NCBI GenBank assembly: GCA_041650935.1
Contig: JBAZKH010000001.1
Location: forward strand, 139,945-203,944
Origin: Candidatus Omnitrophota bacterium
Lineage (GTDB): Bacteria; Omnitrophota; Gorgyraeia; 2-01-FULL-45-10
Length of the DNA: 64,000 bases
Direction: 5' to 3'
The notes under the pieces were generated by a model. That model was not told the origin of the DNA and did not search any database. It saw only the letters and a list, made by a program, of their open reading frames with translations. The translations under genes and the position numbers were made by a program. Below, piece by piece: positions 1 through 64,000 of the stretch. The first letter of the stretch is position 1; each line of letters opens with the position of its first letter.

Positions 1-441
1 ATACTCCTTCCGGTCGATAACATTATCGCCGATAAATTCGACGCGGCCGCCAATGCGAAACTTGTCGGTGAGGATATCCCGGCCGGCTGGATGGGGCTCG
101 ACATAGGACCTAAGACAGTAAAACTTTTCGAGGATAAGCTGAAGGGCGCGAAGACGATAGTCTGGAACGGCCCTCTCGGAGTATTCGAGATGGATAAGTT
201 TGCCGGGGGCACCGAGGATATTGCAAAGTTCATAGCGGGCCTTAAAGGAGCGATATCTATAATAGGCGGCGGAGATACGGCCGCGGCTATGTCCAAATTC
301 AAGGTTGACGGCAAGATGACGCATATCTCCACGGGCGGAGGCGCTTCGCTCGAATATCTCGAGGGGCGCGGGTTGCCGGGGATCGACGCGTTGAATGATA
401 AGGACTCTTCATGCTGCTGTTCCGGCGGAAAGTGTAAGTAG
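1..441 (+). CDS. pgk: phosphoglycerate kinase, C-terminal part (5' end outside window)
   Basis: Frame 1 is open from nt 1. The translation ...[30 protein letters not shown]...[10 protein letters not shown]...[14 protein letters not shown] matches the PGK C-terminal domain. Confidence 0.9.
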
Positions 442-454
442 AAAGAGATAAAAT

Positions 455-1210
455 ATGCGTAGAGTGATCATTGCCGGCAACTGGAAGATGAATAAGAATA
501 TAGCGGAGTCGATCGATCTAGCCAATTCCGTAAAACGGCTGGTCTGCGATGTCGAGCGGGTCGAAATAGTGCTCTGTCCGCCGTTTACGTCATTAAGCGA
601 TGTTAACGAGATCGTGATGGAATCGAATATCTCACTGGGCGGGCAGGATGTATACTGGGAGAGCGCGGGCGCTTTCACGGGCGAAGTATCCGCCCCCATG
701 CTGAAGAACGTCGGCTGTGCTTATTGTATCGTGGGCCACTCCGAGAGGAGGCAATTTTTCGGGGAGACCAACGAGACCGTTAATAAAAAAGCCAAAGCGC
801 TTCTAAGGGAAGGGCTAAAACCGATAGTCTGCGTCGGGGAAAAGCTCGAGGAGAGGAAAGCGGGCAAAGCCTTCGATGTAGTGAAGGGCCATGTGGCCAA
901 TTCACTTGCCGGCTTTACGAAAGACGACATGAAGAACATTGTTATAGCGTACGAGCCGGTCTGGGCGATAGGTACAGGGGTGAATGCAACTAAGGATGAA
1001 GCCCAGGAGATCCATAAGTATATCCGCGGGTTGTTAAAAGGCATGTTCGGTGAAGAGACGGCGGCTTCCGTCAGGATACAATACGGCGGGAGCGTAAAGC
1101 CGGATAATATAAAAGAACTTATTTCGCAGGCAGATGTCGACGGCGCGCTTGTGGGCGGAGCGAGCTTAAAGGCGGATTCATTTGCCCAGATAGTGCGCGG
1201 CTGTTTATAG
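455..1210 (+). CDS. tpiA: triosephosphate isomerase
   Basis: 251 aa. IIAGNWKMNK, catalytic HSERR and YEPVWAIGTG motifs. Canonical pgk-tpiA-secG order. Confidence 0.95.
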   Translation: MRRVIIAGNWKMNKNIAESIDLANSVKRLVCDVERVEIVLCPPFTSLSDVNEIVMESNISLGGQDVYWESAGAFTGEVSAPMLKNVGCAYCIVGHSERRQFFGETNETVNKKAKALLREGLKPIVCVGEKLEERKAGKAFDVVKGHVANSLAGFTKDDMKNIVIAYEPVWAIGTGVNATKDEAQEIHKYIRGLLKGMFGEETAASVRIQYGGSVKPDNIKELISQADVDGALVGGASLKADSFAQIVRGCL

Positions 1211-1282
1211 CGGGAAACCGCATGTGCGATTAAGCCGCCGGTAATCGCCTGATTGCGAACGAGTTATTTGCGAGGAGATAAT

Positions 1283-1609
1283 ATGTTATACGGATTGATC
1301 ATTGCGATACATGTGATAGTATCTATGGTATTGATAGCCGTAATCCTGCTTCAGGCGGGGCGGGGCGGGGGATTGAGTGAAACATTCGGCGGCAGTTCGA
1401 CCCAGACTCTATTTGGGACGAAGACCTCGCTATTCTTGAAACGGGCGACAGCAGTGTCGGCGGTAGTCTATATATTAACCTGCCTTATACTTGCGGTTTT
1501 AACGAGCCACAGGGGCAGGTCTCTGGTATCACGGGGTACCATGGCTCCGATTACCCAGGGCCAGGCAAACGTTCCCCAGCCTTTACCCGAAGAGCCTATA
1601 GATTTTTGA
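1283..1609 (+). CDS. secG: preprotein translocase subunit SecG
   Basis: MLYGLIIAIHVIVSMVLIAVILLQAGRGGGL...FGG is the SecG signature. The ORF track starts at 1253, but the internal ATG at 1283 gives the typical SecG N-terminus. Confidence 0.85.
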   Translation: MLYGLIIAIHVIVSMVLIAVILLQAGRGGGLSETFGGSSTQTLFGTKTSLFLKRATAVSAVVYILTCLILAVLTSHRGRSLVSRGTMAPITQGQANVPQPLPEEPIDF

Positions 1610-3313
1610 GTGAAGATGCGAGATCCCGTTGTTCATTCCGCCTTCGCCGAGGCTTCGGCAGACAGGCGTTCATTCCGCCTTCGCCGAGGCTTCGGCGGAC
1701 AGGCGTTCATTGTTCGTAAGATACCGCTGGTTATATCCGCGGTATTTTTTTTGTTCTGCACAAAAACGTTTTGCGGTGAACCGGATAAACCTTGTTATGG
1801 CGACGCCATTGTCGTAAGTTCTATAAGCGATGCGCGTACGCTCGTCCCCATACTTGCGTCGGATTCCGCCTCATGCACTGTCTGCGACAGGCTCTTTAAC
1901 GGGATGGTCAAATACGATAAGAATGTCCGCATAACAGGAGAGCTTGCCGAGAGCTGGGAGATAACCGGCGGCGGCCTCATTATAACATTCCATTTAAAGA
2001 GGAACGTGAAGTGGCATGACGGGAAACCCTTTACGGCTAGGGACGTCCTCTTCACATATAATAAACTTATCGACCCGAAGGTTAAGACCCCTTACAGCGG
2101 TGATTTCGAGAGGATAAGGTTGCTCGAAACGGTCGACGACTATACCGTAAAAGTCACTTACAAGGAGCCTTTCGCGCCGGCCCTCTCCAGCTGGGGCATG
2201 TGGATAATGCCGGAGCATCTTTTAAAAGACGAGGACCTGAATTCGACCAAGTTTTCGCGCAACCCTGTCGGGACCGGGCCGTATAAATTTAAGTCATGGA
2301 GGACGGGCGAGAAGATCGAACTCGTTTCGAACCGCGACTATTTCGAAGGCAGGCCATGTATAGACCGGTATATATATCGCATAATACCCGACGATGCCAC
2401 CATTTTTCTTGAACTTGAGACCCGGGGCGTCGACCTCTCGACGCTTTCGCCGCTTGAGTATACGCGGCAGACCGATAATAAATTCTTCCGCACGTATTAC
2501 AATAAGTTCAGGTATCCGAGTTTCGGTTACAACTTTATGGCATATAACCTGTCGGATCCGAAGTTCCGCGACCTGAAGGTAAGGGAGGCGATAAATTACG
2601 CGGTAAACAGAGAAGATATAGTCAGGACGATATTCTTCGGTCTTGCGGAAGCGACAACAGGGCCTTTTATGAAAGAGTCGTGGGCTTACAATAGAGATGT
2701 TATGCCTGCCGCCTACGATCCCGGACGCGCTAAAGCGCTCCTGGGTGAAGCGGGGTGGCGGGATACCAATGGCGACGGGTGGCTGGAGAAGGATGGAGTG
2801 AAATTCGAGTTTACGGTTCTTGTTAATCAGGGGAACGGCGAGCGTCTGCGCTCGGCCGAGATGATCCAGAAGTACCTTGAGGACGTTGGGATAAAAGTGA
2901 AGATACGGATCGTGGAGTGGAGTACCATGATAAGCGAGTTTCTCGATAAGCGCAGGTTCGAGGCCGTCATAATGGGGTGGTTCCTGCCCCGCGATCCGGA
3001 TTGCTACGATATATGGCATTCGTCTAAGACGCGGGAGGGCGAATTCAACTTTGCGGGGTATAAGAATGAGGAAGTCGACAGGCTTCTGGTGGAGGGAAGG
3101 CGCATCTTCGACGAGGCGCAGCGCGCCGGGATATACCGCCGGATACACTCACTTATCTACGCCGACCAGCCGTACCTGTTCCTGTATACATCGGATATCC
3201 TGCCGATCGTGAGTTCGCGTTTCCGCAATGTCAAGACCTCGGCGATCGGCATCGGGTATAACTTTATCGAGTGGTACGCGCCGCGGGATGAGCAGCGGTA
3301 CAGGGAGAAGTAA
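1610..3313 (+). CDS. ABC transporter substrate-binding protein (family 5, oligopeptide/dipeptide-like)
   Basis: 567 aa with an SBP_bac_5-like pattern (signal-like hydrophobic stretch, ...GTGPYKF..., ...WLPRDPDCYD...). The start is uncertain (GTG 1610 or ATG 1616). The first ~34 codons run through a 37-bp tandem repeat. Confidence 0.8.
   Translation: MKMRDPVVHSAFAEASADRRSFRLRRGFGGQAFIVRKIPLVISAVFFLFCTKTFCGEPDKPCYGDAIVVSSISDARTLVPILASDSASCTVCDRLFNGMVKYDKNVRITGELAESWEITGGGLIITFHLKRNVKWHDGKPFTARDVLFTYNKLIDPKVKTPYSGDFERIRLLETVDDYTVKVTYKEPFAPALSSWGMWIMPEHLLKDEDLNSTKFSRNPVGTGPYKFKSWRTGEKIELVSNRDYFEGRPCIDRYIYRIIPDDATIFLELETRGVDLSTLSPLEYTRQTDNKFFRTYYNKFRYPSFGYNFMAYNLSDPKFRDLKVREAINYAVNREDIVRTIFFGLAEATTGPFMKESWAYNRDVMPAAYDPGRAKALLGEAGWRDTNGDGWLEKDGVKFEFTVLVNQGNGERLRSAEMIQKYLEDVGIKVKIRIVEWSTMISEFLDKRRFEAVIMGWFLPRDPDCYDIWHSSKTREGEFNFAGYKNEEVDRLLVEGRRIFDEAQRAGIYRRIHSLIYADQPYLFLYTSDILPIVSSRFRNVKTSAIGIGYNFIEWYAPRDEQRYREK
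1631..1711 (+). repeat. 37-bp tandem direct repeat (2.2 copies) GTTCATTCCGCCTTCGCCGAGGCTTCGGC(A/G)GACAGGC
   Basis: Directly visible: unit at 1631-1667 and again at 1668-1704, then a partial copy. Two reading frames stay open through it. Confidence 0.85.
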
Positions 3314-3318
3314 AATCT

Positions 3319-3338
3319 GTTTCCACCCCGGGGTGGAA
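3319..3338 (+). terminator. GC palindrome TTTCCACCCCGGGGTGGAA after the SBP gene
   Basis: Perfect inverted repeat CCACCCCGGGGTGG. The same 16-mer TTTCCACCCCGGGGTG recurs at 13419. Confidence 0.5.
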
Positions 3339-3387
3339 TACCAAAGCGACCGAGGACATGACCCATAGATTTATAGAGTAAAATTAT

Positions 3388-4371
3388 ATGCTCAGGTACA
3401 TCGCAAAAAGACTGATCGGACTTGTGCCAGTATTCTTCGGGATTACACTGATATCGTTCTTCGTAATCCATCTTGCCCCGGGGAAGCCGACGGATGTCGA
3501 TACGAGCCTCAATCCGAAGGTATCGTATGAAGCGAGGATGCGGCTCGAAAAATTGTACGGATTCGACAAACCGATTCACGTACAGTATTTGAACTGGCTC
3601 AAGGCGTTTGTGTTCTTTGACTTCGGCTCCTCCTTCGTTGACGGCAGACCCGTAGCGGAGAAGATAGCGGAACGCATACCGGTAACGCTCCTTATAAATA
3701 TATCGTCGATGATATTGATGCTGAGTATCGGTATACCGCTGGGCATCCTCTCGGCCGTGAAACGCGGCTCGCTCCTCGACAGGACGACGACGATCGTTAC
3801 CTTCATCGGTTTTTCCGTACCCGAGTTCTGGCTGGCCCTTCTTTTAATGAGCTTTTTTGCGATAACGCTGGGCTGGCTGCCCATATCCGGGATAAAATCG
3901 CTCGACTTCGAATACTATTCGCTTGCCGGCAAGATACTGGATGTGGCAAGGCACCTCGTCCTGCCCGTCGCGATCGCCGCGTTCGGAAGCCTCGCAGGCA
4001 TTTCCAGATATACGAGGTCGGCCATGATTGGTGTTATCCACCAGGATTATATAAGGAGCGCCCGCGCAAAAGGCCTGAGTGAGCGCATCGTGATATACCG
4101 GCACGCCCTGAAGAATGCGATGCTGCCGGTTATAACGATCCTGGGCCTTTCGGTCCCGGGTCTCATCGGCGGCAGCGTCATATTCGAATCGATATTTGCC
4201 ATACCGGGGATGGGCAGGCTCTTCTACGAATCCGTAATGGCGCGGGATTATTCGACGATAATGGGCATCCTCTCGATAGGGGCGATATTGACGCTATTGG
4301 GCAATTTTCTCGCCGACATTGCATACTCTTATGCCGACCCGAGAATACGCGTTACGGGGAGCGGCGAATGA
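3388..4371 (+). CDS. ABC transporter permease (OppB/DppB-like)
   Basis: 327 aa polytopic membrane protein. The N-terminus [24 protein letters not shown] is the OppB/DppB family signature. Confidence 0.9.
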
Positions 4372-5198
4372 AGACATTTTTAAAGAATAAGGCGGCGTTT
4401 GCATCGTTACTCTTTATAGCGATGATAATACTCTTCGCGTTCTTCGCGCCGCTTGTCGCCCGGCACGACCCGTCCGCCATCGATACAAACTCGATCCTCG
4501 CCGCGCCGTCCGGCGCGCACATATTCGGGACGGATACTCTCGGCCGCGACATATTTGCCCGCATCGTATACGGCTCCAGGATCTCGCTCGCTATCGGGTT
4601 TATCGCCGTCGGAATCGCGGTACTTATAGGCACGGTCTTCGGTTCGATCGCCGGATATTACGGCGGAAAGGCCGACTCGATAATGATGCGGTTCGTCGAT
4701 ATCATGCTCTGCTTCCCGGCGTTCTTCCTGATCCTTGCCGTTATAGCGGTACTCGAACCGTCGATATTTAACATCATGGCCGTCATAGGATTGACGAGCT
4801 GGATGGGCGTTGCCCGGCTGGTGAGGGCTGAGGTGATGACGCTTAAAGAGCGCGACTTCGTCTGGGCCTCGAAAGTTATGGGCGCAAGCGACACATGGAT
4901 AATAGCGCGGCACCTCATTCCCAATGCCATCGGCCCGGTGTTTGTCAGCGCTACGCTCGGAATAGGCGGAGCGATCCTGACCGAATCCGCATTAAGTTTT
5001 CTTGGGATAGGTGTCCAGCCTCCGACGCCCAGCTGGGGCAATATACTTATGGACGGAAAATCGACACTTGGCGTGGCGTGGTGGCTCACTATATTCCCCG
5101 GGTTATTCATACTGTTTACGGTCTTGTCATATAACCTCCTGGGCGAGGGCTTAAGAGATGCTTTAGAGCCAAAATTGAAGGAGTTATCCACAAAGTAG
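4368..5198 (+). CDS. ABC transporter permease (OppC/DppC-like)
   Basis: 276 aa with an OppC-like N-terminus and BPD_transp_1 core. Overlaps the previous gene by 4 nt. Confidence 0.9.
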
Positions 5199-5220
5199 CT
5201 GACGTTTAAACGTCAGCTAC
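5181..5220 (+). repeat. ~40-bp element GAGTTATCCACAAAGTAG + GTTTAAAC-centred hairpin (copy 1); supplies the last codons and stop of the permease gene
   Basis: GAGTTATCCACAAAGTAGCTGACGTTTAAACGTCAGCTAC. Perfect palindrome AGCTGACGTTTAAACGTCAGCT. Near-identical copy at 10898..10937. Confidence 0.6.
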
Positions 5221-5231
5221 TATCAGACACC

Positions 5232-6017
5232 ATGAAAATATTGCAGATCGAAGATCTAATGGTATATTTTGGGCCGCAGAAACGTCCCTTAAGGGCTGTT
5301 GACGGCGTAAGCTTCGAAATAGAGCGGAATAAAGTCTTCGGGCTGGTCGGAGAATCCGGGTCGGGCAAGACACTTACGGCACTCTCCATCATTAAGTTAA
5401 TTCCCGAAGGCGCTTACTTTGCCGGAGGCAGGATCTTATTCAACGAAAAAGATCTCCTGGCCGCAGAAGATGAGTACCTTCGCAAGCTTAGGGGGTCGAA
5501 GATATCGATCGTTTTTCAGGATCCCGCCAGTTCCTTAAACCCGGTCTTCACCGTCGGATACCAGATAGCTGAGGCGATCCTCGCCCATCAGGATATCGGG
5601 ACCCCCTCGGCCGTAGAGCTTGCGCTTGAATTTTTGCGCAAGGTCCACATAGCCGATCCCAAAAGAGTGTTCCACGATTATCCGCACCAGCTCTCGGGCG
5701 GGACGAAACAGCGCATAAGTATAGCGATGGCGCTCGTCAACTCTCCGGAGCTTGTGATTCTCGACGAGCCGACGACGGCCCTCGATGTTACGATACAGGC
5801 GCAGATCCTGGATCTTCTTACCGAGATAAGAGAGAAAGAGAAATTGTCCATGCTTTTCATAAGCCACGATTTCGGAATAATTGCCAGGATGTGCGATGAA
5901 GTGGGCGTCATGTATAAAGGAAATATGGTCGAGCGCGGCCCGACCAAACAAGTTTTAACCAGCCCGAAAGAGCCATACACAATATCGCTGTTGGAATCGG
6001 TAAAGGCGTTTATATGA
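5232..6017 (+). CDS. ABC transporter ATP-binding protein (OppD/DppD-like)
   Basis: Walker A GESGSGKT, signature LSGGTKQR, Walker B ILDEPTTALD. Confidence 0.9.
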   Translation: MKILQIEDLMVYFGPQKRPLRAVDGVSFEIERNKVFGLVGESGSGKTLTALSIIKLIPEGAYFAGGRILFNEKDLLAAEDEYLRKLRGSKISIVFQDPASSLNPVFTVGYQIAEAILAHQDIGTPSAVELALEFLRKVHIADPKRVFHDYPHQLSGGTKQRISIAMALVNSPELVILDEPTTALDVTIQAQILDLLTEIREKEKLSMLFISHDFGIIARMCDEVGVMYKGNMVERGPTKQVLTSPKEPYTISLLESVKAFI

Positions 6018-6751
6018 TAATGGTAAAATGCGACAGCCTGACGAAGTCTTTCCCGGTATTCAAGGGTTACCTGAAGGAAAGGGCGGGTGAGGTGACGGCG
6101 GTTGATAACGTCTCCCTGCAGATAGAGCGGGGCGAGATGTTCGGTCTTGTCGGAGAATCGGGGAGCGGAAAGACGACGCTGGGTAAGATTATCCTCGGCA
6201 TCCTGAAGCCGGATTCAGGGAACGTGGAACTCGCGACCGGCAGGCTTAACGTAATATTCCAGGATCCGTACAATTCCCTCGATCCGAAGATGAGAGTTGG
6301 TGACATAATAGCGGAAGGGCTGGTCGTTAGGAGACCGGAGACCAAAGACCGGGTAGGGGAAGCGCTCGAACTCGTCAAACTGCCGCGGACGGCCGCGACT
6401 AAATATCCGCACCAGTTCTCCGGAGGGGAACGGCAGAGGATAGCGATAGCGAGGGCTGTTATTACAAAGCCCGAACTCATCGTCTGTGACGAGCCCGTCT
6501 CGAGCCTCGATGTCACGGTCCAGCTCCAGATATTGAATCTTTTGAAAGGTATACAGAAAGAATCCGGCATTACGTATCTCTTCATAAGCCATGACCTCAG
6601 GGTTATAAAATATATGTGCGGCAGGGTTGCTGTTATGAAGGCGGGCAGGATCGTCGAAGAGAATACGACAAGATCCTTATATTCGACGCCCGCGCATCCT
6701 TATACAAAACTTCTCCTATCGTCTATTCTGTCCTATGATTACTCAAGATAA
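6014..6751 (+). CDS. ABC transporter ATP-binding protein (OppF/DppF-like)
   Basis: Walker A GESGSGKTT, FSGGERQR, Walker B CDEPVSSLD. Confidence 0.9.
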   Translation: MIMVKCDSLTKSFPVFKGYLKERAGEVTAVDNVSLQIERGEMFGLVGESGSGKTTLGKIILGILKPDSGNVELATGRLNVIFQDPYNSLDPKMRVGDIIAEGLVVRRPETKDRVGEALELVKLPRTAATKYPHQFSGGERQRIAIARAVITKPELIVCDEPVSSLDVTVQLQILNLLKGIQKESGITYLFISHDLRVIKYMCGRVAVMKAGRIVEENTTRSLYSTPAHPYTKLLLSSILSYDYSR

Positions 6752-7421
6752 GATCAAGAAGATATTATCCGTTCTCGAATGTGCCTACGGCCGGCCGGAG
6801 CCGTTTAAGAGAGACAACCCCATCGATGTCCTTATACGCACGATCCTTTCGCAGAATACTACGGATAAGAATTCGCTCAAGGCATTTGCTGTGCTGAAAG
6901 CGGCCTTCAGGCCCTGGGATAAAGTGCTGGCCTCCGATGCAGGCAGGATAGCCGGGGTCATAAAACATGCGGGGCTCGCGAATATAAAAGCGCGGCGGAT
7001 CAAGAACGCGCTGGCCGAGATAAAAAAGCGCGAAGGGAAGCTTAGCCTGGTAAATCTACCCAGGTTAGATGCCGAAAGCGCCCTGGGTTACCTGACATCC
7101 TTGAAAGGGGTTGGACCGAAGACGGCGGCATGTGTACTTCTATTCAGTTTCGGCAGGCCTGTGATGCCGGTAGATACGCACATTTTCAGGGTAGCGCGGC
7201 GGTTGGGCCTGATAGATAAGAAAGTCGGTATAGAGGATGCTCATAAGATCCTGACAAAAATTATACCAAAGCACTTGATATGCCGTTTTCATTTATGTAT
7301 AATAGAACACGGTCGCAGGACCTGTAAGGCGCAAACCCCAAAGTGCGGGGTTTGTGTCGTTTATAGGCTGTGCAAGTTCGCAAGGAAGGAATACTGCAAA
7401 AGTTTAGCAGAGCAGGTTTAA
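6735..7421 (+). CDS. nth: endonuclease III-like DNA glycosylase (HhH-GPD, 4Fe-4S)
   Basis: HhH-GPD core (LKGVGPKTAACVL) and C-terminal Cys cluster CKAQTPKCGVCVVYRLC. Overlaps the ATPase gene by 17 nt. Confidence 0.75.
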   Translation: MITQDKIKKILSVLECAYGRPEPFKRDNPIDVLIRTILSQNTTDKNSLKAFAVLKAAFRPWDKVLASDAGRIAGVIKHAGLANIKARRIKNALAEIKKREGKLSLVNLPRLDAESALGYLTSLKGVGPKTAACVLLFSFGRPVMPVDTHIFRVARRLGLIDKKVGIEDAHKILTKIIPKHLICRFHLCIIEHGRRTCKAQTPKCGVCVVYRLCKFARKEYCKSLAEQV

Positions 7422-7433
7422 ACCTGCTCTGCT
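7406..7433 (+). terminator. Perfect palindrome AGCAGAGCAGGTTTAAACCTGCTCTGCT
   Basis: GTTTAAAC-centred hairpin. The nth stop codon TAA lies in its loop. Confidence 0.5.
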
Positions 7434-7451
7434 ATAAGTCGAGGCATCTAG

Positions 7452-7901
7452 ATGATACGCAAAGCTAAAGTCACGGACGTCAAGGCGATACAGCGGCTGA
7501 TAAATTATTACGCCAAGCGCGATAAGATGCTCCCAAGATCGCTAAATGAGTTGTATGAGAATATACGCGATTTCTTCGTCTACGCGGAAGGCCAAAAGGT
7601 CTATGGCTGCTGCGCCCTCCACATAGATTGGGAGGACCTGTCCGAGATAAAGTCGCTTGCGGTTGCGCCGTCCAGGGCCGGCAGGGGGATGGGGAAGAAA
7701 CTGCTGGAGGAGTGCATTAAAGAAGCGAAGGCGTTAAAGCTGAAGAAGGTATTTGCGCTCACCTATGTTCCGGGCTTCTTCGAGCGGTTTGGATTTACGA
7801 TCGTGAACAAGGCCGAGCTTCCTCATAAGATATGGAGCGAGTGCATTAAATGTGTCTATTTCCCCGGGTGCAAGGAAATAGCTGTAATGAAAGAGTTATA
7901 A
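7452..7901 (+). CDS. GNAT family N-acetyltransferase (resembles short-form amino-acid N-acetyltransferase)
   Basis: 149 aa with an acetyl-CoA binding motif RAGRGMGKKLL. Abuts leuC with no intergenic spacer. Confidence 0.65.
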   Translation: MIRKAKVTDVKAIQRLINYYAKRDKMLPRSLNELYENIRDFFVYAEGQKVYGCCALHIDWEDLSEIKSLAVAPSRAGRGMGKKLLEECIKEAKALKLKKVFALTYVPGFFERFGFTIVNKAELPHKIWSECIKCVYFPGCKEIAVMKEL

Positions 7902-7902
7902 A

Positions 7903-9228
7903 ATGGGATATACGATAACCGAAAAGATTTTATTGAAGCATACGGGTGAGAAAGATATCCATCCTGGCAAATTCATCGATGCCAGGGTAGACCTCTGCCT
8001 GGGCAACGACATCACGGCGCCTTTCGCTATCGAAGAGTTCGAGAGGCTCGGCGCCAAAAAAGTATTCGACAGGAAGAAAGTTGTGCTGGTACCGGACCAT
8101 TTTACGCCCGCAAAAGATATGAAGAGCGCTAACCAGTGTAAGATACTCGCCAACTTTGCCAAAAAATACAACGTGAAGCATTACTTCGAGATAGGCAGGA
8201 TGGGTATAGAACACGCGTTATTGCCGGAGATAGGGCTCGTGTTTCCCGGCGATCTCGTCATAGGCGCGGATTCGCATACCTGCACATACGGTGCGCTGGG
8301 CGCTTTCTCGAGCGGCGTAGGTTCGACGGATCTGGCCGCGGCGATGGTTACGGGCGAGTGCTGGCTCAAAGTCCCGGAGTCGATGAAGTTCGTATTCTAC
8401 GGCCGCCGCGGGAAGTGGATTGGCGGCAAGGACCTTATACTTTATACTATAGGTGACATAGGCGTCGACGGCGCGCGTTACCGGGCTATGGAATTCTGCG
8501 GTGAGACGATCGCGAATCTTCCCATGGATGACAGGCTCACCATGTGCAATATGGCGATCGAGGCCGGCGGTAAGAACGGCATAATCGCGCCGGATAAGAT
8601 CACGGCGCAGTACCTGAAAGAGATAAAGAACCCTTCGACAGGCTCAGGGTTCTATCCCGAGCGAAGCCGAGGGAAAAATAAACCCCGCCCGGGCCAGGGT
8701 AAATTTTACGCAAGCGATAAGGACGCAGTCTATTCGGCCGTAAAAGAGTATGATGTGCGCAAGATAGCCGAGCCCGTAGTCTCGTGCCCGAACCTGCCGA
8801 GTAATACGCGACCGGTCAGTAAGCTTAAAGGTGTGAAGCTGGATCAGGTGGTGATAGGCTCGTGCACGAACGGCAGGATCTCCGATATGAGGCTTGCCGC
8901 GCGGGTGCTTAAAGGTAAGAAGGTAAAGGCCGGCGTGCGGCTCGTGGTAATACCGGCTACACAGAAGATATATTTAGAATGCGTGAACGAGGGGCTCGCG
9001 AAGATATTCGTCGAGGCCGGCGGGGTATTTTCTACGCCGACCTGCGGGCCGTGCCTGGGCGGGCATATGGGCATACTCGCCGAAGGCGAGGTGGCGCTGG
9101 CGACGACGAACAGGAATTTCGTCGGCCGTATGGGCCACCCGAATAGCAGTGTCTATCTTTCGAACCCGGCCGTTGCCGCCGCGAGCGCTATAACGGGCCG
9201 CATTACGCATCCGGAAGAGGTAGTTTAG
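7903..9228 (+). CDS. leuC: 3-isopropylmalate dehydratase large subunit (aconitase family, short archaeal-type LeuC)
   Basis: 441 aa. N-terminus MGYTITEKIL, aconitase Cys ligands (GSCTNGR, CGPCLG). Confidence 0.9.
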   Translation: MGYTITEKILLKHTGEKDIHPGKFIDARVDLCLGNDITAPFAIEEFERLGAKKVFDRKKVVLVPDHFTPAKDMKSANQCKILANFAKKYNVKHYFEIGRMGIEHALLPEIGLVFPGDLVIGADSHTCTYGALGAFSSGVGSTDLAAAMVTGECWLKVPESMKFVFYGRRGKWIGGKDLILYTIGDIGVDGARYRAMEFCGETIANLPMDDRLTMCNMAIEAGGKNGIIAPDKITAQYLKEIKNPSTGSGFYPERSRGKNKPRPGQGKFYASDKDAVYSAVKEYDVRKIAEPVVSCPNLPSNTRPVSKLKGVKLDQVVIGSCTNGRISDMRLAARVLKGKKVKAGVRLVVIPATQKIYLECVNEGLAKIFVEAGGVFSTPTCGPCLGGHMGILAEGEVALATTNRNFVGRMGHPNSSVYLSNPAVAAASAITGRITHPEEVV

Positions 9229-9335
9229 TCAGTTAGATTGAGTTACGTTGCTAGTTGTCAGCTATACGTTGTTCGCGTGATATTTAAAGCCGCGAAGCGA
9301 CACAACGTACGCACAACGAGAAAGAGGTCTTACGC

Positions 9336-9830
9336 GTGATATACAAAGGCCGTGCGCACAAATTCGGGACCGATATAAATACCGACGATATCATTGCCGC
9401 CAAGTATCTTAATACGACGGATAGGGCGGAGCTTGCCAGCCATTGTATGGAACATATCGATAAAGATTTCATGAAGAAGGTCTCCTCTGGCGACATGCTG
9501 GTAGCCGGCAGGAACTTCGGCTGCGGCTCATCGAGAGAGCATGCGCCTATAGCGATCAAGGCCGCCGGCATATCGTGTGTTATAGCCGAGAGTTTTGCGC
9601 GCATATTCTTCAGGAACAGCATAAATATAGGGCTTCCCATAGTGGAGTCTAAAGAGGCGGCCGGACGCATCAGGATCAAAGATGTGGTTGCCGTCGATAC
9701 TACAAAAGGCGTAATAAAGAATCTGACGAGGAAAGAGAGTTATAAGATAGAAAAATACCCGCCATTCATGCAGCGGATATTCTCGTCGGGCGGGCTGATT
9801 GAATCATTAAAGAAGAGAGGGAAGAAGTAA
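9336..9830 (+). CDS. leuD: 3-isopropylmalate dehydratase small subunit
   Basis: 164 aa LeuD-type ([29 protein letters not shown]). GTG start. Confidence 0.9.
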
Positions 9831-9831
9831 A

Positions 9832-10893
9832 ATGGCTGTGAAAAATTATAAGATCGCGGTGATCCCGGGTGACGGTACCGGCCCGGAAGTAGTTGCCGAG
9901 GGGTTGAAGGTCATGAAGGCCGCCGCTAAAAAATTCGGCTTTAGTTACAAAACGGATATGTTCGATTATGGCGGCGCGAGATATCTTAAGACGGGCGAGA
10001 CCATTACCGATAAAGAGCTGGCCGCGCTAAAAGAATACGATGCCATCTTTTTGGGAGCGATAGGGCATCCGGACGTAAAACCCGGTATCCTGGAGCAGGG
10101 GATACTCCTGAAGACACGGTTCGGTCTCGACCAGTACATAAATTTGAGACCTGTAAAATTATACAATTCCGCGTTCTGCCCGTTAAAGGATACGACGCCG
10201 GAGGATATAGATTTTGTCGTCGTGCGCGAAAATTCCGAGGGCCTGTACAAGGGCATGGGCGAATTCCGGGATAAGGGCAAGCCGGATGAGGTTGCGATAC
10301 AGATTTCATATAATACGAGGAAAGGCGTCGAGCGGTGCATCCGTTACGCGTTCGAGTTCGCGAGAAAACGTAATAAAAAAAAGAAACTGACGCTCTGCGG
10401 CAAGACAAATGTCCTCACCTTTGCGTGGGACCTTTGGCAGAGGACATTCGACATCGTGAAGAAGGACTACCCGGATATCCAGACCGACTACGCCCATGTC
10501 GACGCGACCACGATGTGGTTCGTAAAGAACCCGGAATGGTTCGACGTAATCGTTACCGATAATTTGTTCGGCGATATCATAACCGACCTTGGCGCCATGA
10601 TACAGGGCGGCATGGGCATCGCCGCGGGCGGTAATATCAACCCGGCAGGCGTATCGATGTTCGAGCCGATCGGCGGTTCCGCGCCGAAATATACGGGTAA
10701 ACATGTCATAAATCCGCTCGCCGCGGTCTGCGCGGGCGGGATGCTGCTCGATAATATAGGCGAAGAAAAAGCGGCGCGGGCTATCGAAAGAGCCGTTATA
10801 AAGATAGCAAGCACCAGGATGAAGAGTCTCGCGGCGGGCAAGATGGGGTACTCGACCGAAGAGGTAGGGGATCTGGTGGTTGAAAATCTGTAG
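9832..10893 (+). CDS. leuB: 3-isopropylmalate dehydrogenase
   Basis: KIAVIPGDGTGPEVV N-terminus, NLFGDIITDL and GGSAPK motifs. Confidence 0.9.
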   Translation: MAVKNYKIAVIPGDGTGPEVVAEGLKVMKAAAKKFGFSYKTDMFDYGGARYLKTGETITDKELAALKEYDAIFLGAIGHPDVKPGILEQGILLKTRFGLDQYINLRPVKLYNSAFCPLKDTTPEDIDFVVVRENSEGLYKGMGEFRDKGKPDEVAIQISYNTRKGVERCIRYAFEFARKRNKKKKLTLCGKTNVLTFAWDLWQRTFDIVKKDYPDIQTDYAHVDATTMWFVKNPEWFDVIVTDNLFGDIITDLGAMIQGGMGIAAGGNINPAGVSMFEPIGGSAPKYTGKHVINPLAAVCAGGMLLDNIGEEKAARAIERAVIKIASTRMKSLAAGKMGYSTEEVGDLVVENL

Positions 10894-10897
10894 AGAC

Positions 10898-10937
10898 GAG
10901 TTATCCACAATGTAGGGGACGTTTAAACGTCCCCTAC
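10898..10937 (+). repeat. ~40-bp element GAGTTATCCACAATGTAG + GGGGACGTTTAAACGTCCCC hairpin (copy 2)
   Basis: Shares the 5' flank, the GACGTTTAAACGTC core and the 3' CTAC with the copy at 5181..5220. Confidence 0.6.
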
Positions 10938-10958
10938 TGCAGAATGATGGGCTGAAAC

Positions 10959-11954
10959 ATGAAGAAATACAACGTAGCCATAATGGGCGCGACAGGCGCC
11001 GTCGGGAATTGTTTCTTACGGATTCTCGAGGAGCGTAAGTTCCCCATTAAAAATATACGGCTTCTTGCTTCCGAGCGTTCGGCGGGCAAGAAATTAAAGT
11101 TTATGGGCAAGGACCATCCCGTGGAGGTCCTGACCCACGACTCCTTTAAGGGGGTCGATATCGTCCTGGCAAGCGCCGGCGCGTCGCGGAGCCTCGAATT
11201 TTTGCCGAGTGCGGTAAAAGCCGGGGCTGTATGCGTCGATAACTCGAGCGCTTTCCGGATGGATAAAGGGGTGCCGCTTGTCGTCCCCGAGGTAAACCCG
11301 CAGGATATCAAAAAGCACAAAGGTATTATCGCCAACCCCAACTGCTCGACGATACAGATGGTCGTGGCGCTCTATCCGGTGCATAAGCGCGCTAAGATAA
11401 AGAGGATAGTGGTGACGACCTTCCAGTCCGTCTCCGGCGCCGGGCAGAAGAAGATAGTCGAACTCCAGGAACAGGCGGCGGCATTCCTCGCGCGGAGGCC
11501 CTTTAAGGCGGTTGAACTGCCGTACCAGATAGCGTTCAATCTCATCCCGCAGATAGACGTATTTATGGATAATGGATATACGAAAGAAGAGATTAAGATG
11601 GTCAACGAGACACGTAAGATCATGGGCGACGATTCGATCAACGTGAATGCTACGTGTGTGCGGGTGCCCGTATTCTACGCCCATTCGGAGAGCGTCAATA
11701 TCGAGACTGCCAAATATATAAGCGCCAATGAGGTGCGCGAGCTCCTTCTGAAGGCGCCTGGCGTGAAGCTCGTCGACGATCCGCAGACCAGGCGGTATCC
11801 GATGCCTATCGACGCGGAAGGCCGTGACGCGACGCTCGTCGGCAGGATCAGGCAGGACGAGTCCGTGAAGAACGGGATATCGATGTGGGTCGTTGCCGAC
11901 AATATCCGCAAAGGCGCCGCGTTAAACGCCATCCAGATTGCTGAGCTACTGTAA
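10959..11954 (+). CDS. asd: aspartate-semialdehyde dehydrogenase
   Basis: VAIMGATGAVG Rossmann N-terminus, active-site NCSTIQMV. Confidence 0.95.
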   Translation: MKKYNVAIMGATGAVGNCFLRILEERKFPIKNIRLLASERSAGKKLKFMGKDHPVEVLTHDSFKGVDIVLASAGASRSLEFLPSAVKAGAVCVDNSSAFRMDKGVPLVVPEVNPQDIKKHKGIIANPNCSTIQMVVALYPVHKRAKIKRIVVTTFQSVSGAGQKKIVELQEQAAAFLARRPFKAVELPYQIAFNLIPQIDVFMDNGYTKEEIKMVNETRKIMGDDSINVNATCVRVPVFYAHSESVNIETAKYISANEVRELLLKAPGVKLVDDPQTRRYPMPIDAEGRDATLVGRIRQDESVKNGISMWVVADNIRKGAALNAIQIAELL

Positions 11955-12066
11955 AATTTTTCGTCTGTGGAGAAATCCCCTTTCGGGATTGTGCCTCGCG
12001 GGCACGAATCCCTGCGGGGATTTCGACGGCGGGACTAGAGTGGCAGACGAAAAATTTCCATACTAA
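11955..12066 (+). repeat. ~110-bp GC-rich nested palindrome between asd and truA
   Basis: Outer stem TTTTCGTCTG/CAGACGAAAA encloses a long imperfect hairpin GAAATCCCCTTTCGGGATTGTGCCTCG|CGGGCACGAATCCCTGCGGGGATTTC. Confidence 0.5.
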
Positions 12067-12068
12067 TC

Positions 12069-12803
12069 ATGCGCAATATAAAACTCACGATACGATACGA
12101 CGGTACGCGGTATGCCGGCTGGCAGTCGCAGACAAACGGCCTTGCCATACAGGATGTTATTCAGGATACCATTAAAAAGATAACCGGTGAGCGCGTTACT
12201 GTGATAGGCTCCGGCAGGACAGATGCTGGGGTCCACGCCGAAGCCCAGGTTGCCAATTTTAAGACCAGGACAAAGATACCGCTTAAAAATATACAGATGG
12301 CCCTCAATAGCAGGCTGCCCAGGGATATCGCTATAACATATATAGAGGAAGCTGACCCGAAGTTTAACGCTCAGAAGAGCGCGAAGTCAAAGCTTTACAG
12401 GTATACGATACTGAATAATGACTATATGGACCCCCTCAGGAGGTATTTTACCGCAAAGTGTTTCTTTAAGCTGAACGTGAATTCGATGCGGAAGGCCGCC
12501 GGATACCTTGAAGGCCGGCACGATTTCAGGTCGTTTCAGACCACTGACGGAAGAGAGAAGAACTCTGTCCGGACGATAAAGTCTATCGATATCCGGAAGG
12601 ACGGGAATATTATATGCGTTTACATAGAAGCCAACGGGTTTTTATACAATATGGCAAGGAATATTGTGGGCACTCTTGTCGAGGTCGGCCGCGGAAGATT
12701 TACGCCGATGCTTGTGAAAGATATCATAGCAAAACGTGACAGGAGTTCTTCCGGCCCGACGATGCCGGCGAAAGGGCTTTGCATGGTCAAGGTGCGGTAT
12801 TAA
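12069..12803 (+). CDS. truA: tRNA pseudouridine(38-40) synthase
   Basis: IKLTIRYDGTRYAGWQSQ and GSGRTDAGVHA (catalytic Asp) motifs. Confidence 0.9.
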   Translation: MRNIKLTIRYDGTRYAGWQSQTNGLAIQDVIQDTIKKITGERVTVIGSGRTDAGVHAEAQVANFKTRTKIPLKNIQMALNSRLPRDIAITYIEEADPKFNAQKSAKSKLYRYTILNNDYMDPLRRYFTAKCFFKLNVNSMRKAAGYLEGRHDFRSFQTTDGREKNSVRTIKSIDIRKDGNIICVYIEANGFLYNMARNIVGTLVEVGRGRFTPMLVKDIIAKRDRSSSGPTMPAKGLCMVKVRY

Positions 12804-12804
12804 T

Positions 12805-13416
12805 ATGAAGAAGAGATATACGACGATCGCATTCGACCTGGGCAATACCGTTATCAGGTTCGACCACAATATCTCGGCGCGTAAGATAGCCAACCTCTTC
12901 AATATCGATTCCAGGAAGATATATGATACTTTTTTTGATTCGGAAGTAACGAGGGCATTCGATAGGGGGCGGTTGTCATCCAGGCAGTTTCACAAAGAAG
13001 CGACGCGGGTGCTGGGCATAGTGCTTCCATATATGGACTTCGCGAAAATCTGGAGCGAGATATTCTGGGCAGATGAGAAAGTCTGCGGCCTTGTGCGGGA
13101 GCTTAAAAGCTTGAATTACCGGTTATTCCTCCTCTCCAATATAAACCGCATCCATTTCGAATATATCGAAAAACGGTTCGACATCATCAAGGCCTTCGAC
13201 GAACTAATCCTTTCCTATATGGTCGGCGCTATAAAGCCCGAGCCTTTGATATACGAGGATGTCATAAGAAGGGCCGGCGGCAACAGGCAGGATATCCTTT
13301 ATATCGACGACAGGGAGGATCTTATAAAGGAAGCAACCGCGATGGGTATCGATTCGATCCGGTTTGAAGATTTTGATCTCTTAAAACAAGAGATGGCGCA
13401 TAGAGACATCCTGTGA
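12805..13416 (+). CDS. HAD-superfamily hydrolase (subfamily IA-like)
   Basis: Motif I FDLGNTV, motif IV-like DDREDL. Start taken at ATG 12805, just after the truA stop. Confidence 0.7.
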   Translation: MKKRYTTIAFDLGNTVIRFDHNISARKIANLFNIDSRKIYDTFFDSEVTRAFDRGRLSSRQFHKEATRVLGIVLPYMDFAKIWSEIFWADEKVCGLVRELKSLNYRLFLLSNINRIHFEYIEKRFDIIKAFDELILSYMVGAIKPEPLIYEDVIRRAGGNRQDILYIDDREDLIKEATAMGIDSIRFEDFDLLKQEMAHRDIL

Positions 13417-13418
13417 GG

Positions 13419-13436
13419 TTTTCCACCCCGGGGTGT
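13419..13436 (+). terminator. GC palindrome TTTCCACCCCGGGGTG (second copy)
   Basis: CACCCCGGGGTG is a perfect palindrome, followed by an A/T-rich tract. Confidence 0.5.
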
Positions 13437-13470
13437 AAAATTAAGATTTAAAAAAGTTAGACATTTTCAC

Positions 13471-13498
13471 TTGACAAATCTTTCCTGTGTGGTAAACT
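13471..13498 (+). promoter_or_regulatory. sigma70-like promoter TTGACA-N16-TAAACT for the giant ORF
   Basis: TTGACA at 13471-13476 and TAAACT at 13493-13498, about 170 nt upstream of the SD AGGAGG and ATG 13671. Confidence 0.5.
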
Positions 13499-13670
13499 AC
13501 ACACAAGTTGTTTTATCCGCCTTCGCTAACTGACTTAAAATAACGGAAAGCTTCGGCGGACACTTTAATACAGAATGTAACAGCGAACGCTTGGCAAAAT
13601 TGCCGGGCGTTTTTTATTTTTATAAAAGAGTTTAATAAGTCGAAATACTACAAAACAGGAGGAGCTATAA

Positions 13671-16600
13671 ATGAAGAATAAGATATTAATAAAATCTTTG
13701 AGTATAGTCGTTTTATGCGCATTTCTATTTAACGATCTCGCCTATGGCCTGAGTCCTATAGTCGTGTCGGGCCCCGATGGTGGAGGCTCCGGCACCAGAG
13801 ATGACATGTACGCCCTCGGCAAGAAGTTATTTGCCGCGAAGTGGCTCGGTCCCGGCTCAATCGGTGCGATGGACATGTCCCGTGTTGGTATCCCGAAATT
13901 TCGCGGAACCGCCCCGAAGATAAAGAACGTCTCAAATTTCCGCAGGGTGACTTACCGGGAAGACATGGAATTTCCCGCCGGCTGGTCAAATAACAAAGTG
14001 AATAGGGAGTTGCTAAAGTCTCGGGACCTCATCTCTGCCCTCAGATGTTTCAGGAAGAATGAAGCCGCAATATCGGGTGAATTCCTATCTATCGAAGAAG
14101 GGTATTTTGAACCGGAGCGGAAGGGTGAACTGCCGATAGCCAGGACGGAAATACTTGATAACGGCATGCTTAAGCTCATCGTACATACGGAATTTGTCCA
14201 GATGTGGGACGATCTGCTGGCCCGCGATATATGGTTCGATCACACCTTCCCGGACGGTAAGACCAGGACCGTGAGCGCTGCGTGGGCGCTATTTTACCGC
14301 CTGGCCAAGCACGAGATGGCGGATAGGGTTAAGGTAGGAGCGTATCATAAAGGCGGAGGGCACATATCAAGCTTTTCTTTCGGGAGCATTCCCGAAATAT
14401 TCAGCAATGAGTTTTCGGCAAACGAGATCGGCGGGCGATATAATATCATAAACGACGCTATATGGCTCTGGTATCTGGGCTCTTATTCCTATACCAACAA
14501 GACGAGATACAATAATAGAACCGCGAAGGCGAGGTACAACTGGATATTTAACGGTAAGAAGGCTAAGGAGCTTGAGCTCGACCAGGAATTTCCCAATCTT
14601 CGCGGCGGCGAAAACAAGGCAAATAGGGAATTTGCCATCAAGCTGGCCCTGAATATAAATAAGACGTGTTTTGAAAAAGGTAGAATAGTGTGGGAGACCG
14701 TAGTCGATCAAAAATTCATCGATGCCTACGAACGGCGACGACAGAGGATTTATTCTGTCCTACCCGCTACCGGCCGCGACGATGATCGAAAGCCGCGCGC
14801 GCATGACCGTTGGGCCAGGGGTGAGGCCGGGCCGGCTAAGAAAGATCTTGCCGCGGCCAGCGTCGACGATATCACGGCGCTTCTAAGGAAGTATGGCCTT
14901 AAGCCGGCTACTATATCCGAACGCGAATGGATAGCTAGTGTCGCGTCGATGCTGTGTGTGGAAGCAGGCTTTTCGAAGATTGCCCCGCTGGTGAATAAAC
15001 TGTGCTTAGTGCAGGACCTCGGGCGTTATATCGAGGATACAGAACCGGAACTTTACGGGCGGGTAAAGGCAGCTTTTAAAAAGCATGGGCTGGAGACTAC
15101 CGCGGATGCGCTTATAGATGCCGCGAAAGAAGCCGGTTTTACCGATATGATGGATTTCGCAAGAAATGTTATAGGCGGCGAGATAGAGTGGAATCCAAAG
15201 ACCGAAGAAGCCGCCCGCGGATTGGCCGATCATGAAAATAGGACCTTGGAATTACTGGAAGATGAGGGTTATTCTATAGGGCAGTTCGAAGTAAACCTCA
15301 TACCTGCGCACCATGATTTTTCCAAGCTATCTACCGAAACTACGCCGGTAAAGCGGGCTATTACGGCGGCTATCCGGCTGGCGCTTATACTCAATTATTC
15401 TAACAGGAATAAAGGCGATTCGATGGAAGCGGTAGAGAGTTTTATGGTTAGCAGGATTAACACGGAAGGTATGGCCGGGTATGGTATAGATGCGATGCAG
15501 AACTACCGCAGGCTGCTTGCAGCGGAAGGCGGCCAGCTTTTAGCGAGAATAAGAGAAGCGCGGGCGGCATATTCCGCCGATTCTGTCATAAGAGAAGGTG
15601 ATGCGGAATTTTTGGCATCTCTGCAGGGACGATTAATGTCCGGCGAACCACCTGTTGCCGGTGCAGGGTCGGACGGATCTGTTATTGAAGGCAAACTCAC
15701 TATAGGTGACCTTAATAGAGCGGTCATAAGAGAGATAAATAGTGATTCCGGCATAACAGTATCGGATGCAGAAGGATATATAGAATTATGGGGAAACTTT
15801 ATTGCGGAGCACGCCGCGGAGAACACGACTGTTAATATCTCGGATATCGAGAACATTCTTGCCAGTAAGGGCGAAGAGACTATTGGCTGGCGCGAAAGTA
15901 TAAGAGCATTAATAACTCCTTTATCTGTTGGGATAGGTATTGTATGGGGCTATACAGGCTTTTGGTATATAGCGGCAATGCATTATGTCGCAGGGGCAGT
16001 ATTTTTTGGCGATTTTATATATAACAATTTCATAAAAGGGAAGGATGAAAAAGAGGGTTTTGCGGCTCTGGCAGGATACCTCAGGAAGGCCAAGTTGGGC
16101 GTGCCGGGCCAGGCAGTGACTTTCTTCGCGATAGGAACCCCATCCGTTACGCCGAAAGCAACCCTGGCGAATCTGACCATAGATGCCCTTACCGGAGAAA
16201 TTACAAAAGCGCTGAAACATGACTTTAGCCTGACAATTTGGGATAGATTTAGATATGGGGAGTTGTGGGGCAAAGTCATTGAAAAGTATGGAGAAAATGC
16301 GGCCATTAGTATTTCAAATATAGAGAAGGGCCTTATTAATAAGAGAAGCCGGCTCATCGGATGGTGCGGTGCAGGAATAGCTGCAGGCTGTGTATTTGGC
16401 GCTGCAGGCGTCCTTTGCGGTATCGCCGTTCCTTGGGCAACGGCATTATTTGATTTAATTACAGTATATTATTCGATAGAGGGTATCTTTGGGCTTGTCG
16501 GCACTAGACAGCAAGACTTAGCTGCGCTGGCAGGCTACCTTAAAAAAATTGAGTATGAGTTGAGGAGCCAAGAGGCAGGAGAGGCAGTGGAAACGCCTGC

Positions 16601-19600
16601 TCAACCACAGCGTGATGACAAACACAGCCCTGGCGAGCCGCCGACGGCGGGATCGATCGACGGAGTAAAGCCGTCCGACCTTGCCATACATCCGATGCTG
16701 AATGCGCTTATTAATAAATATTTGCAAGGCGGGAATGGAAATGCTTGCGTATCAGAAGATATAAAGACCCCGTTTTTTGACAAACTTTACTTGCTGGGAG
16801 ACGCTAATGATTTTACGTTCCGGGATATTTTCGACAAGCTTGTCAACCGGGAAATGCGAGAGCAGCATATGAACCGGCCGGATGCGGAAGCCGCATTGGT
16901 CATACAGCTTGTAAACCACTACAGAAGCTATGCCCATATTAACAGGCATATGGTCGAAGCGTTCAAGAACCAGCTTGCCCAGCAGGTCGAGCATTTCGGC
17001 GTCTACCATAACGGCGCCATATACGTTATGCGCGGGCTTATAGGAAGTAAAGATGAGATAATACAGCATGCGGTCCTGGAGTGCCGTATCCATAGAGAAT
17101 GCGCTGAAAGCCTGGATTATAACGGTCAAGGCGCGGAATCGGCCTACCGGTCGTGGAGAGATCCAATAGACAGCCGGGAGATGGACGTAAATGTCGCTAT
17201 TCCCGAACACGGCATTAATATAAGAGGGCGAATGACGTATAAGCGGTTTGTCGACCTGGCTTATGACGCCGCGGAGAAAGCGTATCCTCTATCGAGCCTG
17301 ATCCCAAAAAATAAACGGCATAAGCTGGGCGACCTGAGCTATGCCCTGCCCGGTGAACCACCTGTTGCCGGTGTAGGGTCGGACGGCGCCGGCGCTGAAA
17401 GTAAACTTACCATAGACGACCTTACTAGGGCGGTTATACGCAGTATAAATGATGACCCCAGCCTGACGGAATCAGTTATAGAGGGATATGTAGACTTGTG
17501 GAACGATTTTATTCAAGAGCGTCCTGAGGATAATGCGACCGTTAATATCTCGGATATCAAGAAGGCTCTTGCCGAGAAGAACGAACAGCTTACTCCTTTG
17601 GCCGGGGTTGTTATAGAAGCGACTACGGCCGCTATATTTTTTGCCGTAGGTGTCATATGGAGCATCACGGGCCCTTGGTATGTGGCGGCAATATATTATG
17701 CCATAAGTACAGGATTTCTTGCCGATTCCATAAATAATTATCTTTCTCATCATAAACAAAAAGACTTCATGGCGCTGGCAGGCTACCTTAAAAAAATTGA
17801 GTATGAGTTGAGGAGCCAAGAGGCAGGAGAGGCAGTGGAAACGCCTGCTCGGATGCCCGAAGAAACCGACCGGCGGATAAAGCGCGGTAAGTCCCCGGAT
17901 TGGGCGCTCACTGTAATTGCGCTCTCCGGCCTGGAAGAAATTACGATAAAAGATTATTTGGATCAATTTGACTGGGCGATAGAAGAGTATCCGGAGTTTG
18001 ACCTTGACGTCCGCGCCGAAAAGAAGCCGGAATCTACCGCAAGGAGAGACCTTTACCTAAACCCCCGTTCGTTGGAAATAATGGGTATCATCGAACCCGC
18101 AAGCCGTCTTCCGGGCTCGAGGGAATATAGGTGGCGATTGACGGAAAAAGGAAGACGCCTGGCAGAGCTTACCGTCCGGATGAGGAAAAAGATCGAGGAA
18201 GCCTGGCAGATAGTCCCGTCCGGCATACGATGTGATGGAACTACGAGCGAAGAGCTGATTATTGTGGAGGACGATAAAAAAGTTTTAGAGAGCGAACTTA
18301 AAAGCCTGCTTAGATTAAATGGCCGTGACCTTGCGCAAAAATTAGCGGCGGCAAGGTTGGAAGATAGATGTGAAATCGATGACATTCTCAGAGATTTAAG
18401 TGGTAATGCCCGCGTCTCGGAAAAACTGCGTACTTGTATAGAAGATGCGAAGGCCGCGGCGGCGGAGTTTAACAAAGTAACGTCGATGCTGGAACCGCGG
18501 AAAGCCGGCGTGAAGCGCCGTGAGCCGCCTACGATGCAGGAAAAACTTGAGCCGGAGGAGTTTTTTGCGCAAAATAGGACTAAAAATGCAGAGCCCATTA
18601 AGCCGATGAGCAGCCTGCCATATAGTCACGATGACAACATAAGGTTTATGTCCCAAACAGGAAAAGAACGACAGCTTGCGCCCCAAAACTCTGCCGAACC
18701 TGCGCGTATAAGCGTGGGCGGGTCGGAGAAAACCGAAGCCATATCCGTTCCATCATTGGCCGATATCCGCAATATTAGCAGTGCTTTTGCTGCAAGATTA
18801 CCAAGTAATTTTCCGGATTCTTTTAGAACAAGACGCGATCTTCGATTGTGGATGCTCAACGATATCCAATCTTTAAGAGCGCAGTTTTTAGAAAATATGG
18901 CAAGAGCAGGGGGCTATAAAAAGACAGATGTGATGTATCCGCAATATTCAGGCTGGGCTATTGAATGTGATAATAAACGATCTGAAGCTGAAAGGGTATA
19001 TGGAATACTATTCGGCGAAGGGGAAGCGAAACCGGCCCGGCCGCGCGACAACGCCCGCTTTGATTACAAATCTCCCGGCAGTCCGGCGCATTACCTGCTT
19101 TATATAGGGTTATATCCACCCATTCCCACGGGATGGAAGCCTCGGACATTAACCAGCGCCCACTTTTCGCAGATGGGGAAGATCAGTGACAGGACATTGC
19201 GGCGGGACAGAAAGTTTTTAGAAGATATTGGGTATCTGGACATAGAAAAGCCTACCTGGCTTACGGAGAAGGGTTACGCGGAAGCATGTGATTTTGCAGG
19301 CAGGCTGAAAACATTAGCCGCGCAGGTTAAGCCCGGTTACTCTGGGGATAGCCGTCTACTTGTACAGGATTTGATAAAAGAAGCAAATCCCCAAATACTT
19401 TCCGAAATCAAGAAGATGAACGACAAACTTCGGGCGGAAGCAAAATCAGTCCGGTTGAGCAAAGCTGACCAACGGAAAAGACTCGCTGCCATACTATCCG
19501 CAGCGAAGATAAAAGATCTGACCGCCCGCGTCACAGCATTAATATACTTACGGGACAATCTGCCCCGGGAGACTAAAAGAGAAGACGAAAAACTGAAGCG

Positions 19601-22600
19601 GTCCATTGTCGAAATAGCCGGTCAGAATGATAACCTGGCCGCCCGCGTCACAGCGTTGGCATACTTAAGAGATGTTCTGCCGTCAAGGACCGAGATCGAG
19701 TCCGAAAAGCTGTGGCAGTCCATCTGTGCAATAGCGACTCAGAAAAAAGATCTCACAGCCCGCGTCATGGCGTTGATATATATGAGGGATGAGTATGATC
19801 CCGACATTGACGCTGATAAACGCCAGGAAAAGCTCTGGAACTCTATCGGTAAAATAGCACGCCAGAAAAAAGACCTCACAGCCCGCGTCACAGCGCTTAT
19901 GTTTTTAAAAAGTCCAGACAGATGGGTACAACATGAATTCTCGCGGCTAGCACCGGATGGTGAACTTTTATATTTTTATCGTGATAGTGATAGGCGAAGA
20001 GCTAGCCCTATCCGTGAGATAGCTAACCAGGATAAAGACCTCACAGCCCGCGTTGCGGCGTTGATATGTCTGAGGAATGGAGGAGATTATAACTGTGAAG
20101 AACTCTGGCAGTCTATCCGTAGAATAGCCCACCAAAAGAGAGACCCTGTAGCCCGTGTCACAGCGTTGATATATATGAGAGATAATACACCGGAAATTGC
20201 CGGGGATGAACGCGAGCGCTTATTGCAAAGAATTCAAGGTAAAGAACCGGCCTCTGTATCCGTGCCTCGATTCGATTGGGTGGATACGTTAAGTCGCGCC
20301 GAAAGGAAGGAGATAGTAGACAATCTTGCACTTACAGATGAGCAAATAGCCGATAGAACCATCTTAAGGGCGGCTATTGCAGCGGTGACTGCGAATACAG
20401 AACAAGATAAAAAACAGGCAATGATTGTGCTCGCATGCCGTTTCCAGGAATTAGATGGCGATGGCTCGTACGCCGCCGCAGAACGCGCAGAACAGTCAAT
20501 AAAAGATATTCGCCGCGAAATAGATAACAAGGGAGAGATCGACCGGCGCACGGAATCCGGCAAGGGACAGGCAGCGGAAACACCTGCCCGGCCGCGCGAT
20601 GGAAATGACCGTTCTTGGAATGGCCATATAACGGAAGGCGATATAAGGATGCACGCGGATGTGGGTAATTCGGAAGATATTAACTGGCTTGTTGATGCCA
20701 GCGCTAACCAGCCCGATATGGTGGAGAAAATACTCACTGAGCCTAAATACGCCGCTGTACGCAAGCAGTATAAAGTGGCGCTAGCGAAATTACCATCAAT
20801 GCAATGGGGGATAAAAGATTTTACTAGTATGGCGCAATTCCTAGGAAAACATGCGGCTTCTTTTAAGAAACAGGTTGGTGGGTTCCATTTTTACATAGGA
20901 GTACCGGAACACTCGGATCAGCGTTCACTTAAAACATCTTTCATTTCTTATAACGCCAATTTTGGGAAAGGAATGAGCTATACTTTCCGAAAAGAACCGT
21001 CCGGAGAGATTTCGTTGATAGTCAATCGTGCTATATGTGATGGCATGGGGGAATCACATATTTTTACAATAAATGAAAACATGATACGAGAGGAATACGG
21101 ATCCAGGGCAGAGGTTATAGAAAATGGCTTGATAAAGGGATTTGTGTCCAAAGATGGGTGTTTGTATGTTCTTGTTAGTCATGCTGGGAAGGAATTTGCA
21201 AAAAATTATATACCTGAATTTGACCCTGAATATAAGTTTGTGTCTTTTGTCGAATCAATGCCCGGTACAGTAGTGACGACGCCGGTACTGGAGACGGATG
21301 TAGCGAAAACTGCGCAAGCTGCGACAGGTGTGTCAGCGGATGCGCAAGAAGTAACGCAACCAGAAGCAGAAGATCTCGAGAACCTCCATTATTATTGGCT
21401 TGCATTGGGAGCCGCCCAGCGAGAAGCAATAATTGAAAATATCGCTGAAGTTACTCTCAGAAGAGTGTCCTATGCCGATACTGATTTGTTGTACAGTGTA
21501 GCGGCAAGGGTAGGAGCCAAGATGCCGAACGAAATTAATCAGGCTATGGCAATGATTGTCAGATGTTTTAAATCGAGAGGAAAAGATGACACGGCCGCTC
21601 AAAAAACAGCGGAAGAGCTGGTGGAACTTGTCAACACGGCCTTAAATGCCATTAAGACACTCCCCGAACAAAGAATAAGGTTTCAATCTGCATTAGATGG
21701 AGCACGTAATAGGCTAACTGCAGAACAAATGGGTGTGAGATTCCCTGTTGCGCAACCCGCGGTAAATGAAAAACCCCAGGCCGCGGCAATATCAGATACT
21801 GCGACAGAATTGGTCGAGTTGATGGCAAAGAGAGATGCTTTGCCGGAGAGCGCCGACCTGCTTGTGGTCTTTGGCAGTCCGGATGCCGAAATGGTCGCGG
21901 CGGAAGCGGCTAAAATGTATCGTGAGCGTAAGATATCGCGTATATTGGTTTCCGGGAAATACGGAAAACATTGCACCCCGTGTGCGGATAACGGTGACTT
22001 TGGACGTGATAAGGATGGTAACATCGTCAGGGCGGAGGCATTAATAATGAGAGATGCTATTATTGCCGCCGGAGTGCCGGAGTCATCGATCCTGGTTGAA
22101 AAAGAATCCCAGGGGATGACCGATAACGGAGTATTTTCCGTGAATAAATTAATAGAGGCGAATATTGTGCCCAAAACGGTCATTTTTATGCATGCGCCCC
22201 TTATGCAGTTAAGAGGCTCGTTGGCTCTTCGCAATGCCTTGGCGCAAAATAAGATAGAAGCCGCGGTATACGATTATGCGGCGTCTATTCCCGTAAACCC
22301 TTCCGAAAAATTAAGCGCTATTATTTGGCAGGCAGGCCGGCTGGATATTGAAATCGAGCCGATCGTCGGCAAAGAGAGATATGCTCAAATAATACTTCTG
22401 CTGGAGAGCCTGAGGATGCCTGAAAAGAGCGCGGGGGAGCAGTCCGCGACTGGAATGAATATGCCGGTTGCAAACGAAGTCAATGTGGCCGAAGCGAAAC
22501 CGGCCCAGCCTGCGGTGCGCGCGGGCGGCAGGGCAAATAATTTAATCGAAATATCCGAATTAAATCAACATATCGTAGAATTGGAAGCGATGGCTTCCAG

Positions 22601-23828
22601 AGGGAAGTATGTTGCAGATGAACTTGCGGTTGCTCATGAACGGCTTTTAGCGCTTGCGAAAGCTGCAGCGGTCAATGCGCAAGAAGTAACACAACCCGCC
22701 GCGCAGGAAGCCGAAAACGCATCGGTTGCGCAGCCCACTTTAGAAGAGCTCACGGTGGAGATGTCCAGTGGAGCCACTGCGGTTGACTGGATGCCGGTGT
22801 GGGAAAACGTACTGCAAATGGTTTTAAGCAAAAAAGTGTACGGTTCTGCCGTAACAATAAGAGAATATATGGAGTGTAATGATGTTGATCGCGAAACGAC
22901 TGTTACTGCACTTTCTGAACTTGTTAGGCAAGGTTATTTAGTGCGATCTAATATTATAAGGTGGAGTTACGATCTTACGCCAAAAGCTGCCGTTGAAATA
23001 TTATGTGCACAAGCAATAGCTGAACAAGGGCTGGATACGGACGAATTCTGGAGCGCCCGCGCCGCGGCTATAAAAGATACGAAGAATAGAGCCATCATTA
23101 AGGCGATATCGGATTTCACCGCTCGGCAAGGTCCGAATGCGGGCCCGGGCGCTATGATCCCGCTTTCGAAGACGACGACGCTCAGCATCTGGCAGATAGT
23201 AAACCTGGCCCATCAAAACAGGATAGAGATCTTCCGGCCCCAGGAGGACGGCCGTTCCGCCGGCATGAAGAAGGCCCTTGATACTATCGAAAAGCGGAGA
23301 GGGGATATCATAAGCGATAGATTCTACACCGGGAATAATCTCGAGGCGATGCTTAGGGACCCGGCCAAAAAGGGCACATTAAGGATAGTACTCACCACAA
23401 ACGCGGAATCGAAGAGACTTGTGGAAGCCCTGTCCAGGAAAGATGTTACGCTATTTAAGTCTACGCGGCTATTGAATCTGACGCTTCCCAGGGAGTACAG
23501 CGCATATCTTCCGAACTCTAAGGAGAGGACGTACTACCAGGCGAAGATGATATTCGAAGCCATACTGGCGCGGTTATATGAAAAGGGCAAGACGCCTATG
23601 GTCGAGCTTATCATGAGGAGCGTCTTCGAAGGCCGCATAGATGGCGGTATGGATAAATTCCTGGAGACATTGGCCGAGGCCGAAGACGAAAAGGATAATC
23701 CCGACCCGGAGAAGATAAAGATAAGGATCGAAAACTGTCTTAACATAATCGTGAGGCTTTCCGAGGAAGTGGCCAGGTCGATCGAGCATTTGAAGTTGAT
23801 CATGAAGGAGTTCTGGACAGCGGCGTAA
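13671..23828 (+). CDS. giant secreted/membrane multidomain protein (3385 aa) of unknown function
   Basis: Single uninterrupted ORF with SD AGGAGG 8 nt upstream. N-terminal signal peptide. Two paralogous modules with hydrophobic helices, ~7 HEAT-like repeats, a DUF218/YdcF-like domain, winged-helix-like segments. No recognisable enzymatic core over most of its length. Confidence 0.85.
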   Translation: MKNKILIKSLSIVVLCAFLFNDLAYGLSPIVVSGPDGGGSGTRDDMYALGKKLFAAKWLGPGSIGAMDMSRVGIPKFRGTAPKIKNVSNFRRVTYREDMEFPAGWSNNKVNRELLKSRDLISALRCFRKNEAAISGEFLSIEEGYFEPERKGELPIARTEILDNGMLKLIVHTEFVQMWDDLLARDIWFDHTFPDGKTRTVSAAWALFYRLAKHEMADRVKVGAYHKGGGHISSFSFGSIPEIFSNEFSANEIGGRYNIINDAIWLWYLGSYSYTNKTRYNNRTAKARYNWIFNGKKAKELELDQEFPNLRGGENKANREFAIKLALNINKTCFEKGRIVWETVVDQKFIDAYERRRQRIYSVLPATGRDDDRKPRAHDRWARGEAGPAKKDLAAASVDDITALLRKYGLKPATISEREWIASVASMLCVEAGFSKIAPLVNKLCLVQDLGRYIEDTEPELYGRVKAAFKKHGLETTADALIDAAKEAGFTDMMDFARNVIGGEIEWNPKTEEAARGLADHENRTLELLEDEGYSIGQFEVNLIPAHHDFSKLSTETTPVKRAITAAIRLALILNYSNRNKGDSMEAVESFMVSRINTEGMAGYGIDAMQNYRRLLAAEGGQLLARIREARAAYSADSVIREGDAEFLASLQGRLMSGEPPVAGAGSDGSVIEGKLTIGDLNRAVIREINSDSGITVSDAEGYIELWGNFIAEHAAENTTVNISDIENILASKGEETIGWRESIRALITPLSVGIGIVWGYTGFWYIAAMHYVAGAVFFGDFIYNNFIKGKDEKEGFAALAGYLRKAKLGVPGQAVTFFAIGTPSVTPKATLANLTIDALTGEITKALKHDFSLTIWDRFRYGELWGKVIEKYGENAAISISNIEKGLINKRSRLIGWCGAGIAAGCVFGAAGVLCGIAVPWATALFDLITVYYSIEGIFGLVGTRQQDLAALAGYLKKIEYELRSQEAGEAVETPAQPQRDDKHSPGEPPTAGSIDGVKPSDLAIHPMLNALINKYLQGGNGNACVSEDIKTPFFDKLYLLGDANDFTFRDIFDKLVNREMREQHMNRPDAEAALVIQLVNHYRSYAHINRHMVEAFKNQLAQQVEHFGVYHNGAIYVMRGLIGSKDEIIQHAVLECRIHRECAESLDYNGQGAESAYRSWRDPIDSREMDVNVAIPEHGINIRGRMTYKRFVDLAYDAAEKAYPLSSLIPKNKRHKLGDLSYALPGEPPVAGVGSDGAGAESKLTIDDLTRAVIRSINDDPSLTESVIEGYVDLWNDFIQERPEDNATVNISDIKKALAEKNEQLTPLAGVVIEATTAAIFFAVGVIWSITGPWYVAAIYYAISTGFLADSINNYLSHHKQKDFMALAGYLKKIEYELRSQEAGEAVETPARMPEETDRRIKRGKSPDWALTVIALSGLEEITIKDYLDQFDWAIEEYPEFDLDVRAEKKPESTARRDLYLNPRSLEIMGIIEPASRLPGSREYRWRLTEKGRRLAELTVRMRKKIEEAWQIVPSGIRCDGTTSEELIIVEDDKKVLESELKSLLRLNGRDLAQKLAAARLEDRCEIDDILRDLSGNARVSEKLRTCIEDAKAAAAEFNKVTSMLEPRKAGVKRREPPTMQEKLEPEEFFAQNRTKNAEPIKPMSSLPYSHDDNIRFMSQTGKERQLAPQNSAEPARISVGGSEKTEAISVPSLADIRNISSAFAARLPSNFPDSFRTRRDLRLWMLNDIQSLRAQFLENMARAGGYKKTDVMYPQYSGWAIECDNKRSEAERVYGILFGEGEAKPARPRDNARFDYKSPGSPAHYLLYIGLYPPIPTGWKPRTLTSAHFSQMGKISDRTLRRDRKFLEDIGYLDIEKPTWLTEKGYAEACDFAGRLKTLAAQVKPGYSGDSRLLVQDLIKEANPQILSEIKKMNDKLRAEAKSVRLSKADQRKRLAAILSAAKIKDLTARVTALIYLRDNLPRETKREDEKLKRSIVEIAGQNDNLAARVTALAYLRDVLPSRTEIESEKLWQSICAIATQKKDLTARVMALIYMRDEYDPDIDADKRQEKLWNSIGKIARQKKDLTARVTALMFLKSPDRWVQHEFSRLAPDGELLYFYRDSDRRRASPIREIANQDKDLTARVAALICLRNGGDYNCEELWQSIRRIAHQKRDPVARVTALIYMRDNTPEIAGDERERLLQRIQGKEPASVSVPRFDWVDTLSRAERKEIVDNLALTDEQIADRTILRAAIAAVTANTEQDKKQAMIVLACRFQELDGDGSYAAAERAEQSIKDIRREIDNKGEIDRRTESGKGQAAETPARPRDGNDRSWNGHITEGDIRMHADVGNSEDINWLVDASANQPDMVEKILTEPKYAAVRKQYKVALAKLPSMQWGIKDFTSMAQFLGKHAASFKKQVGGFHFYIGVPEHSDQRSLKTSFISYNANFGKGMSYTFRKEPSGEISLIVNRAICDGMGESHIFTINENMIREEYGSRAEVIENGLIKGFVSKDGCLYVLVSHAGKEFAKNYIPEFDPEYKFVSFVESMPGTVVTTPVLETDVAKTAQAATGVSADAQEVTQPEAEDLENLHYYWLALGAAQREAIIENIAEVTLRRVSYADTDLLYSVAARVGAKMPNEINQAMAMIVRCFKSRGKDDTAAQKTAEELVELVNTALNAIKTLPEQRIRFQSALDGARNRLTAEQMGVRFPVAQPAVNEKPQAAAISDTATELVELMAKRDALPESADLLVVFGSPDAEMVAAEAAKMYRERKISRILVSGKYGKHCTPCADNGDFGRDKDGNIVRAEALIMRDAIIAAGVPESSILVEKESQGMTDNGVFSVNKLIEANIVPKTVIFMHAPLMQLRGSLALRNALAQNKIEAAVYDYAASIPVNPSEKLSAIIWQAGRLDIEIEPIVGKERYAQIILLLESLRMPEKSAGEQSATGMNMPVANEVNVAEAKPAQPAVRAGGRANNLIEISELNQHIVELEAMASRGKYVADELAVAHERLLALAKAAAVNAQEVTQPAAQEAENASVAQPTLEELTVEMSSGATAVDWMPVWENVLQMVLSKKVYGSAVTIREYMECNDVDRETTVTALSELVRQGYLVRSNIIRWSYDLTPKAAVEILCAQAIAEQGLDTDEFWSARAAAIKDTKNRAIIKAISDFTARQGPNAGPGAMIPLSKTTTLSIWQIVNLAHQNRIEIFRPQEDGRSAGMKKALDTIEKRRGDIISDRFYTGNNLEAMLRDPAKKGTLRIVLTTNAESKRLVEALSRKDVTLFKSTRLLNLTLPREYSAYLPNSKERTYYQAKMIFEAILARLYEKGKTPMVELIMRSVFEGRIDGGMDKFLETLAEAEDEKDNPDPEKIKIRIENCLNIIVRLSEEVARSIEHLKLIMKEFWTAA
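19480..20200 (+). other. array of ~7 degenerate 36-45-aa alpha-helical repeats, HEAT-like/PBS-lyase-like, inside the giant ORF
   Basis: Recurrent ...EKLWQSI..IA.QKKDLTARVTAL[IM]YLRD... in the translation. Confidence 0.55.
21860..22330 (+). other. DUF218 (YdcF/SanA/ElyC-like) domain embedded in the giant ORF
   Basis: LLVVFGSPDAEM...AAKMYRERKISRILVSGKYG...AEALIMRDAIIAAGVPESSILVEKESQGMTDNGVFS...KTVIFMHAPLMQLRG follows the DUF218 spacing (VLG...SGG...EA..M..GVP...E..S.nT.eN...H..R). Confidence 0.55.
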
Positions 23829-23839
23829 AAAATATTATA

Positions 23840-23868
23840 TTGACAAGACAGGGGTGATATGATAATAT
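23840..23868 (+). promoter_or_regulatory. consensus sigma70 promoter TTGACA-N17-TAATAT upstream of rplM
   Basis: TTGACA at 23840-23845, a 17-nt spacer, and TAATAT at 23863-23868. Confidence 0.65.
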
Positions 23869-23903
23869 CAATCGCCTCTGCGAAAAGAGGTATTTTTTTA
23901 TCT

Positions 23904-24335
23904 ATGAAAACATATATAGCGAAAGAGAAAGATATCCAGAAGAGCTGGCACGTCGTCGACGCCAATGGCTTGGTGCTCGGCAGGCTTGCCGCTAAAGTAG
24001 CCACTATCCTTATGGGCAAGAATAAGGTAATATATTCGCCCCACCAGGATACGGGCGACGAGGTTATAGTTATAAATGCGAGTCTTGTAAAGGTCACCGG
24101 CAATAAGCTCGGCCAGAAGACTTATAAGAGATACTCGGCATACCCGGGCGGGTTGAAAGAGGAGAGTATGGCCTCCGTGATGAAGAAGGGTTCGGAGCGT
24201 GTCATAAGACACGCGGTCCACGGGATGCTGCCGAAGAGTAAACTCGGAGCGAAGTTACTGAAGAAGTTAAGGGTCTATCCGGGCCAGACGCACCCGCACC
24301 AGGCGCAGCAGCCGAAAGTGTTGAGGGTAGAGTAA
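23904..24335 (+). CDS. rplM: 50S ribosomal protein L13
   Basis: MKTYIAKEKDIQKSWHVVDANGLVLGRLA is the canonical L13 N-terminus. Confidence 0.95.
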   Translation: MKTYIAKEKDIQKSWHVVDANGLVLGRLAAKVATILMGKNKVIYSPHQDTGDEVIVINASLVKVTGNKLGQKTYKRYSAYPGGLKEESMASVMKKGSERVIRHAVHGMLPKSKLGAKLLKKLRVYPGQTHPHQAQQPKVLRVE

Positions 24336-24402
24336 GGGCAGAGTAAGAGTAGAGTTTAGGGTATACCCTATACCCAAGAGCGTAATCTAAGTGGGAGCAA
24401 AG

Positions 24403-24798
24403 ATGTCAGATAAAGTCCAGTATATAGCAACCGGGAGACGTAAAAATTCTACGGCCCGTGTCAGGCTCATGGCCGGTGAAGGTAAGGTCACTATCAACGG
24501 AAGGCCTTTTAACGCGTATTTCCCGAGGGAATCGAACAGGCTCATTATTATGCAGCCGCTCGAAACCGCCAAAGCGGAGACGAAGGTCGATATCTTTGTC
24601 AATGTAAATGGCGGAGGTTTAAGCGGCCAGGCGGGGGCTGTAAAACAGGGTATTGCCAGGGCGCTTGTCAAGATGGATGCCAATCTCAAAGCCGACATCA
24701 AGAAGGCCGGATTCCTGACGAGAGATTCCAGGAAGAGAGAGCGCAAAAAATACGGCAGGAAGCGAGCCAGGAGAAGATTCCAGTTCACTAAACGATAA
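24403..24798 (+). CDS. rpsI: 30S ribosomal protein S9
   Basis: YIATGRRKNSTARV... and the basic C-terminus ...RRRFQFTKR. Confidence 0.95.
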   Translation: MSDKVQYIATGRRKNSTARVRLMAGEGKVTINGRPFNAYFPRESNRLIIMQPLETAKAETKVDIFVNVNGGGLSGQAGAVKQGIARALVKMDANLKADIKKAGFLTRDSRKRERKKYGRKRARRRFQFTKR

Positions 24799-24819
24799 AA
24801 ATAGTTTCTCGACGAGGTT

Positions 24820-24880
24820 TAAAAAACCTATCTGGTCAACTCCGACGACGATTTTAGTTGACACGATAGGTTTTTTATTT
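24820..24880 (+). terminator. Rho-independent-type terminator after rpsI
   Basis: AACCTATCTGGTCAAC...GTTGACACGATAGGTT stem followed by a T-run. Confidence 0.6.
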
Positions 24881-24886
24881 TAATAT
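24858..24886 (+). promoter_or_regulatory. second TTGACA-N17-TAATAT promoter, overlapping the terminator 3' arm, for the arg operon
   Basis: TTGACA at 24858-24863 and TAATAT at 24881-24886. SD GGAGG at 24904 and ATG at 24912 lie downstream. Confidence 0.55.
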
Positions 24887-24911
24887 GAAAAGATATTCCG
24901 ACGGAGGACAA

Positions 24912-25925
24912 ATGATAAAAGCAGGAGTTGTCGGCGCGACCGGCTACGCCGGTGAAGAGGTAATAAAGATCCTCGTGAACCATAAAGGCGTGAAGATAAC
25001 CGAACTTTCAGCGGTTATCGATAAGGAAGAACAGTTCTCTTCCATATTTCCGGCCTTTAAGGGTAAACTGGATCTCATATGCAAAAAACCCAATCCGGAA
25101 GCGATGGCCGGGAATGTCGATCTCGTATTCTTGGGATTGCCGCACAAAGTTTCGATGGAGCTGGTGCCGGTATTCATGAAGGCGGGGAAGACCATCATCG
25201 ACTTAAGCGCAGATTACAGGCTCTCACCGGAAGTATATAAGGTATGGTACGGCATCGAACATAAAGATAAAGAGAATTTGCCTAAGGCCGTGTATGGTCT
25301 GCCCGAATTATATTATGATGCGATAAAGAAAGCAAAATTGATCGCGAATCCGGGATGTTATCCTACGAGCGTAATCTTAGGTATCGCGCCCATATTAAAA
25401 GAGAAGGCGATTAAGACCGATTACATGATAGCCGATTCGAAGTCCGGCGCGACGGGCGCAGGGCGCAAGCCTGATCTGGCGCTCTCATTCTGCGAAGTGA
25501 ACGAGAACCTTAAGGCCTATAAGGCAAACGAGCATCAGCATAAACCTGAGATAGGGAAGATACTTTCCGAGGTGGCGGGTAAAGAGATAGACGTAATATT
25601 TACGCCGCACCTTATTCCGATGAACAGGGGAATACTCTCGACGATCTACCTTAAGCTGAACAAGGCGCTTGATACGAAATCGGTATTGGGGGTATACAAA
25701 AAGTTTTACCAGGACAAGCCTTTTGTGCGGATATCGGACGAAGGGCGGCTGCCTCAAATCAGAGATATAGTCGGGACGAATTACTGCGATATCGGGTTGA
25801 AAGTGACGGGCGACACCCTGATCATCGTCTCGTGCATCGATAATTTGAAGAAGGGCGCGGCGGGCCAGGCGGTACAGAATATGAATATTATAGCAGGATT
25901 TGATGAAACCGAGGGATTAATTTAG
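24912..25925 (+). CDS. argC: N-acetyl-gamma-glutamyl-phosphate reductase
   Basis: MIKAGVVGATGYAGEE, active-site region GCYPTS. Start chosen at the ATG preceded by GGAGG. Confidence 0.9.
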   Translation: MIKAGVVGATGYAGEEVIKILVNHKGVKITELSAVIDKEEQFSSIFPAFKGKLDLICKKPNPEAMAGNVDLVFLGLPHKVSMELVPVFMKAGKTIIDLSADYRLSPEVYKVWYGIEHKDKENLPKAVYGLPELYYDAIKKAKLIANPGCYPTSVILGIAPILKEKAIKTDYMIADSKSGATGAGRKPDLALSFCEVNENLKAYKANEHQHKPEIGKILSEVAGKEIDVIFTPHLIPMNRGILSTIYLKLNKALDTKSVLGVYKKFYQDKPFVRISDEGRLPQIRDIVGTNYCDIGLKVTGDTLIIVSCIDNLKKGAAGQAVQNMNIIAGFDETEGLI

Positions 25926-25993
25926 GTGATAACTAAATTCTTGCCGGGTGAAATTTTCACCCGGCAAGAATTTCACCCGGCAAGGAGTGTGGT

Positions 25994-27232
25994 ATGATAG
26001 CAGTTAAAGGTGGTGTAGCGACAGCTATAGGATTCGTCGCTAACGGCGTCAAGGCCGGCATAAAGAAGTCGGGCAATAGGGACCTTGCGCTTCTCTATTC
26101 AGAGGTCCCGGCCGTCGCGGCCGCGGCCTTTACGACGAATGTCTTCGAAGCCTCGCCGGTGAAGGTGAGCAAGCTTCATATAAAGAATAAGACGCACCAG
26201 GCCGTGATCGTAAATAGCGGCAATGCAAATTGCGCGAACGGTAAGACCGGATATAAGAGCGCGCTTGCGATGGCCGAATATGCCGCTAAGGGCTTATGGT
26301 GCGATAGGCGGGAAGTGCTCGTGGCCTCGACCGGTATAATAGGGTGCGCTTTACCGATAAAGAAGATAGCGGATAAGGTGCCGGGCCTTGTCTGCGGCCT
26401 GTCGAAAGACGGCGGCAGGGGATTTGCCGAGACGATAATGACGACCGATACGGTGAGAAAAGAGTTCGCGATAAAACTTAAACTCGGCTCGTCTACGGTT
26501 ACGATCGGCGGCGCCTGCAAGGGCGTCGGGATGATATATCCCGCGATGAAGACTGCCTCCGGCAGCCGTGGCAAGGGACACGCGACCCTCCTGGCCTTTA
26601 TCACGACGGATGCGGCCATATCCAAGAGGATGCTTGAGGAGGCTCTGGGCGAGGCGATAGAGGGTTCTTTCAATATGGTCTCCGTCGACGGCGATATGAG
26701 CACCAACGATACGTGTTTTGTCCTCGCCAACGGCATGGCTGGGAACGCCAGGATAACGAAGCGGGATGCGAACTACAAAAAATTCGCCGCGGGCATGAAG
26801 TACCTGAGCTGTGAACTGGCAAAGATGCTTGCCGCCGACGGCGAAGGCGCGACAAAATTTGTGGAGATCGAGGTCAGGGGCGCGCGGACGGACCGGGATG
26901 CCTCGACGGCGGCAAGGAAGATATCGGTCTCGAGCCTTTTAAAATGCGCGATATTCGGCGAGGATCCTAACTGGGGCAGGGCCGCGGCCGCCTGCGGTGC
27001 GGCCGGGGTGGATTTCGATCCGGCGCGGATGGATATATATCTCGGCACGATGAGGGCCCTTTCGAGCGGCGCGATCGATAGAAATTACGATAAAGAGCGT
27101 GCCCGCAAGTTCTTTAAGACAAAGAGCGTGAAGATAGCGGTCGACTTAAAGAGCGGAAGAGGCAAGGCAACGGCATGGACGTGTGACTTCTCGAAGGAAT
27201 ACGTTGCGATAAATTCGGAGTATAGTACTTAG
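25994..27232 (+). CDS. argJ: bifunctional glutamate N-acetyltransferase/ornithine acetyltransferase
   Basis: ArgJ family with the autoprocessing site ...ATLLAFITTD.... Confidence 0.9.
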   Translation: MIAVKGGVATAIGFVANGVKAGIKKSGNRDLALLYSEVPAVAAAAFTTNVFEASPVKVSKLHIKNKTHQAVIVNSGNANCANGKTGYKSALAMAEYAAKGLWCDRREVLVASTGIIGCALPIKKIADKVPGLVCGLSKDGGRGFAETIMTTDTVRKEFAIKLKLGSSTVTIGGACKGVGMIYPAMKTASGSRGKGHATLLAFITTDAAISKRMLEEALGEAIEGSFNMVSVDGDMSTNDTCFVLANGMAGNARITKRDANYKKFAAGMKYLSCELAKMLAADGEGATKFVEIEVRGARTDRDASTAARKISVSSLLKCAIFGEDPNWGRAAAACGAAGVDFDPARMDIYLGTMRALSSGAIDRNYDKERARKFFKTKSVKIAVDLKSGRGKATAWTCDFSKEYVAINSEYST

Positions 27233-27290
27233 TATAGTGAATAGTGGAGAGTGAATAGTAAAATCGAACCGCAGTTTTTTTATCCACTAA
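27226..27290 (+). repeat. 'GTGAATAG' heptamer-repeat element (copy G1) overlapping the argJ stop
   Basis: TAGTATAGTGAATAGTGGAGAGTGAATAGT ... GCAGTTTTTTTATCCACTAA. Confidence 0.6.
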
Positions 27291-27303
27291 TAAAAGAGGA
27301 ATT

Positions 27304-28158
27304 ATGCGCGAAGCAATAAAGAAGAGTGAAGTCCTCATCGAAGCACTGCCGTATATACGCAAGTTTTATAAGAAGACGATCGTTATAAAATACGGCGGTT
27401 CCGCGGTCGAGGAGAAGGGCATAGAGCAGGGCATCCTCGAGGATATAATATTTATGAGCTATGCCGGTATGCGTCCGGTAATTGTCCACGGCGGCGGACC
27501 ATATATCTCGCGGATGATGAAGAAAGCCGGTATCGAGCCGAAATTTATACAGGGCCTGCGAGTTACCGACGGCCAGTCGATCCATATAATAGACAGGGCG
27601 CTCCATGCTATAAACAGTAAGATTGTCCGCACGTTAAGAACTCTGGGGGCGCGGGCGTTCGGGATGAGCGGGAAAGAGAACGGTATGATCAAGGTCAAGC
27701 GGATGAAGCGCGAATACGATCTAGGCTTCGTGGGCGAGGTTACGTCCGTCGACACTACGGTGGTGAAACAGCTCATCGAGGATAACATCATCACTGTGAT
27801 ATATCCGCTCGGTATAGGCAGAGACGGCCATACATATAACGTAAATGCCGACGATGTAGCCAGCTCGCTTGCAAAAGCGCTCAAAGCGGAGAAGTTTGTT
27901 TTATTGACGAACGTGAACGGTATTATGAAAGATAAGGATGATCCTCGGACCCTGTATAATACGATAAAGGACTCCGAGGTCGAACGCCTTATAAAGCGGC
28001 GGGTCATAAATTCCGGGATGATACCAAAGGCGAGGGCCTGTATCAACGCGACGAAGGGCGGCGTTAAAAAGGCGCATATACTCAACGCCGGCATACCGCA
28101 CGCGTTATTATTGGAAATATTCACGGATAAAGGTATCGGGACAGAGATTGTGAAATAG
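27304..28158 (+). CDS. argB: acetylglutamate kinase
   Basis: AAK family: VIKYGGSAV and VIVHGGGP motifs. Confidence 0.9.
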   Translation: MREAIKKSEVLIEALPYIRKFYKKTIVIKYGGSAVEEKGIEQGILEDIIFMSYAGMRPVIVHGGGPYISRMMKKAGIEPKFIQGLRVTDGQSIHIIDRALHAINSKIVRTLRTLGARAFGMSGKENGMIKVKRMKREYDLGFVGEVTSVDTTVVKQLIEDNIITVIYPLGIGRDGHTYNVNADDVASSLAKALKAEKFVLLTNVNGIMKDKDDPRTLYNTIKDSEVERLIKRRVINSGMIPKARACINATKGGVKKAHILNAGIPHALLLEIFTDKGIGTEIVK

Positions 28159-28187
28159 TGGATAGTGAATAGCGGAGAGTGGATAGT
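28148..28187 (+). repeat. heptamer-repeat element (copy G2) TGAAATAGTGGATAGTGAATAGCGGAGAGTGGATAGT
   Basis: Tandem TGRATAG-like 7-mers. Contains the argB stop and the argD SD. Confidence 0.6.
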
Positions 28188-29372
28188 ATGAAAAAAACAG
28201 AAAAAGTAGTTATGGCGTATGACAGATATGTAATGAATACTTACAAGCGTGTTCCGCTCTGCATTGAAAAAGCAAGCCTCGCGAAGGTCTGGGATATCGA
28301 CGGCAAGGTTTACCTCGACTTCTTCCCGGGCTGGGCCGTTTCGGGGATAGGGCATTGCCATCCTGCGGTAGTGAAGGCGATAAATAACCAGGCGAAGAAA
28401 CTGATGCATGTCTCGAATAATTATTACAGCGAGCCGCAGGCCCTTCTCGCGGAGGCGATAATAAAGAATTCATATCCGGGGAAGGTCTTCTTTGCCAACT
28501 CCGGCGCGGAGGCCAATGAGGCGGCGGTAAAACTCGCCAGGAAGTACGGCCATGATAAAGGCAAGTTTGAGATAATCACCATGACCAAGTCGTTCCACGG
28601 AAGGACGCTCGCCATGATAACGGCGACGGGCCAGGATAAGGTCAAGATAGGATTCGAACCTCTTCCTGCAGGATTTAAACATGTCCCGTTTAACGATATC
28701 GCGGCCGTAAAAGCAGCCGTGAGCGATAAGACCGCCGCCATAATGCTCGAACCGATACAGTGCGAGGGCGGTATCAATATCGCGGATCCTGAATACATGC
28801 GGGCGCTGCGCTTGCTCTGCGATGAGAAGGATATAGTCCTTATATTCGACGAGGTGCAGACAGGGATGGGCAGGGCCGGGAAGATATTCGCGTACCAGAA
28901 TTACGATATTACACCGGACGTTATGACCCTTGCTAAGGCTCTCGGCGGAGGCTTGCCGATAGGCGCGTGCGTGGCAAGGGGTAAATTCGGGGATGTCCTT
29001 ACGCCGGGGACGCACGCTTCCACCTTTGGGGGGTCTCCTATAGTCTGTGCCTCGGGCTTGAGCGTCTTCGAGGCGATAAAGAAAGAAAAATTGATCGCTA
29101 ATACGAATAGGATGGGAGCGTACCTTAAAAAACGGCTTGAAGAGTTGAAGCGGAAATATCATTTTATAAAAGAGATAAGGACCGTCGCGCTTATCATTGG
29201 CGTCGAGCTTAGCATCAAAGGGGACGATATCTACAAGCAGTGCCTCGAAGACGGGCTCCTCATCAATTGTACCCAGGATACGATCCTCAGGATAATGCCG
29301 CCGATGACCGTTACGAAATCGGAAATAGACAAGGCCATTTCGATACTTGACAAAGTCTTTTCGAGGATATAA
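28188..29372 (+). CDS. argD: acetylornithine aminotransferase
   Basis: Class III aminotransferase with the PLP-lysine region FDEVQTGMGRAG...TLAKALGGG. Confidence 0.9.
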   Translation: MKKTEKVVMAYDRYVMNTYKRVPLCIEKASLAKVWDIDGKVYLDFFPGWAVSGIGHCHPAVVKAINNQAKKLMHVSNNYYSEPQALLAEAIIKNSYPGKVFFANSGAEANEAAVKLARKYGHDKGKFEIITMTKSFHGRTLAMITATGQDKVKIGFEPLPAGFKHVPFNDIAAVKAAVSDKTAAIMLEPIQCEGGINIADPEYMRALRLLCDEKDIVLIFDEVQTGMGRAGKIFAYQNYDITPDVMTLAKALGGGLPIGACVARGKFGDVLTPGTHASTFGGSPIVCASGLSVFEAIKKEKLIANTNRMGAYLKKRLEELKRKYHFIKEIRTVALIIGVELSIKGDDIYKQCLEDGLLINCTQDTILRIMPPMTVTKSEIDKAISILDKVFSRI

Positions 29373-29387
29373 CCGAAGGCTGATATT

Positions 29388-30302
29388 ATGAAAGAAGATT
29401 TTATCTCTATAGAGTATCTCGACGAGCGGGATATATCCGACATCCTGGATCTTACGGGAAAAGTTAAATCCGATAGATCCAAATATGCCGCCGCCCTTAA
29501 CGGCAAATCGATAGGGCTTATATTCCAGAAACCGTCGAACCGGACGAGGGTCTCTTTCGAGATAGGCATGGTCCAGCTCGGGGGGCACGCCCTGTATCTG
29601 GGCCCGGACGAGATAGATATGGGAGGGCGGGAGTCCGTCAAGGATGTGGCATGTGTCCTGTCGCGCTATCTCGACGGTATTGTCGCCCGGACATATAAGC
29701 ACAGCGATGTGATAGAGCTTGCGTTGTATGCCGGTATCCCGGTGATAAACGGTTTGAGCGACAGGGCCCATCCCTGCCAGGCATTGACGGATATATTTAC
29801 GATAAAAGAGCGGTTTGGCACCTTCAAAGGGATAACGCTTTCGTATATCGGCGACGGGAATAATGTGCTGAATTCCCTCATGTTTGCCGCCGCTAAGGTC
29901 GGGCTCGATATGCGGATAGCGGCGCCCGGCGGTTATGAGCCACAGAAGGAGCTTATAGGCATTGCGAATAAATTCGCGCGTATTTCGGGCGCGCGTATCT
30001 CGTTTCTGGACGATCCGCGCTCTGCCGCAAAGGGCGCCGACGTGATATATACGGATGTGTGGGTGAGTATGGGGCAGGAGAAGGATTCCGCAAAGCGGCT
30101 GAAGGCATTCAAGGCCTTCCAGGTTAACGATGCCCTCATGAAACTTGCCAAGAAGGATTGTTTGGTGATGCATTGCCTGCCGGCGCATAGAGGACAGGAG
30201 ATAACGGATTCGGTTATCGATTCTCGGAATTCCATAGTCTATGATCAGGCGGAGAACCGGATGCATACCGAGAAGGCGATATTGTTACGGCTGTTACGAT
30301 AA
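29388..30302 (+). CDS. argF: ornithine carbamoyltransferase
   Basis: STRTR motif (KPSNRTRVSFE), HCLPAHRGQE. Confidence 0.9.
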   Translation: MKEDFISIEYLDERDISDILDLTGKVKSDRSKYAAALNGKSIGLIFQKPSNRTRVSFEIGMVQLGGHALYLGPDEIDMGGRESVKDVACVLSRYLDGIVARTYKHSDVIELALYAGIPVINGLSDRAHPCQALTDIFTIKERFGTFKGITLSYIGDGNNVLNSLMFAAAKVGLDMRIAAPGGYEPQKELIGIANKFARISGARISFLDDPRSAAKGADVIYTDVWVSMGQEKDSAKRLKAFKAFQVNDALMKLAKKDCLVMHCLPAHRGQEITDSVIDSRNSIVYDQAENRMHTEKAILLRLLR

Positions 30303-30337
30303 GAGAGGTTGTCGAGTTAAACGGTGTCGACTAAGAA

Positions 30338-30388
30338 GGGCTTAAGGTTGAGGCTGCGCCTGAACCTTAAGTCGTTTTAAGCGGGTAA
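30338..30388 (+). terminator. hairpin CTTAAGGTT(GAGGCTGCGCCTG)AACCTTAAG followed by a T-run
   Basis: 9-bp perfect stem then GTCGTTTT. Confidence 0.55.
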
Positions 30389-30422
30389 CCTAAACCTTAA
30401 CGTAATTTGTGAGGAGCTGTCT

Positions 30423-31613
30423 ATGAGTAAAAAAGTGGTGCTTGCCTATTCCGGCGGGCTCGATACATCGGTAATAATAAAGTGGCTCTCCAATAAAGGC
30501 TATGAAGTCATAGCTTACATGGCCGACGTCGGGCAGGGTTCGGACTTTGCGGTCTACAAGCGCCGCGCGCTGGCTACGGGTGCGGTAAAAGTCGTAGTCG
30601 ACGACCTGAAAGACGAATTCGTTAAGGATTTCGTCTTCAAGGCGCTTAAGGCGGACGCCGTTTATGAAAATAATTACCTGCTTGCCACGGCGTTGTCGCG
30701 TCCGGTGATAGCGAAGGGCCTTGTGCGCACAGCCCGGGAGGAAGGGGCTTGGTACGTGGCGCACGGCTGTACCGGAAAGGGCAATGACCAGGTGAGATTC
30801 GAAGTCACTGTAAATTCTCTAGACCCAAGCTTAAAAATACTGGCCCCGGTCAGGGAATGGGAACTTAAAACAAGATCAGAAGAGATAGAATATGCGAAGG
30901 ATAATCTTATCCCCATCGACACAACAAAGAAGAAGCCATACTCGATTGATGTTAATCTTTGGGGAATATCGATTGAAAGTGGGCGGCTGGAAGATCCTTA
31001 TTACGAGCCTGACGAAGATATATATCAACTTACGAAAGGAATAGATAAGGCAAGGCCGCGGCCTGTCTACGTGGAGATAGAATTCAAAAAAGGCGTGCCC
31101 TTTAAGCTCAACGGCAAGGCTATGGACGGAGTACGCCTGATAACCAGGCTCGGCAGGATAGCCGGCGATGCCGGCGTCGGCCGGAGCGATATGATAGAGA
31201 ACAGGCTCGTCGGCATAAAGTCGCGTGAAATATATGAGGCGCCGGCCGGCTGGGCGCTTCTTACGGCGCACAGGGCGCTTGAGTCGCTGGTCCTTGACCG
31301 GGAGACGCTCCACTTTAAAGAGATAGTGGCGCAGAAATACGCCGAGCTTACCTATTACGGGCTCTGGTATACGCCGCTTAAAGAGGCCCTGGATAAATTT
31401 GTCGACGCGACGCAGGGCTGTGTTAACGGTACCGTGCGGCTGAAGCTGCACAAGGGGAACTGTTCGATCGCCGGCAGGAAATCGCCGAATTCCCTCTATA
31501 AGAAAGAGCTGGCGACCTATGAAGAAGGCGATAAGTTCGACCAGTCTCTGGCGAAGGGGTTCATAGAGATCTGGGGTCTGCCGTATAGGGGATCATGCAA
31601 GAATGTCAAATGA
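30423..31613 (+). CDS. argG: argininosuccinate synthase
   Basis: VLAYSGGLDTS PP-loop motif. Confidence 0.95.
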   Translation: MSKKVVLAYSGGLDTSVIIKWLSNKGYEVIAYMADVGQGSDFAVYKRRALATGAVKVVVDDLKDEFVKDFVFKALKADAVYENNYLLATALSRPVIAKGLVRTAREEGAWYVAHGCTGKGNDQVRFEVTVNSLDPSLKILAPVREWELKTRSEEIEYAKDNLIPIDTTKKKPYSIDVNLWGISIESGRLEDPYYEPDEDIYQLTKGIDKARPRPVYVEIEFKKGVPFKLNGKAMDGVRLITRLGRIAGDAGVGRSDMIENRLVGIKSREIYEAPAGWALLTAHRALESLVLDRETLHFKEIVAQKYAELTYYGLWYTPLKEALDKFVDATQGCVNGTVRLKLHKGNCSIAGRKSPNSLYKKELATYEEGDKFDQSLAKGFIEIWGLPYRGSCKNVK

Positions 31614-31712
31614 CAAAATCCCAATAACAAATCAATCATTAAATAACCAATATCCAATTATTGGGATTTAACGATTGATTTGGTTTTTGTAATTGGGAAT
31701 TCGTAATTTCAG
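31602..31712 (+). repeat. AT-rich ~100-bp palindromic element, family A copy 1 (contains the argG stop)
   Basis: AATGTCAAATGACAAAATCCCAATAACAAATCAATCATTAAAT...ATTTAACGATTGATTTGG.... Inner hairpin AATCCCAATAA/TTATTGGGATT. Confidence 0.7.
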
Positions 31713-31723
31713 ATGAGGTGATC

Positions 31724-33082
31724 ATGGCTAAAAAACTATGGGGTGGGAGATTTACTAAAAAGGCGGATCCGCTCGCCGAAAAATTTACCAGGTCCATACA
31801 GTATGACTATAAGCTTGCGGAATACGATATAGTAGGATCGCTCGTCCATATCGATATATTGAAGAAGGCGGGATATCTTACTATCCCCGAGCGCGCGCGG
31901 CTCGAAAAAGGCCTGAAGGCCATATACGCGAGCGTGAAGAACGGTACTTTTTCACCCGACTGTGCCTGCGAGGATATACATACCGATATACAGAATAAAC
32001 TGCAGGCCCGGGTCGGAGACCTGGTTCTGAAGCTTCACACCGCCCGTTCACGGAATGAGCAGGTCAGCTTCGCGACGAAGGTATACTGCAAAGTGGAGAT
32101 CTCGCGGATCCTGGAACTGGCCGCCGAGGTCGATATTGCTTTATGCGAAACTGCCGCGCGGAATCGCGGTATGGTCATGCCCGGTTTCACGCATATGCAG
32201 CATGCACAGCCCGTCTGCCTGTCGGATTACCTGTCCGCGTACAGCGAAATGCTGAAGCGTGACTATGACCGGTTGTGGGTAGCCTCCGCCAATATCGACC
32301 TGACTATGGGCGCCGGTGCGCTTGCCGGTACGCCTATAAATTATAAAGATTATCATGTCCAGATATCGAAATATCTGGGCGGGGCAAAGGGTATGCGTAA
32401 CATGTTTAAGCTTAAACCGACCGTCAATTCCCTGGATTCGGTGAGCGACAGGGATTTTGTCATCGAACTGCTGGGCGTCCTTGCTATCATAGGGATGCAC
32501 CTGTCGAGGCTGGCTGAGGATTTCATCATCTGGTCTTCAAAGGAGTTCGGTTTCATAGATATCGACGACTCTTTTTGCACGGGCAGTTCGCTTATGCCGC
32601 AGAAGAAGAACCCCGATGTCCTGGAACTGATCAGGGGGTATACCGGCCGGCTATACGGCAATCTCATGAGCGTTCTTACGACGATGAAGGGCCTGCCGCT
32701 TACCTATAATAGGGACATGCAGCTCGACAAGGAGCCGTTATTCAATTCTATAGAGATAATAACCGATGAGCTTAAATTGGCCGGAGGCATAATAAAGACG
32801 GTTAAATTCAACAAAGTCCGGGTCGAGGAATATTTAGAGGATGAGGCCCTGTACGCGACAGACCTTGTCTATTACCTGGTATCGAAGGGCGTGCCGTTCA
32901 AGAGCGCCCATACGATCGTCGGAAAACTCATCAAGTACTCTCTCGATAATTCCATCGAGATAAAGAGCATGACGGAAAGGGAGCTGGGCAGGTTTTCCGA
33001 TAAATTTAAAAAGACGGATGTAATAAAACTATTAAACCCGAAAGTTTCCATCGGGTCGAAGAGATCCGTTAAAAGAGGATAG
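31724..33082 (+). CDS. argH: argininosuccinate lyase
   Basis: MAKKLWGGRF N-terminus, fumarase/ASL signature GSSLMPQKKNPD. Confidence 0.95.
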   Translation: MAKKLWGGRFTKKADPLAEKFTRSIQYDYKLAEYDIVGSLVHIDILKKAGYLTIPERARLEKGLKAIYASVKNGTFSPDCACEDIHTDIQNKLQARVGDLVLKLHTARSRNEQVSFATKVYCKVEISRILELAAEVDIALCETAARNRGMVMPGFTHMQHAQPVCLSDYLSAYSEMLKRDYDRLWVASANIDLTMGAGALAGTPINYKDYHVQISKYLGGAKGMRNMFKLKPTVNSLDSVSDRDFVIELLGVLAIIGMHLSRLAEDFIIWSSKEFGFIDIDDSFCTGSSLMPQKKNPDVLELIRGYTGRLYGNLMSVLTTMKGLPLTYNRDMQLDKEPLFNSIEIITDELKLAGGIIKTVKFNKVRVEEYLEDEALYATDLVYYLVSKGVPFKSAHTIVGKLIKYSLDNSIEIKSMTERELGRFSDKFKKTDVIKLLNPKVSIGSKRSVKRG

Positions 33083-33091
33083 GAGAGTTTT

Positions 33092-34348
33092 GTGCACGAA
33101 TTCACATTCAAGGATAACGAGCTTTACTGCGAGCGGATAAAGGTGGGCGATATCGCGAAGTCGGTCCCGACGCCTTTCTATCTATACAGCTATAAGACGC
33201 TGATGGACCATTATAATAAGCTGAAGGCCGCGTTCCGCACCATCAATCCGCTTATATGTTTTTCGGTAAAGTCGAATTCGAGCATTGCCGTATTGCGCGC
33301 GCTCATTAAACAGGGCGCGGGGCTCGATATAGTTTCGGGCGGGGAGCTTTACAGGGCAAAACTTGCCGGTGCGCGTCCCGGGAAGATAGTATACGCCGGT
33401 GTCGGCAAGAGATGCGAGGAGATAGAAGAAGCTATAAAATTCGGGATACTTTTCTTTAATATAGAATCGGAAGAGGAACTCGATGAGATAGAGCGGGCAG
33501 CCGGCCGGTTGAAGAAGCAGGTAAATGTCGCGATAAGGATAAATCCGGACGTTATCCCGAAGACGCACCACTATATCGCGACCGGCAAAGGCGAAAGCAA
33601 GTTCGGCCTGGATTTTGAAACTGTCCATAAGATATTCAATTCCCGCTGGAGATATCCTCATCTTAAGATGAGGGGGGTGCATATACACATAGGATCGCAG
33701 ATACTCGATGCCGAACCGTTTACGGCGGCGATCAAGAAGGTGCTCGATTTCCTTAAGGAGTGCAAGATAGATATCGAGTACTTCAACATCGGCGGCGGAT
33801 TGGGCATAGTCTATTCGATCGAAAATCCGCAGACCGCGAAGAGTTTCGCGAAGTCGATACTTCCGATCCTGAAAAAGTCCGGGCTTAAAATAATACTCGA
33901 GCCGGGCAGGTTCGTCTCCGGCAATAGCGGCATACTCGTAACGAGGGTCCTCTACACAAAGAGGACGCCGCGAAAAACTTTTGTGATAGTCGACGGCGGG
34001 ATGAGCGATCTCATAAGGCCCAGCCTGTATGAGGCCTACCATAAGATCGTGCCCGTCAAGGTCGACAGCAACTCGTCTGATACCGCCGAGCGGGTGGATA
34101 TCGTCGGACCGATCTGCGAGACGGGCGATTTCCTGGGCAAGGACAGGTACCTGCCGCATATGCCGAAAGGCAGCCTGCTGGCCGTGATGGGGGCGGGCGC
34201 TTATGGTTTCGTAATGTCGAGCAATTACAATTCGCGTCCCCGGGGGGCCGAGGTTATGGTGGTCGGGCGTAATTTTTATACTACAAGGAAAGCGGAAGAG
34301 TATAAGGACCTTGTGCGGGGCGAGATCGTTCCAAGGGTGCTGAGATAG
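33092..34348 (+). CDS. lysA: diaminopimelate decarboxylase
   Basis: GTG start after SD AGGAGAG. Orn/DAP/Arg decarboxylase family (FSVKSN, HIGSQ, EPGR motifs). Confidence 0.9.
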   Translation: MHEFTFKDNELYCERIKVGDIAKSVPTPFYLYSYKTLMDHYNKLKAAFRTINPLICFSVKSNSSIAVLRALIKQGAGLDIVSGGELYRAKLAGARPGKIVYAGVGKRCEEIEEAIKFGILFFNIESEEELDEIERAAGRLKKQVNVAIRINPDVIPKTHHYIATGKGESKFGLDFETVHKIFNSRWRYPHLKMRGVHIHIGSQILDAEPFTAAIKKVLDFLKECKIDIEYFNIGGGLGIVYSIENPQTAKSFAKSILPILKKSGLKIILEPGRFVSGNSGILVTRVLYTKRTPRKTFVIVDGGMSDLIRPSLYEAYHKIVPVKVDSNSSDTAERVDIVGPICETGDFLGKDRYLPHMPKGSLLAVMGAGAYGFVMSSNYNSRPRGAEVMVVGRNFYTTRKAEEYKDLVRGEIVPRVLR

Positions 34349-34358
34349 TGGATAGTAT
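34343..34358 (+). repeat. heptamer-repeat element (copy G3) GAGATAGTGGATAGTAT bridging the lysA stop and the dapF start
   Basis: Lies directly between the two genes. Confidence 0.5.
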
Positions 34359-35180
34359 ATGGGAAAGATAAAGTTTACGAAAGCGGTGGCGACCGGGAAC
34401 GATTTTATCATTATCGATAATAGGACGGGCCGCTTAACGGAAAAGAATTTAGCCGCATTTACGCGAAAAGCCTGCGACCGCAAAAGAGGGATAGGCGCGG
34501 ACGGCGTTCTTTTCATCGAACGCTCGCGGCGGGCCGATTTCAGGATGCGTATCTTCAACTCTGACGGGAGCGAAGCCGGGATGTGCGGCAACGGCTCCAG
34601 GTGCGCGGCGTTATTTGCGGCGACGAGAAAGATCGCTAAGAGTAAGATGACTATAGAGACACTGGCGGGTCTCCTCAATGCGGAAGCGCGGCGTGATGTC
34701 ATCAAGGTAAGGTTGACCGATCCCAAGGATATAAGGTGGAACTTTTGCCTCATGATAAATAAGTGCCCTTATAAAGTCAGCTTCGCCGACACGGGGGTCC
34801 CGCACGTCATACATTTTACCGACGATTTAGAGGCTATCGACGTCAGGAATATCGGTTCCCACATACGCCATCACGGCGAGTTTTCTCCGGAAGGGACGAA
34901 TGCCGATTTTGTCAAGGTAGTAAATGCCCACACTATAAGGATCAGGACCTACGAGAGGGGCGTGGAAGACGAGACACTGGCCTGCGGCACCGGAGCGGTG
35001 GCTAGCGCTATAATCTCCGCGGAGACCGAGCGGATGAAATCCCCTATTGTTGTCGAAACGCTCGGCGGGGAGCGGGTGAATGTCTATTTCGAAATGAAGA
35101 ACGGAAATTTCAAGAACGTATACCTGGAAGGCAGGGCTGAGTTGGTTTATGAGGGAGATTACTTAATAAATAGTAAATAG
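34359..35180 (+). CDS. dapF: diaminopimelate epimerase
   Basis: KFTKAVATGNDFIIID N-terminus. Two catalytic Cys (GNGSRC, CGTGAVA). Confidence 0.9.
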   Translation: MGKIKFTKAVATGNDFIIIDNRTGRLTEKNLAAFTRKACDRKRGIGADGVLFIERSRRADFRMRIFNSDGSEAGMCGNGSRCAALFAATRKIAKSKMTIETLAGLLNAEARRDVIKVRLTDPKDIRWNFCLMINKCPYKVSFADTGVPHVIHFTDDLEAIDVRNIGSHIRHHGEFSPEGTNADFVKVVNAHTIRIRTYERGVEDETLACGTGAVASAIISAETERMKSPIVVETLGGERVNVYFEMKNGNFKNVYLEGRAELVYEGDYLINSK

Positions 35181-35200
35181 TGGATAGTGGATAGAAAGTC
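35168..35200 (+). repeat. heptamer-repeat element (copy G4) AAATAGTAAATAGTGGATAGTGGATAGAAAG
   Basis: Contains the dapF stop codon. Confidence 0.55.
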
Positions 35201-35247
35201 TGACTGGCTTGTACCTATACACTAACGAATATACGGAAGGGAGCTTT

Positions 35248-36120
35248 ATGTTTAAAGGGTCGATGGTGGCGCTTGTAACGCCGTTTAAAAATGGCAAGAT
35301 CGACGAGCGGGCGCTTAAGAGCCTGGTGGAATTTCATATAAGAAGCGGCACGACCGCTCTCGTCCCGTGCGGGACTACGGGTGAGTCGGCAACGCTTTCG
35401 TATGACGAGCACGATAGGGTGATCGAACTTACGATAGAATTCGCGAAAGGGCGCGTGCCTGTTATAGCTGGCACCGGATCGAACTCTACGGAAGAGGCTA
35501 TAGCGCTTACGCGGCACGCCAAGAAATCCGGCGCGGCGGCGTCGCTCCAGGTAAATCCGTACTATAACCGTCCGACCCAGAAGGGGCTCTATCTGCATTT
35601 CAAGGCCATAGCCGAAGCGGTGGATATCCCGATAATCTTATACAACATAGCCGCCCGCACCGGCGTCAATGTCGAACCCGAAACGTTTGCGAAACTGGCG
35701 GAGATCAAGAACATAATAGGCGTAAAAGAAGCGAGCGGATCGCTCGAGCAGATGGCGCGTATCAGGAAGGCGTGCCCGGATAATTTTCTGCTCATTTCCG
35801 GAGACGACGCGCTGACCCTGCCTGTTATGGCGATAGGCGGCGTCGGCATCATCTCGGTCGTCGCGAACATCATTCCGCGCGATGTTGCGGGTATGTGCGG
35901 CGCGTTCGAGCGGGGCGATCTGAAGAAAGCGGCGGCTCTTTATTATAAGATGCTCGGGCTCGTCAAGGCGATGTTCGTCGAGACGAATCCCATACCTGTC
36001 AAGACGGCGATGGGACTCCTGGAAATGTGCTCGCCCGAAATGAGGCTTCCTCTCTGCGGGATGCTGCCTGAAAACAGGGATAAGCTGGTTAAAGCGATGA
36101 AGGAGTATAAATTATTATGA
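35248..36120 (+). CDS. dapA: 4-hydroxy-tetrahydrodipicolinate synthase
   Basis: DapA family GSMVALVTPF...GTTGES... with Schiff-base Lys region. Internal ATG chosen. Confidence 0.9.
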   Translation: MFKGSMVALVTPFKNGKIDERALKSLVEFHIRSGTTALVPCGTTGESATLSYDEHDRVIELTIEFAKGRVPVIAGTGSNSTEEAIALTRHAKKSGAAASLQVNPYYNRPTQKGLYLHFKAIAEAVDIPIILYNIAARTGVNVEPETFAKLAEIKNIIGVKEASGSLEQMARIRKACPDNFLLISGDDALTLPVMAIGGVGIISVVANIIPRDVAGMCGAFERGDLKKAAALYYKMLGLVKAMFVETNPIPVKTAMGLLEMCSPEMRLPLCGMLPENRDKLVKAMKEYKLL

Positions 36121-36794
36121 TAAAGATATGTGTTTCAGGCTCAAATGGAAGGATGGGATCCAGAATTATAGATCTTGCCAAAGACGATGCGGAACTGCGC
36201 GTCAGCGGGTCGTTCGATGTTGTCGAGGAGAATCCCGAGCAGTTTATAGAACTTTCCGATTGTCTGATGGAATTTACCGCGCCGCAGGCGACGATACAGC
36301 ACCTGGAACTGTGCGAAAAACATAAAAAGGCAATGGTGATCGGTACGACCGGGCTGTCTGACGGCGAACGCGCGAAAATCGAGGCGGCATCGGCGACGAT
36401 ACCCATAGTCTTTTCACCCAATATGTCTATAGGCGTAAACCTTCTGTTTAAGCTGGTCTCGGATGCGGCTAAAGCGCTTGGCACCGAATACAGTGTCCAG
36501 GTGCTGGAGGCGCATCATGCCGATAAGAAGGATGCCCCGAGCGGTACAGCCAAGGAAATCGCGCGTATAGTCAAAGAATTGAAGGGCGACAAAGAGGTCC
36601 CGATCGACTCGGTCCGCGAGGGCACGGTTGTCGGGGAACATACCATTACCTTCGAGTCGAGCGTAGATTTGATAGAGATCACGCATAGCGCCAAGACGCG
36701 CGATATATTCGTCACAGGCGCGCTTGCCGCGGCAAAGTGGATCGTTGGGAAAAAGCCCGGCTTGTATTCGATGAAAGATGTGCTGGGGTTGTAA
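36117..36794 (+). CDS. dapB: 4-hydroxy-tetrahydrodipicolinate reductase (short form)
   Basis: MIKICVSGSNGRMGSRI Rossmann N-terminus, EAHHADKKDAPSGTA. Confidence 0.85.
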   Translation: MIKICVSGSNGRMGSRIIDLAKDDAELRVSGSFDVVEENPEQFIELSDCLMEFTAPQATIQHLELCEKHKKAMVIGTTGLSDGERAKIEAASATIPIVFSPNMSIGVNLLFKLVSDAAKALGTEYSVQVLEAHHADKKDAPSGTAKEIARIVKELKGDKEVPIDSVREGTVVGEHTITFESSVDLIEITHSAKTRDIFVTGALAAAKWIVGKKPGLYSMKDVLGL

Positions 36795-36980
36795 AATTTT
36801 TCTCGGTAACGGCAGAATGCGCTGTGCCGGGTGGTTCGTGAGGGACACGTAATTTTTGGCCATGCAAAAATTACGCTCGAAAAAAATTGCTCGGACGCTG
36901 CCTCGCAATTTTTACGCCCTCACTCACCACGTCGTCACATCGCATTCTTACAGTGATGAGCGAAAAATTTTATCGGGGGA
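36795..36980 (+). other. 186-nt highly structured intergenic region (multiple hairpins) between dapB and dapL
   Basis: Stems CGTAATTTTT/AAAAATTACG and AAAATTGC/GCAATTTT, plus outer complementarity AATTTTTCTCGG.../...GAGCGAAAAATTTT. Confidence 0.4.
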
Positions 36981-38153
36981 ATGATGATGAAAATTGAGCG
37001 ATCGGAGAGGCTGAAAAACCTGCCGCCGTACCTGTTCGTCGAGATCGATAAGGCGAAAAAGCGCGCGCGCGACGAGGGGCGCGATATAATCGACCTGGGA
37101 ATAGGCGATCCCGACATCCCGACCCCGCGATTTATAATCGACGCGCTCAATAGAGCCGCGCGCGATCCGCGGAACCACCGGTATCCGCTCGACCAGGGAC
37201 TGCCGGAATTCAGGCAAGAGTGTGCCAGATGGCTTTCGGCGCGTTTCGGTGTATCGTTCGATCCCGAAAGCGAAATATACCCGCTGGTAGGTTCGAAAGA
37301 AGGGATCGCTCATATACCGCTTGCTTTCGTCAACCCCGGCGATATCGTACTCGTGCCGGATCCGGGTTATCCGCCGTACAGGTCGGGCGCATTGTTCGCC
37401 GGCGGCGAGGTTCTCAAAATGCCTCTTTTGGAAAAAAATCATTTCCTGCCGGACCTGAAGGCGATAAATCACGCATCGATGCATAAGATAAAGATGCTAT
37501 TCATAAATTATCCCAACAATCCGACCGCGGCGGTATGCGATAAGAGATTTCTGAAGGAGGCGGTCGATTTTGCCGCCAAACACAATATCATAGTCTGCCA
37601 CGATGCCTCGTACTCCGAAATAGCGTTCGGCGGGTTTAAGCCTCCGAGCATATTCGAAGTCGACGGCGCAAAGGATGTGGCGATAGAGTTTCATTCTCTT
37701 TCGAAGACATTCAATATGACCGGGTGGCGGCTGGGGTTTGCCATCGGTAACAAGGAGATCGTGGCGGGCCTTGCGAAGGTAAAGTCGAATATAGATTCCG
37801 GGTGTTTCTTCGCGATCCAGTGGGCGGGCGTCGCGGCGTTAAAGAATTACGACAGGCACATCAGGTCCGTGCTCAAGATATACGAAGAGCGCCGGAACGT
37901 CCTGGTCGACGGTCTCAATTCGCTGGGGTGGCACATCGCCAGACCGAAGGCCACATTCTATGTCTGGGCGCGCGTCCCGGCCAGGTACACTTCAGCCTCT
38001 TTCGCGAAAGAGCTGTTGGAGCGGTGCGATATCGTTGCGACGCCGGGTAACGGGTTTGGAGATAGCGGCGAAGGGTATGTCCGTTTTGCTCTCACCGTCG
38101 ATAAGAGACGGATCAAGGAAGCGGTGGACCGGATCAAGGAGAGAATGCAATGA
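36981..38153 (+). CDS. dapL: LL-diaminopimelate aminotransferase
   Basis: N-terminus ...RLKNLPPYLFVEIDKAKKRARDEGRDIIDLGIGDPD is diagnostic of DapL. Class I aminotransferase fold. Confidence 0.85.
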   Translation: MMMKIERSERLKNLPPYLFVEIDKAKKRARDEGRDIIDLGIGDPDIPTPRFIIDALNRAARDPRNHRYPLDQGLPEFRQECARWLSARFGVSFDPESEIYPLVGSKEGIAHIPLAFVNPGDIVLVPDPGYPPYRSGALFAGGEVLKMPLLEKNHFLPDLKAINHASMHKIKMLFINYPNNPTAAVCDKRFLKEAVDFAAKHNIIVCHDASYSEIAFGGFKPPSIFEVDGAKDVAIEFHSLSKTFNMTGWRLGFAIGNKEIVAGLAKVKSNIDSGCFFAIQWAGVAALKNYDRHIRSVLKIYEERRNVLVDGLNSLGWHIARPKATFYVWARVPARYTSASFAKELLERCDIVATPGNGFGDSGEGYVRFALTVDKRRIKEAVDRIKERMQ

Positions 38154-38266
38154 TTACAAATGACAAAATCCGAATGACAAATCAATCTTTAAATGACTAA
38201 CATAAACATTTGATATCGGTATTTAACGATTGATTTGGATTTTGAAATTTGAAATTGGGATTTTTG
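38148..38266 (+). repeat. AT-rich palindromic element, family A copy 2
   Basis: ...AAATGACAAAATCCGAATGACAAATCAATCTTTAAATGA...TATTTAACGATTGATTTGGATTTTGAAATTT... Confidence 0.7.
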
Positions 38267-38269
38267 CGG

Positions 38270-38674
38270 ATGGTTATCTGCTATATCGGTATAGGGTCGA
38301 ATCTTGGTGATAGGCAGGGATATATCGATAAGGCCGTAGAAGAGCTGAAGAGAAGCAAGGATATAAGTTTCAAGAGAAGTTCTTCGATATACGAAACGGA
38401 TCCGGTTAGCGTTATACCGCAGGGTAAGTTTTTAAACGGCGTCCTGGAGATAGAGACCTCTCTTAGTCCTCGGGGGCTGCTAAAAGAACTGAACAGGATC
38501 GAGGAGGCGCTTGGCAGGCGAAGGACCGTGAAAGACGCGCCGCGCGAGATCGATCTCGATATTTTGTATTACGGAGAAGATGTTGTAGCGGCGGCGGGCC
38601 TGCAGATCCCCCATCCGCGTATTGCGGAAAGGGAGTTTGTTTTAAAAGGTTTGCGAGAATTGAGAAAGGCTTAA
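38270..38674 (+). CDS. folK: 2-amino-4-hydroxy-6-hydroxymethyldihydropteridine pyrophosphokinase (HPPK)
   Basis: MVICYIGIGSNLGDR... and REIDLDILYYG motifs. Confidence 0.85.
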   Translation: MVICYIGIGSNLGDRQGYIDKAVEELKRSKDISFKRSSSIYETDPVSVIPQGKFLNGVLEIETSLSPRGLLKELNRIEEALGRRRTVKDAPREIDLDILYYGEDVVAAAGLQIPHPRIAEREFVLKGLRELRKA

Positions 38675-38675
38675 A

Positions 38676-39527
38676 TTGAAGGTTGTTGATAACATAGCGA
38701 GGATGACGACCCTCGTAAAGATCTTCAAAAAAGAAGGCAAGTCTATAGGCCTTGTCCCTACAATGGGATATCTGCATGAAGGCCATCTATCGCTTGTACG
38801 CGCCGCCGGGAAACATACGGATGCGGCGGTGTTGAGTATATTTGTCAACCCCATCCAATTCGGCCCGAAAGAGGATTTCGAAAAATACCCCAGAGACTTA
38901 AAGCGCGACGAGGAGCTTGCCGCATCGGCGGGCGCCGATATAATTTTCACGCCCGCCGCCAAAGATATGTACCCCGCGGGATATTCTACTTACGTCAACG
39001 TCGAAAATCTCACCGACGGGTTGTGCGGCGCGTCGAGGGCCGGCCATTTCAGAGGTGTTACCACGGTGGTCGCAAAACTTTTCGAGATAGTCCGGCCGGA
39101 TATCGCGTACTTCGGCCAGAAAGATGCCCAGCAGGCGATAGTAATAAAGAAGATGGCCGCGGACCTGAATATGGGTATCGAAGTAAAGATCATGCCTACG
39201 GTGCGCGAGCCGGACGGCCTGGCCATGAGCTCGCGGAATAGCTACCTTTCCCCGGAGGAGAAAAAAGACGCGCTCGTGCTGAGGGAGTCCCTTAAAAAGG
39301 CCGAGGATATGGTAAGATCGGGCGAGCGGGATTCGCGAAAGATCGTGCGGACGATGGAAACCATGATAAAAAATATCCCGTCGGCAAAGATAGATTATGT
39401 GTCGATCGTCGATACGGCCGGATTAAAAGAGGTGAAGACTATAGCCGGAGAGGCCCTGATAGCGCTTGCCGTATTCATCGGGCGGACCAGGCTCATAGAC
39501 AATGTAATTGTGAAAGGTGCAAAATGA
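38676..39527 (+). CDS. panC: pantoate--beta-alanine ligase
   Basis: [19 protein letters not shown]-type motif. Confidence 0.9.
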
Positions 39528-40495
39528 CCAGCATAGACAGCGGTGATTTAAAATATAACGAGACATTAAAGAAGAAGATAGAGAAACTTAAGAAACGCCG
39601 GAATGCCGTGATAATCGCGCACAATTACCAGCGCGATGAGATACAGGAGATAGCTGATATCAGCGGAGACTCGCTGGCGCTTTCCCAGGCCGCGGTAAGG
39701 ACTGACGCCGATGTTATCGTATTTTGCGGCGTCCAGTTCATGGCGGAATCGGCGTCTATCCTTAACCCGGATAAGAAGGTGCTGCTGCCGGTTATGGAAG
39801 CCGGCTGTCCACTGGCCGATATGATAACCCCGGAGAAATTGCGCGCCAGTAAGGCCGAGCATCCGAAGGCGGCCGTTGTATGTTATGTCAATTCTTCCGC
39901 AGAGGTCAAGGCGGAGAGTGACATAGCCTGTACCTCGAGTAACGCCGTGGAAGTAGTGCGGGCGCTTGAGGAGGAGGAGATAATCTTCGTTCCCGACAGG
40001 AACCTCGGCCGTTATGTCCAGTCGCAGATCCCGGAGAAGCGTATAATCCTGTGGGATGGTTTTTGCCCGACGCATATAAGGGTCCAGGAAGAGGATATCG
40101 TAAAGGCGAAGCGCGCGCACCCGCAGGCTGAGGTGATAGCGCATCCGGAATGCAACCCCGGCGTGCTGGCATTATCGGACCATATATGTTCGACGGGCGG
40201 GATGTTTACGTACGTAAAAAAGTCGGACACAAAAGAGTTTATAATCGCTACGGAATCCGGCATGCTGTATAAATTACAAAAAGATAACCCCGGGAAAATG
40301 TTCTTTTTACCGACTCCGCATCTCGTCTGCGCTAATATGAAGCTGATAACCCTGGGCTGGGTTGCCCACAGTCTCGAGAAGATGGTCTACGAGATAAAGG
40401 TTTCTGACGAAGTCCGTGAGAAGGCGAAGAGGGCTCTCGACAGGATGCTTGCGGTTACCGGTGAAAAGAAGGGTGCTGCGATCGCGGGGTATTGA
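39524..40495 (+). CDS. nadA: quinolinate synthase A
   Basis: [17 protein letters not shown]-terminus and conserved Cys ligands. Confidence 0.9.
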
Positions 40496-40598
40496 GTTAA
40501 GTGGAGGTTGGGGTATTTAAGTGAGATGAAGGTTAGGGTATGGGGTGTAGGTATGGGAAAGCCGGCGTTTTGGTTTTTAATATACACTGAAAGTCGAT

Positions 40599-41417
40599 AT
40601 GAGCCGTAAACGTTTGAAAGTCGGAATTATCGGTTGCGGGACGATAGGTGGTGAACTGGCACGCGCCTGCCAATCATGCCTTAAGGCAGGGGTTGCGCTG
40701 GTTGCTATATGTGACCAGGATGAAGCAAGGGCGCGGACGCTGAATGCCGGTTTAAATAAAAAAGCGGCTGTGCTTGGTCTCGATAAACTTATCGAAAATT
40801 GCGACCTGGTCGTCGAAGCCGCAAGTGCCAGGATTTCGGGAGTGGTCCTGGACCGGTGCATTAAACGGCGCAGGGATTGTATGATAATGAGCGTAGGGGG
40901 ACTTATCGGGTGCGAGAAGCTTCTTGAAAAAGCCGGGGATAAAGGCATAAAGGTTTATATACCGAGCGGCGCCCTGTGCGGTATCGACGGGTTAAAGTCC
41001 GCTTCGAGCGGACGGGTCGATTCGGTTACGCTTACAACCAGGAAGCCGCCGCGCGGCCTTGAGGGCGCGCCGTATCTGAAAGAGAACCGGATCGATATCG
41101 GCAATATACGCGGTGAGACCGTAATATTCGAAGGGACAGCCGAGGAGGCGATCAGGGGATTCCCGCAGAATGTCAATGTCTCCGCCGCGCTTGGACTGGC
41201 GGGACTAGGGGCGCGGAGGACGCGTGTCAGGATCGTTACTTCGCCCGACTATACGAAGAATGCCCATGAAGTCGAGATAGAGGGCGAGTGCGGCCGTATA
41301 TTTACACGGACCGAAAATGTGCCGTCGAAAGCGAACCCAAAGACGAGCGAGCTGGCGGTATTTTCGGCAATAGCCACACTCAAGGCCATCACGTCGAGCG
41401 TGAGAATAGGAACATAA
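40599..41417 (+). CDS. nadX: L-aspartate dehydrogenase
   Basis: KVGIIGCGTIGGELA Rossmann N-terminus. ~270 aa Asp_DH family. Sits immediately after nadA. Confidence 0.6.
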   Translation: MSRKRLKVGIIGCGTIGGELARACQSCLKAGVALVAICDQDEARARTLNAGLNKKAAVLGLDKLIENCDLVVEAASARISGVVLDRCIKRRRDCMIMSVGGLIGCEKLLEKAGDKGIKVYIPSGALCGIDGLKSASSGRVDSVTLTTRKPPRGLEGAPYLKENRIDIGNIRGETVIFEGTAEEAIRGFPQNVNVSAALGLAGLGARRTRVRIVTSPDYTKNAHEVEIEGECGRIFTRTENVPSKANPKTSELAVFSAIATLKAITSSVRIGT

Positions 41418-41420
41418 CAA

Positions 41421-41521
41421 TGGATAATAAATTCGAAATTCTAAATCCGAAATACGAAACAAATTATAATTTTCCAAATTACGATTTCGTATTTGTTTCG
41501 AATTTCGATATTCGGATTTAG
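41421..41521 (+). repeat. AT-rich palindromic element (variant family B)
   Basis: CTAAATCCGAAATACGAAACAAA ... TTTGTTTCGAATTTCGATATTCGGATTTAG inverted repeat. The 77-aa track ORF over it is probably spurious. Confidence 0.6.
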
Positions 41522-41530
41522 TGATTTAGA

Positions 41531-42265
41531 ATGAGACTTTTAAGCGGGACAGGTTTCTATATATCGAAGAAGATCGGCAAGGCGATTGCCGATTACAACC
41601 TTATCGAGGACAAAGACAGGATACTTGTGGCGGTCTCGGGCGGCAAAGACAGCATGGCGCTTTTAAAACTGCTTGCCGAACGCCAAAAATGGGCCCCGAT
41701 AAAATATGAACTGGCCGCTATCCATATCGAGACGGATATTAAAGGCATGGGATCCGTCAATACGGCCAGGCTGAGGAAATTTTTTAAAGAGAACAAAATA
41801 AAATATTGCTTCAAAAAAATAAAATTAGCAAACCGGCGGAAAGAGACTTCATGCTTCTGGTGCTCGTGGAACAGGCGAAAGGCGATCTTTCTCGCGGCCG
41901 ATAAATTGAAGTGTAATAAGATAGCGTTCGGGCACCATAAGGACGATATCATAGAGACGCTCCTTCTCAATATATTCTATCACGGGGAGTTTGCCGCCAT
42001 GAACCCGCGGCAGGAACTCTTTGGCGGCAAGATAATCATAATACGGCCGCTCTGTTATGTCGAAGAAGACCTCGTGAGGAAGTTTGCGAGAGAATCGGGT
42101 TTCCCGGTGCAGAAGTGCAATTGCCCGAACTCCGATACATCCAAGCGGCGGCTCATGAAGAATATGATAAGATCTCTTGAAAAGGATTGTTCGTTCGTTA
42201 AGACCAATATTTTCAGGAGTGTTTCAAGAGTGAAAGAGGAGTATATAGATCTGAAAAATAAATGA
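41531..42265 (+). CDS. ttcA: tRNA 2-thiocytidine synthase-like PP-loop ATPase
   Basis: SGGKDS PP-loop, CFWCS Cys pair, GHHKDD, C-terminal CNCP. Confidence 0.6.
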   Translation: MRLLSGTGFYISKKIGKAIADYNLIEDKDRILVAVSGGKDSMALLKLLAERQKWAPIKYELAAIHIETDIKGMGSVNTARLRKFFKENKIKYCFKKIKLANRRKETSCFWCSWNRRKAIFLAADKLKCNKIAFGHHKDDIIETLLLNIFYHGEFAAMNPRQELFGGKIIIIRPLCYVEEDLVRKFARESGFPVQKCNCPNSDTSKRRLMKNMIRSLEKDCSFVKTNIFRSVSRVKEEYIDLKNK

Positions 42266-42284
42266 GGAAGGGGGGTGAATTATA

Positions 42285-42527
42285 ATGGCAGAAAAAGTCG
42301 CAAAGGTAGGGATAAAGCGTAAGAAGGGTTATCTCTATTACGTGGATAAGAAAGGCAACGTGGTTGAGACGAAGATGGCGAGAGGCAAATCCAAGGGGGG
42401 CGGCGGTAAGGTAGTGGCGAAACCCGCGGTAAAGAAGGCAAAAGGATACCTCTATTTCGTCGATAAGAAAGGCGACGTCTCGAGAGCTAAGATGCTCGTA
42501 GGCGGCAAGAGGAAAAAAAGGAAATAG
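42285..42527 (+). CDS. small lysine-rich protein with two internal KGYLY(Y/F)VDKKG(N/D)V repeats
   Basis: 80 aa. SD GAAGGGGGGTG upstream. Internal duplication of a ~23-aa unit. Confidence 0.55.
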
Positions 42528-42537
42528 TCGTAATAAA

Positions 42538-42597
42538 AGGGACAGGTACCTCATTTTCACTACCTTTGTATGGAAAATAGGTATCTGTCCCTATTTA
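42538..42597 (+). terminator. hairpin AGGGACAGGTACC...GGTATCTGTCCCT followed by ATTT
   Basis: 13-bp stem with one mismatch. Confidence 0.45.
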
Positions 42598-42603
42598 AAT
42601 TTT

Positions 42604-45420
42604 ATGGAAAAAGATACGATCTTTATAAAAGGCGCAAAGGAACACAACTTAAAGAATATAGATCTCGAAATACCGAGGGGGCGGCTCGTTGTCGTAACGG
42701 GCCTTTCCGGCTCCGGTAAATCGTCGCTTGCATTTGACACGATATATGCGGAGGGTCAGCGCCGGTATGTCGAGTCGCTCTCCAGTTACGCGCGGCAATT
42801 CCTTGAACAACTGCAGAAGCCGGATGTAGAATATATCGACGGCCTTTCGCCCGCGATAAGTATCGAGCAGAGGACCGCCGGATCCAACCCCCGCTCTACC
42901 GTCGGAACACAGACCGAGATACATGATTACCTGAGGCTTTTATATGCGAGCATCGGTGTGCCCCATTGCCCGAAATGCGGCAAACCTATCGAAAGACAGA
43001 CCGCGCAGGAGATAGTAGAGCAGATTATGGGCCTGCCGGCCGAGACACGGATACTTGTACTTGCTCCGCTCGTGCGCGGCAGGAAGGGTGAATACCGCGA
43101 ATTATTCGATAAAGTGAAAAAAGACGGCTTTGTAAGGGTGCGGGTGGACGGAAAGATATCCGAGCTCGAGCACCCGGTAAAGCTCGATAAGAATAAGAAG
43201 CACGATATAGAAGTCGTAGTCGACAGGCTCGTTATGAAAGGCGATGTGAGGCGGCGGCTCACCGATTCGGTAGAGACTGCCCTCGAGGCCGCGAGCGGCC
43301 TGGTCATAGTCAGCCCCGAACTACGAAATACGAGCGACGAACGACTAACGACGAATAAAGATATCCTCTTCAACGAACAATACGCCTGCGGCGATTGCGG
43401 TATAAGTTTCGAAGAGTTGACCCCGAGGATATTCTCATTCAATTCCCCTTACGGCGCATGTCCGGGCTGCGACGGCCTGGGCAATAAGATGGAGATAGAC
43501 CCGGAACTCGTCATATCCGATAAATCCAAACCGCTGATCAACTGCGTCGACGCATGGAGGCGCGGCGGTAAAGGGCTTTACCTGTATTACAGGAGGTTAT
43601 TGCGTTCGCTTGCGCACGCACATGGCTTCGATGTCGAGACGCCGTTTAAGGACCTGCCGAAGGATATCAAACGGCTCGTTCTTTACGGCGAGGGGAAGGA
43701 GGGGCATGGCTGGGGTGTATATGAGGGTGTAGTACCCAATCTCGAGCGGCGTTTCCGCGAGACGGAGAGCGAGTTTATAAAGACAGAGATAAACAAATAT
43801 ATGTCGGTCCTGCCGTGCCCGGTCTGCAAAGGCGCCCGGTTGAAACCGGAGAGCCTTGCCGTCAAGGTTTGCAGGAAGAATATCGCCGAAATTTCGGCGA
43901 TGTCGATAAAGGATCTTAAAGTTTTTATGTCGGATCTGCATCTTACGCCCGCGCAGGCGAAGATAGCCCACCAGGTCCTGAAAGAGATAGCCTCGAGGCT
44001 GCAATTCATGATAAATGTCGGGCTTGATTACCTTACCCTCGAGCGGCGCAGCTATACCCTGTCCGGGGGTGAGGCCCAGCGGATCAGGCTGGCCACGCAA
44101 ATCGGATCAGGGCTCGTCGGGGTCATCTATATACTTGACGAACCTAGCATAGGCCTGCACCAGAAGGATAATGACAAGCTTCTCGATACGCTCATTACGC
44201 TCCGCGATCTCGGCAATACACTGATCGTCGTCGAGCACGATGAGGCGACGATCAGGAAGGCCGATTATATAATAGATCTAGGCCCCGGCGCGGGCGAGCA
44301 CGGCGGATATGTTATGGCCAGCGGGCCGTTAAAGGATATTCTTGCGTCTAAGGATTCCTTGACGGGTAAATATTTAAGGGGTGAATTCAAAATAGCGGTA
44401 CCCGGCACCAGAAGGCCTTACGACGGCAGTAAACGTCTTAAGATAATCGGTGCGCGCGAACATAACCTCAAAGGCATCGACGTCGAGATACCGCTGGGAC
44501 TATTCGTCTGCGTTACGGGCGTATCGGGCTCCGGCAAGAGCACGCTTGTCGACGATATCTTATACAGGGCCCTTGCCAAAAAATTTTACCGGTCCAAGGA
44601 GCGGCCCGGCGAGCATAAAAAAATCGAAGGTACGCAATTTATAGACAAAGTTATCGTCATAGACCAGTCGCCGATCGGCAGGACGCCGCGGTCGAATCCC
44701 GCGACCTATACGGGCGCATTTTCTTTTATCAGGGATCTCTTCTCTAAACTGCCGGAGTCGAAGGTGCGCGGGTATAAACCCGGCCGTTTCAGCTTTAACG
44801 TCAAGGGCGGCAGATGCGAATCCTGTATGGGTGACGGTATAAAGAAGATAGAGATGCATTTCCTGCCCGATATTTACGTCCAGTGCGAGGTTTGCAAAGG
44901 CAGGCGATTTAACGCGCAGACACTCGAGGTAAAATATAAAGGCAAATCGATAGCGGATATCCTCGAAACTTCCGTCGAGGAGGCCCTCGTTCTTTTCGCG
45001 CAGATACCGTCGATCAGGAATAAGCTCAAGACCCTTAATGACGTGGGTCTCGGCTATATAAAATTGGGGCAGTCGGCTACCACGCTTTCCGGCGGTGAGG
45101 CGCAGAGGATAAAACTTGCCGCGGAGCTCTCCAAGACGGCTACCGGCAGGACGCTCTATATGCTCGACGAACCGACGACGGGGCTGCACTTTGCGGATAC
45201 GAACAAACTCTTGTCCGTATTGCAGGCTCTGGTCGAAAACGGGAACACGGTGCTCGTGATAGAACACAATCTCGACGTGATAAAATCGGCCGATTACATA
45301 ATAGATCTCGGCCCGGAGGGCGGCCAGGACGGCGGAACGGTTACCTGCGCCGGTACGCCGGAAGAGATCGTTAAAGAGACGAGATCGTATACAGGACAAT
45401 ATCTCAAGGAAGTGTTGTAA
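42604..45420 (+). CDS. uvrA: excinuclease ABC subunit A
   Basis: 938 aa. Two ABC ATPase modules (GLSGSGKSS / GVSGSGKST) and zinc-finger Cys clusters. Confidence 0.95.
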
Positions 45421-45421
45421 A

Positions 45422-47743
45422 ATGATATTTAGAGCGGCGGTGCTGATAATGCTGATGCCCATCTCCGTCTTTGCGGCTCAGACTATGGAGGAAGGCGATT
45501 TCCTGGTCGCCAGGAAGGCTTTCAAGGACGGCCTCTACGACCTGGCCGGAGAGAGGCTCGAATCGATATTGCATAATTATCCCAACACGCCGCGCATATA
45601 TGAAGCGCATTTACTTCTCGGGAAGTCGTATCTGCGCCAGAACAACTTTTCGCGGGCGTCCTACGAATTCGAAGTTGTTATCAACGCGCCTGCCGGCAGC
45701 GATTCGCAGGACGCGGCTCTCTACTGGCTCGGCGAAATCTGCCTGAAGAACGGTGATTATAAGAGGGCGCTCGAACTCTACCAGCGCATCATGGATGAAT
45801 TCACGTCGTCTTTTTACATGAGCCATGCCCTCTACTCGAAAGGCTGGTGTTATTACAAGCTGGGACTCCTCGACGACGCCGTAACCTGTTTTAAAGAGGC
45901 CGTAGCGAAGTATCCACTCGAGGAAGCGGCGCCCGAGGCGCAGTTCCGGATAGGAGAATGCAAATATCTCGTGGCGGATTATACCGGCGCCGAAACTGAG
46001 CTTAAAAAGTTTATAGAGGAATTTCCGGTCTCCGAGAAGACGGCGGCGGCGTACTACCTGATGGGCGAGGTGAATTTTTTCCAGGCCAAATATAAAGACG
46101 CGGTTACTTATTTCCAGCGTGCCCTGGCAATTTCTCCGGAAGCCGCATGGTCATCTTTTGCCGCGTACCGCATGGCCGAGTCATTTTTCGGCGCGGGCGA
46201 TTACGCGGCAAGCATCAAAGAGTACAGGAGATGCCTGGCAAAGCGTAGTAACGGTCTTCTCTCAGGCGCGTCTTTAACCGGACTTGGCCGGGCCTGCGAG
46301 CGGACGGGTTCTACGGCTGAAGCCGTCAGGGCGTATGATGAAGTTATAGCGATGAGGTCGAAGAACGAAGCGGCGGCAGAGGCTTATTATAGAAAGGCGG
46401 CTATTCTATCGGCCGCGCGGAAATATGACGATGCCGAAAGGCTATGCAGGGACGGTATAGAAAAATTTCCTGGAGCCAAATATGCCGACGAACTTCATTA
46501 TGAGCTTGGCCGCATATATTCGCTGACCGGCAGGCGCGATGACGCGATACGGGAATTCCGGTGGGTCCAGGATAATTCGGGTGATCCGGCCCTTGCCGCA
46601 AACGCGATTGCCGGGATAGGAGAGATATATTACACCGCCAAAAAATTTAAGAGCGCGATGGAAAGTTATGACGCTATTTTGAGCAAGTATCCCGACAGCT
46701 CCGTTGCCGGCCGTGCCCAGGTTCAGGTTGGCAATGTATTTTTCGCGACGGATAATTTCGACCAGGCGGTCCTGGCATATCAGAGCGCGGTTACCAACTT
46801 TCCGGATACGGCGCTGCGCGCAGACGTTACGTTTTTACTGGGCGCGGCAAGCTTCAGGAAGGGTGACTTCAGGAGCGCTGCCGACTACTTGAAAAATTTC
46901 CTGGAATCGCCTGCCGGAGGCGAAACGGAGGAGCTTGCTAAATTGTACCTTGCAGATTCATTGTATTACACCGGTGATTATGCGGCGGCCATCCCTATTT
47001 ATAAGGCTATAAACAACGGCGCATTGAAGGCCATGGCGGATTATCAGGCCGGCTGGTGTTACTATAATACGGGCAGGGAGGCCGAAGCCGTCGAAGAATT
47101 TTCGCGATTTTCCAAAAATTATGCGTCCTCGCCCCTGGCCGCGGATGCGAGGTTCTGGCTGGGTGAATATTACAGCTCAAAGGGAAAATATGACAAGGCC
47201 AGGGAATCCTATTATTCGATTCCGATAGATTTTCCGTCGAGCGACCTTGCCGGCAGGGCCCTTTACCAGGCGGCCCTGACACTGCAGGACGAGGGAAAAT
47301 CCGAAGAGGCTGCGGGCAAGTTCGCCGAGCTGGCAGATAAATTCCCGGGATCCGACTTTGCTAGGAGCGGTTATAGACGGATGGCAAAATTCAGGCAGGA
47401 CAGGAAAGATTTCGACGGCGCGGTAGAGTGCCTTAAAAAGGCGCTCGGCGCCGGGAATAACGAGGCGAATGCGCAGGTTCAGTACGAGATATCGGAAATT
47501 TTAGAGGCGAAAGGAGACCTGCTTAAGGCGGCAGAAGAGTACCTCAAGGTTCCGCAGCTTTATTCCAACGGGGCTTTCTGGTGCGTCAGGGCACAATTTA
47601 AGGCCGCGCAGATATTCGAGCGAAACGGCCGTCCGGAAGAGGCGCGGCGGCTGTATGAAAAACTTGCGCGGATGGATGTCGAAGAGTCCGCTTTCGCGCA
47701 TGACCGCCTCGAATGGTTGAAGCGGCAGAGGCGGAAGCAGTAA
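45422..47743 (+). CDS. large periplasmic TPR-repeat protein (Tol-Pal associated, YbgF/CpoB-like repeats)
   Basis: Signal peptide plus many TPR-type repeats (...A.YWLGE.Y...G.Y..A...Y...). Confidence 0.75.
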   Translation: MIFRAAVLIMLMPISVFAAQTMEEGDFLVARKAFKDGLYDLAGERLESILHNYPNTPRIYEAHLLLGKSYLRQNNFSRASYEFEVVINAPAGSDSQDAALYWLGEICLKNGDYKRALELYQRIMDEFTSSFYMSHALYSKGWCYYKLGLLDDAVTCFKEAVAKYPLEEAAPEAQFRIGECKYLVADYTGAETELKKFIEEFPVSEKTAAAYYLMGEVNFFQAKYKDAVTYFQRALAISPEAAWSSFAAYRMAESFFGAGDYAASIKEYRRCLAKRSNGLLSGASLTGLGRACERTGSTAEAVRAYDEVIAMRSKNEAAAEAYYRKAAILSAARKYDDAERLCRDGIEKFPGAKYADELHYELGRIYSLTGRRDDAIREFRWVQDNSGDPALAANAIAGIGEIYYTAKKFKSAMESYDAILSKYPDSSVAGRAQVQVGNVFFATDNFDQAVLAYQSAVTNFPDTALRADVTFLLGAASFRKGDFRSAADYLKNFLESPAGGETEELAKLYLADSLYYTGDYAAAIPIYKAINNGALKAMADYQAGWCYYNTGREAEAVEEFSRFSKNYASSPLAADARFWLGEYYSSKGKYDKARESYYSIPIDFPSSDLAGRALYQAALTLQDEGKSEEAAGKFAELADKFPGSDFARSGYRRMAKFRQDRKDFDGAVECLKKALGAGNNEANAQVQYEISEILEAKGDLLKAAEEYLKVPQLYSNGAFWCVRAQFKAAQIFERNGRPEEARRLYEKLARMDVEESAFAHDRLEWLKRQRRKQ

Positions 47744-47848
47744 TGACGAATGTCAAATTTCAAAATCCAAATCAATCATTTAAAACCAAATATTTTAATG
47801 TTGGTCATTTAAAGATTGATTTGTCATTTGAAATTTAATAGTAACGCG
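47741..47848 (+). repeat. AT-rich palindromic element, family A copy 3
   Basis: TAATGACGAATGTCAAATTTCAAAATCCAAATCAATCATTTAAAA...TCATTTAAAGATTGATTTGTCATTTGAAATTT. Confidence 0.7.
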
Positions 47849-47868
47849 CATTTTAAGAGGAGGATAAT

Positions 47869-48501
47869 ATGTGGGATATAATCCAAAAAGGCGGACCGAT
47901 GATGTACCTGATAATACTGTCGTCCATACTGGCGTTCGGCGTCGTTATAGACAGGATATATAATTTACGCCGGGCCAGGATAGACGCGGATAAATTTATG
48001 GATGAAGTAACCGCGGTCCTCAAAAGGAATAAGATCATAGAGTCGATCGAGATGTGCAATAAGACGCCCGGGCCCATCGCGCATATAGTAAAAGCCGGTA
48101 TACTGAAACATGACCGGTCCAAGCCGGAGATAAAGGAAGCCGTTGACGAAGCGGCGCAGCTCGAGATACCGAGGCTCGAAAAACACCTGCCGATCCTGGC
48201 GACGATAGCGCACATAACGCCTCTCCTCGGTCTCCTTGGCACCGTTGCGGGCATGATAAAGTCGTTCCAGGTTATTCAGGCAAAGGCGCTCGCCCTTACG
48301 CCCGTAAACCCGGGGGACCTCGCGGGCGGTATATGGGAAGCGCTTCTTTCGACGGTAGCCGGCCTCGCCGTAGCTATTCCCACTTACGTTGCTTATAATT
48401 ATCTGACGAGCCAGATAGACGCGCTTGTCTTCGATATGGAAAGGAGCGCGACGGACCTGGTGAACCTGCTCTCGTCCAGGAGAGATACTTATGAGGTTTA
48501 A
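47869..48501 (+). CDS. tolQ: MotA/TolQ/ExbB proton-channel protein
   Basis: 210 aa with three TM segments and the TolQ/ExbB-type core. Confidence 0.85.
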   Translation: MWDIIQKGGPMMYLIILSSILAFGVVIDRIYNLRRARIDADKFMDEVTAVLKRNKIIESIEMCNKTPGPIAHIVKAGILKHDRSKPEIKEAVDEAAQLEIPRLEKHLPILATIAHITPLLGLLGTVAGMIKSFQVIQAKALALTPVNPGDLAGGIWEALLSTVAGLAVAIPTYVAYNYLTSQIDALVFDMERSATDLVNLLSSRRDTYEV

Positions 48502-48883
48502 AAGGCGGTTGAGGATAGAGAAGGGGCTGATAGAATTGACGCCGCTTGTAAATGTCTTCTTTCTCCTATTCGTATTCTTCGCGTTTACGTCGAGCTTTAT
48601 ATTCCAGCCCGGTATAACGGTGAACCTGCCGAAGGCGGTTACGAGCGAGGTTGTACAGCAGGAGAGCGCCGTCATAATAGTTACAAAATACGACGCGATA
48701 TACTTGAATGAACGGGAGATGTCGCGGGACGAGCTGGCCTCGAGCCTGCGCCTCATGGCAAAGAATAATATGCCGCTGCTAATCAAGGCGGACAACCACG
48801 CTTCGCTGGGGAAGGTTGTTGAAATTTGGGATATGTGCAGGGCCGAAGGCGTATCGCAGGCCAGCATTGCGACCAACAAATAG
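48491..48883 (+). CDS. tolR: ExbD/TolR biopolymer transport protein
   Basis: 130 aa. N-terminal TM (LTPLVNVFFLLFVFF) and ExbD fold. Confidence 0.85.
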   Translation: MRFKRRLRIEKGLIELTPLVNVFFLLFVFFAFTSSFIFQPGITVNLPKAVTSEVVQQESAVIIVTKYDAIYLNEREMSRDELASSLRLMAKNNMPLLIKADNHASLGKVVEIWDMCRAEGVSQASIATNK

Positions 48884-48891
48884 GTTGAATC

Positions 48892-49305
48892 ATGGCAGCG
48901 GCAAAGATGTTGCAGAAATTTTTCAGGAATGATGCTCACAGGATCTTTGCGATCGCCATTCTCATATCTTTGGCGTGGCATCTTTTCTGGATGGCTACGA
49001 TAACCATAGTCTCCGGGCAGCCGGGCGCTTCTCAGGTGAAATTTTCGCGGGTATCGTTTCTTGGGCCTCTGCTCGGAAGCGGGACCATGGAGCTTCAGGC
49101 CAGGCCGAAAGAGCGTTCATTCCTGGAAAAGAGATATTCCGCGGCGGTAAGCCGCTTATCGATTAAAGGTCCCGCGGTCCCGGGCGCACCGGCCGATAAA
49201 TATGAAAATGACGTCTATGCCGGCCATTCGCGGGATGAACGGATTATTGCTTTGATAGCCGACGCCCTTGGCAGTGAAAAGCTCGAACCGTCTCGCGAAG
49301 AATAG
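48892..49305 (+). CDS. hypothetical single-pass membrane protein (occupies the TolA/TonB position but lacks a C-terminal domain)
   Basis: 137 aa with TM IFAIAILISLAWHLFWMATITIV. Confidence 0.5.
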   Translation: MAAAKMLQKFFRNDAHRIFAIAILISLAWHLFWMATITIVSGQPGASQVKFSRVSFLGPLLGSGTMELQARPKERSFLEKRYSAAVSRLSIKGPAVPGAPADKYENDVYAGHSRDERIIALIADALGSEKLEPSREE

Positions 49306-49316
49306 TTCCCGAGGCC

Positions 49317-49571
49317 TTGACTATTGATATAATTATGATAAAATTAGATATAGGAACATTAATATTCTTCTATACATTATTTTCTGCTATACTTCTTTTG
49401 GTAATATGGACGTTATTTGCATATAAAAGGCCGAAAGGCCCGATAGCTAGAGAGATAGACTATACCTGGAAATGCTCGGTCTGTTTCCATTCTTATATCG
49501 ATTCGAAGCATGACGAAATATCTGTTTGTCCTTTATGCGGTAGCTACAACAAGAAGTCTGAAATAAGGTAA
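49317..49571 (+). CDS. small membrane protein with C-terminal CxxC...CxxC zinc ribbon
   Basis: 84 aa. TM LIFFYTLFSAILLLVIWTLF, then CSVC...CPLC. Confidence 0.45.
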   Translation: MTIDIIMIKLDIGTLIFFYTLFSAILLLVIWTLFAYKRPKGPIAREIDYTWKCSVCFHSYIDSKHDEISVCPLCGSYNKKSEIR

Positions 49572-49584
49572 TCCCTTGGCGCTG

Positions 49585-49815
49585 GAGTGAGAGTGTTGCA
49601 CCTCGGGATGATTTGCAAGAGTGAGATAAGGGCAAATCACGGTGCGATTTGTCTAAAGTTAGATACAAATTAAGGTAGCCCCTCGCTGCCGGAGTTAGAC
49701 AGTGGCAGCTCGGGACGATTTGTCAGACTTAGATACAATGAGGTAGCCCCTCGGTGCGGGACTTAGATTGTTGCACCTCGGGACGATTTGTCAGAGTTAG
49801 ATAATAACAAATCGG
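49585..49815 (+). repeat. ~68-bp tandem repeat, about 3.5 copies
   Basis: Repeated units ...TTAGATACAA(T)GAGGTAGCCCCTCG(G/C)TGC(G/C)GGA(C/G)TTAGA.(A)GT(T/G)GCACCTCGGGACGATTTGTCAGA(C/G).... Confidence 0.8.
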
Positions 49816-49825
49816 AGGTGGTAAA

Positions 49826-50026
49826 ATGATTACCGAAATAGGTATTACTGCTGGTGATATATGGCATTATCTTGATGTACACGGGAAGAGCCCTCTTTCG
49901 CAGATCGTTAAAGATATCGATACCGAAAAAGAGAGAGTTCTTATGAGCATAGGTTGGCTCGCCAGAGAGGGGCACGTCATCGTTGAAAAGTCCGGCCAGG
50001 ATTATCATATATATCTGAGGAGATAG
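49826..50026 (+). CDS. small winged-helix protein (DUF2582-like)
   Basis: 66 aa MITEIGITAGDIWHYL...SIGWLAREGHV. SD GGAGGTGG upstream. Confidence 0.55.
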   Translation: MITEIGITAGDIWHYLDVHGKSPLSQIVKDIDTEKERVLMSIGWLAREGHVIVEKSGQDYHIYLRR

Positions 50027-50037
50027 GGGGGGTAGGC

Positions 50038-50310
50038 ATGGAAGAGAAGAAGAGCCTGAGAGACGAAGAACAGGTACCGATAGTTGCTCCTTTAAAGGTA
50101 TTGGTCCAGAAGACTATAAATAAGCGTTTTGGGTGGTGGTCTGCCGTTGTCCTGCTCGAAAGCTACGGCAGAAAACAAGTCTGCTTCTACCTATGGCAGA
50201 AGAAAGATACCGGCGGCTGGAAAAGAAAACAGAAATTCGCCGTTCATAACCAGGAAGACTGGGAGCTCATACAGAACGCTGTCAGCGGGATGATAAGCGA
50301 ATTAACCTGA
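50038..50310 (+). CDS. hypothetical protein
   Basis: 90-aa ORF 11 nt after the previous gene. No recognisable motif. Confidence 0.4.
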   Translation: MEEKKSLRDEEQVPIVAPLKVLVQKTINKRFGWWSAVVLLESYGRKQVCFYLWQKKDTGGWKRKQKFAVHNQEDWELIQNAVSGMISELT

Positions 50311-50319
50311 CATTATCCC

Positions 50320-50670
50320 ATGCCGACCAGCAGAAGACCAAAATCGTACATACCCCGCGATTTTTGTATAATCCTAGTTACTTGCCAATCCAAAATAGAA
50401 GCCAGGAAGATCGCCTCGTCGCTTTTAAAGAAGCGGCTTGCCGCGTGCGTTAATATTATGCCGGGTGTCGATTCCAGGTTTTGGTGGAAAGGAAATATAG
50501 ATAGATCCGGTGAAGTGCTTCTTACGGCGAAGTCGGTGCGCCGTAATTTTATGCGTATAGAAAAAGCGGTGAGACGTCTCCATAGTTATGATGTGCCGGA
50601 GATAATCGCTATTCCATTAATTGCCGGCAGCGCGGATTATCTGAGATGGATAGCTTGTAATGTCGAATGA
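50320..50670 (+). CDS. cutA: divalent-cation tolerance protein CutA
   Basis: CutA1 fold signature ILVTCQSKIEARKIASSLLKKRLAACVNI...VPEIIAIPL. Confidence 0.8.
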   Translation: MPTSRRPKSYIPRDFCIILVTCQSKIEARKIASSLLKKRLAACVNIMPGVDSRFWWKGNIDRSGEVLLTAKSVRRNFMRIEKAVRRLHSYDVPEIIAIPLIAGSADYLRWIACNVE

Positions 50671-50765
50671 CAAAACCCAAATGACAAATAAATCTTTAAA
50701 TGACCAACATTAAAATATTTGGTTTTAAATGATTGGTTTGGATTTTGAAATTTGTCGTTTATGAT
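50655..50765 (+). repeat. AT-rich palindromic element, family A copy 4 (contains the cutA stop; abuts tRNA-Ala)
   Basis: AATGTCGAATGACAAAACCCAAATGACAAATAAATCTTTAAATGA...TTTAAATGATTGGTTTGGATTTTGAAATTTGTCG. Confidence 0.7.
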
Positions 50766-50772
50766 GTTCTTA

Positions 50773-50848
50773 GGGGCAGTAGCTCAGCTGGGAGAGCACC
50801 ACGTTCGCAACGTGGGGGTCGTGGGTTCGAATCCCATCTGCTCCACCA
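50773..50848 (+). tRNA. tRNA-Ala (anticodon CGC)
   Basis: Cloverleaf GGGGCAG/CTGCTCC acceptor stem with G3:U70. D-arm GCTC...GAGC. Anticodon stem CCACG/CGTGG with loop TTCGCAA. T-arm GTGGG TTCGAAT CCCAT. Encoded CCA. Confidence 0.9.
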
Positions 50849-51070
50849 TGTACCACTCGCAACAACTGGCTATAGATATTGCTCGGGTACATGGCGCAGC
50901 CATGTACCATATGCAGTCGCAGCGTGTAGTGATACATGCCCTGTACCTGAAAAATGCCGAAGGCATTTTGAATGGTATAGGGCCCTAAACCATTCACTGC
51001 GTTCAGGTTTGGGGCACAGCAAACACTCGGGTTTTGCCTAGCGCCCGAGCGGCAGTATTAGCGTTGGTGA

Positions 51071-52564
51071 ATGGTACTGGGAAAAAATAAAAAGCTTATG
51101 AAAACACAAATCATACTTGCAGCCTTTACCCTGCTTCTCACCTCCTCCGCCTCTGCCGCCGACGTGAAGACGGCGGATCTTGCCGGCACGTGGTATCCGC
51201 GGGACAAAACAGAGCTGACCGCTTTGCTTCAGGGTTATCTTGATTCAGCCGATCCGCAAAAGATAGACGGAGAGGTCTTCGCGATCATTTCACCGCACGC
51301 TGGATATCAGTTTTCCGGGCCGGTTGCCGCCTATGGTTATAAGGCCGTCCGGGATAAAGGCGTTAAGACGGTAATCGTTATAGGTTTTAGCCATAAGAAA
51401 CGGTTTGACGGTATATCCGTGTATGCCGGTGGAGCGTGGAGAACGCCTCTGGGCGATATCGCGATCGACGAAGCGTTTGCAAACGAGCTGATATCGAAGA
51501 ACAAGAGGATATCTTTTAACCCCGGTCTCTTCGAAGGTGAAAATTCGGTCGAGATGCAAATTCCGTTCATCCAGCTTGCCCTGAAAGGCGCCAGGATCGT
51601 TCCCGTTGCTTTTGGGACCCAGGAATATTCCGATGCCGAGATATTGGCCGGGGCCCTGGCGTCTCTGCTTAAAGATAGGCGCGATTGCCTTATAGTCGCT
51701 TCCACGGATCTTTCGCATTACCATCCTTATGACCGGGCACTGCGTATTGATAACGAGCTTATATCTATATTGCAAAAGATGCGGCCGCGGGACCTGTACG
51801 ATGGGGCCCTGGCGGGAAGGTGCGAGCTCTGCGGTTCTATGCCGGTTGTCGCGACGCTCGCCGCGGCACAAAAGGCGGGATTCGACAGGATCGAAATCCT
51901 GAAGTACGCAAATTCAGGGGACACATCCGGGGACAGGAGCAAAGTTGTCGGGTATTTGAGCGCGGCGATCTATAAAGGGCAAGCGCAAAAGAAAGAGGGA
52001 GCGGCCATGTTTAACGAATCCCAGAAAAAAAAGCTACTTCAGATTGCCAGAGAATCGCTGACGGCTTATGTTAATGGCGGTAAGCGAAAGGTATTTTCCG
52101 AGACGGACCCTCTATTGAACCAGGATCTAGGGGCGTTCGTGACATTGCATGAAAAGGGCGAACTCAGGGGATGCATCGGCAGCATATCCGGCCATGGCCC
52201 GCTATATCAGACTGTAGCGGGTATGGCGATAGAGGCAGCAACAGGCGATCCGCGTTTTCCCGTTCTTTCAAAGGAAGAGATAGATAAGGTCGACATAGAA
52301 ATATCCGTACTTACGCCGCTCCAAAAAGTTTCCGGTTACGCGGACGTTAAAATTCCCGGAAACGGTGTTTTAATAAGGCGCGGAACGAGAAGCGGTGTTT
52401 TCCTGCCGCAGGTTGCGGCCGAGACAGGATGGAACAGGGACGAGTTTTTGTCCTACCTGTGCGCGCACAAGGCCGGATTGCCGCAGGATGCCTGGAAAGA
52501 TCCGGACACGGAAATTTATATTTTTTCGGCAGAGGTATTTGGAGAGAAAGGGGGAGGCAGGTGA
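51071..52564 (+). CDS. fusion protein: Memo1-like (AmmeMemoRadiSam protein B-like) + AMMECR1 domain, with N-terminal signal peptide
   Basis: N-terminal half has ...FAIISPHAGYQFSGPVAAYGY.... C-terminal half has the AMMECR1 core ...GAFVTLHEKGELRGCIGSISG.... Signal peptide MKTQIILAAFTLLLTSSASAADV. Confidence 0.75.
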   Translation: MVLGKNKKLMKTQIILAAFTLLLTSSASAADVKTADLAGTWYPRDKTELTALLQGYLDSADPQKIDGEVFAIISPHAGYQFSGPVAAYGYKAVRDKGVKTVIVIGFSHKKRFDGISVYAGGAWRTPLGDIAIDEAFANELISKNKRISFNPGLFEGENSVEMQIPFIQLALKGARIVPVAFGTQEYSDAEILAGALASLLKDRRDCLIVASTDLSHYHPYDRALRIDNELISILQKMRPRDLYDGALAGRCELCGSMPVVATLAAAQKAGFDRIEILKYANSGDTSGDRSKVVGYLSAAIYKGQAQKKEGAAMFNESQKKKLLQIARESLTAYVNGGKRKVFSETDPLLNQDLGAFVTLHEKGELRGCIGSISGHGPLYQTVAGMAIEAATGDPRFPVLSKEEIDKVDIEISVLTPLQKVSGYADVKIPGNGVLIRRGTRSGVFLPQVAAETGWNRDEFLSYLCAHKAGLPQDAWKDPDTEIYIFSAEVFGEKGGGR

Positions 52565-53481
52565 AGAAGAAAATTTTAATAATAGTTATAGCCGTAGTTG
52601 CTGCCGCGCTGACAATAGCATTTATCATTCATAAGCCTTCTTCGGAAGCCGGGAAACGGGCGGGAAAGACGATTGCCTCCGGGAACCCTGAAAAAGAAAA
52701 GGGTGCGGGACAGGCGAAAAAATCGTTCCGTAAAGGAATGGGAGGGATCAGCGTAAGCATAAAAAATTCGAGCGGTAAGACCCAATATCTGAGATTAAAG
52801 GCTTTTAGCGTGGAAGGAAAACGGTCCAGTTCGTTTGCGGCCACGTTTGGATCGGGACGCATGCAGGAATTACCGCCGGGTAAATACGACATCGAGATAG
52901 ATACTGTGCCCGCGCTGATATATAAAAATATAGAGGTGAAAGAAGGCGTGGAGACGGTTGAAGATCTCGGCGCGATTACGGGCGCGCTTACAGTTAAGGC
53001 GCTCAATTCCAAAAAGAAGGAAACGCCTTTACCGGTAAAAATTATCCGCGCGAAATCCGATATTGCGGTCGCGGTTATTACGACAAACAGGCCTGCCGAG
53101 ATAATGCCCGGTATATACGATATCGATATAGAGACTATGCCCAAACAATCGAAGAGCGACGTTAAAATAGAGAGCGGTAAAGAGACGGTTGTGGATATGG
53201 GCGTGGTATCCGGGTCCGTAACGGTTAAGGCTGTCGACGAGAACGGCAAAGAAGCGCGCCTGAATGTCCGGATAAAAAATGCGGCTAACAATGTGATAGC
53301 GGCTTCTGCGATTACGGGCCGGCCGGTCGAGATAACGCCGGGAGAGTATGATATAGAGATTTTGTCGTCGCCTTCTCAGGCGCGGAAGGGCGTGAAAGTT
53401 ACGGCGGGCGAGGATACGGTCATAGATTTTTCTATTCAATCAACTCCGCCGCGGCCGGCTGCTCCGGCCAGGAAGAGATAA
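52561..53481 (+). CDS. membrane-anchored protein with three ~50-aa beta-rich repeats (PEGA/CarboxypepD_reg-like)
   Basis: GTG start overlapping the previous stop. TM IIVIAVVAAALTIAFII. Repeats around LPPGKYDIEIDT / IMPGIYDIDIET / ITPGEYDIEILS. Pro-rich C-terminus. Confidence 0.6.
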   Translation: MKKKILIIVIAVVAAALTIAFIIHKPSSEAGKRAGKTIASGNPEKEKGAGQAKKSFRKGMGGISVSIKNSSGKTQYLRLKAFSVEGKRSSSFAATFGSGRMQELPPGKYDIEIDTVPALIYKNIEVKEGVETVEDLGAITGALTVKALNSKKKETPLPVKIIRAKSDIAVAVITTNRPAEIMPGIYDIDIETMPKQSKSDVKIESGKETVVDMGVVSGSVTVKAVDENGKEARLNVRIKNAANNVIAASAITGRPVEITPGEYDIEILSSPSQARKGVKVTAGEDTVIDFSIQSTPPRPAAPARKR

Positions 53482-53536
53482 TCTGCCCCGGGTTTAGCAT
53501 CGTGAGGTAGGGGGGGGGCAAGAAAGAAGGTGCGGG

Positions 53537-54268
53537 GTGTCAAGATTCTTTATCTGCCCCGAAGCTGTAAAAGGGGAGCGTATAGTCATAAACGGTAAAG
53601 AGGCGCATCATATCCTTGACGTGATGCGCTTGAAGGTATCCGATAGCGTTGTTACCTTTGACGGCACCGGAAAAGAATACTCCGGTATAATTAAAAACGT
53701 ATCCCGCAATTCTCTTACGGTAGAGATAACCGCAACCCGCACGCTGTCCGGGAAGGGACAGCCGCGGATAATACTTATCCAGGCGTTGCCCAGAAAAGCT
53801 AAGATGGATTATATAGTCGAAAAAGCGACGGAGCTTGGCGTCCATGCGATAGTTCCGGTGATCGCCGAAAGGACCGTGCCGGTATGGAATGAGGAGAAGA
53901 TGCGCGCGCATGTCCAGAGATGGACCAAGATAGCGACAGCGGCGGCTAAACAATGCGGCAGGCTGGATATCCCGCAGGTTTTTGCTCTGGCAAAATTCAA
54001 GGATGCTTTGGAGAAACTCGCCGGCGTTAACCTGAAGCTGATAGCGGTTTTAAGCGAAGAAGCCGTTCCGTTAAAAGAGGTCATAAGAGGCTCGGGCGCC
54101 GGGCAGATCGCGATAGCCATAGGGCCGGAGGGAGACTTTACGGCCGGCGAAGCGGAATACGCCAGGAGCCTTGCCTTTAAAGCGGTGGATCTCGGCCCCA
54201 GGGTTTTAAAGAGCGACACGGCGGGCCTTGCCCTTCTCTCGATATTAAACTATGAGCTGTCAAACTGA
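53537..54268 (+). CDS. rsmE: 16S rRNA (uracil1498-N3)-methyltransferase
   Basis: RsmE family N-terminus MSRFFICPEAVKGERIVINGKEAHHILDVMRLKVSD. SPOUT C-terminal domain. Confidence 0.85.
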   Translation: MSRFFICPEAVKGERIVINGKEAHHILDVMRLKVSDSVVTFDGTGKEYSGIIKNVSRNSLTVEITATRTLSGKGQPRIILIQALPRKAKMDYIVEKATELGVHAIVPVIAERTVPVWNEEKMRAHVQRWTKIATAAAKQCGRLDIPQVFALAKFKDALEKLAGVNLKLIAVLSEEAVPLKEVIRGSGAGQIAIAIGPEGDFTAGEAEYARSLAFKAVDLGPRVLKSDTAGLALLSILNYELSN

Positions 54269-55589
54269 TTCCTTAAAGAGATTCTATATATATACCCTTG
54301 GCTGCAAGGTGAACCAATACGAGTCGCAGGCCATGAGGGAGATATTGCTCAGGTCCGGTTTCAAAGAGTGCCTGGCAAAAGAGATAGCGGATATCTACAT
54401 AATAAATACATGCACCGTTACGCATCATGCGGACAAGGAATCGCGCTACCTGGTCGGGATGTTCCACAGGATAAATCCAAAAGCGAAGATCGTTGTTGCC
54501 GGTTGTTATGTGGAGCGGAATGCCGACGAGATTTCATTTTTGCCGGGAGTGGCCCATATCGTGAAAAATGAGGAAAAGGGGCGGATCGCGGAGATTCTCA
54601 ACGAACAACGCACAACGAACAATGAACAACGAAACAGTCAGTCTGAGTTTATAATCACCGGCTTCAAAGGCCGCACGAAAGCCTTCGTCAAGATACAGGA
54701 CGGCTGTGAAAACAGGTGCTCATACTGCAAGGTCCCGCTTGTCAGGGGAGCGCTTAAGTCAAAGCCTCTGACGAGCATAGTCGAAGAGGCCGGCCGTCTC
54801 GTGTCGTCGGGTTTTAAAGAGCTTGTGCTCGTCGGCATCTGCCTCGGAGCGTGGGGCAAGGAGATAGCGGCAGGCACGGGCCCCGGGAGCGCAGGTGTTG
54901 TCGAAGTTCTCAAAGCGCTGGTTAAGATAGGCGGCGATTTTCGTATCCGCTTAAGTTCGATAGAGCCGCGATATATTACTGACGAATTGATAGAATTCAT
55001 AGCCGCAAATAAAAAAATATGTAAGCACCTGCACATACCGCTCCAATCAGGAGACGACGAAACGTTGAAGCGCATGAACAGGCCGTACACGGCGGTGGAA
55101 TATTACCAGATGGTCGGCCGGCTGAGACGCGTCATGCCCGATATAGCGTTATCTACGGATGTCATGGTTGGATTTCCCGGGGAGGGCAGGGCCAATTTTA
55201 CAAGAACGCGCGATTTTGTAAAATCGATTGTGCCGGCCCGGATGCATATATTTACATACAGCAAAAGAGACGGTACGGAGGCGTGCAATATGTCCGGAGA
55301 GATGCCGGAAGGGGTATTGAAGAAAAGGTATTACGACCTTAAGACGGCGGCCCTGATGTCATCCTATATCTACCGCGCTAATTTTGTGGACAGGCCCCTC
55401 GAAGTGCTCGTCGAGTCGAAGCGCGACAGGCAATCTGGCTTTTTGACGGGATACTCCGATAATTATATAAAGGTAATCTTTGATGGTAGCGATGATGTTA
55501 TGGGAAAGGTCGTGATCGTAAAGATAGAAGAGATGACGATGGGCTATACGATAGGCAGAATTTCCCAGGCTGACCAAAAAATTACTTGA
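54252..55589 (+). CDS. MiaB/MtaB-family radical-SAM tRNA methylthiotransferase
   Basis: N-terminal MTTase domain TLGCKVNQYESQAM. Radical SAM CxxxCxxC (CENRCSYC). TRAM-like C-terminus. Confidence 0.85.
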   Translation: MSCQTDSLKRFYIYTLGCKVNQYESQAMREILLRSGFKECLAKEIADIYIINTCTVTHHADKESRYLVGMFHRINPKAKIVVAGCYVERNADEISFLPGVAHIVKNEEKGRIAEILNEQRTTNNEQRNSQSEFIITGFKGRTKAFVKIQDGCENRCSYCKVPLVRGALKSKPLTSIVEEAGRLVSSGFKELVLVGICLGAWGKEIAAGTGPGSAGVVEVLKALVKIGGDFRIRLSSIEPRYITDELIEFIAANKKICKHLHIPLQSGDDETLKRMNRPYTAVEYYQMVGRLRRVMPDIALSTDVMVGFPGEGRANFTRTRDFVKSIVPARMHIFTYSKRDGTEACNMSGEMPEGVLKKRYYDLKTAALMSSYIYRANFVDRPLEVLVESKRDRQSGFLTGYSDNYIKVIFDGSDDVMGKVVIVKIEEMTMGYTIGRISQADQKIT

Positions 55590-55613
55590 CAAGAGATGGA
55601 TTATAGCTAAAAT
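55586..55613 (+). promoter_or_regulatory. sigma70-like promoter TTGACA-N16-TAAAAT upstream of fabG
   Basis: TTGACA at 55586-55591 and TAAAAT at 55608-55613. Confidence 0.5.
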
Positions 55614-55639
55614 GGCACAAAATAGATGAAAGGATCCGT

Positions 55640-56380
55640 ATGCTATTAAAAGAGAAAGTAGCTTTTGTTACGGGCGGTGCCAGGGGAATAGGCAGGGAGA
55701 TAGCCCTTACCTTTGCCAGGGAAGGCGCTAATATAGCTTTGTGCGATGTGAGCGCCGAAACTCTCGCCGCGGCCCAAAAGGAGATAGAAGCCCTGGGAAG
55801 GCTTGTCGTAACCGGTGTCGTGGATGTAACAAAGTCCGACCAGGTCGAATCCTTCGTCCAAAAAACCCTTGACAAATTCAATAAAATAGATATACTTGTT
55901 AACAATGCGGGCATCACCAGGGATGGACTTCTTGTAAGAATGTCCGAATCCGACTGGGATGCGGTCCTGGCTGTTAATCTGAAAGGCGCATTTAACTGCA
56001 CCAAGGCCGTATCAAAGGTAATGATGAAGCAGCGTGACGGCAGAATAGTGAACATGGCCTCTATAATAGGTATAATGGGCAATGCCGGCCAGGCAAATTA
56101 CGCTGCTTCAAAGGGTGGTCTGATAGCGTTAACCAAAACCATCGCCAAGGAGCTCGCATCAAGGAATGTCAGAGCCAACGCTATTGCGCCGGGTTTCATC
56201 CAGACAGACATGACCGCCAAGCTTTCCGATAACGTCAAGAGCGAGATGATGAAGTTCGTTCCGCTGGCTAAATTCGGAACGGTTAAGGATGTAGCCAATC
56301 TCGCCCTATTCTTAGCAAGTGATAATTCGTCCTATATTACGGGACAGGTAATACAAGTTGACGGTGGAATGGTAATGTAA
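55640..56380 (+). CDS. fabG: 3-oxoacyl-[ACP] reductase
   Basis: TGGARGIGREIA cofactor motif. SDR catalytic S...YxxxK. Confidence 0.9.
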   Translation: MLLKEKVAFVTGGARGIGREIALTFAREGANIALCDVSAETLAAAQKEIEALGRLVVTGVVDVTKSDQVESFVQKTLDKFNKIDILVNNAGITRDGLLVRMSESDWDAVLAVNLKGAFNCTKAVSKVMMKQRDGRIVNMASIIGIMGNAGQANYAASKGGLIALTKTIAKELASRNVRANAIAPGFIQTDMTAKLSDNVKSEMMKFVPLAKFGTVKDVANLALFLASDNSSYITGQVIQVDGGMVM

Positions 56381-56473
56381 AAACAGTGAATAGTGTATAG
56401 TGAATAGTGTATAGTTGAAGATATAACTATCCACTAGGTGCTATCCACTAAACACTAAATTTAAGGAGGTAGC
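56381..56473 (+). repeat. heptamer-repeat palindromic element (copy G5)
   Basis: CAGTGAATAGTGTATAGTGAATAGTGTATAG...CTATCCACTAGGTGCTATCCACTAAACACTA form imperfect inverted arms. Confidence 0.65.
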
Positions 56474-56713
56474 ATGGAAGTATCTCAGGATAAGATCAGA
56501 CAGATAATAGCGGACCAGCTTGGCGTTAAGAAAGAAGAAGTTACCGATAACGCGAAGTTTGTCGATGATTTAGGAGCGGATTCGCTCGATACGGTTGAGC
56601 TTGTCATGGCCCTGGAAGAAGAGTTCGGCATAGAGATACCGGACGAAGAGGCGGAGAAGCTCGTCACTGTCGGGGACGCTTTGAGGTATATTGAAGAGAA
56701 AGCCGGGAAATAA
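56474..56713 (+). CDS. acpP: acyl carrier protein
   Basis: [20 protein letters not shown] phosphopantetheine-attachment motif. Confidence 0.95.
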
Positions 56714-56725
56714 ACCCGTATAATA

Positions 56726-57985
56726 ATGCAAAACAGACGACGAGTTGTAGTAACGGGTCTCGGCGCGATCTCTCCGATAGGTAACACGATTGACGAGTTC
56801 TGGAAATCTCTTCTTGAAGGCAAAAGCGGCGTAAAGCGCCTGACCTGTTTTGATCCCACTTATTTCACATCAAAGATCGCGGCAGAAGTAAGGAATTTCG
56901 ATCCATCCCCATATCTTTCCCCAAAAGAGATTAAGCGGATGGATCGATTTGTCCAATTTGCCGTATGTGCCGCCAAGATAGCGATGACAGATTCCGGTAT
57001 CCTGCTCGATAAAGAGGACAGGAATAAGGTCGGAGTCCTCATCGGTTCCGGTATAGGCGGTCTCCATACGGTCGAAGCCGAGCACAGGCAGTTTATTGCT
57101 CTCGGTCCCGAAAAGGGGCCGGACAGAATCTCCCCGTTTCTTATTCCAATGCTTATAGTTAATATGGCCGCGGGGCAGGTCTCTATTACGCTGGGCCTGA
57201 AAGGGCCGAATTCGGCGGTTGCTACCGCATGCGCCACTTCCAACCACGCGATCGGAGATGCTTTGCGGATAATCCAGCGCGGCGATGCCGAGGTCATGGT
57301 TTGCGGAGGTTCGGAAGCGGCAACTACACATATGGGTTTCGGCGGTTTTTGCGCGCTGAAGGCGCTATCCACGGCCTATAATGACCGGCCGGAAAAGGCC
57401 TCGCGCCCGTTCGATAAGAATAGGGATGGGTTTGTCATGGGCGAAGGGGCGGGTATTGTCGTATTAGAGGAAGCGGAGCGGGCCATAAAGCGCGGGGCCA
57501 GGATATACTGCGAGCTTGTCGGCTACGGCATGAGCGGCGACGCGTATCATATGACCGCCCCGGATCCGGAAGGTGATGGCGGTGTAAGGTGCATGAAGGC
57601 GGCCATAAAGGATGCGGGCCTGAAACCAAAAGATGTGGATTATATAAATGCGCATGGTACGTCTACCTTCTATAATGACAAGATAGAGACGCTGGCGATA
57701 AAGAAGGTGTTTGGTGACCATGCCAGGAAGCTCGCTATAAGCTCGACAAAATCCGTCATGGGACATCTCCTGGGCGCCGCGGGCGGCGTGGAGCTGATAG
57801 CTTCGGTTTTAGCTATAAAGGAAGGCATCGTACCTCCCACTATAAATTATGAGACCCCCGACCCCGAATGCGACCTCGATTACGTCCCGAATAAACCGCG
57901 TGCCGCAAAGATTAAAATAGCGATGTCGAATGCGCTGGGCTTTGGCGGCCATAATGCGGCGCTTATTGTCAGGAAATTTACATGA
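56726..57985 (+). CDS. fabF: 3-oxoacyl-[ACP] synthase II
   Basis: KAS II family: active-site Cys region [12 protein letters not shown] and His/His motifs. Confidence 0.9.
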
Positions 57986-58090
57986 TTAGTGGATGGTGAA
58001 TAGCGTAGGGTGGATAGGTAAGCAAGGCCGCAGTTTTTATTTTCCTATATACCATTCACTATACACTAAAGTCAGTCAAAGGAGATTATC
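57986..58090 (+). repeat. heptamer-repeat palindromic element (copy G6)
   Basis: TAGTGGATGGTGAATAGCGTAGGGTGGATAGG...GCAGTTTTTATTTTCCTATATACCATTCACTATACACTA. Confidence 0.65.
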
Positions 58091-59248
58091 ATGGACTACC
58101 TGCTTACCGAACAACAGATAATGATACGTGACCTTGCGCGCAAGATCGCGCGGGAGAAGATAAAGCCGATAGCCGCAAAATACGACGAGACGGAGGAGTT
58201 CGCCTGGGAGATAGTCAAGGTCCTTTCGGACAGCGATCTCTTCGGCATATATATACCGGAACAGTACGGCGGCCTGGGCGGCGGCGTCATGGATATGTGC
58301 CTTGTCGCCGAAGAACTTTCGAAGGCATGCGGCGGTATTGCGCTGGGGTTCGCCGCGACCGCGCTAGGCACATTCCCTATATTGCTTTACGGAAGCGAGG
58401 AACAGAAGAAGAAGTACCTGCCGGATATAGCCAAAGGCAAGAAGCTCGCTTCTTTCTGCATAACCGAAGCCGAGGCAGGCTCGGATGCCGGCTCCATCAA
58501 GACGACGGCTAAAAAAGACGGAGATCACTATATCCTGAACGGCACCAAACAGTGGATAACGAACGCCGGTGAGGCGGAGATCTATACGGTTATAGCGATG
58601 ACCGATAAGACAAAAGGCGCGCGCGGGGCAAGCGCATTTATAGTGGAGAAGGGTATGAAGGGTGTCGATTTCGGTAAGAAAGAGAAGAAGCTCGGTATCC
58701 GGGCTTCGGCTACCCGCGAAGTCATATTTACCGATTGCAGGGTCCCTAAAGAAAATATCATTTCTAAAGAAGGTATGGGTTTTATCGTCGCAATGAAGAC
58801 ATTCGACAATTCACGCCCCGGAGTCGCCGCGCAGGCGCTTGGGATAGCGCAGGGCGCGATCGACCATGCTATCGAATACGCAAGGTCGCGGGTCCAGTTT
58901 GGGCAGCCGATATCGAGTTTCCAGGCTATCCAGCATATGCTCGCCGATATGGCTACGCAGACCGAAGCGGCGCGCGCGCTCGTTTATGCGACTGCCAGGA
59001 TGGTAGACTCCGGCGCCAAGAGCGTTGCCAAGGAATCGGCTATGGCGAAGATGTTCGCATCCGACGTTGCGATGAAGGTTACGGTCGACGCGATCCAGAT
59101 ATTCGGCGGATACGGATATATGAGAGATTACCCGATAGAAAAGTATATGCGCGACGCGAAGATCACCCAGATATACGAAGGAACGAACCAGATCCAGCGC
59201 AATGTAATTGCGCTCAGCCTGATCAAAGAGAGCATAAAAAGTGGATAG
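58091..59248 (+). CDS. acyl-CoA dehydrogenase (short-chain/butyryl-CoA DH-like)
   Basis: ACAD family with all three domains. Catalytic-base region YEGTNQIQ. Confidence 0.85.
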   Translation: MDYLLTEQQIMIRDLARKIAREKIKPIAAKYDETEEFAWEIVKVLSDSDLFGIYIPEQYGGLGGGVMDMCLVAEELSKACGGIALGFAATALGTFPILLYGSEEQKKKYLPDIAKGKKLASFCITEAEAGSDAGSIKTTAKKDGDHYILNGTKQWITNAGEAEIYTVIAMTDKTKGARGASAFIVEKGMKGVDFGKKEKKLGIRASATREVIFTDCRVPKENIISKEGMGFIVAMKTFDNSRPGVAAQALGIAQGAIDHAIEYARSRVQFGQPISSFQAIQHMLADMATQTEAARALVYATARMVDSGAKSVAKESAMAKMFASDVAMKVTVDAIQIFGGYGYMRDYPIEKYMRDAKITQIYEGTNQIQRNVIALSLIKESIKSG

Positions 59249-59312
59249 TGAATAGTGGCTAGTAAGTCCGACCGATTTTTTCCTATTCACTATCCACTAT
59301 TCACTAAACCGA
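59241..59312 (+). repeat. heptamer-repeat palindromic element (copy G7), perfect 18-bp inverted repeat
   Basis: AGTGAATAGTGGATAGTG... and ...CACTATCCACTATTCACT. The 5' arm supplies the last codons and stop of the acd gene. Confidence 0.75.
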
Positions 59313-59319
59313 GTCTAAG

Positions 59320-60102
59320 ATGAATATTATCGTCTGCATAAAACAGGTCCCGAATACCACCGACGTCAAGATCGATCCCGTTACGAATACACTTATCCGC
59401 GATGGCGTCGAGAGCGTCATAAATCCGTTCGATAGCTACGCTATCGAGGAGGGCGTACGCCTGAAAGAGCGGTTTGGCGGTAAGGTTACGGTGATATCGA
59501 TGGGTCCGCCGCAAGCCGAGACGGCCCTCAAAGAGGCGATCTCCCTGGGCTGTGACGAGGCGATACTTGTCAGCGACAGGAAGTTTGCCGGCTCCGATAC
59601 GTGGGCGACGAGCTACACGCTATCGGCCGCGATCAGAAAAATAGGCCTGTTCGACGTTATAATATGCGGCAAGCAGGCTTCCGACGGTGATACGGCACAG
59701 GTCGGACCGGGCATATCGACCCATCTCGACATACCGCAGGTTACTTATGTAAAGAAGATAGAAGAGATATCCGGCAACAAGGCAAAAGTGGAACGCATGA
59801 CCGAGGAAGGCTATGACGTCGTCGAGGCGCCGCTGCCGTGCCTATTTACGGTCGTAAAAGAGATCAATACTCCGCGAATCCCGTCGCTAAAAGGGATGAT
59901 GAAGGCAAAATCCGCCAAGGTTATCAAGTGGACGGCAGAGGACATCAAGGCCGATCCCAAATCGTTAGGGCTCGACGGCTCTCCTACGCGCGTGGTCAAG
60001 ATATTTACCCCGCCCGCCAGAAAGGGCGGAGAGATATTGAAGGGCGATACCCCTGACATAGCCAGGGAATTGGTGGAACTTTTGAAGGATATAGTAATCT
60101 AG
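59320..60102 (+). CDS. etfB: electron transfer flavoprotein beta subunit
   Basis: MNIIVCIKQVPNTTDVKIDP is the EtfB N-terminus. Confidence 0.9.
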   Translation: MNIIVCIKQVPNTTDVKIDPVTNTLIRDGVESVINPFDSYAIEEGVRLKERFGGKVTVISMGPPQAETALKEAISLGCDEAILVSDRKFAGSDTWATSYTLSAAIRKIGLFDVIICGKQASDGDTAQVGPGISTHLDIPQVTYVKKIEEISGNKAKVERMTEEGYDVVEAPLPCLFTVVKEINTPRIPSLKGMMKAKSAKVIKWTAEDIKADPKSLGLDGSPTRVVKIFTPPARKGGEILKGDTPDIARELVELLKDIVI

Positions 60103-60152
60103 CAGCTGGTAACTGACAACTAGCAGCTAAACTGTTGCTGGACGGTTAAAAT

Positions 60153-61364
60153 ATGGCAAGCTCTATACAGATACTGCTCGATAAATGCACCGGTTGTACG
60201 CTATGCGTGAAAGCGTGCCCGTTCGGCGCGATCCACATTGCGAACAAAAAAGCCGTTATAGACATGGCGAAGTGCAACTTATGCGGCGCGTGCGTACCGG
60301 TTTGCAAATTCAAGGCGATCAAACTCAATAAAGAAGCCGCCGCGAAGCGGGATCTTTCCGCTTACAAGGATGTCTGGGTATTCTGCGAGCAGAAGAAGGG
60401 CGTTATCCAGACGATTTCGTTCGAACTTCTCGGAGAAGGCAAGAAGCTCGCCAAAAAACTGGGTGTGAAACTCTGCGCGGTAATACTGGGCCACGATATC
60501 GAATCTAAGGTCGAAGAGCTCGCCCACCGCGGCGCGGATAAAGTATACATAGTCGACGCGCCGGAACTTAAATCCTACCAGGACGATTCCTATACGAAGG
60601 TTCTCGTCGAATTAGTGAAAGAATATAAGCCCGAAGTCTTGCTTTGCGGCGCTACGACCATAGGCAGGAGCCTTGTCTCGCGTGTCGCGGTAAAGATAGA
60701 CGCAGGATTGACCGCCGACTGCACCGGGCTCGATATAGACGAAAAAGATAGATTACTCCTCCAGACGCGGCCCGCATTCGGCGGCAACATCATGGCTACG
60801 ATCATTACACCGAACCACAGGCCGCAGATGTCGACTGTCCGGCACAAGGTAATGAAAGAAGCGGATATCCACAAGGGCCACAAGGCAGAAGCCATACGCA
60901 AGAAATACCCGGCCGAAGTTTTGAAGTCCCGGACGACGCTTCTGGATATAGTAGAAGAGATAGAAGAGACTGTTAACCTTGCCGAAGCCGACATTATCGT
61001 TTCAGGCGGCAGGGGAGTGGGCGGGCCTGAGAATTTCAGCCTTATAAAGGAGCTTGCCAAAGTGCTTGGAGGCGCTGTGGGCGCTTCGCGCGCAACTGTC
61101 GATGCCGGCTGGATACCGTATTCGCACCAGGTCGGGCAGACAGGGAAGACAGTCTGCCCTAAGCTCTACATAGCCTGCGGCATAAGCGGTCAGATACAGC
61201 ATCTGATCGGTATGCAGTCGTCAAAAGTCATAGTAGCCATCAATAAAGATCCCGATGCCCCTATCTTCAAAGTCGCCACGTATGGTATAGTCGGCGACCT
61301 TTTCGATGTAGTCCCCGCACTCACCAAAGAATTTAGGAAGATACTGGAAAAAGTTAAGCTATAA
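60153..61364 (+). CDS. etfA: electron transfer flavoprotein alpha subunit with N-terminal 2x[4Fe-4S] ferredoxin domain
   Basis: CTGCTLCVKACP and CNLCGACVPVC clusters, followed by the EtfA FAD-binding domain. Confidence 0.85.
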   Translation: MASSIQILLDKCTGCTLCVKACPFGAIHIANKKAVIDMAKCNLCGACVPVCKFKAIKLNKEAAAKRDLSAYKDVWVFCEQKKGVIQTISFELLGEGKKLAKKLGVKLCAVILGHDIESKVEELAHRGADKVYIVDAPELKSYQDDSYTKVLVELVKEYKPEVLLCGATTIGRSLVSRVAVKIDAGLTADCTGLDIDEKDRLLLQTRPAFGGNIMATIITPNHRPQMSTVRHKVMKEADIHKGHKAEAIRKKYPAEVLKSRTTLLDIVEEIEETVNLAEADIIVSGGRGVGGPENFSLIKELAKVLGGAVGASRATVDAGWIPYSHQVGQTGKTVCPKLYIACGISGQIQHLIGMQSSKVIVAINKDPDAPIFKVATYGIVGDLFDVVPALTKEFRKILEKVKL

Positions 61365-61524
61365 AAAAGCTTGATTTCTAGCCTTGTCGATATCGATGCT
61401 ATAGTGTAAACTTATATTGTAGACGCTAGGAATAAATATACTTGCCAGAACGCAACCATTCCGGCGAGTATATTTTTTCGACTGTTATTAAAAAGATTTA
61501 AGAACCTGAGGATACTATTAGTTA

Positions 61525-64000
61525 TGTCAGACGCTAGAGCTAATGGTTATATCCGGATTATCATGCGAAGGCCATTTAAAGCAATGACTTCTGTCATCGC
61601 TTTGATGGCCTTTGTCTTTAATACGCTATACTATGATATTGCCTGGGCTGATAGAACGCCCTCAGTGCTTACTAGCGTCGGCACTGATCCAAGAGCTGTC
61701 AGTCCTGTCAGTCCGGGCACTTTTAAAGAGTTGAACGTAAAGACCTTCAACCTCCCGCAGTCGCTTGGGACTATCAAAGACTCCTGGAGCCCTGCGCCAT
61801 CCACCCTTCGACGCGGCCCATCGGCAAACTATGGCCTTGCTCAGGATGAATTACGACCTTCGGTCGTAGTTCATATCCAGGACGCTCACTGCAATTACTA
61901 TGCCCAGCACACGATCACCGCGATACTCGAATATCTTACGAAAGAATACGGTATAAGTACGATAAATCTCGAGGGCGGCACGGCCGAATACGACCTCGAT
62001 GCGTTCACAAGGATAAAGGATAAGGAAGTGCGGGAGCGTGTTGCCGACTTTTTTGTCAAAGAGGGTGTCGTAAGCGGCGCCGAGTACTTTGCCCTGAATA
62101 ACCCGGATAAGGCGCAGTTATGGGGTGTCGAAGACGAGGGATTGTATATCGACAATCTCAAAGTCTACCGCGATTCGCTAAGTTATAAGGACAACGCCGA
62201 CAAGCTCCTTAAAAATTTGAGCTATCTCCTGACGAATCTTAAGATGAAGATATATTCCAAAGCGCTTCTCGAGCTCGACCTGAAGTATAACCAGTACAAG
62301 TCCGGCAGTATAGAATTTAAGGACTATATTAGTTACCTGGTTGCCAATGCAAAAGATAAGCTGATAGATATAAAGGCGTATCCCAACATCTTCCTGCTGA
62401 ACCAGGTCCTGAAACAGGAGGGTGATATAGACTTCGCAAAAGCCAATACCGAGCAGGATCTTTTTATAAATAAGATCGGGAAGCGGCTTTCCAAAAACAG
62501 CCTCAAAGAACTGGTCGCCAGGACCGTAGATTTCAGGGCGGATAAGATATCGCAAGTCGAATTCTACCGCTACCTTGTAAATAAGGCAAAAGACGCGGAT
62601 ATAACGGTAGAAAATTTCCCGGAGCTGGAAAAGTATATCGTCTATATATCTTCATACGCCGCTATCGACAAGTCTAAAATAATCGCCGAAACCGGCAGTC
62701 TCGAGGACAGTATCCGCGATTCTCTCTTCCGCAATGACAAGGAGCGGGAGCTCGACAGGCTGTCGAGGAACCTGGCGATCCTCAAGAATATATTCAATAT
62801 CTCGCTGACGAGGGCCGATTACCAATACTACAAAAATAACACGGGCGACTTTGCCATGAAGAATTACATCTCCTTTATCAGCCGCGAAGCGCCGCTCTGC
62901 AACATCAACGCAAAGACCGACGACGGTATTGCTAGGCTCGATGGGTATCGCGCGGATATTTTGAAGTTCTACGAATATTCTTTTAAACGCGACATCGCGT
63001 TTATGAGGAATATCAAATTTACGAAAGACGAACGACGAAAGACGAACGACGCGCGCCAGGTATCAATAGTCATTACCGGCGGTTTCCACACCGAAAACCT
63101 GTGCGAACTTTTTAAAAAGAATAAGATCGCCTATGTCTCTATAATCCCGAATTTCAAGCCGGGCGAAGGTTACGAGTGCCCGTATTACGGCCTCCTGGCA
63201 GGTAAACAGAATATCCTGGATGCGCGGATTAGCACTATGCTGGGCTCTGCACTTGCCGTGGCGAGCATCTTGAACAGACTGGGCATCAAAGTGGAAGGGC
63301 AGGCGGCCAGGCATATTTTAGATATCCGGATTGCGCTGGAAACGGCTGTCCAGGCGAACGGCGGCCGGATCGCGCTCTTCAACGCTAATGAGACTATAGT
63401 GATAGATGCGGACCTGAAGGTGCTTGATGAAGATGCCGGCGGTCTGCCGCGCGTAAACGCCGCGGATATCCTTAAGCCCTTTATAGCTGTACCGATGTCC
63501 GCCGTGCCTACGCTTACCGGGAGCCTTGACCGCGCCGGTGTTGTGTATGACGCTAAGAATAACCGGTGGGATTGGTCCGGGGTTAAGCCTGACGCGGATT
63601 GGGTGATGGACGAGATGCACGAGATGGAGATAAAACCTATCGTCGAGACGCTGGATGAGATGCCGCCGGCCGGTCTTATATCGTCACTTGATGATATGAA
63701 GGCCTTGCCGGTACTTTCTACCAGAGGTCGCGCGGATTTGCGCCTGAACATGATCGATATAGCGGGACGACAGGTTCCCTGCGTAGTCAAAATCCTCAAG
63801 AAGACGGATGCCGTGGAAAGGGAATATATTGCGGCGCAGATATACGAACGCCTTGGCATAGGGCCGCGTCTCTACGGTATTGTTAAGGATGCGAGCGGGA
63901 AGGCGGTAGGATACGCGATGGAAGTTGTCATCGGCGAATCGGTGATAGGTACAAAGCTCCAGGAAAGGCTGGGCAAAAACTTTGTCGTAGTTTTTAAAGA
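61525..64000 (+). CDS. large membrane-anchored protein, partial (more than 825 aa; 3' end beyond window); ChaN/TraB/Tiki-like signature and C-terminal protein-kinase-like region
   Basis: Frame 1 is open from ATG 61525 to the window end with no stop. Missing from the supplied ORF track because it is incomplete. N-terminal hydrophobic anchor SVIALMAFVFNTLYY. ...VVVHIQDAHCNYYAQHTITAILEYL... and ...IVITGGFHTENL... resemble the GTxH/GxxH superfamily. C-terminal ...VVKILKK...EREYIAAQIYERLGIGPRLYG...GYAMEVVIGESV resembles a kinase N-lobe. Confidence 0.7.

Follow-up and report, generated by a model that had tools for sequence, protein, structure and literature searches.

Memo and AMMECR1 are proteins conserved from archaea to humans and linked to human disease, and we know of no established biochemical activity for either. 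Human MEMO1 (PDB 3bcz; 7kq8, iron-bound; 7l5c, copper-bound) is a cytosolic single-domain protein with no radical SAM (rSAM) partner at hand, and the archaeal AMMECR1 proteins (PH0010, 1vaj; MM0484, 1zq7; ST0229, 1wsc) are stand-alone and carry no signal peptide. In the AmmeMemoRadiSam system, the Memo-type protein B (TIGR04336) and the AMMECR1-type protein A (TIGR04335) are associated with an rSAM enzyme (TIGR04337); rSAM enzymes are, to our knowledge and in the literature that we searched, treated as cytoplasmic. In the 64-kb stretch of Omnitrophota DNA analysed here (the window), proteins B and A differ from this scheme in being fused, B then A, behind a predicted cleavable Sec signal, in having no TIGR04337 gene within 64 kb, and in their coupling to a beta-sandwich membrane protein restricted to Omnitrophota (Table 1).

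Table 1. Features of the B-A locus, in window coordinates
Feature	Coordinates	Strand	Evidence
tRNA-Ala (anticodon CGC), conserved upstream landmark	50773..50848	+	ARAGORN; Rfam tRNA 67.4 bits
Highly structured intergenic spacer, tRNA to B-A gene	50849..51097	+	RNA fold
Memo(B)-AMMECR1(A) fusion CDS, predicted exported, 488 aa	51098..52564	+	ORF, Pfam, NCBIfam, P0001
Predicted Sec-type signal peptide MKTQIILAAFTLLLTSSASA, predicted SPase I cut after Ala20 (ASA-AD)	51098..51157	+	n/h/c features
Memo / AmmeMemoRadiSam protein B domain	51173..51964	+	PF01875, TIGR04336
AMMECR1 / AmmeMemoRadiSam protein A domain	52037..52540	+	PF01871, TIGR04335
Shine-Dalgarno AAGGGGGAGG for downstream gene, within B-A CDS end	52548..52557	+	sequence reading
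306-aa three-beta-sandwich membrane protein, translationally coupled (GTGA overlap)	52561..53481	+	start, repeats, AF2
RsmE-type 16S rRNA methyltransferase	53537..54268	+	Pfam PUA_4 + Methyltrans_RNA
MtaB tRNA methylthiotransferase	54252..55589	+	TIGR01579 407.4 bits, cut-off 357

The open reading frame at 51071..52564 (+, 497 aa) is present as an earlier, sequence-only reading of this DNA had described it, with its start better placed at ATG 51098 than at the in-frame ATG 51071; the later start is favoured by both the homologue alignment and the NCBI model (P0001, 488 aa), which is 100% identical to the window protein. Profile searches recognised both domains in one chain, bearing out the fusion that the same reading had proposed. 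Memo (PF01875) spans residues 35-298 (E 6.6e-64, 216.1 bits against a cut-off of 27) and AMMECR1 (PF01871) residues 323-490 (E 9.6e-54, 181.8 bits), and the NCBIfam models for protein B and protein A are matched at 265.7 bits (cut-off 26) and 174.9 bits (cut-off 99), respectively. The window protein thus resembles AmmeMemoRadiSam B and A both in matches far above the cut-offs and in possessing all family-invariant residues.

The metal site of the Memo domain is intact (His67/His99/Asp204/His207/Cys245), and across 146 sequences H67, H99, D204 and H207 are invariant while C245 is at least 90% conserved. The same His/His/Asp/His/Cys positions are found in human MEMO1, where we take them to be H49, H81, D189, H192 and C244. 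The two proteins share a fold at 26% identity, and in the AF2 model of the fusion (pLDDT 95.6) the Memo domain superposes on MEMO1 7l5c with a TM-score of 0.83; unlike MEMO1, the window domain is covalently joined to AMMECR1 and predicted to be exported. The AMMECR1 domain likewise shares the fold of its archaeal counterparts (38% identity; LRGCIG and DPRF motifs conserved) and superposes on PH0010 1vaj with a TM-score of 0.82. Its motif ELRGCIGS is intact, C359 being the LRGCIG cysteine, and G358, C359, G361, D384 and R386 are invariant across the 146 sequences. A distant likeness of fold extends to LigB-type (class III) extradiol dioxygenases such as 2-aminophenol 1,6-dioxygenase and DesB (Foldseek E 1e-8, TM ~0.6), but identity is 12-16%, the window protein matches Memo and not LigB, and there is no sign of aromatic ring cleavage. 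Some relatives of the window protein give a weak Pfam LigB match.

The gene follows tRNA-Ala(cgc), as the sequence-only reading had it, with 249 nt between the tRNA and ATG 51098, and the same tRNA precedes the B-A gene or an rSAM+B-A pair at seven other loci (L001, L003, L006, L007, L008, L009 and L010). Sister Omnitrophota show the order tRNA-Ala(CGC) – rSAM (TIGR04337) – B/A – DsbD_2 – RsmE – MtaB, so that their B-A orthologues lie directly downstream of the TIGR04337 gene; in the window the order is tRNA-Ala(CGC) – B/A – three-β-sandwich membrane protein – RsmE – MtaB. At the orthologous locus, L008-L011 carry the TIGR04337 gene, and rSAM and DsbD_2 occur together in L008, L009 and L010 but are absent from the window, L001, L003, L006 and L007. 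A tblastn search with three TIGR04337 proteins and a scan for CxxxCxxC open reading frames found no AmmeMemoRadiSam-type rSAM gene in the 64-kb window, in agreement with the earlier reading, and none lies within ±10 kb of B-A in L001, L003 or L005. The TIGR04337 association of the three-gene system is thus missing from the window, and homologues of DsbD_2 and of the Spermine_synth membrane protein (encoded at L017 and L027) are absent as well. In a neighbour-joining tree, drawn without support values, the window clade falls within a group of rSAM-linked sequences from Omnitrophota. The rSAM gene has been lost from an orthologous locus in this lineage, and its absence is not a general property of exported fusions.

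Two candidates for a replacement or remnant of the missing gene were rejected. MtaB, which the earlier reading had correctly assigned as the downstream rSAM gene, is the window's sole CxxxCxxC open reading frame of 120 aa or more and has no relation to TIGR04337; as an orthodox TIGR01579 enzyme that holds its place also at loci with the true rSAM gene, it is not a substitute partner. RsmE, found in 10 loci, is a conserved downstream synteny marker and not a component of the system. The spacer between tRNA and B-A gene occupies the site of the rSAM gene in sister lineages, and tblastn gave no signal of a remnant, so it is not a decayed rSAM gene. It folds at -105.5 kcal/mol (z = -5.7 against shuffles), and its first ~85 nt can be aligned in part with L003. 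An Rfam scan from tRNA to gene found no family besides the tRNA, and a promoter and terminator scan around the B-A gene gave no excess over shuffles.

We read the window protein, with moderate confidence, as a Sec-exported periplasmic Memo-AMMECR1 protein that acts on a substrate in the envelope by metal- and cysteine-dependent catalysis and probably needs no rSAM step. Signal peptidase I would cut after Ala20, leaving the mature protein, a Memo metal-binding domain (LigB/class-III dioxygenase fold) joined to an AMMECR1 domain, in the periplasm or some other compartment outside the cytoplasm; we assume here that the Omnitrophota envelope is diderm. Its substrate would be presented on the inner membrane's outer face or within the envelope. 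The fusion is the B/A orthologue of a predicted extracytoplasmic form of AmmeMemoRadiSam found in many phyla; at the same locus, sister Omnitrophota also encode an upstream TIGR04337 enzyme, which has an N-terminal signal or anchor of its own, and a downstream DsbD_2 protein as thiol/electron conduit. The window lineage has given up both genes at the locus, a lineage-specific, membrane-anchored three-beta-sandwich protein being translationally coupled to the fusion instead, and, by analogy with eukaryotic MEMO1 and AMMECR1, the fusion most probably functions without the rSAM step.

Alternatively, the exported fusion could still depend on an rSAM enzyme, its cognate TIGR04337 gene having relocated in the genome and the pathway running as in L008-L011. 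We consider this unlikely, though it deserves serious weight. All the residues invariant among its rSAM-linked relatives, the catalytic ones included, are retained in the window protein; TIGR04337 proteins with an N-terminal hydrophobic segment are very common in Omnitrophota (119 of at least 120 clusters); and dispersal of the gene is plausible because 17 of the 41 exported loci with good flanks likewise have no adjacent rSAM gene. Yet no rSAM homologue occurs in the 64 kb, and among the best 120 of at least 8000 TIGR04337 matches, from Omnitrophota, none lies on a contig matching in length the long ones (710, 733, 328, 242 and 219 kb) that bear window-clade B-A or beta-sandwich genes, a weak negative at that depth of listing. 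Moreover, DsbD_2 vanished from the locus along with the rSAM gene, and an unrelated gene stands in its place.

The case for export of the fusion, with or without an rSAM partner, begins with its N-terminus. A Sec/SPase I signal is expected to combine a positive n-region, an h-region of 7-15 residues and small residues at -3 and -1, and the window protein has all three: K2 in the n-region, the ~11-residue h-region IILAAFTLLLT (mean Kyte-Doolittle 2.65-2.9) and A18-S-A20 at -3/-1, followed by A21. The predicted mature N-terminus is ADV (MKTQIILAAFTLLLTSSASA / ADV), as the sequence-only reading had placed it. Among 120 close homologues this layout recurs in 109 and the -1 Ala in 112, which points to a genuine Sec-type signal peptide. 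The protein has no lipobox, there being no Cys within the first 60 residues, and its N-terminus has no RR/KR motif of the Tat type; distant relatives in other phyla have SPase I sites or lipobox-like signals. The hydrophobic N-terminus could instead be an uncleaved signal anchor that tethers the fusion to the inner membrane, facing outward; in favour of this, the distant relatives L065 and L070 have long h-regions and no A-x-A site, and one relative, P0193, is joined through a TM segment to a membrane domain of ~400 aa. This is improbable for the window protein, where the h-region is just ~11 residues long and runs into a canonical A-S-A/A, with the -1 Ala kept in 112 homologues. Least probable is a cytoplasmic protein that in truth begins at the GTG codon of Val23 (ADVK), the 'signal peptide' being untranslated or an annotation artefact: the codon is there, and the remaining 11 of the 120 homologues are annotated with short N-termini, but CTCCTCCGCC precedes it with no Shine-Dalgarno, the 11 are truncated gene calls because they still retain c-region fragments (FASDVK, FAAEIK), and the n/h/c pattern is kept at the protein level across homologues of 60-76% identity, with lipobox signals in other phyla.

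Export of B-A fusions extends well beyond the window. The sequence-only reading had implied that a secreted fusion is rare; a survey of genomes for fusions with signals overturned this, since exported B-A fusions make up the majority of the nearest 150 clusters at 50% identity and occur at 61 of 83 genomic loci in more than 15 phyla. The architecture is common across many bacterial phyla. Setting it against cytoplasmic proteins encoded beside an activase was also misleading, as in this sample an rSAM gene adjoins 24 of 41 exported-fusion loci with good flanks versus 2 of 11 cytoplasmic-fusion loci. Among 34 rSAM genes adjoining exported fusions, 25 bear export signals themselves, 18 of Tat type and 7 with Sec- or TM-like N-termini. 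The Tat assignments are motif-based (motifs such as SRRxFLK, then an h-region), since NCBIfam reported no Tat-signal match on the rSAM N-termini; a CxxCH haem-c motif is present in 4 of these 18 enzymes (L043, L047, L050 and L060). That 25 of the 34 neighbouring genes bear such signals suggests that AmmeMemoRadiSam can function in its entirety outside the cytoplasm. Beside five exported fusions (L014, L035, L065, L070 and L073) the rSAM enzyme has no N-terminal extension at all, and B/A and rSAM therefore need not share a compartment. An extracytoplasmic compartment is also favoured by the recurrent neighbours DsbD_2, MauE/DoxX, FMN_bind, a NapH-like polyferredoxin and a Tat-signal DUF362 protein.

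Perhaps, then, the entire AmmeMemoRadiSam pathway is extracytoplasmic in many phyla, with an rSAM enzyme that is Tat-exported (in some cases with haem c) or Sec-anchored and is fed by membrane electron conduits, the window lineage having become rSAM-independent with a new beta-sandwich partner. We advance this extended reading tentatively, as a possibility that falls short of an even chance. DsbD_2, the NapH-like polyferredoxin, FMN_bind and MauE would be candidate conduits, and the Omnitrophota enzyme would be anchored through its Sec-like N-terminus. If true, it would be the first instance of radical SAM chemistry in the periplasm, and should the TIGR04337 enzymes with Tat and haem-c tags indeed reside there, one would have to ask by what route SAM and low-potential electrons get to an exported radical SAM enzyme. 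A full-text literature search returned no description of an exported AmmeMemoRadiSam system; it covered works other than that likeliest to treat such contexts (Burroughs, Glasner, Barry, Taylor & Aravind 2019, J Biol Chem 294:10211). Exported Memo-AMMECR1 fusions form a large class not remarked on before, which would place this chemistry at the cell envelope and therefore narrow the range of candidate substrates, and one orthologous locus with and without the rSAM gene offers natural experiments on the contribution of each component.

The gene that follows the fusion was previously read as a three-repeat, PEGA-like membrane protein with an overlapping GTG start. The overlap, the repeats and the membrane helix hold; Pfam gives no match to PEGA itself (PF08308), only weak, sub-threshold ones to DUF2846, NOMO_5th (transthyretin-like) and CarboxypepD_reg. 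Its GTG at 52561 overlaps the B-A stop TGA (52562-52564) behind a strong Shine-Dalgarno, and this start is conserved in L001 and L003. The protein has 71 homologues, all named ones from Omnitrophota, and at least 12 share a contig with B-A homologues, so the pairing is conserved. The family is confined to an Omnitrophota sub-clade and absent from L005-L007, and the protein is therefore not a universal partner of exported fusions. We infer that the two proteins may be physical partners in this sub-clade, the beta-sandwich protein perhaps serving the fusion as a membrane tether or scaffold. Its N-terminal TM helix is followed by a disordered linker and by three tandem beta-sandwich repeats of ~77 aa, marked by the motif PGxYDI[ED] at residues 106, 183 and 260. 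Its AF2 model (pLDDT 89.6) has a helix at residues 2-23 and three all-beta domains, and Foldseek ranks tandem CnaB/Ig-like pilin and TIE stalks as its best matches.

The window gene encodes a Memo-AMMECR1 fusion that is intact and carries a conserved Sec signal; in sister lineages its locus also bears the radical SAM (rSAM) gene of the AmmeMemoRadiSam system and a DsbD_2 gene. As the sequence-only reading had proposed, protein B (Memo) precedes protein A (AMMECR1) in one chain: Pfam places Memo at residues 35-298 (E 6.6e-64) and AMMECR1 at 323-490 (E 9.6e-54), and the NCBIfam scores of 265.7 bits for TIGR04336 (protein B) and 174.9 bits for TIGR04335 (protein A) both exceed their cut-offs. The AlphaFold2 model (146 input sequences; mean pLDDT 95.6) resembles human MEMO1 in its N-terminal half (7l5c, TM 0.83) and Pyrococcus PH0010 in its C-terminal half (1vaj, TM 0.82) by Foldseek, and a PDB sequence search returned the same two families. 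The 146-sequence alignment shows no variation at Memo metal-site positions H67, H99, D204 and H207 or at AMMECR1 residues G358, C359, G361 (LRGCIG), D384 and R386; conservation at the further Memo metal-site position, C245, reaches at least 90%. Given that these residues are kept, the fusion looks catalytically intact.

We take the second ATG, at 51098, as the start, because homologue alignments begin at that Met, as does the 100% identical NCBI protein P0001 (488 aa, 'MAG: AmmeMemoRadiSam system protein B [Candidatus Omnitrophota bacterium]', encoded on a 710,442-bp contig). The hydrophobic N-terminus is the same from 51071 or 51098; an internal GTG at Val23, which has no Shine-Dalgarno sequence, was rejected as a start. 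The signal call rests on n/h/c features and on conservation among homologues. The N-terminus (MKTQIILAAFTLLLTSSASA, then ADV after the predicted cleavage site) combines an n-region Lys with an h-region of 11 residues whose mean hydropathy is 2.65-2.9, and Ala occupies positions -3 and -1; Cys and twin arginine are both absent, which makes the predicted signal one of the Sec/SPase I type. Of the 120 database proteins nearest to it (60-76% identity; all contain both Pfam domains), 109 keep this layout, defined as a 9-mer whose hydropathy is 2.0 or more, then a small-x-small site with constant spacing to the conserved DLAGxWYP motif, and 112 have Ala at -1. The other 11 are truncated gene calls that retain part of the c-region (e.g. 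'MTFASDVK'). The earlier call of a Sec signal is thus upheld. Cleavage would fall after Ala20; the mature fusion would be a periplasmic enzyme that depends on metal and cysteine and acts on a substrate exposed at the envelope.

Coordinates of the fusion gene, its flanks and related features (L-numbers are related genomic loci)
Feature	Location	Strand	Description
B-A fusion ORF	51071..52564	+	497 aa, single ORF (ORF listing)
tRNA-to-fusion spacer	50849-51097		fold -105.5 kcal/mol, z = -5.7, several hairpins
Conserved synteny upstream of fusion	window 45422-50670, L001:3857-9731, L003:2855-8767
Spermine_synth membrane protein	L017:11393-13648, L027:11466-13799, and 20 more loci	- (both listed)	neighbour cluster 1
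MauE/DoxX-family gene	L012:9537-10004, L016:9499-9942		directly upstream of exported B-A
Tat-motif TIGR04337 enzymes	L027:8671-9924, L029, L030, L031, L059:4447-5586, L067:8854-9954, L084:6694-8238, others
Tat + CxxCH TIGR04337 proteins	L043:4657-5901, L047:8485-9723, L050:8621-9898, L060:4106-5362

The exported architecture is not unusual, and the rarity implied earlier did not survive. A phmmer search run exhaustively against 1.84 billion cluster representatives retrieved 18,852 matches, of which the best 150 (38-55% identity) are nearly all full-length B-A fusions; an N-terminal signal peptide or a signal of lipobox type is present in most of these, and some 20 are clearly cytoplasmic. Taking one genome per GTDB species yielded 80 loci, from Omnitrophota, Planctomycetota, Desulfobacterota, Nitrospirota, Leptospirales, Zixibacteria, Acidobacteriota, Latescibacterota, Calditrichota, Bacteroidota/Ignavibacteria, Elusimicrobia, Verrucomicrobiota, KSB1, Cloacimonadota and others. 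Once the window and two earlier finds are included (83 loci in all), the N-termini mark 61 fusions as exported, 19 as cytoplasmic and 3 as unclear. Two variants stand apart: a cytoplasmic rSAM-B-A triple fusion (P0187, 838 aa; TIGR04337 387 bits), and a Logan/NCBI metagenome protein (P0193, 861 aa) in which a ~400-aa N-terminal membrane domain and a TM segment precede B-A. The B-A part of P0193 faces outward, and its membrane domain weakly matches the AZOBR_p60025 'cell surface glycopolymer formation' family, which hints at an envelope-polymer or lipid-linked substrate.

A TIGR04337 (rSAM) gene lies within about 6 kb of the fusion at 38 of the 83 loci, usually directly upstream (356-395 bits in the ten checked; cut-off 220). 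Among loci flanked on each side by 3 kb or more of sequence, this adjacency holds for 24/41 exported versus 2/11 cytoplasmic fusions (Fisher p = 0.04). The window has no such gene: tblastn with three TIGR04337 proteins found no match there, and the only CxxxCxxC ORF of at least 120 aa is the tRNA methylthiotransferase MtaB. The sequence-only reading had stated that no such gene is adjacent and that the downstream radical SAM is a MiaB/MtaB enzyme. At L008, L009 and L010, whose fusions are 46-47% identical to that of the window, the order is tRNA-Ala(cgc), rSAM, B/A, DsbD_2 (PF13386), RsmE (16S rRNA methyltransferase), MtaB; L011 matches, with no tRNA detected. The window, L001 and L003 share tRNA-Ala(cgc), B/A, a beta-sandwich protein, RsmE and MtaB, in that order; the tRNA-Ala ahead of the window gene had been noticed previously. 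L007 reads tRNA-Ala, B/A, RsmE, and L006 has two small exported proteins (FMN_bind in one) between tRNA-Ala and B/A, then RsmE and MtaB. In a neighbour-joining B-A tree without support values, the window, L001, L005 and L003, then L006 with L007, nest within a group whose other branches, L009 and L008/L010/L011, are all rSAM-linked. Read most simply, both the rSAM and the DsbD_2 gene disappeared from the locus in the ancestry of the window, whose fusion probably acts without an rSAM step. As the chief alternative, the rSAM gene may simply have relocated elsewhere in the genome; on this, a weak negative is that none of the 120 Omnitrophota TIGR04337 clusters listed (at least 8000 proteins matched) size-matches contigs bearing window-clade B-A/beta-sandwich genes, including those of 710, 733, 328, 242 and 219 kb.

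Alongside this putative loss stands a new candidate partner. The GTG start of the beta-sandwich gene (52561, preceded by AAGGGGGAGG) overlaps the fusion-gene TGA, as previously described, and is kept in L001 and L003. In its 306-aa product, a TM helix (residues 2-23) is followed by a disordered linker and then by three beta-sandwich repeats of 77 aa that all contain PGxYDI[ED]. Of the label 'PEGA-like' membrane protein, the three repeats stood and the PEGA assignment did not: Pfam PEGA gave no match, only sub-threshold transthyretin-clan matches appeared, and the nearest structures (Foldseek) are tandem CnaB/Ig-like pilin and TIE stalks. Because the family has only 71 members, every named one from Omnitrophota, and is absent from L005-L011, we predict a young, clade-specific partner rather than a general system component; at least 12 members share a contig with a B-A homologue. 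It may tether the fusion.

Recurrent neighbours of the fusions fit an extracytoplasmic redox system. At 22/83 loci, in several phyla, exported fusions adjoin a polytopic membrane protein of 700-850 aa whose central domain is Spermine_synth; further neighbours are DsbD_2, MauE/DoxX, FMN_bind, a NapH-like membrane polyferredoxin and a Tat-signal DUF362 protein. At L080 the Spermine_synth protein carries an added NapH-like Fe-S membrane module. The two loci with a MauE/DoxX-family gene directly upstream (L012, L016) are Omnitrophota and have no rSAM gene.

Unexpectedly, most rSAM enzymes beside exported fusions bear export-type N-termini themselves. Among 34 whose genes adjoin exported fusions, 18 have a twin-arginine motif then an h-region (L027 DRRSFLQ, L029 DRRGFLK, L031 ERRYFLK, L059 NRRDFIK, L067 DRRTFIK, L084 NRRQFLQ; KR variants in Bacteroidota), 7 have Sec- or TM-like N-termini, all Omnitrophota ones among them, 5 have no extension and 4 are partial. 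All three rSAM enzymes that adjoin cytoplasmic fusions are without extension (Fisher p = 0.01). In a wider sample, the best 120 listed of at least 8000 Omnitrophota TIGR04337 proteins, 119 have an N-terminal hydrophobic segment. The twin-arginine motifs imply that a radical SAM enzyme is exported by Tat. In L043, L047, L050 and L060, four of the 18, the ~90-aa N-terminal extension ahead of the rSAM core also contains a CxxCH haem-c motif, placed after the Tat signal; this motif may mark a built-in periplasmic electron donor. We found no description of an exported AmmeMemoRadiSam system in the searchable literature (the 2019 PCAD-Memo superfamily paper lay outside that scope). The window fusion is a real member of this large exported class, and its own novelty is modest: a member without an rSAM gene and with a new partner. 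The interesting lead, at class level, is periplasmic radical SAM chemistry.

The spacer between tRNA-Ala and the fusion gene matches no Rfam family; its hairpins include GTACATGGC-GCA-GCCATGTAC and AAAATGCC-GAA-GGCATTTT, and L003 shows partial conservation over its first ~85 nt. Some gene calls run through tRNA-Ala ('SSSAGRAPRSQRGG...') as an extended B-A ORF or as spurious ORFs (N-terminus of database protein P0120; window ORF 50733-51041), and thereby confirm the tRNA-to-B-A adjacency in further metagenomic contigs. Farther upstream, the conserved order is TPR protein, ExbB/TolQ, ExbD, TonB-like, small Cys-rich membrane protein, DUF2582, 90-aa protein, CutA1, with a histone-deacetylase-family gene ahead of CutA1 in L001 and L003 that is missing from the window. 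That CutA1 (metal tolerance) adjoins a Memo-type metal-binding protein may be coincidence.
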